A DNA stretch of 63,610 bases, the filler included, from Collodictyon triciliatum (taxonomy: Eukaryota), in assembly GCA_043381765.1 (NCBI GenBank). It is 4 parts of 4 records of this genome, joined end to end, with 100 filler letters (N's around TTAATTAATTAA, not from the genome) between each part and the next. Parts side by side here need not be neighbours in the genome. Positions count along the whole stretch, not along the records: positions 44,777 to 59,294 come from JBHJMP010000960.1; 3 more parts are not named here. One strand, given 5' to 3'. The position numbers were made by a program, and so were the translations under genes. The notes beneath the pieces are model-generated. The model had not been told where the DNA came from. It saw only the letters and a program-made list of their open reading frames with translations, and ran no database searches. Position 1 is the stretch's first letter. Each line of letters begins with the position of its first letter. Below are positions 1 to 63,610 of the stretch, one piece after another.

Positions 1-96
1 AACAAAAAACAAAAAACAAAAAACAAAAAACAAAAAACAAAAAACAAAAAACAAAAAACAAAAAAAAACAAAAAAAACAAAAAAAAAACAAAAAAA
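1..96. repeat. (CAAAAAA)n simple repeat
   Basis: Direct reading: tandem 7-mer degenerating into longer A runs at the window edge. Confidence 0.95.
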
Positions 97-887
97 TTAA
101 CAAAAGGTTCTAAATGTTAAAGTGGTAACTTAAAAGTGTCAGGTCAGATGCATAACCAGTCATGAACCAAACCAGGGTTGCAGTATATCCAACTTATCGA
201 CCTCTCCATTGATTCGCACTAAAACTGCTATGTTTGGTATGGAATAGATCCGACCCGTCTTTTCTTGACTCGGCCGTCGCTCAACCCTAAACCCCAAGAC
301 CAAACTCCAAAGCCAGTTTTCTTTAAAGAAACCTCTGCAGCAGGCACTTTTTACTTTAAGCTTTTGATCGACTTGACTGCCTGTCAAACAGATCGAGAAA
401 AGTCATTAATAAGAGGGCACCGTCAAGCGGTATTAGTTTGTCCTTTTCTTTTTCTTTTTCCGCTTCCTACTACACCAACTCTAGATATCACATTACCTCA
501 AACAAATACCGTGTTAGTCGAGCTTCAAATTGTGAAGAATTTCTGAAACTTATTTATGCCCGCATAAATTAACTACAACTGAATCTTTCTTCCGTTTCAA
601 TGACGGAACTCTGACTTTACCTTAAAAGAAAAAGAAAACAAAAAAACTAACCAATACTTCATCGTTCAAACTAACCCACAGCGTCTCTTCCTGGTTTTCC
701 CACCAGTAAGACTGAGCAACCATTGCTTACATTTTTATTTGGGTTTTGAATAGCATCCTATGGGAGATAATAATTACAATATCTTTCGAAACCATAAAAC
801 AGAATGCAGTCTTCAGAGCTTTTTTTTTCTTTAACTCGAACTATTTTCTACCAACATAGCCCCCGTTTTTGTGACCAACTACAATAA

Positions 888-29524
<28,637 letters not shown>

Positions 29525-29564
29525 GTTTCCGCCTTGACACTTCCCCCCCCCCCCCCCCCCCCCC

Positions 29565-29664
29565 NNNNNNNNNNNNNNNNNNNNNNNNNNNNNNNNNNNN
29601 NNNNNNNNTTAATTAATTAANNNNNNNNNNNNNNNNNNNNNNNNNNNNNNNNNNNNNNNNNNNN
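29565..29664. other. Artificial contig spacer 44N-TTAATTAATTAA-44N
   Basis: An identical 100-nt construct occurs three times; the 12-mer places stops in all six frames. Confidence 0.97.
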
Positions 29665-30343
29665 TTACAAAACTACCGAGGTCTCAATTTTAGTAAAACT
29701 TTAGTCAATCAGTCAATCTAATAAAAAAAAAACTGCACAAAATCAATTTATGTAAAATTAAGCATCTACTAAGACTCTCAAAGCGCGCATCGTGGAAAAC
29801 AAACACACAAACATTTATTTTTTTTGTAAGTGATTTGAGACAAAACGCTGTGATCTGACTCGGCTAGTTCGACAGGACGACCGTATACCGATTGCAGCTG
29901 AAAGTCAACATATCGGCCCAACCAACATGATTGCCGCCACAAGTGTGGTAGTACGCTTATTTGACATGCATGTTTGGTGGCAGGTTTATAGGCTGATTTC
30001 TGTCTGGGCTAAGGCAAGGGCTTGTTTGTAATCTTGAATTTTTGAATTTTTAAATTTATTTACATATATGGAAAATAAAATATAAGCTCATTATAGATAT
30101 AGAATGGGATTTTAAGTATTTTCAGCCTTAATATATATATATAAATAGATATCAATTATTATAATTATAAATGCTTTCTTGTATTTTTCCCAAAGCTTAT
30201 CTGAATGGCAATTTGAGTCGGAGTTTGACCAAAAATCGAGCAATCTACAAACAGCACGCAACCAATCAGAACTCTCGGGCGCACATTATGTGATCTCCAG
30301 CTGCAAAATGAATAACAATGATTAACATGGACGATAATCACAG

Positions 30344-32800
30344 ATGGAGAGCGAATGCAACTGCCCGATCTGCCATAAAACCTTCAAAGATACCGCAAAA
30401 CTCCCATGCGGACACGTTTTCTGCTGCGATTGTGTTTCAATGACTGAGAGACTCGCCCAAAAAGCGGGTGCAAATCCCGAGTGTCCTGTTTGCCAAGGCG
30501 AGTTCACTGCAGCTTCGGAAGAAACGCCGCACCAGAGCTCTGTATACCACGATGAACTCGTTTATCGAAGAGATCCAAAGAAAAAGGAGGAGTGTGAGTA
30601 CTGTAAGAACGAGCCGTCTTTGGCTTGTGAAGATAACTGTGGTTTGGTTTGTGAAGAGTGTCAAGAAAATCACCACTCCAAGATGAGGAAAACAGCACAC
30701 CATAAAGTTATGTGAGTGATTTCTTTGTCTCTTCTGCCTTTATATATCTTCTATTGGATTTTTAAGGACTAAGTTATTATCCACTACAACCTCTTTTATA
30801 TTTACACGGACGAATTTCATTCTGACTCGTGTATATTCTCCTCTCACACGCCGAAAGCTCTCCCCTCGAAGCTGGAAATAAGCACAGGGTGAATCTGAGT
30901 GAATATATCCTACATAAGCTCCCGATTATTTCAATGTGCAACCAATGCTGGCCTGTGACTGAAATGTGCCCCATGTGTGAGAACGTCGATTGGAAGGCAA
31001 CCAAGACACATGAATACGTTGATGTGAAAAAAATTGAGCGTGGAGCAATCGAAAGCAAAGAGCTTCTTGATAAGGCTGAAAAGAAAATCACCGAGATGGG
31101 CGAAAAGAAGGAAAAAGTCGAGAATGAGATGAAGAGGGTTGTTTTTAATTCCCATAAATTAATATATGTATATACATTTGTGACGTTATCTGCATTAGAT
31201 TGATCAAGAGGAACAAGAGCAGCTAGCTAAAATTAACAATATGTACGAAGATATTGTGCAGAAAGCGACGGAATTGAAGGAGAAGCTCACTGATTTCGTA
31301 CTCTCCTTTTTAATGAATCACATATCTACCACGAAGAACTAATGCTTTTTATTTCTTTCATATGGATATAACTTAGGTGACAGCAGCTTTTCTGCCGCAA
31401 CACAATCTCATCGAATACATGCGTCATCGTATAGAGGCATCTGAGAGCATTTTAAAACACTCAATCGAGATGCTAGCAGAGTCCCAAGAAATATACGAGC
31501 GAGAATCCATCGTAACGAAGCTGTACAAGAGCGCAATATTCGCCAGTAAGGCTGTCCAAATCGAAATCGAGGATATGCCCATCGTAGATCTAGTGGAATT
31601 GACGCAACACATCCAAATTGATGGAGATGTTCTAGTAGATGGAGATGGGGCACATGTTTTAAAAGAGGCTTATGCAACGTGTGTGTCGAATGTCGAAAAC
31701 TTGAGAAAAGAAAACGATGCCTGGCAAGCTCAGGCGGAGGAGAAAGAAGCAGCGATGAAAACCGCAGACGAGAGAATCAAACAGCTGGAAGAAGAAATCG
31801 CAGAGAACCAAAAAGAAAAGGATATGATTTCCAAGATGGAGAGAGAGAAAGAGGAGGAAAGGGCGATGAAAGAGAGCACCGGAGTCGATTTATATAAAAA
31901 AATATGGGGGTGTGGCATCAAGGAATACGTGTTTCGAAATAAAATTGGGTCACAAGGGAATGGAAATTTACAGTTTAATAGTCCTTGGGGACTTGCAGTT
32001 CATCCAAAGACAAAACAGATATTTGTTGCTGAATATTCCAATCACCGTGTTCAAGTGCTTAACGAAGATTTGACTTTCGCTCGTACATTTGGTAGTAACG
32101 GCTCAAACTCGGGCCAATTCAATAGTCCCACTGGAATCGCTATCTCACCAGATGGACGAATTGCTGTTGCTGAGATTGGTGGCAACATTCGAGTGCAAAT
32201 ATTTGATGAAAACTGCAATTTCATTGATGCAATACAATCAGGACGTAAGAAGAACCTGAAATGTCCACAGGTGAATGATTTTGATGGATTTTCGAGTCCG
32301 TACTTCCTTTGCTTTGACGGCGAGGGCAATCTTTACGTTGCAAATTACAGTAGAAGTCGGGTGGATAAATTCAACAAATCGTTTGAATACGAATTCTCTT
32401 TCGCTCAATCGTCTCTCGGCGAATTCGGTATTTCATCACCCTACGGAATTTGTGTTACTTCAAAGAACGAAGTATGCGTATTCGCAAATGGGGGTGATAA
32501 AATTAACATTTATGATACGTACGGGCGATTTATGAGAACCTTAAAAATTCCAAAGGTATCGGGCAACATATCGATTGCAGAAGGTCCAAACAACACGATT
32601 CTCGTTAGTGACTATAATAATCATCAAATCCGCGCCTATGACTAGGAAGTGCTGACCTTGTTCACACATTCGGGCCATCGCAGTCATCTAACGACGGCAG
32701 TTTTAATTACCCAAGAGGAATATGCTTTGATGCAAATCAGAAACTCTACGTGTGTGATTGCAGCAATCACCGCATCCAGGTGTTCTACAAAGCAGAGTGA
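30344..32800 (+). CDS. TRIM-NHL-like protein (RING, B-box, degenerate second B-box, coiled coil, 6 NHL repeats); frameshift at about 32642
   Basis: Exons 30344-30711, 30858-31137, 31199-31297, 31377-32645. C3HC4 RING CPIC..LPCGHVFCCDC..CPVC; B-box CEYC..C..C...CEEC...H..H; NHL repeats such as FNSPWGLAV...VAEYSNHRVQV. The sixth repeat continues in the -1 frame to TGA 32798-32800. Confidence 0.88.
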
Positions 32801-33356
32801 AAACAGTGCGAAAATTGCAAGAGACGGAAGAGGGAAAAAATGCCTTAAGGAAACTCCGGTCAAATAAAAACAAAAATCATATCCTCTACCAATCTAGCCA
32901 CCCAAAGCCAGCCGGCTTTTACTTAAAATATAAAAATAATGGAAAGGTAGATTAAAAAATTATCAAACAACCCATGTTATGAAGTGGATGAGGCTAAGTA
33001 TGATATGGGTTATCACTAATATATTGAATTTATATAAATATCTTATGCAGTTTTCGTCTTATGAAACTCATATCAAACAAAGCAAATTATTTTCCAGATA
33101 GAGATAAAACTGTTGCCAACGGTCTTCTGATGTGGAAGATCAAAACCAAACGAAAGTCACGAATCAGAATCCATTCAACGCAGTTATTACCTAAGCCGAA
33201 GAAGCAGCACTAAGATCAGCCAGCGACGAAGAACAATGCTGGCAAAAGACGCAAACTCACATAGTAAAAAGAACTTCACAGTAACAGGACTCTCAGAACG
33301 CGACAGAAGGAAAAACTCCCAAAAAAAAAAACTCAGACCTTCACAAGCGAAAGAAA

Positions 33357-34286
33357 ATGGCACAACCCGCAGCTGAAGCCGGCACCGATCTCCGCAAGGG
33401 ACTGACATATCCTCTGGTTCGGGTAAGACATCTTATATTCCACTGGTAGGGAATGGTAGAGTTTCGCGATCACATCGATAGCAGAGTAATGGTCTTGGTT
33501 TCTATGCTCTGTACGAGTTGCCTCCGTCCTACAAACTGTGCCAAAGCACACGATTCCCCGCAGCTTCTTTCATGACTTTTCCCCCCTGTGCTCATTGCCC
33601 CGCTCGCTCAGCATTTGCCTTCAATTTTCCCATCGACTTTTCATCTGACAATCATATTATAAACCAACATACACTCATTTTCCTGTGTAGTTTACAGACA
33701 TGAACGAGGAAATGAGGATCGAGTCCATCGAATACGTCGTCACAGGCGTTGAAAAGTTTTCCAAAAACTACGAGGTGAAAAGGAGTGGCCCAAATCACAT
33801 GAATACATGCAAAGCAAATTTCCTCTTCCTCCCACATTTTTGTACAAGAATTCTTTTAATCATATGTATGGTGTTCTCTATTCAACCGATGCTCATATAC
33901 TGACCCCAATCTTAACATGCTACCCTCCCAACAGAGCGCAGCGAAGCTAGTCAAGGAAAGCATGGATAGGTAATCCTCCTCGTGCTACTTTGGCCAGCAA
34001 ACAAAAACAAACCAGCAGAAAACAAAACAAAACAAAACAAAAAAAAACACGTCAAATCCACCAGACAATCATAAGTTCGTCAATGTATCTTTCCTTTCAC
34101 ACTTCCACACCCAATCCCAAGCTAAGAACACACCCGCGCATGTTTTCTCATCGCCACAGACGATACGGCGCATCATGGAACTGCATCATCGGGGAAGGCT
34201 TTGGGTTCGAAGTAGCGTACGAGAGCAAGAACATCCTCTACATGTTTTCTGGCAACGTGGCCATCCTCGTCTACAAAAACCCGTAA
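33357..34286 (+). CDS. DNAL4: Axonemal dynein light chain 4 (LC10, LC8 family), 4 exons
   Basis: Spliced product MAQPAAEAGTDLRKGLTYPLVR-FTDMNEEMRIESIEYVVTGVEKFSKNYE-SAAKLVKESMDR-RYGASWNCIIGEGFGFEVAYESKNILYMFSGNVAILVYKNP*. It matches the DNAL4-type motifs PLVR.DM.EEMR and GEGFGFE. Confidence 0.92.
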
Positions 34287-34778
34287 ATAAAGCGACATGA
34301 GCACAAAATCCACAAGCAACGGGCTGAAAAGAAAAGAAAACGAAGATGAAAGAAGCCCCGAATTCAGTTCTCCATGCCTAATTAGACATGAATAACCAGA
34401 GACACGCGCACAACGCGATGGGTCACGTGCGCTCTTGCACAAGTCCCCCAAACAGAGAGCAGAAAAGCAACACACAAATAACAATACATACATTGGCAAC
34501 AGAGGAGCGTGCTAATGCGGGCACGTGCGAAATAACAATTGCGTATGGCTTATAGTGTGTGCCTTCTTCGCTTCGTGAAACTCTCCATATGTCAGCTCGT
34601 GAATGTGATAAATCACGGACAAAGGAACAACTCCCAGAGGCAAAGCAAGAGACGTGACTCCTGGGCCGAAAGGACAAAGACTTTCTGGCGTGAGCGGAGC
34701 AAAGATTCGTGGGGAAAGACTGCGGGACACTGCCTCACCATGGGGGTGCCTAATTGTACATTCGTCCAACCATAGAGA

Positions 34779-39528
<4,750 letters not shown>

Positions 39529-40685
39529 AACCACACGCACACACGATTACGCACGGAGACTGATGCAGACGGAAACAGCACAAGGAAGCCTTCGATATTG
39601 CAACGCTTTGCCCTTGCTGGTTGCTGAACTTCGCCTGGTTGATTCGTTGCCCACCTATCTGTTATTTTTATCTCCCTTTCCTTCTCATTCTATCACACAC
39701 CATGTGTTGTGGATACAAACTCGCCGTCCACCACATTATTCTTTAAACAAAAGCATTCACTCAAAACATAAACACACGCAAAGTTAAGCAGCAGACAACA
39801 AAGCTCTCCGCTTTTCATGGTGCCGTTTGGGTTTTCAACCAGCCTCATCTTTTGGCAGCACCAGAGAAGGCCGATGACATACAAATCCCTGTCAAAACTG
39901 CATATGGTATGGCTTCGTAGCCATGCTTCCACCACAGATCTTTCAGAGAAGAATCAGCGCGCTTTGTGACTTGCCTGGCTCTGTTTCCAAGGAGACAAGT
40001 CGCCAGCAATCGAGCGAGGGGTTTCGTCCAGGCTGCTGCTGAGACGTGTGCCTTGGAGAGATATTGAATTATGGGGATGAACAGAGTAAATGCCAAAGTA
40101 TTTTCCTTGTGGCGTCCTCTTCCCATGCTCTGCGTTTGATTAGGCTCTCTTTGCTGAGAGTGTTGGTTGCCTCGCTATTCTATGCTTTTCTTCTGTTTAT
40201 TTACTTTGTGAGAGAAAAGAAGGAAAAGTGGCAAGCTGGTTGAGGAGCCCATGATCTGCTGTCTTGTGAATGTAATTGTTTCTCACGTGACCTCTTGTGT
40301 GTTAGGAATGAGCCAGGAGTCATCGCTGCACACTTTCACAGCATTCCCCACCATCCAAGAGGAGAAAGAGGAAGAGGGAGAGGGAGAACGAGGTTTTTTT
40401 CTTTTTTGTTCATTCATATATACTTCCCCCCTGCAGTTCTATTTCATTTAGGTTGATCCAGGTTCATTTATTATTTGAGAGGTATACATTATCATGAGAG
40501 TATCATTTGTACATCGATTTCGCCTTTCGTAACATTCATACATAACCATTCTTGCTTCGTCCTCTGATTCTTCGTTTTTTCCCTCTCTTTATTCTCTATT
40601 TATTTCCCCACTGAATCATGGGACATGTGCAGATTGTAAGAAGGATACTCACTCCACGCAACTGCGATCTTCTCTGACACTGGAT

Positions 40686-43600
40686 ATGTCGTTGAGCCTG
40701 GCGAACATGGGCGAGCCGCGTAGCCGCCGAGGAACACCGGTGCGCCACTCGTTGACCGGAATCGAAGACGAAGCCTGCTTTCGAAACATCATCCAAAAGG
40801 CTTATGATGAAAAGGAGGAGTCCTTGAAAACCCAAGAAACGAATCCACGAAATATCCTCCCGTTCAGTAACTTGCGTAGGAAAGATGGTGGTAATGTTGC
40901 AATTGTGGGTGAGGATAATCAAGAGGATGATATGGATGATATGGATGACATGGAACTTCCGGTTGAACAAAATCCGCTAGTAGCAGATGGTGAGATAGGC
41001 CATGAAAATGACGAAGACGGATCTAATACGATTTGGAGTGAGCCCCCGAAGGCGATGGAGAGAAGAGCCAAGGCTATATCAGACTCAAGAGTAGCATATA
41101 CACGAAAGTTGGGTCGAACATCCTATGGAAATCCAGAGCCATCACCACAAGTGGAGTTAATTTTGTAGAATTGAATCACTGCGATGAACAACGATGATGA
41201 TATTTCTTGTTTTATTTTGGAAATAAACCAATGCCGACTGCTCATAAAACGGCAAGGTATTTGCCCGAAGTACTGAATCGCCTCATTCTTATGACAGGTT
41301 CAAGAAAAGCCTGAGGTAGATGCGTCCCTGCCAACACCGACAGTGGAAGTAAAGCTCCTTTATGGAAATGAAAATGAATGAATTATTTTTCTTTATTGAT
41401 ACACATGTTTCCCTCGTTTTAGAGTTCGGTGGAGCAAATACATACTCTGATTGAAGGAATGAGCTTGGAGAGCTTGCGTTTATTCGTCAAGAATCAAGGT
41501 ATTGAACTATTTCCAATCATGTTGAAAAAATCTGTGAGTTTCTGATCGATTGTATACCCAGTGATGCAAATTGACCAGTACGAGCGTAAAATATTTGCTG
41601 GTCAAGAAGAGCGTTTGCTAAATCTTGACTCCATCGGCGGAGTAGTCATAATGGCGGGTTGGATGTATAAAAAAGGACAGATATTGAAAAAATGGATTAG
41701 GTGAGCCAAAATGAGAAATCTTTAATGCGTTTCATTTACATGGGTTTCATGAGTTGTTTGCTGCATCTATACTAAAAGGATAATTAAAAAAAAATAGGCG
41801 TTTCATCACAATGAAAGGCTCCTATCTAAATTTTCATGATGCTCCGAATCTACCCGTGAAAAGCCACATCAATCTCGAATATTGCATCGTAGATATCAAG
41901 AAAAAAGCAACTGGAGATGTAGCATTAGCTTTCTTTATTCATATTTTGAAATAGAAAAATTAGAAAGTATCAAATTGTTTCATATGTCCACATATTCTGT
42001 TGAGAAATTACAAAATTATAATAATACTTATTCTAACTCTAATGATGATGATGATGATGATGATAGTAATAATAATACTTATTCTAACTCTAAATCTAAT
42101 AGTAATAATAATATTAATAATAATAATAATAATCAAAAGCTGGAAAGTTAATATTTACATGAAACAGTACATTCACTTGAAGCACGATGGGACAGTCACA
42201 AAGCTGCGTGCAGAAGCTCCTGACACAAATCGTGATTGGATAATGTCCATCGGCTCGCAAATATCATTATTGTGTTTGGATTGTTTAAAAATATGTTTAA
42301 ATTTTTTTATTATTGATACCATGACATAGTACATATTGGATTATAACTCATTCTATCACACATTAGTTTAATTTCTTAAAGAATTTTTCTTTTATATGCA
42401 GCATATCTTCATAAACTTAGAATGATCAAGCTTCCTCCTGACCCACGAGTTATCAGATATTTCCAAAAGCCATATTCTAACCAACTTTTACTAGGTAAAT
42501 GAAACTGACCTACTTGGGCAATACTCTTACTTCATATCTCAATATGCTCATATTTGATTCATTACACATTTAAGATGGCCATCCCATTCACGTGGAAGCT
42601 CTTGTCGCGTTAAGAAGTCCCTTTGCGAATACCTGTTTCCTACAAACAATAAGTATCTGCAAAGCATGTAATTATTGCATTAAAGAACTATAATGGATAC
42701 TCTTGTTTATGGCAGAAAAGATAATAGTACATATTTATGGATATCCTGATACCCTATCATGAATAACCGATCGGTTCATAGTTATGGATGATATATCTAT
42801 GCAAGCATTATGCGAGGCCATTCAGTTTAACGAAAGTATATCTGCTATATACCTGGAGGAAAATGAGATCACTGACGACGGGATAGTTCCTTTTGCCAAG
42901 GTTAGTGTGTTGCTGAATAACGAATCGAACTTCCAGATTGCTAACATAAAGGAAAAAAAATAGGTTGTCGAAAGTCGCAAAAACTTGATTTCGATATCTC
43001 TGCGCAAAAACTCGATTGGGGATGTAGGCTTTGTTGCTATGGTCAGCTCGATATCCAAAAATAAGTAAGACTGCTCCGCAACTTCAGAACATTATATGTG
43101 TTGCGATTTGTAAGTGCCAGACGATAATTTTATCACATTATAAGGTCCATCACCGAACTTGAATTTAGTGGAAATCAGATAACTTACAAAGGTCTAAAGG
43201 AAGCCTTCGAATTTATATCAGAAAAGTAAGTTGTTGTATTTTTTTTTTTAAAAAAAAAAAACTATCAAGAGGGGTATGAAAAAGATATATCATCCACCTT
43301 GCCCATTGCAGAAAACACTCGTTTCGACTTCATAAATTGTCCTTGGCTGACAATAAGATTGGGAGTGAGGTACGATGTCTCTTTTGAACTATAATTCAAT
43401 CTATTCGTATTAACAAAAACGAAATGGAGGAAGACCTATAGCATAAGCATTTTTAGTGTCATTTTTGGTTGATATTCTCTAATCGCATACTCCATCCAAG
43501 GGGCTCAAATGGTTTCTGAGCATCTTGTCAGAGGAAAGTTGCCAAGTAACAGACTTGAATTTATCGTACAACATGATAGGTTAGTTCAAGTTTTCAAACA

Positions 43601-44093
43601 AATTGCCAATTTCAGTCCATCCTTCTTTTCCTCTTCACGCTCTTGTTCTTGTTCTTGCTCGTGTTCGTGTTCTTGTTTTTTGAGTGTGGTTATTCAAGAA
43701 AAATCCTAACTATCGCTTGTGGCTCGACTTTTACTGCTGATAGAGGATGCGGGTGCTATTGCCTTGGCCAACTTTTTGCCCTTTTCAAAAATCGTCAACT
43801 TGATACTCTTCAATAACAAGATATCGAGGTTGGGTGCATGTCACTTGCTCAGAGCATTCAAGGTTAGATTTATCCACGAACTTTGACCACCTGAATATTC
43901 ATAGACATGTCCATTTACATGATTTTTCTCGTGTTTTCTTCCATTTTTTTTTGTTTTTGTACTCTTTTTGGTTTTTGTTTGGTTTGTTCTTTTGTTCGTT
44001 CGTTTGTTCGTTTGTTTTTTGTCTGGTACCACAAGACACTCCAGAATATCCCACCGAAGTTCAGCAAGTATTTTTCGAAGCTAAACAAACCTT

Positions 44094-44150
<57 letters not shown>

Positions 44151-44388
44151 GCAGGCATCGACAAACGCTGTCATGCTTGATTTGACGGAAAACGACATCC
44201 ACACGGAGGACTTTGGGTGGATATGCAACTTTGAGAAAAACCACGAGCCTTCGACAGAGCAGAACAGAGTACACGCCACCGAGCCTGGCATCACGCCGGT
44301 GCGGAATTTTGTGATGAGATCATCGCAGCTCAAATTCACAAAGGATTATGTCAAGCTTTCTCCCAAGGCTGTCGCGAAGCAGTCGTAG
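40686..44388 (+). CDS. PH domain plus RI-like leucine-rich repeat protein, about 15 exons
   Basis: An acidic disordered N-terminus is followed by a PH core (MAGWMYKKGQILKKWIRRFITMKGSYLNF...LRAEAPDTNRDWIMSI). RI-type LRRs follow: IYLEENEITDDG, ISLRKNSIGDVG, LEFSGNQIT, LSLADNKIGSEG, LNLSYNMIEDAG, LILFNNKISRLG. Start codon uncertain. Confidence 0.85.
44096..44149. repeat. (CA)n microsatellite directly before a splice acceptor
   Basis: Direct reading. Confidence 0.97.
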
Positions 44389-44436
44389 CAGTGCGCGCGC
44401 GCCTTGAATAAACCTGTACATCACACGTCTGCGTTG

Positions 44437-44549
<113 letters not shown>

Positions 44550-44551
44550 TT

Positions 44552-44661
44552 TAATAGGCGCTTATCGAAGTATCACGTATTTGTATAAACTCTCTTTCAT
44601 TATCAGTATCATGTAGTATTCGGTAGCCTAGCTCGCGTTCTATCTTTTTGTCAACTAAAGC
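44552..44661 (-). mobile_element. 110-bp interspersed repeat, copy 2
   Basis: 106 of 110 nt identical to 37931-38040, with the same boundaries and a long (TAA)n tail on the minus strand. Confidence 0.65.
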
Positions 44662-44676
44662 TTTTTTTTTTTTATT

Positions 44677-44776
44677 NNNNNNNNNNNNNNNNNNNNNNNN
44701 NNNNNNNNNNNNNNNNNNNNTTAATTAATTAANNNNNNNNNNNNNNNNNNNNNNNNNNNNNNNNNNNNNNNNNNNN
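44677..44776. other. Artificial contig spacer 44N-TTAATTAATTAA-44N
   Basis: Same construct as 29565-29664. Confidence 0.97.

Positions 44777-44871
<95 letters not shown>
44777..44871. repeat. (TAT)n microsatellite at a contig start
   Basis: Direct reading. Confidence 0.96.
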
Positions 44872-44873
<2 letters not shown>

Positions 44874-45386
44874 TGGTCATACTTTCTCTTGGCAGGTCGG
44901 TGCAGTTGTAAATGATGGTGGAAATGTAAAAACTATTCAATCACAGATGCCATCGAGAGAGAATCATCATTTCTGTCTAAACATTAGTATCTGTTTGTTC
45001 ATTCCTCTTGATTCTAGTCTGATTCTGACCGGGAGGTATGAGATATATATATATATATAGATAAAGAGAAGGATATAGATAAAGATAAAGATATAGATAT
45101 GAATATGAATAGAGATGGAGATATATATGGATGTAATGTGTGAGAGCATCACAGTTTCTTACTTGGATCACTGGGTCACTGATATCTTCCCACGCCTTCT
45201 GAAAGCCAAGAAGCACAACTGATCACATCTCTTGTGTTCTTCTAAGCATACGCGCGCACACATATAATCACATCGCCTTTCGCTTCTTTCTTCGCCACTC
45301 GCTAAGCACACTCACAAAAGTAACAAAAGACTGTACTCCGCATAAACACAGAACCCGGTATACTCTTCTGCCCAACTTTAGTCTCA

Positions 45387-48300
45387 ATGTCCGATCAGAC
45401 CGCCCTTTTGGAAGAGCTGAGAGAACTCGCTGGGATTCCCCACGTCGCCTCCCTCAAAAGCCGCACGAGTCTGGACCTGAACTCGAAAAGGCTGGCTTCT
45501 ATTCCCCGCGGGGTTTTTCTGTTGGATGGTTTGAAAGACTTGGATTTGAAGCACAATCAGCTGTCGCTGCTGCCACCAGAGATATCGCACTTGGCCGGCC
45601 TCACTTGGCTAAGTGTTTCTAACAACCGGTTGTCGGCGCTATCACAAGAAATATCGTGTTTGACTGGCCTCGCAATTCTTTACATGAGTCGGAATGAGTT
45701 GATAGCACTTCCGCAAGAAATATCATGTTTGGTTGGTCTCAGAGACCTCCGTGTTAGTCACAATAAGCTGGTGTCGCTTCCTTCGGGAATATCGTGTCTG
45801 ATTGGCCTCACATATGTTGGTGTCCAAGACAATTTAGTAAGTTTTTTTTAAAAGTTATGTACTTATTTAATAGCTTTATTTATTTATGGTTTATGGTTTA
45901 TGGTTTATGGTTTATGGTTTATGGTTTATGGTTTATCGTTTTGATGATTAATCGTTTTGATGTTTTTTATTTTGATTTATTATCGCGTTGAAAATCACTT
46001 TGAATCGAATAAAGGAAAAAATTTTATCATGTTGAAAATAAAGAGGAAGTTGCTAACAGCAATCTGAGCAGATAGAAGAACTTCCGTTGTGCATCACAGC
46101 ACTCACGAATCTCAAAATGTTGTGGGTAAAATACACTGGCATTCAAACAATAAGGAAAGCACCGCGAGGAATTACATGCCTTCCTTGCTGGAACAACACA
46201 GACGAAGAATATGTGGATAATAAACATATCCGTGCTCTGCAGCTCTACGACCCTGTAAATACGATTATTATTTTTTTTAAAAAAAAACCAAAAGAAAAGG
46301 AATAGAAAAAAGCAACAAAAACCCGTTAATGTTCTCATTATACAATCTATAATAGGAAGATGAAATCATGAAACCAGAATGGACACAAAGCGAGGCACAT
46401 ATTCAACTCCGATCGTTTAATGTCACAGGAAAAGATATTTCCTTGTTACCAGAAAATATTTCCTGCTTGAAGAATCTTGGCTACATCGACATCAGCCATA
46501 ACAAGGTACGTAAAACGAAACAACCGCACATACCCGAATGAAAAAAAATCAGAAATGAATATTTGTATAATTTGAGACCTAACATATATGCGCAGTGGTA
46601 TGTAATGGTAACAACACTTCCAAAAGTATATATATTTAAGCCCTTGCATCATATGAGAAGCTATCTTTCTGAATCATTCAGTTTATTAGCAACTGGTTGT
46701 GGTTAGTTTCTAAAATTAAAACAAAATAAAATAGATATCTTCGCTCCCAACAAATTTATCGGACTTGAAGAAAATCACATATCTCTGCATAAGCAACAAT
46801 AGGGTATACTTATAGAGATATATGGTAAAGCATAGATGGCACATGTATTCATTTTGTCAAAACGAGATCTGAATATATATATTCATATACAATTTAGTTT
46901 GACAAATTTCCTGGAGTCATTTGTGCATTACCATTAATTGTATCACTCGACATTTCTAGCAATAAGGTCATTTATGATTTTTTTCATGTTAAAATGGAAA
47001 TTATTACATGCGCCAATTAGTTTATTGGCATTTTTTTTTAAAAAAAAATTCTTCTAAAAAATAAATTAACATTACTAGATAACATCACTCCCAATAAACA
47101 TATCAGACTTGACAACCCTCACTAATCTCACTATGAAGCAGAACAAGGTATTATAATAAACCTTAATGTGTACCCTGATGTTAGTATACTTTTTTTTTAC
47201 CACTATCAAATCATACAATTAATCAGAAAAATGGAGGAGGCAGCACGAGTAGAGTATGTCTGTTTTTTTATTCACAGCCTGTTCACTTCTCTTTTGTATG
47301 ACGCATGAAAATTCACTTAAATGAATAGATTTCCACACTGCCTGACCTGCGAATATTGACGAATATTGAGGAGCTGGACATGAGACAAAATGCCTTTCCT
47401 GTAGATGTACAACAGATTTTAGACTCAATCAGTCTCTCATGTGGTGACAGAATAAATCTTTCCGGTCGAGATATGAAAGAAATACCCGGAGAATTCTTCA
47501 ACCTCCCTATCAACCCCCAAAAACTGGATATTTCCAACAATCAGGTCATTTATGAGTCATATTACCAATCAAAATAAAAAAGAGCAATATATTAAAATTT
47601 TCCATGAGTTATTAATTTTATTGGGCGTTTTTTTCCCTTTATTCGATTGCATTATTAGACATCAGTTGAATTAACTTTTCTCATGAAAACATAGATATGT
47701 TCGCTCCCAGTTGCTATATCCTGCTTGATGAATCTGACCTTCATCGACATCAGTGGGAACAAAGTACGTAAAATGGACCTACTTAAAATGAGAATATCAA
47801 ATATGAAAACGAAATTCCTCATAATTTTGTACTAATACCTGCGTGGTGCCTGTGCGGTGAAAATTACCCCCTCTAATTAACAGGTTTCTTTCTATCGCAT
47901 TAGCAATCCATCTATCATGTAACACGTGCATTATGTAAAATACTGAATTGTAGGGAAAGCGTCATATTTGCTAGCGGCCAATTCTAGTCAATCCATATGT
48001 TAATTTGAATGTTCTCAGATCGAAGAGCTCCCACTCCAAATCACAGCACTCACGAACTTAAAGACGCTTATTATCGAGAAGAGGGGGCAGATAAACACAA
48101 AGTATGCACCACGCGGAATATCAAATCTCGCGTGCTACAACAATATTGAGAAACCTACATCAGGGACAATGAGCATCGCTGATGCCCTCAAAAAGCTTCG
48201 GTTATATGATGTTCCTGTAAGTTTCAATTCCATTTGTAAGAAAATGGTATCTATAAACGAGAGTGTCTCATAAATTTTTACAATTATATAAATAAGGAGG

Positions 48301-51300
48301 ACGAGATGATGTTGACAGAATGGGTACCAAATGTGAGGCAAATCAGCTTTCAATCTCTTAATTTTTGCGGCCTAGGCATTTCCATTCTGCCAACAAATAT
48401 ATCAAATATGACAAATCTCACATACCTCAACATCAGACAGAATATGGTATTAATATACTTGTTGATACAAAAATATATGATTTGGAACAAGATTATATAC
48501 TATTTTAATTTGACCCAATCTAATTTACTTTCGTATTCATAAACATATCGCATATAGAGACATGAAGTTTGACTTAAATGAATAGATATCTATGTTGCCT
48601 GACCTGCGAGCTTTGACAAACCTCAAGGAGCTAGATATGAGACAAAATGCCTTTCCTCCTCATATTCAAAAGTTTTTAGACTCTACCAGTCTCATAGATA
48701 GCGATGAAATAAACCTATCTGGCCAAGACACTATAGAAATACCTGTAGAATTGTTTATGTTACCTATCAAACCCAAGCTTAATATTTCTAATAATCAGGT
48801 TTATTGATATTTCTTTACATACTAGAGAAGACACGTGCATACACTAATTATTAGTACTTTTAAATGTTTTTTTTTTCATTATTCTTTTCATATGCGCGCA
48901 GATATCATCGGTGCCGATATATGTATCCGACTTGACGAACCTCACACATCTCAATCTTAGGAACAACAAAGTATCTCAACAATAAATTGCAATTTTAAAA
49001 AATTGTATCCATCTTACGAATTCATAACCCTTTGGTGGATATCAAAACATGACTTATTAATTTAATCAATAGATTTCCACATTACCAGACCTGAGAAGAT
49101 TGACAAATCTCAAGGAGCTAGATATGAGACAAAATGCCTTTCCTCCTCATATTCAAAAGTTTTTAGACTCTGTTAATCTTAGAAATACTGATGAAATAAT
49201 CATATCGGGGCAAGACATTAGAGAATTACCGGGAGAACTATTCATGTTGCCCCTGGATGTTAAGAAACTCAACGTTTCTAATAGTCAGGTATCTTTCTGT
49301 TCTGAATATATGTTTCATAAAGTCGCAATGTTATCATAACTCGAAAAGAAATATGATATTTCCAAGATTGTATATACCTGAATAATATCATTTCACATCT
49401 ACTCTATGCGCAGAAATCTGGTATAGTATATATACTAATATCAATTCGTACAGATTGAGGAGCTTCCACCTCTAATAACAGTGCTTTCAAAACTTCAGAC
49501 GCTCATCATTGAATATAAAGGAAAAGTCAACATGAAAAGAGCTCCGCATAATATGACAAGCCTTCCGTGCTGGAATAACAAAGAATGTGAAAGCTATCAG
49601 CACATACGCGCCCTTCAGCTATACCAAGCCCCGGTAATATCACACCCCTTTTACAGAGGAAAAATAAAGGAGAGCGACAAGCAATTCTTTAAATGTGTGC
49701 CTTTTTTTAAAAATAAAATAAAATAAAAGGAGGATGATATGATGATAGTCGGATGGGTACCAAATACAAGGCAAATCGGCTTTCAATCACTTAATTTTTG
49801 TGGCATGGATATTTCATTACTACCGACAAACATATCGGACTTGACAAACCTCACAAATCTCAGCATTAGCCACAACAAGGTAAAAAAAAAAAGCAACAAA
49901 ATGCAAATGTTTCATATAAATCGTAAATAGAAAGTAAATAAAGTATATCGAAAATGAAAACTAATTAATAACACACATAAAATCTTAGTTTGAATTATTC
50001 CCTAAAGTTGTTTGCACAATGAAGCTTATCATGAAGCTTAATATTTCCAACAACCAGGTTATCCCATTGTAAAATACAATTCCAATTAATTGGGACCACT
50101 TAGAAACGAGCAACAATATTAAATATTTTCTAACATTCCATTTTAACTGGCCTTTCATATTATATTATATTTTAGATTTCACATATTCCTGATGGCATAG
50201 TAAATCTTGTGGATTTGCAGAAACTGAATATATCCAACAACAAGGTTGGTTTTTTTTTCCCATTTTATTCCGTCTATACATATTAACAATTGATATCTCA
50301 TTAATCAAAAAATTCACTCATCGATATTTCAGATCGGTATCATACCTCCTTTTATCGCCAAGATTAAAGGACTTCGAAGTGGACTTAATATCCAAGGAAA
50401 CCCTATCAGAAATATACCAGAAAACGTCATCAAAAATGGATCTGAAATCGTTTTCGATTTTCTAGCAAACTCCATGAATGGACGTTTGAAATGGACCCAA
50501 GGAAGACTCCTATTATTGGGTGAAGGAGAGGCAGGAAAAACAACACTCACTAAATCAATTACCCAAAAATCCGTTTCTTTCAAGAGTACAACAGACCAGC
50601 CAAGGGTTCCGACTGATGGTATTGCCCATGTTGATATTGATGAATTGATCATCGATACATCCTCAAAGACAAAGTTATCCATAAAAATCTGGGATTTTGG
50701 AGGACAAGAAGAGTTCCAGGTAACACACCCGTTCTTCTTGTCATCAGGAGCTCTCGTTTTAATCCTGTACAGACTTGACCAAAGCACGGAGAAGAATAAT
50801 ATTAGCCGCTGGGTCAAAATGCTCGATGACTTTGCACCTGGCTCAAGAATTATAATTGCTGGGACACACCTAGATTGTGAAATTCCAGCCTGCAGTCGAG
50901 AAACCCAAAGGGAAATTGAGCAAATTAAAAAGGAAAATGCACATAAACAGGATGAAAAAGCTCGACATATATTCATCAATACGGAATTAAGGGTGAGCAA
51001 TAAGAGAGGAACATATATATCCTATTTGAAGAAAGCATTATATGAAGGGATGATGAAGCTAGGCAATATGAACAAGGATGTTCCCAAAACATATATTGGC
51101 CTGAGGGATTATCTTGATTCAAAAGGCCAATCCACAAAGTACGAACGAATCCAAGACACTTACGATTTTGCCGATAAGCAGTTGGGTATGGACATAAATG
51201 GGTGTGAAAGTGCTCTCAAATTCCTCCACGACCTTGGCTCAGTTGTTTGGTATTCATCACTAAGAAATGCCAAGGATATAATATTTTTGGACCCTCTCTT

Positions 51301-54300
51301 TCTCATCAATATATTCCGCTGTGTGTTTAGTTTCAAAGGAATAGGAAAGGGAACCAGTGGTATCATTTTGTTAAGTAAGCTAAAAGACCAAATCAAGCAA
51401 GAACTAGGTGCAGAATTAGATGAACAGGTCTTTAACACAATTATTCAAATATTTGACCATTTCGGCCTTGGAATTCAATTCAATAGAGAATGCATTGCTT
51501 TTCCCTCGCTTATGGAAAACTGCCAAAATCTCAAGGCGCTGTGGAATGAGAAACCAGAGTCGAACTGTATTGCTGAAACATCTGTAGAAATTATGGTCAA
51601 TAGCGAAATCCAGCTCTCTGATAAAAGCAACATCATCATACAAGCGCTTCGTTTGACAAAAGAGGTGCAAGCCGGAGTGCAATATGACGACCAATTTTTC
51701 AGGAATGTAGCCTTCATTCACTTGAATACTTTCTATATTCCAGGAGCAAAGGAAATTCAACTGCTGCCTGGAAACGAATTGATAGTTTTGTATCAAATAT
51801 ACCAAAACAAAATCTCAGTGAACATTAGAAGGTATGAAAATGGTGTTGATGAAAGTGATAGAATCGTTAGGATTTTCGATATCCTTTTCACATTTATCAA
51901 GCAAATATCATCGATTCGACCCAATTTTGTTGAAAGATATCGATTTGAATGTCCTGAGTGTCGGCGCTGTGGTTTGGACGGTTATATTCGGACATCAGCA
52001 AAGATAGATGACTCAGAATTGAAGGCTTGTACCAAGAGTCATCAACTGGAAGCAAGTGCGGTAAAGCAAGGAAGAGTCTACATGGAACAAGGTTTTTCTC
52101 GTTATTTTCAAACATATAAATGGAACAAATACTATTAATTAAAATAATCATTCATGTTTTATTCGATTAATTGGTGCACAACCCTAAGTAGCTTTATTTT
52201 GTTATATGTAAGGAATTTCAAAGAGATTTGTCTCAGTGATGAGAGCCAAAAAGACCAAGAAGCCACAATCTGCTGAAGCGAATCACGAGCTTGCTTCGAT
52301 TGACAAAGAGTTGAAGGAACAGTTGGTTTGTGAAAAAATAGAACTATCTGAGTATCTCGCAAAAGGGACATATGGCCGGGTGTACACAACAACACACAAA
52401 GGAAAAAGTGCTGTGGTGAAAATACAAACTATCCAAAAAAATAATGAACAAACCCTCAGTGAGGTAATTCAGTCACTCATTTTTGAAAGTAAGTATCTAG
52501 ATGAATGCAAGGAATGTGAAAATATTGTCAAATTATTTGGTGTGTATCGCAAAGAGGATGATTTTTATATGGTTATGGAGAACGCTGGTTTTTCGTTGAA
52601 ATCGATGCTAGAGAAGAAAGATATTAAGCCAACATTACCTCAAATAATTTCTTACACAAAACAATTATCTCATGGTCTTATTTTCATGCATTCTAAAAAT
52701 CTATATCATGAAGATTTGAAGGCTGATAATGTTATGATTGTGGGTGAAACAGTAAGAATTGTGGATTTCGGAATAGTTAGCCGCCGTGACCCTTGCAGGG
52801 TTGGTTCCAGCTTGCCGACGAGATTTGGTGAATGGAAGCAAGGTGGAACTGCCAACTGGCAAGCGCCTGAAATCCATCAAGTTTCCTGTAAGCCATTTTA
52901 TGATGATAATTCTGCTATGTATGGTGAAGACGAAATGAACGTTGGGCATCGAGGAGAACCAAGTAATGTCTACGCCCTGGGAATGCTCGTTTGGTACATG
53001 TTTTCTGGAGTTGAACCTTTTCAAAATGAGACACAAACACAGAGCTTTGTTATTAAAGGATTAAGGCCTGAAGTGCCGAAAGAAGCTACTCGTGAGCTAA
53101 AACATCTTATCAGAGCATGCTGGAGGCAAAACTATAAGCTACGACCTTCCTTAGTTCAAATATGCGAGTATCTGGATGAGTTGAATTCGAACTTATTGAA
53201 GCTTTCTCAAAACAAAATGGACGAATTACTTCCAATTAGGTATGCTCCCTTGGCAGAAATGTGCAAAGGTGAATTTGTGGAGTGGCTTCGGGAGCATGAC
53301 TTTTCAAGAATCAGTGATAAAATGGTGGGCCAAACCTGGGAAAGATTCGAAGAAATTCAAGACAAACTTGATGAACAAAGTATGATTGAGATTTATCACA
53401 TACCCCCAAGTGACATTTCAGCCTTTGCTGAATTATCAAATCAGAATGATGACTTTGGGAGCAGTTCCAGCGTTCCAATGAAAGCTAAAGATTTAAGCCA
53501 TATGAAATTAGTAACTTATTTGCAGAAAAAGACAGATCAAATGTCAAAAAGATTGCTTGAGAAAGTGAAAACCTTGAAGCTTGATGGAATCACAATATCT
53601 AAGCTTGACCATCCAGATGTGCACGCGACCCACTCCGTTTCTGAACAAGAACTTTCGTTTGCATCCCAATTCATAAACGACCACTTGCATTCAAATGAAT
53701 TCCAACCTTCCGAACATACATGGAGCTCTGATACCCTGCAAGAATTTGATGAAATTCGACATTTAAATGTGCGTTACATTTCTTGTAATCATGGAATCCA
53801 ATATGCAACCTCGCTGTGGATGGGTGATATGAAGCTCTCTCGGATTCCAAACTCCCTCAAGCATTTAGTAGAGTTGAAGAAACTTTACGTCCATTCAAAT
53901 GATGTAATGAATATAAGTTCAAAAAAAAAAAGGTATTCATTGAGAAGGGTACTGTAATCTAACTCACCACTTACTTGCAGCTTGCATTTTTCCCGGAGCC
54001 GTGCCTCGGTCTCACAAATTTGAAGTACCTGGACTTATCAAAAAATAAGGTATGTTACTTTTATTTATTTGCTTCCATAGATTTTATAATTGTTATTTCT
54101 TTTAAAGCAAAGCACATGGTTAGGTGATAAAGATTGAAGTTAATTTATGCGTAGCCTCATATTTCCTTATTATTGTAATCTTTAGATATCATCACTGCCC
54201 GCCCAAATATCAGTCCTGATAGGTCTCACTCGCCTTGACGTTTCTGAAAATCGGCTGTCATCCCTAAATCCAGAGCTATCGAGTCTTTCCAATCTTGCGC

Positions 54301-54602
54301 ACCTGGATATTCATGACAATGCGGTTTGTTGAATATATATGGATGATTACAGACAATTTGATCAGTATCAACTCATAAGTGTTTTTTTTTTTATTCCTCA
54401 ATATCTACAGATTGAAGAACTTCCTGTTGAAATCAGTGCTCTGACGGCTCTCAGTCGTCTTCAGATAAAGAGCAAAACAGGACAATCAACAACAAAGAGG
54501 GCCCCTCTCAGTATCAAAGCTCTTCCTTTTTGGAATGATCCGAGTAATCCAGATGGTGATCTCATTAGTAAACTGGAGTTTTATGACCATGTAATATACT
54601 AG
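45387..54602 (+). CDS. Roco-family protein: LRR array, Roc GTPase, COR, protein kinase (non-RD), two SAM-like segments, C-terminal LRRs; 22 exons
   Basis: Exons 45387-45836, 16 phase-0 LRR exons within 46072-50244, then 50333-52091, 52213-53903, 53981-54049, 54186-54323 and 54411-about 54602. Roc motifs GEGEAGKTT, PTDGI, IWDFGGQEEF..THPFF, GTHLD; COR ALKFLHDLGSV..IFLDP..L and CPECRRC; kinase LAKGTYGRVY, VVKI, HEDLKADN, DFG, APE. The exact stop is uncertain because of a possible donor at 54591. Confidence 0.92.
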
Positions 54603-55880
54603 TATTATTATTAATTCGCAAGCTGCTCAAACTGAAGACAAATGCATATGTATTTTAATTTTAAAGAAAAATTAAATTAATTATTTCGTAAAACAACCAG
54701 CGATAGGCAACAAACGAGTTTCCCTTTTCTTTTCATAAATCTTATTGGAGGATTAAGATGCCGACTGGTATCGCAGCATCAACTAATAATCATAAAAAAT
54801 AGCTTTGCTATCTCTTTGTCGCATATATAAAGGTCTTGGGCGTCCCCTAGTTTATCACAAAATTGGAATTGCTAGCACAGAACACTTTTTTTTTTCTCTT
54901 TCATCATTCTTTTCTGTTTTCCTCTCAGCAACAGTATTATTCATTCGATTTTCCCTTCCTTTCATTTTTCTTTTGTTGGGACTTTTACCTTAGTTTTTCT
55001 GGCATCACAATCATCTATCCACACCACCACACTCATACCTATGAATCAGACTAAAGCCGTGATGTAAATCGCTTTTTTTAAAAATATTTTTTTGGTTTTT
55101 TTATAAAATCATGCAAACTAATTCTCTGCATGAAGAACCAATTTGCACGTATGGGATTCGCAGGGAATTCAAGTAATCCGCCGTAATTCAAATAGAGATG
55201 TTGGAATGATTTCGAAAAATCAGCCATATCGTTATAGCCTCCTTTGCACCCAAATCTAACTTTTATTCAGTGGCAGATTGCAACAAATGGATTTATATGG
55301 AAAATCAAAATTGGCTGGGAAATGGAGGAAAGAACTGACGATGGGATTTGGATTCTAGAAAAAAAAAACATATTTTCTTCTGCTTCATGAGAGATGTGAC
55401 AGCGAAAACGACAAGAAATCACTCCAAAAAAAAAAAATAATTGGATAAGTGAAATCAAACAGCATTCACCAATTGTACGAAGGGCAATAAAGATATTATG
55501 CAATCCATAGCACCTAAAATCTTGGTGCCACCATAATGTGACTCATTATGCGTTTCATGGACTTATGATCATCTACATATGCCTCTTCAATAAGCCATCC
55601 TGTTGATGATAAAAATAAATCAACCATCACAGAGAAAAACACAGCCGCGCCAAGCGAAGCTATGATGACATATGTCGTTGTGCAGAGCCGAATTTTCAAA
55701 GAATTTAACCGATTGAATTTTCTATTTCTGGATAATATTATGTATTATCATTTTTAATGCGTTAATCCAATTTACACGCTACAAGACTAGATATATAATG
55801 ATAATATATACATAGTCACAATATTATATTAAGACGGTATAATATGGCATCCCATCCCATTTGTTCCCAAGAAATTTGCT

Positions 55881-56622
55881 TCAGTTAGAATCTAAATTCC
55901 ATGAAGCTTCTGTGTGAGAGCCAGAACTTTCGAACGATGTTTCCTTATGGGCAGTCGCAAACTCTCGGCAAACGCGCTCGAGATGAATCAGACTGAAAAC
56001 ATGTCGAGCCAACTGCAGTGCGTCGCAAATGACCAACTGATCAACCCTGTTTGACGCGACAAAAGCCTAAGCCGAACAGAAGAAAACTCAAAAACACTTA
56101 CACACTCCGATCGACTCGTAAACAAAACACTGATGAAATGTTCAGTTCTGTCTTGGCCCGTGATGCGTGCGTTTGCCTCCATACCCTTCTTCCACACATA
56201 TGAGGATGAGAAAGATTTGATAGTGAAGAGAAACTAGGCTGAAATGCTCCCTTATTCTGTAGGTTTTCGGCCATAGAGTTAGCTCGGGTGAGCCTATGAG
56301 CCGGCCTCTAAGTTCTGCACAATAATAAGTATAACCCACGAGTGAGGTATATAGGTTTAAATCGAGTAAAGATAAGGAAGAAAGGAAGAAAGAAAGGAAT
56401 GAAGGAAAAGTAGGAATACAAGAGATGAGTAAAAATTTTTTCCAACAAGCGTGAGGCTTGGATCCAGTCTGCGCGTTGTATAGTCGAGCCTTGTATATGT
56501 GTGAAGTGGAAACAGACGATAAAAGAAGTGATGCATACTGGAAACCAAGTTTCTGCTCACTCGTCAAAATACAAACAAACCTCTAAACATCCCTGCTCCA
56601 CGTGTTCAATTTCAACCTTCAT
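55881..56622 (-). CDS. Putative small multi-exon gene of unknown function, divergent from ALYREF
   Basis: The last three exons splice in frame with GT-AG (LRGRLIGSPELTLWPKTYRIREHFSL-KGMEANARITGQDRTEHFISVLFTSRSEC-AFVASNRVDQLVICDALQLARHVFSL...*). Joining the 5' part (MKVEIEHVEQGCLEVCLYFDELDYTTRRLDPSLTLV) needs a non-canonical donor. No family recognised. Confidence 0.35.
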
Positions 56623-56902
56623 CGTTGAAGTGACTGAATCACTCGCGCGTCTGTTTTTCTTGCAAGAGACTTTGTATGCTTGGAAGACGCCTTTGTCTCT
56701 ATTACCAAACGCTCAAGCAACGACTCTGCCCAGTGCCGTTTCTGTGTCTCGCTTGTTCCTTGTCTGCGGGCTTTGTACAATCCTCTGTTCGATCACTTAC
56801 ACATATACACAAACACACACAACATCCAATAACACCGGCAGCATAAGAAGAGAACGGAAGGAGCTCACGACCCAAAACCCAAGAGACAGACAGCAAGACA
56901 AC

Positions 56903-58771
56903 ATGAGCAACGACGATAATGCTATGAGCTTAGACGAAATCATCCGTGAGAAAAAGTCGCACTCGTCCGGAGGAGTTCGTAGTGGAAGAAACCGCAATGG
57001 AGGCCAACGCAGCGAACAGAAGCCCTCGCCCGGAAAGGCCGGTCGCAAAACCCGAAACACGTCCTTCAGAGTAGGCTTTGAATATGTTTTTATTTATTTA
57101 TTCTAAAAAGAAAAAACACCGCTTCTTTTTATCTTCAGGTTTTCGCCTCTTTAACGTGGCATTTGGTTCACATAGTATACTTGACTACAACAAATGATGT
57201 GTCGCTGTGCTTTTTGCTTTTTGCTTTTTGCTTTTCTGACTGCAACTCTCACCTTGAAAGTCTGACGGACCAAGTGAAAAGCGTCCCTCGGTGAACGATG
57301 AGTGGAAGCACGACAAGTTCGTTGCGGAGGTCAAGGTAGCGTGATCACTCATCCAACACATTCTTGTGCCTTTCTTCATATGCAACAAAGGTATAGAGAA
57401 GCTGGTTAAAAAAAAAAAGAAGAAAAAAGAAGAGTCTGCCAGTTGTTGGACCAAACATGAACCATCAGACGGGGATTACATACAAACATAGAGGGAAAAA
57501 ACCACACAAAAGACCTCTCTACTCCTTGCTGCTCTTGCTCTTGCTCTTGGTTTATCTTTTGAAACCAAGGCATGGAGCATGAGTCACTTGCATGACCTTC
57601 TTCTCTTGCAGTGGTTTACGCGCCACAAGAACTGATATGATCCGACGATCACACATATGCCCAATAGAACAAAAAAAACAACAAAAAAAGAAAAAGAAAA
57701 TAGAATAGAATGAACATGAAAAGCTTGCACACAATTAGTCCTCTGCCTTTCATGTCCTCGGACAGCTTTCACTCGTGCGAGAGACGTCTAACATAACAAC
57801 TCCCTCTTAGAATGCCGGCCGCTCAGCCAGCCGAAGAGTCATTGTGAAGGCCGACCACTCGTCCGAGGCCCAAGAAGTGACTGTGTTGGAGATCTCCAAC
57901 CTTCACTACAACGTGACCGAGGATCAGCTCGGGGTATGTCCAGAGGCGATACAAACCTCCCACCCGCTTTAATATCACCCTCCAACAAAGAGAAAGATAT
58001 GGATCTTGTTTCAAAGATAAAGCGCAACATACCATTTACATATCCATCATTCCCTTCAGTCATGCGCGATGTCTCGATGGATTCATATATTAAATCGCCC
58101 AATCTTTGCAGGATGTGTTCCGCAAGTATGGAGGATTCAAGAAAGCCCGAATCAACTTTGATCACAGCGGACGCTCCAACGGGACCGGCGCGGTGATCTT
58201 TACAAACCGGGCCTCTGCAAACAAAGCACAAGGCGAATACGACGGCGTTGAACTCGAAGGCTCGGCGATGTCCATTCAGATCGTCAGGCCTGAAGGGTTA
58301 GTCTGATCAACTCGAAATATTCTTCCGGGCTTCTTTTATCTTTTTTTTTCTTTTTTGCTTCTTAGCTTTTCCTTTTTTTATTATCACTCTTAGTAGACGC
58401 AATCAAAGCCAAAGCCAAAGACAGAACTCTGAACGTGGAAGCCGAGGACGAAGCCGTGGCCGCAGTCGCAACGGCGGACGAGGAAACGCGGGTGGCCGCT
58501 CTGCTGGAAAGTGATTGCTTTTTTAATCAAGCTCCTTCTGCTTCTCTTTTCTTTCTTCTTGCAAAGGAGGGACACATACCGTACTTTGGATTGTCCTTGC
58601 CATGATTCCATGACTCCATCTTCCGTGCTCATACGCGTGTGGTGGTTCATATGTTTTGATCATCACGCGTGATGGTGAGGAATGACTCACTCTTGCGTCT
58701 TGCATCGCAGGGGCGACACAAACATGACCGTCGACTCCCTCGACCAGCAACTGGAAAGCTACAATGCTTAA
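56903..58771 (+). CDS. ALYREF: mRNA export adaptor ALY/REF (THOC4, Yra1 family), 6 exons
   Basis: N-terminal UAP56-binding motif MSLDEII, WKHDKF motif, RRM (LEISNLHYNVTEDQLGDVFRKYG...INFDHSGRSNGTGAVIF...YDGVELEG), RG-rich segment and C-terminal MTVDSLDQQLESY motif. Confidence 0.9.
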
Positions 58772-58897
58772 AGGCATCAATTACTGCACTTGTGCTGAGT
58801 CATTTGCTCCTCTTTTTTTTCTCTCTCTCTTTTTTTAATAAAAATAATCGCGAATCACGTCTGCTTGCTGCAGTGACTCTGAAGCGCCGTTCATCGC

Positions 58898-58984
58898 TCT
58901 TTGGAGCCAATGATTTTTTTCCTTTATTCGAAGTCTTTGGAGCCAATGATTTTTTTCCTTTATTCGAAGTCTTGGAGCCAATGA
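58898..58984. repeat. 36-bp tandem repeat, about 2.4 copies, downstream of the ALYREF stop
   Basis: TCTTTGGAGCCAATGATTTTTTTCCTTTATTCGAAG twice plus a partial third unit. Confidence 0.9.
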
Positions 58985-59294
58985 CGATTAGTTTTCCTTT
59001 CGTCTTTTTCCTCTTCCCTTTTTTTTTCTGCATCGCGTTCTGTCGACGTCATCACCTGCGCGCTGATTAATCCGCTCGGTCTTGATGGGGCGGGCAGAAG
59101 CGACTTTTCTTGCTTGCGAACCAGTGGACGCTCCACGCACGATCGTTCACACGCAAAACCACTCTGGGGGGCTGTGGTAGACCACTTGACCGAGTCACCC
59201 ACACAGCACCATCCCTTGGGCTACACGTTCCTCTCTTCGGGCTTTACAAAAAAACAAAAAAAAAACAAAAAAAAACAAAAACAAACAAAAAAAT

Positions 59295-59394
59295 NNNNNN
59301 NNNNNNNNNNNNNNNNNNNNNNNNNNNNNNNNNNNNNNTTAATTAATTAANNNNNNNNNNNNNNNNNNNNNNNNNNNNNNNNNNNNNNNNNNNN
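59295..59394. other. Artificial contig spacer 44N-TTAATTAATTAA-44N
   Basis: Same construct as the other two spacers. Confidence 0.97.
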
Positions 59395-59555
59395 GGGGGG
59401 GAGGGGGGGGGGGGGGGGTGGGGGGGTGGGGGGGGGGGGGGGGGGGGAGGGGGGGGGGGGGGGGAAGCTCTTGTTTTATCACCGGGCATAAAATTTGAGT
59501 ATTTGATACTTATACATATTGAGGTAAATAGAATGATTCATTGTGAAACGTTTAC

Positions 59556-62500
59556 CTGCATCACAGGACCCATATGGATTGCTCAACCCTTTATTTGGAC
59601 AATAGCTTTTAGGAGGACAGAGGAGGCATGCATCTGAGCTAACCGACCTCGGTGTAGGATTGTATGTTCCCTCATCACATGGGATTGGGAAAATAGAACT
59701 CGATGGACAGTATGCACCCTGAGGACAATCTAGAGTGTGGGGAGCAGCTTCGAGTGGACAATATTGTCTAGTAGGAAAATAATGATATTGTTAAAAAAAA
59801 AAAAAAAAGATGGTATATTGATTTTTTGAAGAATATGTCCAGATGGTATGAATGGTAATCAATTATTATTCCCCCTCCTCCATCCCTCAGCGGATTACAT
59901 TTAGGTATATCTTATCCAAAAATAAAATATCCAACCCTTCAGGACATATCAAGCACGAATCTCTGGTAGTAAAAGGGTTGTAGGTGCCGCTTGGACATGG
60001 GTATGGCTTGGATGAGTTCTGAGTTGAATAGTAGCCAGCAGGCGATGGATTCTGGTCGGCACGAAAAGATCCATCCGGGCAATAGTAACCTTTCAAGCAG
60101 CCCCCGTTGGGAGTGGTACGGCCAGGTGACTGAAAAGACCAAGCGTTGAGTAATTATGGGCTTCGTTAATATGTATTAAAGTAAAAAGTCAATTCAATCA
60201 TACTATACATTAGAGAACGTCAAGTTATTCCTCTTGTAATAAATCAAATAAATATGAAAAGGCTGTGAGAGGGTTACGTAACAGTTGCAGTGTTGGGAAA
60301 TATAGAAAGTAAAACCACAGCTTAGTCAGGTAAGGGGAGTAAAACCTCGCAGTAGAAACCCGCCGGGCATTTGTTACAGTCAGACACTAATGCGCCTCCT
60401 GCCTGGCTGCGTAATGTTGATATCGGACAAGGGATTGGGCTCGATGTTCCTGAGGGACAAAAGTGGCCTGGTGGGCACATAGTTTCGGTCGATATGGTGG
60501 AACCTTCGGGACAATAGTAACCTAATGAGGTGGTAATGGTTACGCGAATGTTTGAAGCCATCTTATGATAAGTACGCCGGAATAGCAAGTATCACGGAAG
60601 TAAACTGGGTTTTGTAAAACAATTGATGCACTGGAGATTAAAATCTTACCATCTGTGCAAAGACCGCTTATAGTTTTTTGCCCAAGGGAAGAGCAAAAGG
60701 AGCCCTGTGGGCATTGGGTGCACTCAGTCGACGTCCTTAATCCTACCGAGCTTGAGTAAGTACCAAGTGGACATGGGAGTGGCTCTAGAGTCCCAGTATG
60801 GCAATAGAATCCAGCTGGGCATATGGTCGGCTGGGCTGACCCTGTCTCACAGAAATAACCAGGTAAACAATTTCTGCAGGAGGCACCTGACACAGACCTC
60901 GGGTCAGGGTTGTAAGTTCCTCCAGGGCAGGGCATTTCTGTCGGAGAAGAGCTACCCTCCACGCAAAAGTGCCCAGGTGAGCATACTCCAGATGGCCCAC
61001 TCTTTCCAGCCTCACAGAAATACCCTGCTGGACAAACGATACAGTCAAGAATACTGGAGGCCCCAGGAGATGGATTGTAAGATCCAGATGGGCAAGATAC
61101 TGGAGCCACCGTAGCTTCAGGACAGTAGTAACCGATTGGACAAGGATGGAGATGGTCTGATGGTATATTTTTCAATCCTGCAGGACAAAAATTACCAGCA
61201 GGACACTTGTTTCTGTTCATTTGGTCATATGATGTGGCTGGAAGATTGCAGTAGTATCCTGGCGAGCATCTGGTGCACTCCCGTTGGCCTATATCAGAGT
61301 ATGTACCAGGAAGACAGGGTACCGGCTCGACAGTCGCTTCACTGCAACGCATACCTGCAGGGCACAGTAAGCAATCAAACGGATTCATGATACCTGTCTG
61401 GTTCGAGTATGTCCCTGAACTACAGCTAATAGGTCCAGAACTCCCTTCCAAGCAAAAGTAACCTTCAGGGCAAAGTTGGCAGTCATCTGCTCTTCTTAGA
61501 CCCACTTGAGGAGAGAATGTGCCCGCTGGGCATGGATACTGGAATTCAGCTGCAGTTCCTAATGGACAGTAGTATCCGGCTGGACACTCTCCAGATAGTC
61601 GGTTGTCACCTCCAGTGCAATATGAGCCAGATGGGCAGCTAACACATCCCTCCTGCGATGATAGCCCCGGTGTATTTGAAAATGTTCCTGGTGGGCATGG
61701 ATTCTGGGTGTCGTACGGAGTTCCAACAGGACAAAAGTAGCCTTCAGGGCAGATAGTAGGTGGCTTAGTAATCCCTCCGGTTCCTTTTGTACAGACAAAG
61801 CCTTTCGGACATGGCTGACAATCGTATAAAGACATGGCATCGAATCTATCAGTATATGTCCCAGCAGGGCACTGAATCATAGAAGAGAGTGTACTGCCCG
61901 TTGGGCAATAATGCCCTGGAGAGCATGATTGCAAATGAAATCCAGTGAATGCGGTACAAGTAAATCCTGGGGGACAAGGGCGACAAAAAGAGCTACTGGT
62001 TGCCCCAGTGGTTGGGTTGTAGGTGCCAGCTTGGCAGGATACTGGGTATATGGAGGCTTCTGGACAGTAATATCCAGGGTAGCAGGGGGTGCACTCTCCT
62101 TCTTCCTTCAGGCCAGTGCGGTAGTTACTGAATGTTCCCGCAGGGCATGGGTATTGATGTTCCAGACTAGTGCCCTCGGGACAATAGTGGCCAAGGGGAC
62201 AAAAAAAGGAGGTGGGCTGGACAGTGGCTATGCCGCAATATGACCCAGCAGGACAAGGCAAACAGGAGCTTTGGTCTCTTTGCATCGGTAACATGTTATA
62301 AGTTCCGTTCGAACAAGGCGTCAATTGGTATGTCTTGGAGCCGATGGGGCAGTAGTAGCCAGGAGGGCAAACAAGACCTTCGATATAAGGATCTGACGTA
62401 CCCATTGGACAATAGAACCCAGCAGGACAACTTTTGCAGTCTGTGGAATTCTTGCTGTTAGATGACGGGTTGTATGTTCCGGCAGGGCATGGTCGATATC

Positions 62501-63267
62501 CAAGACCGCTTTCGCAAAATCCACCCTTATTTAAATAGGGAAGACACACATTTGAGTGGATTTAGTAGTAAAATATTGCGTGGGGTGATGTAAAAAAAAA
62601 AGATATAATTCAGCAAAACTTTTCATACTGGTATATATTGTCTCCCAAAATATGATATGTATATGAGCATGCTAACCGGTTGGCATTCACTCTCAAGGGG
62701 CGTTGGTGAATATTCATTTGATGAGCAAGAGTATCCATCAGAGCATGTCGTGCAATTAGCTTGGCCAGAGTAGCTATAGGATGAGGCTGGGCAAAGTAAT
62801 GGGTTGGTTGAACCATCGGGGCAAAAGGTACCAGCAGGGCATATAAGACACTTGTGAGACCGTGGTGGGCTGTAGTATCCAGTGGGGCATTTGATGGGGG
62901 TATTTCTATTTAAAAATAATATAGATTAATGTGTTAAGTGTGTTTGCATTAAAAAAAATTGTTCTGTTGTTCCTCATTTCATTCCTAATAGTGTTATTAC
63001 TGTTAGGTGGGATAAAAAAATATTGATTGGATCTATATGGAATGTCATGAAGCGCTTATATAGTTAACTTAAATTTCTTAATGGAGAAAAAAAGGGGATA
63101 TTGAAATTCGAGTATGCTTACGCCTCTGTTAGGCAGTATGAACCTCCGGGGCAGGCTTGGCAGGATATAGAATTTTCTTGGGAGTATGTTCCCTTGGGGC
63201 ATGGAATGATGTTCACTGTGGCCACGCCAGGGCAAATCGAACCTGCAGGGCAAGATGTGCACGTCGC
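59556..63267 (-). CDS. Large cysteine-rich GCC2/GCC3 (Ephrin_rec_like) repeat protein, internal fragment (6 exons, open at both ends)
   Basis: Dozens of CPAGxYCPxG and PCPAGTY(N/S)..G....C..C units. Exons at about 63267-63122, 62905-62677, 62525-60650, 60521-60346, 60129-59936 and 59767-59556 splice in frame with GT-AG. Confidence 0.9.
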
Positions 63268-63404
63268 CTGATGGGATACACATTTCCAAATCCAATCATT
63301 AATTATTCGTACGAACAGCAGAAATAAATGATGTGTCCATAGGAAATAAGTATCAGCATGTAAGAAGCAAGTAATAAATTCGATAATTCATTTGAATTTT
63401 TGTT

Positions 63405-63610
63405 CCTTTTTGTTGTTTTTTTGTTGTTTTTTGTTGTTTTTTGTTGTTTTTTGTTGTTTTTTGTTGTTTTGTTGTTTTGTTGTTTTGTTGTTTTGTTGTT
63501 TTGTTGTTTTGTTGTTGCTCTATTTAGTTTATCCTTTCTTCTATTTTGCATTCTTTTGCATTCTTTTGCATTCTTTTGCATTCTTTTGCATTCTTTTGCA
63601 TACTTTTGCA
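63405..63610. repeat. Compound simple repeats (TTGTTGTTT)n, (TTGTTGTT)n and (TTCTTTTGCA)n
   Basis: Direct reading; intronic relative to the minus-strand Cys-rich gene. Confidence 0.93.

What the first reader, a model, noticed from the sequence alone, without database searches (positions are those of the whole stretch)
45387..50332. Roco LRR region built from 16 interchangeable phase-0 exon cassettes: candidate combinatorial receptor system
Seen: all 17 introns before the Roc domain are phase 0, so every internal exon is symmetric. The exons fall into recurring classes: A (46072-46254, 48019-48216, 49454-49633); B (exactly 150 nt: 46356-46505, 48297-48446, 49730-49879); single-LRR exons of exactly 69 nt (starting 46735, 46898, 47079, 47695, 48902, 49989, 50176); and E (213-216 nt: 47329, 48586, 49073). 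The order A-B-c-d-c-E-c / A-B-E-c-E / A-B-d-c is a mosaic, not a simple tandem array. The neighbouring dynein and FTHFS genes mix all three phases. Established: brown-algal (Ectocarpus) ROCO genes with one-LRR exons show exon shuffling and were proposed as immune receptors. Inference: an analogous, possibly independent, system diversifying a ligand-binding surface by exon shuffling or skipping.
Basis: partly seen in the sequence, partly recalled or inferred. Interest (0 to 1): 0.85.

Follow-up and report, generated by a model that had tools for sequence, protein, structure and literature searches.

The report
Modular LRR exons of a Roco gene

Summary
All 17 introns before the Roc domain are GT-AG and phase 0. 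Exon coordinates, lengths (7 x 69 nt, 3 x 150 nt, 213-216 nt, 180-198 nt) and classes are as stated. One intron (A1|B1) is spliced exactly as predicted in a public-run contig.

- Cassette copies are old. The best nucleotide identity is 84% over 69 nt. The youngest pairs have dS 0.8-1.1 and dN/dS 0.17-0.19.
- No orphan or antisense cassettes occur anywhere in the 63.6 kb window.
- No cassette-skipping join or isoform was seen here or in 27 transcript-derived proteins (8 clusters) aligned from the closest relative, Diphylleia rotans.
- The same module classes occur in many D. rotans proteins (A and E by profile, d by eye), and introns lie at the same repeat position. The exon grammar is therefore an inherited family trait.

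The gene probably continues past the finding into a kinase and four more LRR exons, including a fourth A cassette, ending at 54602.

It differs from brown-algal ROCOs, which have 72-bp phase-2 exons. This is a new variant of a known kind. Interest is moderate.

The parts
45387..45836 (+). Exon 1: start codon, N-terminal motif and five LRRs without introns
   Evidence: ORF from ATG 45387 with donor GTAAGT at 45837. The N-terminus resembles the N-termini of D. rotans relatives (by eye). An X1 contig covers 45350-45729 with 0 mismatches.
46072..46254 (+). A1 cassette (183 nt, phase 0-0)
   Evidence: Spliced to B1 in X1 record 2.
46356..46505 (+). B1 cassette (150 nt)
46735..47147 (+). Three 69-nt single-LRR exons: c1 46735-46803, d1 46898-46966, c2 47079-47147
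   Evidence: The classes come from the unit identity matrix.
47329..47544 (+). E1 cassette (216 nt)
   Evidence: It is 72% nt identical to E2, and the similarity runs about 27 nt into the upstream intron.
47695..47763 (+). c3 single-LRR exon (69 nt)
   Evidence: It is 81% identical over 59 nt to the LRR half of B1, including 10 nt of the donor-side intron.
48019..48446 (+). A2 (48019-48216, 198 nt) and B2 (48297-48446, 150 nt)
   Evidence: A2 is 67% aa identical to an external single-exon ORF, P0076.
48586..49288 (+). E2 (48586-48798), c4 (48902-48970), E3 (49073-49288)
   Evidence: E2 and E3 align at 75.9% over 278 nt, including about 60 nt of upstream intron. For this pair dS is 0.82 and dN/dS 0.19.
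49454..50244 (+). A3 (49454-49633), B3 (49730-49879), d2 (49989-50057), c5 (50176-50244)
   Evidence: B2 and B3 are 75% nt identical, with dS 1.08 and dN/dS 0.17.
50333..52091 (+). Exon 18: the last LRRs with a cap-like motif, then the Roc GTPase and COR. The exon ends at 52091 or 52060, depending on the donor used.
   Evidence: Pfam Roc 5.9e-20 and COR-A 6.4e-11. The PDB sequence search gives LRRK2 at 8.5e-17 and 4wnr at 2.8e-17. The P-loop GEGEAGKTT, DFGGQ and THLD motifs are read.
52237..53903 (+). Probable exon 19: protein kinase plus about 250 aa of unassigned sequence. It starts at 52237 (phase 1) or 52224 (phase 0).
   Evidence: Pfam Pkinase 8.9e-38. Both joins give an open frame to 54602. 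The best local hits are D. rotans LRR-kinase proteins at 34-35% identity, E 1e-49 to 1e-54. No transcript covers the join.
53981..54602 (+). C-terminal LRR exons: d3 53981-54049 (69 nt), a two-LRR exon 54186-54323 (138 nt), and A4 54411-54602 including the stop codon
   Evidence: GT-AG, phase-0 introns at the same LRR position. A4 aligns with A1-A3 and is 70% aa identical to the external ORF P0077.

Best explanation
This is a germline-complete gene for a large cytosolic Roco-type signalling protein. Its domains run in this order: about 35 LRR-like units, Roc GTPase, COR, then very probably a TKL-like kinase and about five more LRRs, for roughly 2130 aa in total.

The LRR region is written in five old module classes:
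- c, a canonical 23-aa LRR.
- d, an F-x-x-F-P variant.
- A, an LRR plus a long irregular repeat ending in L-x-L-Y-D.
- B, a W-containing irregular repeat plus a c-type LRR.
- E, which by my reading is an LRR, a d-like unit and a 'restart' LRR.

Each module is bounded by a phase-0 intron at the same point of the repeat. The pattern arose by DNA-level duplication of exon-plus-intron units and of multi-exon blocks, through unequal crossing-over. This happened long ago, in the ancestor of a lineage-specific family shared with the collodictyonid Diphylleia rotans. All-phase-0 symmetry follows from copying one unit. It is not evidence of present-day mixing.

The irregular A-B and E modules are most likely structural punctuation, meaning longer repeats or kinks, within one continuing solenoid that binds partners and regulates the GTPase/kinase, as in LRRK2-type proteins. 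A role as an intracellular sensor is plausible but inferred.

Shown: the exon structure, one spliced junction, the domain content, the age of the copies, and module conservation in relatives. Inferred: the duplication mechanism, the structural role of A-B and E, the fusion with the kinase, and the function.
For: - Exon and phase structure.
- Spliced A1|B1 contig.
- Age of the copies. Self-BLASTN finds only E1/E2/E3 (73-76%), B2/B3 (75%) and c-type units. The A exons are 58-62% identical and give no hit. Intron-flank similarity survives only for the youngest pairs, at 60, 27 and 20 nt.
- Selection. The youngest pairs have dS 0.82-1.15 and dN/dS 0.17-0.19. The c units have dN/dS 0.25-0.45 where it can be computed.
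- Units cluster by class. The maximum is 84% over 69 nt.
- No further cassette anywhere in the window on either strand; all tblastn hits outside known exons have E > 0.05.
- Relatives. The four best of 63 Roc-COR hits are D. rotans proteins at 31-36% identity. Of 10 top A-profile hits looked up, 8 are D. rotans.
- A and E modules recur in D. rotans proteins. P0067, for example, has A, E, E, E, E, A.
- Intron positions in D. rotans. Isoforms read through introns exactly after 'N-x' (P0221, P0222, P0225) or start with intron-like sequence ending in Q just before 'IxELP' (P0226, P0082, P0229).
- In the A-module tree, A2 and A4 pair with external exons (67% and 70% aa) and not with each other.
- Structure. 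An AlphaFold2 model of D. rotans P0224 (c c c A B c d A) has mean pLDDT 88.5. Beta strands come every 23 residues, with longer irregular spacing through A-B. The top Foldseek hits are LRR solenoids.
Against: - No whole genome and no long-read cDNA were available, so paralogue number, order variation between strains and isoform diversity in this organism are untested.
- Transcript data for this gene are a few short contigs.
- B3's LRR half is slightly closer to c2 (78%) than to B2's (72%), and B1's is closer to c3 (70% against 65%). This hints at some exchange between units.
- Relatives carry the modules in different numbers and orders and fuse them to different effectors: Roc-COR-DUF4062-NTPase, or kinase alone. 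That is what a diversifying receptor family would look like over evolutionary time.
- The pairwise dN/dS values average over whole exons and cannot exclude positive selection at a few surface sites.
- Foldseek TM-scores are only 0.39-0.43, so the shape of the A-B region is not established.
Confidence: 0.65

Rival explanations
1. Combinatorial receptor by alternative splicing. The symmetric cassettes are skipped or included in many combinations to give a repertoire of LRR surfaces from one gene, as proposed for Ectocarpus ROCOs and shown for DSCAM.
For: All 16 internal exons are 0-0 symmetric, and the introns sit at one structural position. Any skip therefore keeps both the reading frame and the repeat register. 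Brown-algal ROCOs with tandem LRR exons have up to nine splice variants (PMC11378527, sections 11 and 15).
Against: - The only exon-exon junction seen is the constitutive A1|B1. None of the 8 joints listed there links two exon ends of this gene across a skipped cassette.
- In D. rotans, 27 transcript-derived proteins in 8 clusters were aligned (5+4+3+5+3+3 shown; two pairs compared by length only). They differ by N-terminal truncation, intron read-through and C-terminal ends, never by an internal cassette.
- The cassette classes are not equivalent. A, B and E are conserved irregular units, so they are not freely exchangeable.
- The data are thin: short contigs and Trinity assemblies.
Confidence: 0.08
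2. Ongoing, Ectocarpus-like dynamic exon shuffling, germline or somatic. Cassettes are being copied, inverted and moved within and between ROCO loci now.
For: The class order is a mosaic: A-B-c-d-c-E-c / A-B-E-c-E / A-B-d-c. The LRR halves of B exons are closest to free c exons. Many distinct A-type single-exon ORFs exist on short public contigs.
Against: - No copy pair exceeds 84% nt identity, and dS is at least 0.8.
- There are no intronic, antisense or degenerate cassettes in this gene or in the other roughly 54 kb of the window. Such cassettes are the hallmark in Ectocarpus (PMC3341825, section 15).
- A2 and A4 each have a closer external counterpart at a similar distance (67% and 70%). 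This fits a whole-gene orthologue or paralogue that keeps the same cassettes.
Confidence: 0.1
3. Two genes, not one. LRR-Roc-COR ends at the stop at 52136, and a separate kinase-LRR gene starts at ATG 52239.
For: The Roc-COR frame has an in-frame stop at 52136 if it is not spliced. The kinase frame has an ATG at 52239. D. rotans has modular-LRR kinases without Roc-COR (P0230, P0090). The closest Roc-COR relatives carry DUF4062 and NTPase domains and no kinase. No transcript spans the gap.
Against: Only about 100 nt separate the stop from the ATG, on the same strand. Two alternative GT-AG introns join the frames cleanly, giving an open reading frame of 2131 or 2137 aa. Roc-COR-kinase is a standard Roco architecture, and several hits carry PF00069 or PF07714 together with Roc and COR. 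This rival does not affect the verdict on the LRR cassettes.
Confidence: 0.25

Closest known systems
Brown-algal (Ectocarpus, Saccharina) LRR-ROCO genes with shuffled LRR exons (PMC3341825, passages; PMC11378527, abstract and sections 11 and 15)
   Same: Both have N-terminal LRRs followed by Roc-COR. In both, the LRR units are encoded by short, in-phase, equal-length exons, they belong to a multi-gene family, and they have been proposed as intracellular sensors.
   Different: - Exon form. Exons here are 69 nt and phase 0, against 72 bp and phase 2, so the intron sits at a different point of the repeat. This argues against shared exon ancestry.
- Cassette types. This gene has five classes, including 150-216-nt composite exons, where brown algae have uniform exons.
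- Shuffling signs. There are no intronic or antisense orphan LRR exons, no recent copies and no sign of positive selection at the pair level.
- A kinase probably follows COR.
- The closest relatives are from a collodictyonid, not a stramenopile.
Diphylleia rotans modular LRR proteins (EukProt EP00002 transcripts such as P0067, P0220, P0002, P0003, P0230, P0090)
   Same: - They have the same A and E modules by profile (E down to 1e-12 per domain). The B-like W motif and the d-type F-P unit were seen by eye.
- Their N-terminal motif is the same.
- Introns are inferred at the same phase-0 position.
- Roc-COR is 31-36% identical, and the kinase is 34-35% identical.
   Different: The effector parts differ: Roc-COR-DUF4062-P-loop NTPase, or kinase without Roc-COR. 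Module numbers and orders also differ. No orthologue above 36% identity was found, and no genomic DNA of these relatives could be examined.
LRRK2/LRRK1 and Dictyostelium Roco kinases
   Same: They share the LRR-Roc-COR-kinase order. Roc-COR-A matches LRRK2 at 8.5e-17. The kinase has VxK, HxDLKxxN, DFG and APE motifs (by inspection).
   Different: No ankyrin, armadillo or WD40 parts were found. The LRR region is far longer, at about 35 units. More LRRs follow the kinase. The kinase is nearest to RIPK1 among solved structures (4.6e-17), not to LRRK2.
Lamprey variable lymphocyte receptors and arthropod DSCAM (recalled; named in PMC3341825 and PMC11378527)
   Same: These are repeat-module receptors whose diversity comes from choosing among cassettes.
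   Different: VLRs start from an incomplete germline gene flanked by donor cassette arrays. DSCAM has arrays of mutually exclusive exons. Here the germline gene is a complete ORF with no spare cassettes nearby.

Membership tests
ROCO proteins | A Roc (Ras of complex) GTPase domain | tested here: met
   Pfam PF08477 at 5.9e-20, above its cut-off. The P-loop, DxxGQ and a T-H-x-D G4 motif are read.
ROCO proteins | A COR domain directly after Roc | tested here: met
   Pfam COR-A PF16095 at 6.4e-11, 42.8 bits against a cut-off of 35.3. COR-B (PF25497) was not reported for this protein. The match to LRRK2 runs through Roc and COR-A.
Roco kinases (LRRK-like) | A kinase domain C-terminal to COR on the same polypeptide | tested here: inconclusive
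   A kinase ORF lies 100 nt downstream (Pfam 8.9e-38). Two in-frame GT-AG joins are possible. No transcript spans the join.
Brown-algal shuffled LRR-ROCO genes | Each LRR on its own 72-bp, phase-2 exon | tested here: not met
   Here there are 69-nt phase-0 exons plus composite exons of 138-450 nt. The brown-algal figures come from PMC11378527, section 11.
Brown-algal shuffled LRR-ROCO genes | Intact or decayed LRR exons within LRR-domain introns, often on the non-coding strand | tested here: not met
   tblastn with all 20 cassette peptides (exon 1 included) against both strands of the window gave no hit below E 0.05 outside the known exons.
Brown-algal shuffled LRR-ROCO genes | Recent duplication or a recombination hot spot (near-identical exons) | tested here: not met
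   The maximum is 84% identity over 69 nt, and dS is at least 0.8.
Brown-algal shuffled LRR-ROCO genes | Positive selection on concave-face LRR positions | tested here: inconclusive
   Pairwise whole-exon dN/dS is 0.16-0.45. Variable positions in the 14 c-type units are the usual x positions. There are too few copies for site models.
Brown-algal shuffled LRR-ROCO genes | Splice variants that differ in LRR exon content | tested here: inconclusive
   None was seen. Only short contigs and a relative's Trinity assemblies were available.
Diphylleia-type modular LRR family (defined here, not in the literature) | An A module (IxELP...RAPxGIxxLPCW...LxLY) and an E module (xNxFP...LD...L.LSG...) | tested here: met
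   Profiles built from the window's exons find A in 50 of 222 fetched proteins. E is found in P0067, P0001, P0082, P0088 and P0230. The library-wide A profile gives 323 hits at E<=1e-3 and 62 at E<=1e-10, some of them generic LRR proteins.
VLR-like somatic cassette assembly | An incomplete germline gene with flanking donor cassette arrays | tested here: not met
   The germline ORF is complete. No cassettes occur elsewhere in the window.

The most novel reading that the evidence does not exclude
The window gene and its Diphylleia relatives represent a second, independently evolved exon-modular LRR receptor family in a deep-branching heterotrophic protist lineage (Diphyllatea/CRuMs or near it). 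Five ancient phase-0 LRR modules are duplicated, lost and re-ordered between paralogues and coupled to interchangeable effectors: Roc-COR-kinase, Roc-COR-DUF4062-NTPase, or kinase alone. Together these would form an innate-immune-type sensor repertoire convergent with brown-algal ROCOs and with NLRs.
Probability: 0.25. Interest if true: 0.65.

Novelty: new variant of a known kind. Interest (0 to 1): 0.4.

Why it matters
If the family-level reading holds, exon-modular LRR-ROCO repertoires would not be a brown-algal peculiarity. They would be a recurrent solution, found here with a different intron phase and a richer module grammar, in a lineage near the base of Amorphea where almost nothing is known about self/non-self sensing. 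For this single locus the practical value is smaller:
- It gives a clean, fully resolved gene model for a roughly 2130-aa Roco protein.
- It defines module classes (A, B, c, d, E) that can be used to annotate relatives.
- It illustrates that uniform intron phase in a repeat protein records its duplication history and does not show present-day combinatorial use.

Three full-text searches found no paper that links ROCO with Diphylleia, Collodictyon, CRuMs, Mantamonas or Rigifila (in one search none of the 15 papers listed, of 97 found, contains 'ROCO').

Tried and rejected
- Whole-genome search. No genome is held for this window, so paralogues could not be counted.
- RNA runs. No listed holder is on record as RNA. 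Three runs kept as contigs were laid, and most of the gene has no cover. Several joints with 20-26-nt sides (for example 45671>48018 and 45672>49100) were set aside as paralogue or other-organism matches. A 54053>54224 joint with 34 replaced letters looks like a spliced d3|cc junction of a diverged paralogue or orthologue, and it was not used as evidence.
- Metagenome scan with the A-exon profile: 104 pattern matches, none confirmed.
- Naming the organism from a dynein exon. The best hits were 47-61% identical fragments from many animals and unnamed contigs, which is not informative. Pfam on other window ORFs gave only NHL and Ephrin_rec_like.
- Small unit HMMs built from the window were too weak to type c and d units in D. 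rotans proteins. The module orders given for relatives are therefore partial.
- Folding the window's own LRR region was not attempted, because the spliced protein is a joined sequence. A D. rotans fragment was folded instead.
- Supplementary tables of the two brown-algal papers were not opened, because supplements are closed. They hold the per-locus exon counts and site-model results that I cite only from the main text.
- Considered and rejected: that the exons are chance ORFs. All 34 splice sites are canonical, one junction is confirmed, and the modules are conserved in another species.

Full report
**1. What is there**

The window is eukaryotic DNA, about 37-40% G+C, with short AT-rich introns.
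- Each exon is flanked by AG and GT and has a length divisible by three.
- The joined exons read without a stop into a long exon starting at 50333.
- That exon carries a Roc GTPase (Pfam 5.9e-20) and COR-A (6.4e-11). It matches LRRK2's Roc-COR at 8.5e-17 among solved structures.

So 17 of 17 introns upstream of Roc are phase 0, and all fall after the 'N-x' of the LRR consensus. Lengths are as stated: seven exons of 69 nt, three of 150 nt, three of 213-216 nt and three of 180-198 nt. Introns are 80-255 nt at 20-36% G+C, against 40% for the exons.

One intron is confirmed by a public-run contig that joins 46254 to 46356 with no mismatch. Other contigs of the same run cross exon-intron borders, so that run holds unspliced RNA or DNA as well.

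**2. The gene is larger than the finding**

About 100 nt past the apparent stop (52136) the same strand opens a 581-codon frame with a protein kinase domain (Pfam 8.9e-38).
- Two GT-AG introns could join COR to it in frame: 52092-52236 (phase 1) or 52061-52223 (phase 0). Either gives one open frame of 2137 or 2131 codons ending at 54602.
- After the kinase come three more phase-0 introns at the same LRR position, and three more LRR exons. These are a 69-nt d-type exon (53981-54049), a 138-nt two-LRR exon (54186-54323) and a fourth A-type cassette (54411-54602).
- No transcript covers the COR|kinase join, so a two-gene reading remains possible. I put it at about 0.25.
- The kinase has the VxK, HxDLKxxN, DFG and APE motifs (by inspection). 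It is nearest to RIPK1 among solved structures.

**3. Is the uniform phase more than chance?**

In the neighbouring dynein gene, six introns placed by spliced alignment to a homologue have phases 1, 0, 1, 0, 0, 0. Phase 0 is therefore common but not universal here. FTHFS was not examined, and no phase-2 intron appeared in this small sample.

Seventeen independent introns would all be phase 0 with a probability of roughly 1e-5 to 1e-3. They are not independent, however. They sit at the same residue of a repeated unit, which is what serial duplication of one exon-plus-intron unit produces.

**4. How old and how mobile are the cassettes?**

- Self-BLASTN of the gene finds only E1/E2/E3 (73-76% identity), B2/B3 (75%) and the c-type LRR units. 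The A exons are 58-62% identical and give no significant hit.
- Similarity extends into flanking introns only for the youngest pairs: about 60 nt for E2/E3, 27 nt for E1/E2 and 20 nt for B2/B3. This shows the copies were made at the DNA level, and also that they are old.
- For those pairs dS is 0.82-1.15 and dN/dS 0.17-0.19. For c units dN/dS is 0.25-0.45 where it can be computed.
- In a matrix of all 29 69-nt units, the units group by class and the maximum identity is 84%.
- There is a small sign of exchange. The LRR half of B3 is closest to c2 (78%), and that of B1 is closest to c3 (70%, or 81% over 59 nt including 10 nt of intron).
- tblastn with the 20 cassette peptides (exon 1 included) found no extra, decayed or antisense cassette in any intron or anywhere else in the 63.6 kb. 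Such cassettes are the hallmark of shuffling in Ectocarpus (PMC3341825, section 15, passages read).

**5. Relatives**

- The four best Roc-COR hits of 63 (31-36% identity, E 1e-55 to 1e-59, against 4e-23 for the next) are transcript-derived proteins of Diphylleia rotans in EukProt.
- They contain the same irregular modules. Profiles built from the window's A and E exons find A, E, E, E, E, A in P0067 and one or two A modules in the others.
- A library-wide search with the A profile gave 323 proteins at E<=1e-3 and 62 at E<=1e-10. Some of these are ordinary LRR proteins that match only the first 20-odd positions.
- Of the 20 hits looked up, 9 are D. rotans transcripts. Seven are single-exon ORFs on 523-844-nt NCBI contigs with no name. 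Four are unrelated LRR proteins.
- Among 222 fetched proteins, 50 (isoforms included) have a near-full A module.
- The kinase is most like the kinases of D. rotans proteins that carry A modules but no Roc-COR: P0090 and P0230/P0082/P0229, at 34-35% identity and E 1e-49 to 1e-54.
- The closest Roc-COR relatives end in DUF4062 and P-loop NTPase domains.

The family thus couples one kind of modular LRR array to several effectors.

**6. Intron positions and isoforms in the relative**

I aligned 23 D. rotans proteins from six clusters, and compared two further pairs by length only. They differ in three ways:
- By N-terminal truncation.
- By a 49-aa in-frame insertion that looks like a retained intron (P0220).
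- By read-through that begins with V (GTN) right after 'N-x' (P0221, P0222, P0225), or by intron-like sequence ending in Q (CAG) right before 'IxELP' (P0226, P0082, P0229).

This places introns at the same phase-0 position as in the window, so the exon grammar is inherited. None of these proteins differs from another by a missing internal cassette.

The short NCBI ORFs likewise start just after '..Q' and end with 'P|V..'. They are therefore A exons with conserved borders.

In a tree of 39 A modules, the window's four copies group with these NCBI exons, apart from D. rotans. A2 pairs with P0076 (67% aa) and A4 with P0077 (70%), whereas A1-A4 are only 44-51% identical to one another in that alignment. 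The internal duplications therefore predate the split from whatever genome those contigs come from. The similar distances fit a gene copy that retains the same cassettes.

**7. What the odd modules may do**

The reading of modules as repeat units is mine, made by eye from the sequences:
- A reads as a normal LRR followed by a long irregular repeat (xAPxGIxxLPCW...LxLYD).
- B reads as a W-containing irregular repeat followed by a c-type LRR.
- E reads as an LRR, a d-like unit and a 'restart' LRR that resembles the first repeat of exon 1.

An AlphaFold2 model of the D. rotans fragment P0224 (c c c A B c d A; 17-row alignment) has mean pLDDT 88.5 and pTM 0.68.
- Beta strands fall at residues 3, 26, 49, 72 and 95.
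- Further strands fall at 108, 141, 165, 188, 211 and 234. The A-B stretch is thus spanned by longer repeats with extra short helices.
- Foldseek's best PDB matches are LRR solenoids: Leptospira LIC10831 at 2e-13, SHOC2 at 2e-12 and the Chlorobium Roco LRR at 8e-9. TM-scores are only 0.39-0.43 and rmsd 10-12 Å.

I read this as a continuing solenoid with irregular, probably kinked, punctuation. That is an inference from a relative, not from this protein.

**8. Comparison with the known case**

Brown-algal ROCO genes encode each LRR on a 72-bp phase-2 exon. They show intronic and antisense LRR exons, recent duplicates, positive selection at four concave-face sites and up to nine splice variants (PMC11378527, abstract and sections 11 and 15; PMC3341825, passages).

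| Feature | Brown-algal ROCO genes | This gene |
|---|---|---|
| LRR exon form | 72 bp, phase 2, uniform | 69 nt, phase 0, plus composite exons in five classes |
| Orphan or antisense LRR exons in introns | present | none found |
| Recent duplicates | present | none found |
| Positive selection | at four concave-face sites | no signal at the pair level |
| Splice variants differing in LRR content | up to nine | none seen in thin data |

The resemblance is therefore one of principle, an exon-per-repeat ROCO, and not of descent.

**9. Verdict**

The interpretation as a working combinatorial system is not supported for this locus. The structure is best explained as the fossil of old unequal-crossover duplications in a lineage-specific modular LRR family.

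The family itself is the interesting residue. It has many members in D. rotans, variable module order and interchangeable effectors, and it may be an independent exon-modular sensor repertoire. I found no paper linking ROCO to this lineage in three full-text searches.

Testing these readings needs a genome-wide cassette census, long-read cDNA and strain comparison.

Noticed in passing
window 52237-54602 (+): A kinase domain and four more LRR exons lie directly downstream of the Roc-COR exon. They include a fourth A-type cassette and three more phase-0 introns.
   Followed up: yes
window 45886-45935 (intron 1): A short minisatellite, (GGTTTAT)n with about 7 copies, lies inside intron 1 of the Roco gene. 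It was seen in the sequence.
   Followed up: no
window 16423-17042; 29565-29664; 44677-44776; 59295-59394: Runs of N are present. One is 620 nt long. Three are pairs of 44-nt runs separated by 12 bases. One pair lies about 600 nt upstream of the Roco start codon, so the promoter region is incomplete.
   Followed up: no
window 30338-32645 (+): A cysteine-rich RING-like ORF (30338-30712) is followed by a coiled-coil and NHL-repeat ORF (Pfam NHL 6.3e-27). This is a TRIM-NHL-like arrangement, unusual outside animals if it is one gene.
   Followed up: partly
window 59482-63387 (-): A large cysteine-rich repeat protein with Ephrin_rec_like (GCC2/GCC3-type) repeats is encoded on the minus strand, including a 673-codon exon at 60543-62561.
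   Followed up: partly
window ~4600-29500 (+): An axonemal outer-arm-type dynein heavy chain gene is present. Its best hits are DNAH11-like at 47-61% identity to fragments. It has many short exons, and six placed introns have phases 1, 0, 1, 0, 0, 0.
   Followed up: partly
window 34990-35160; 39270-39400; 44400-44900: Long simple repeats (TTTC/CTT-type, poly-T/A, GT) lie between genes. They were seen as low-complexity ORFs.
   Followed up: no
P0220 vs P0071 (D. rotans), alignment columns 601-650: A 49-aa in-frame hydrophobic insertion sits inside an A-like module of one isoform. It is most simply a retained 147-nt intron, at a position where the window's A exons have none.
   Followed up: partly
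window 45387-45836: Exon 1 is markedly richer in G+C than the other LRR exons (0.50, and GC3 0.55, against 0.32-0.47). It holds five LRRs with no intron, which may reflect intron loss or a different history for the 5' block.
   Followed up: no
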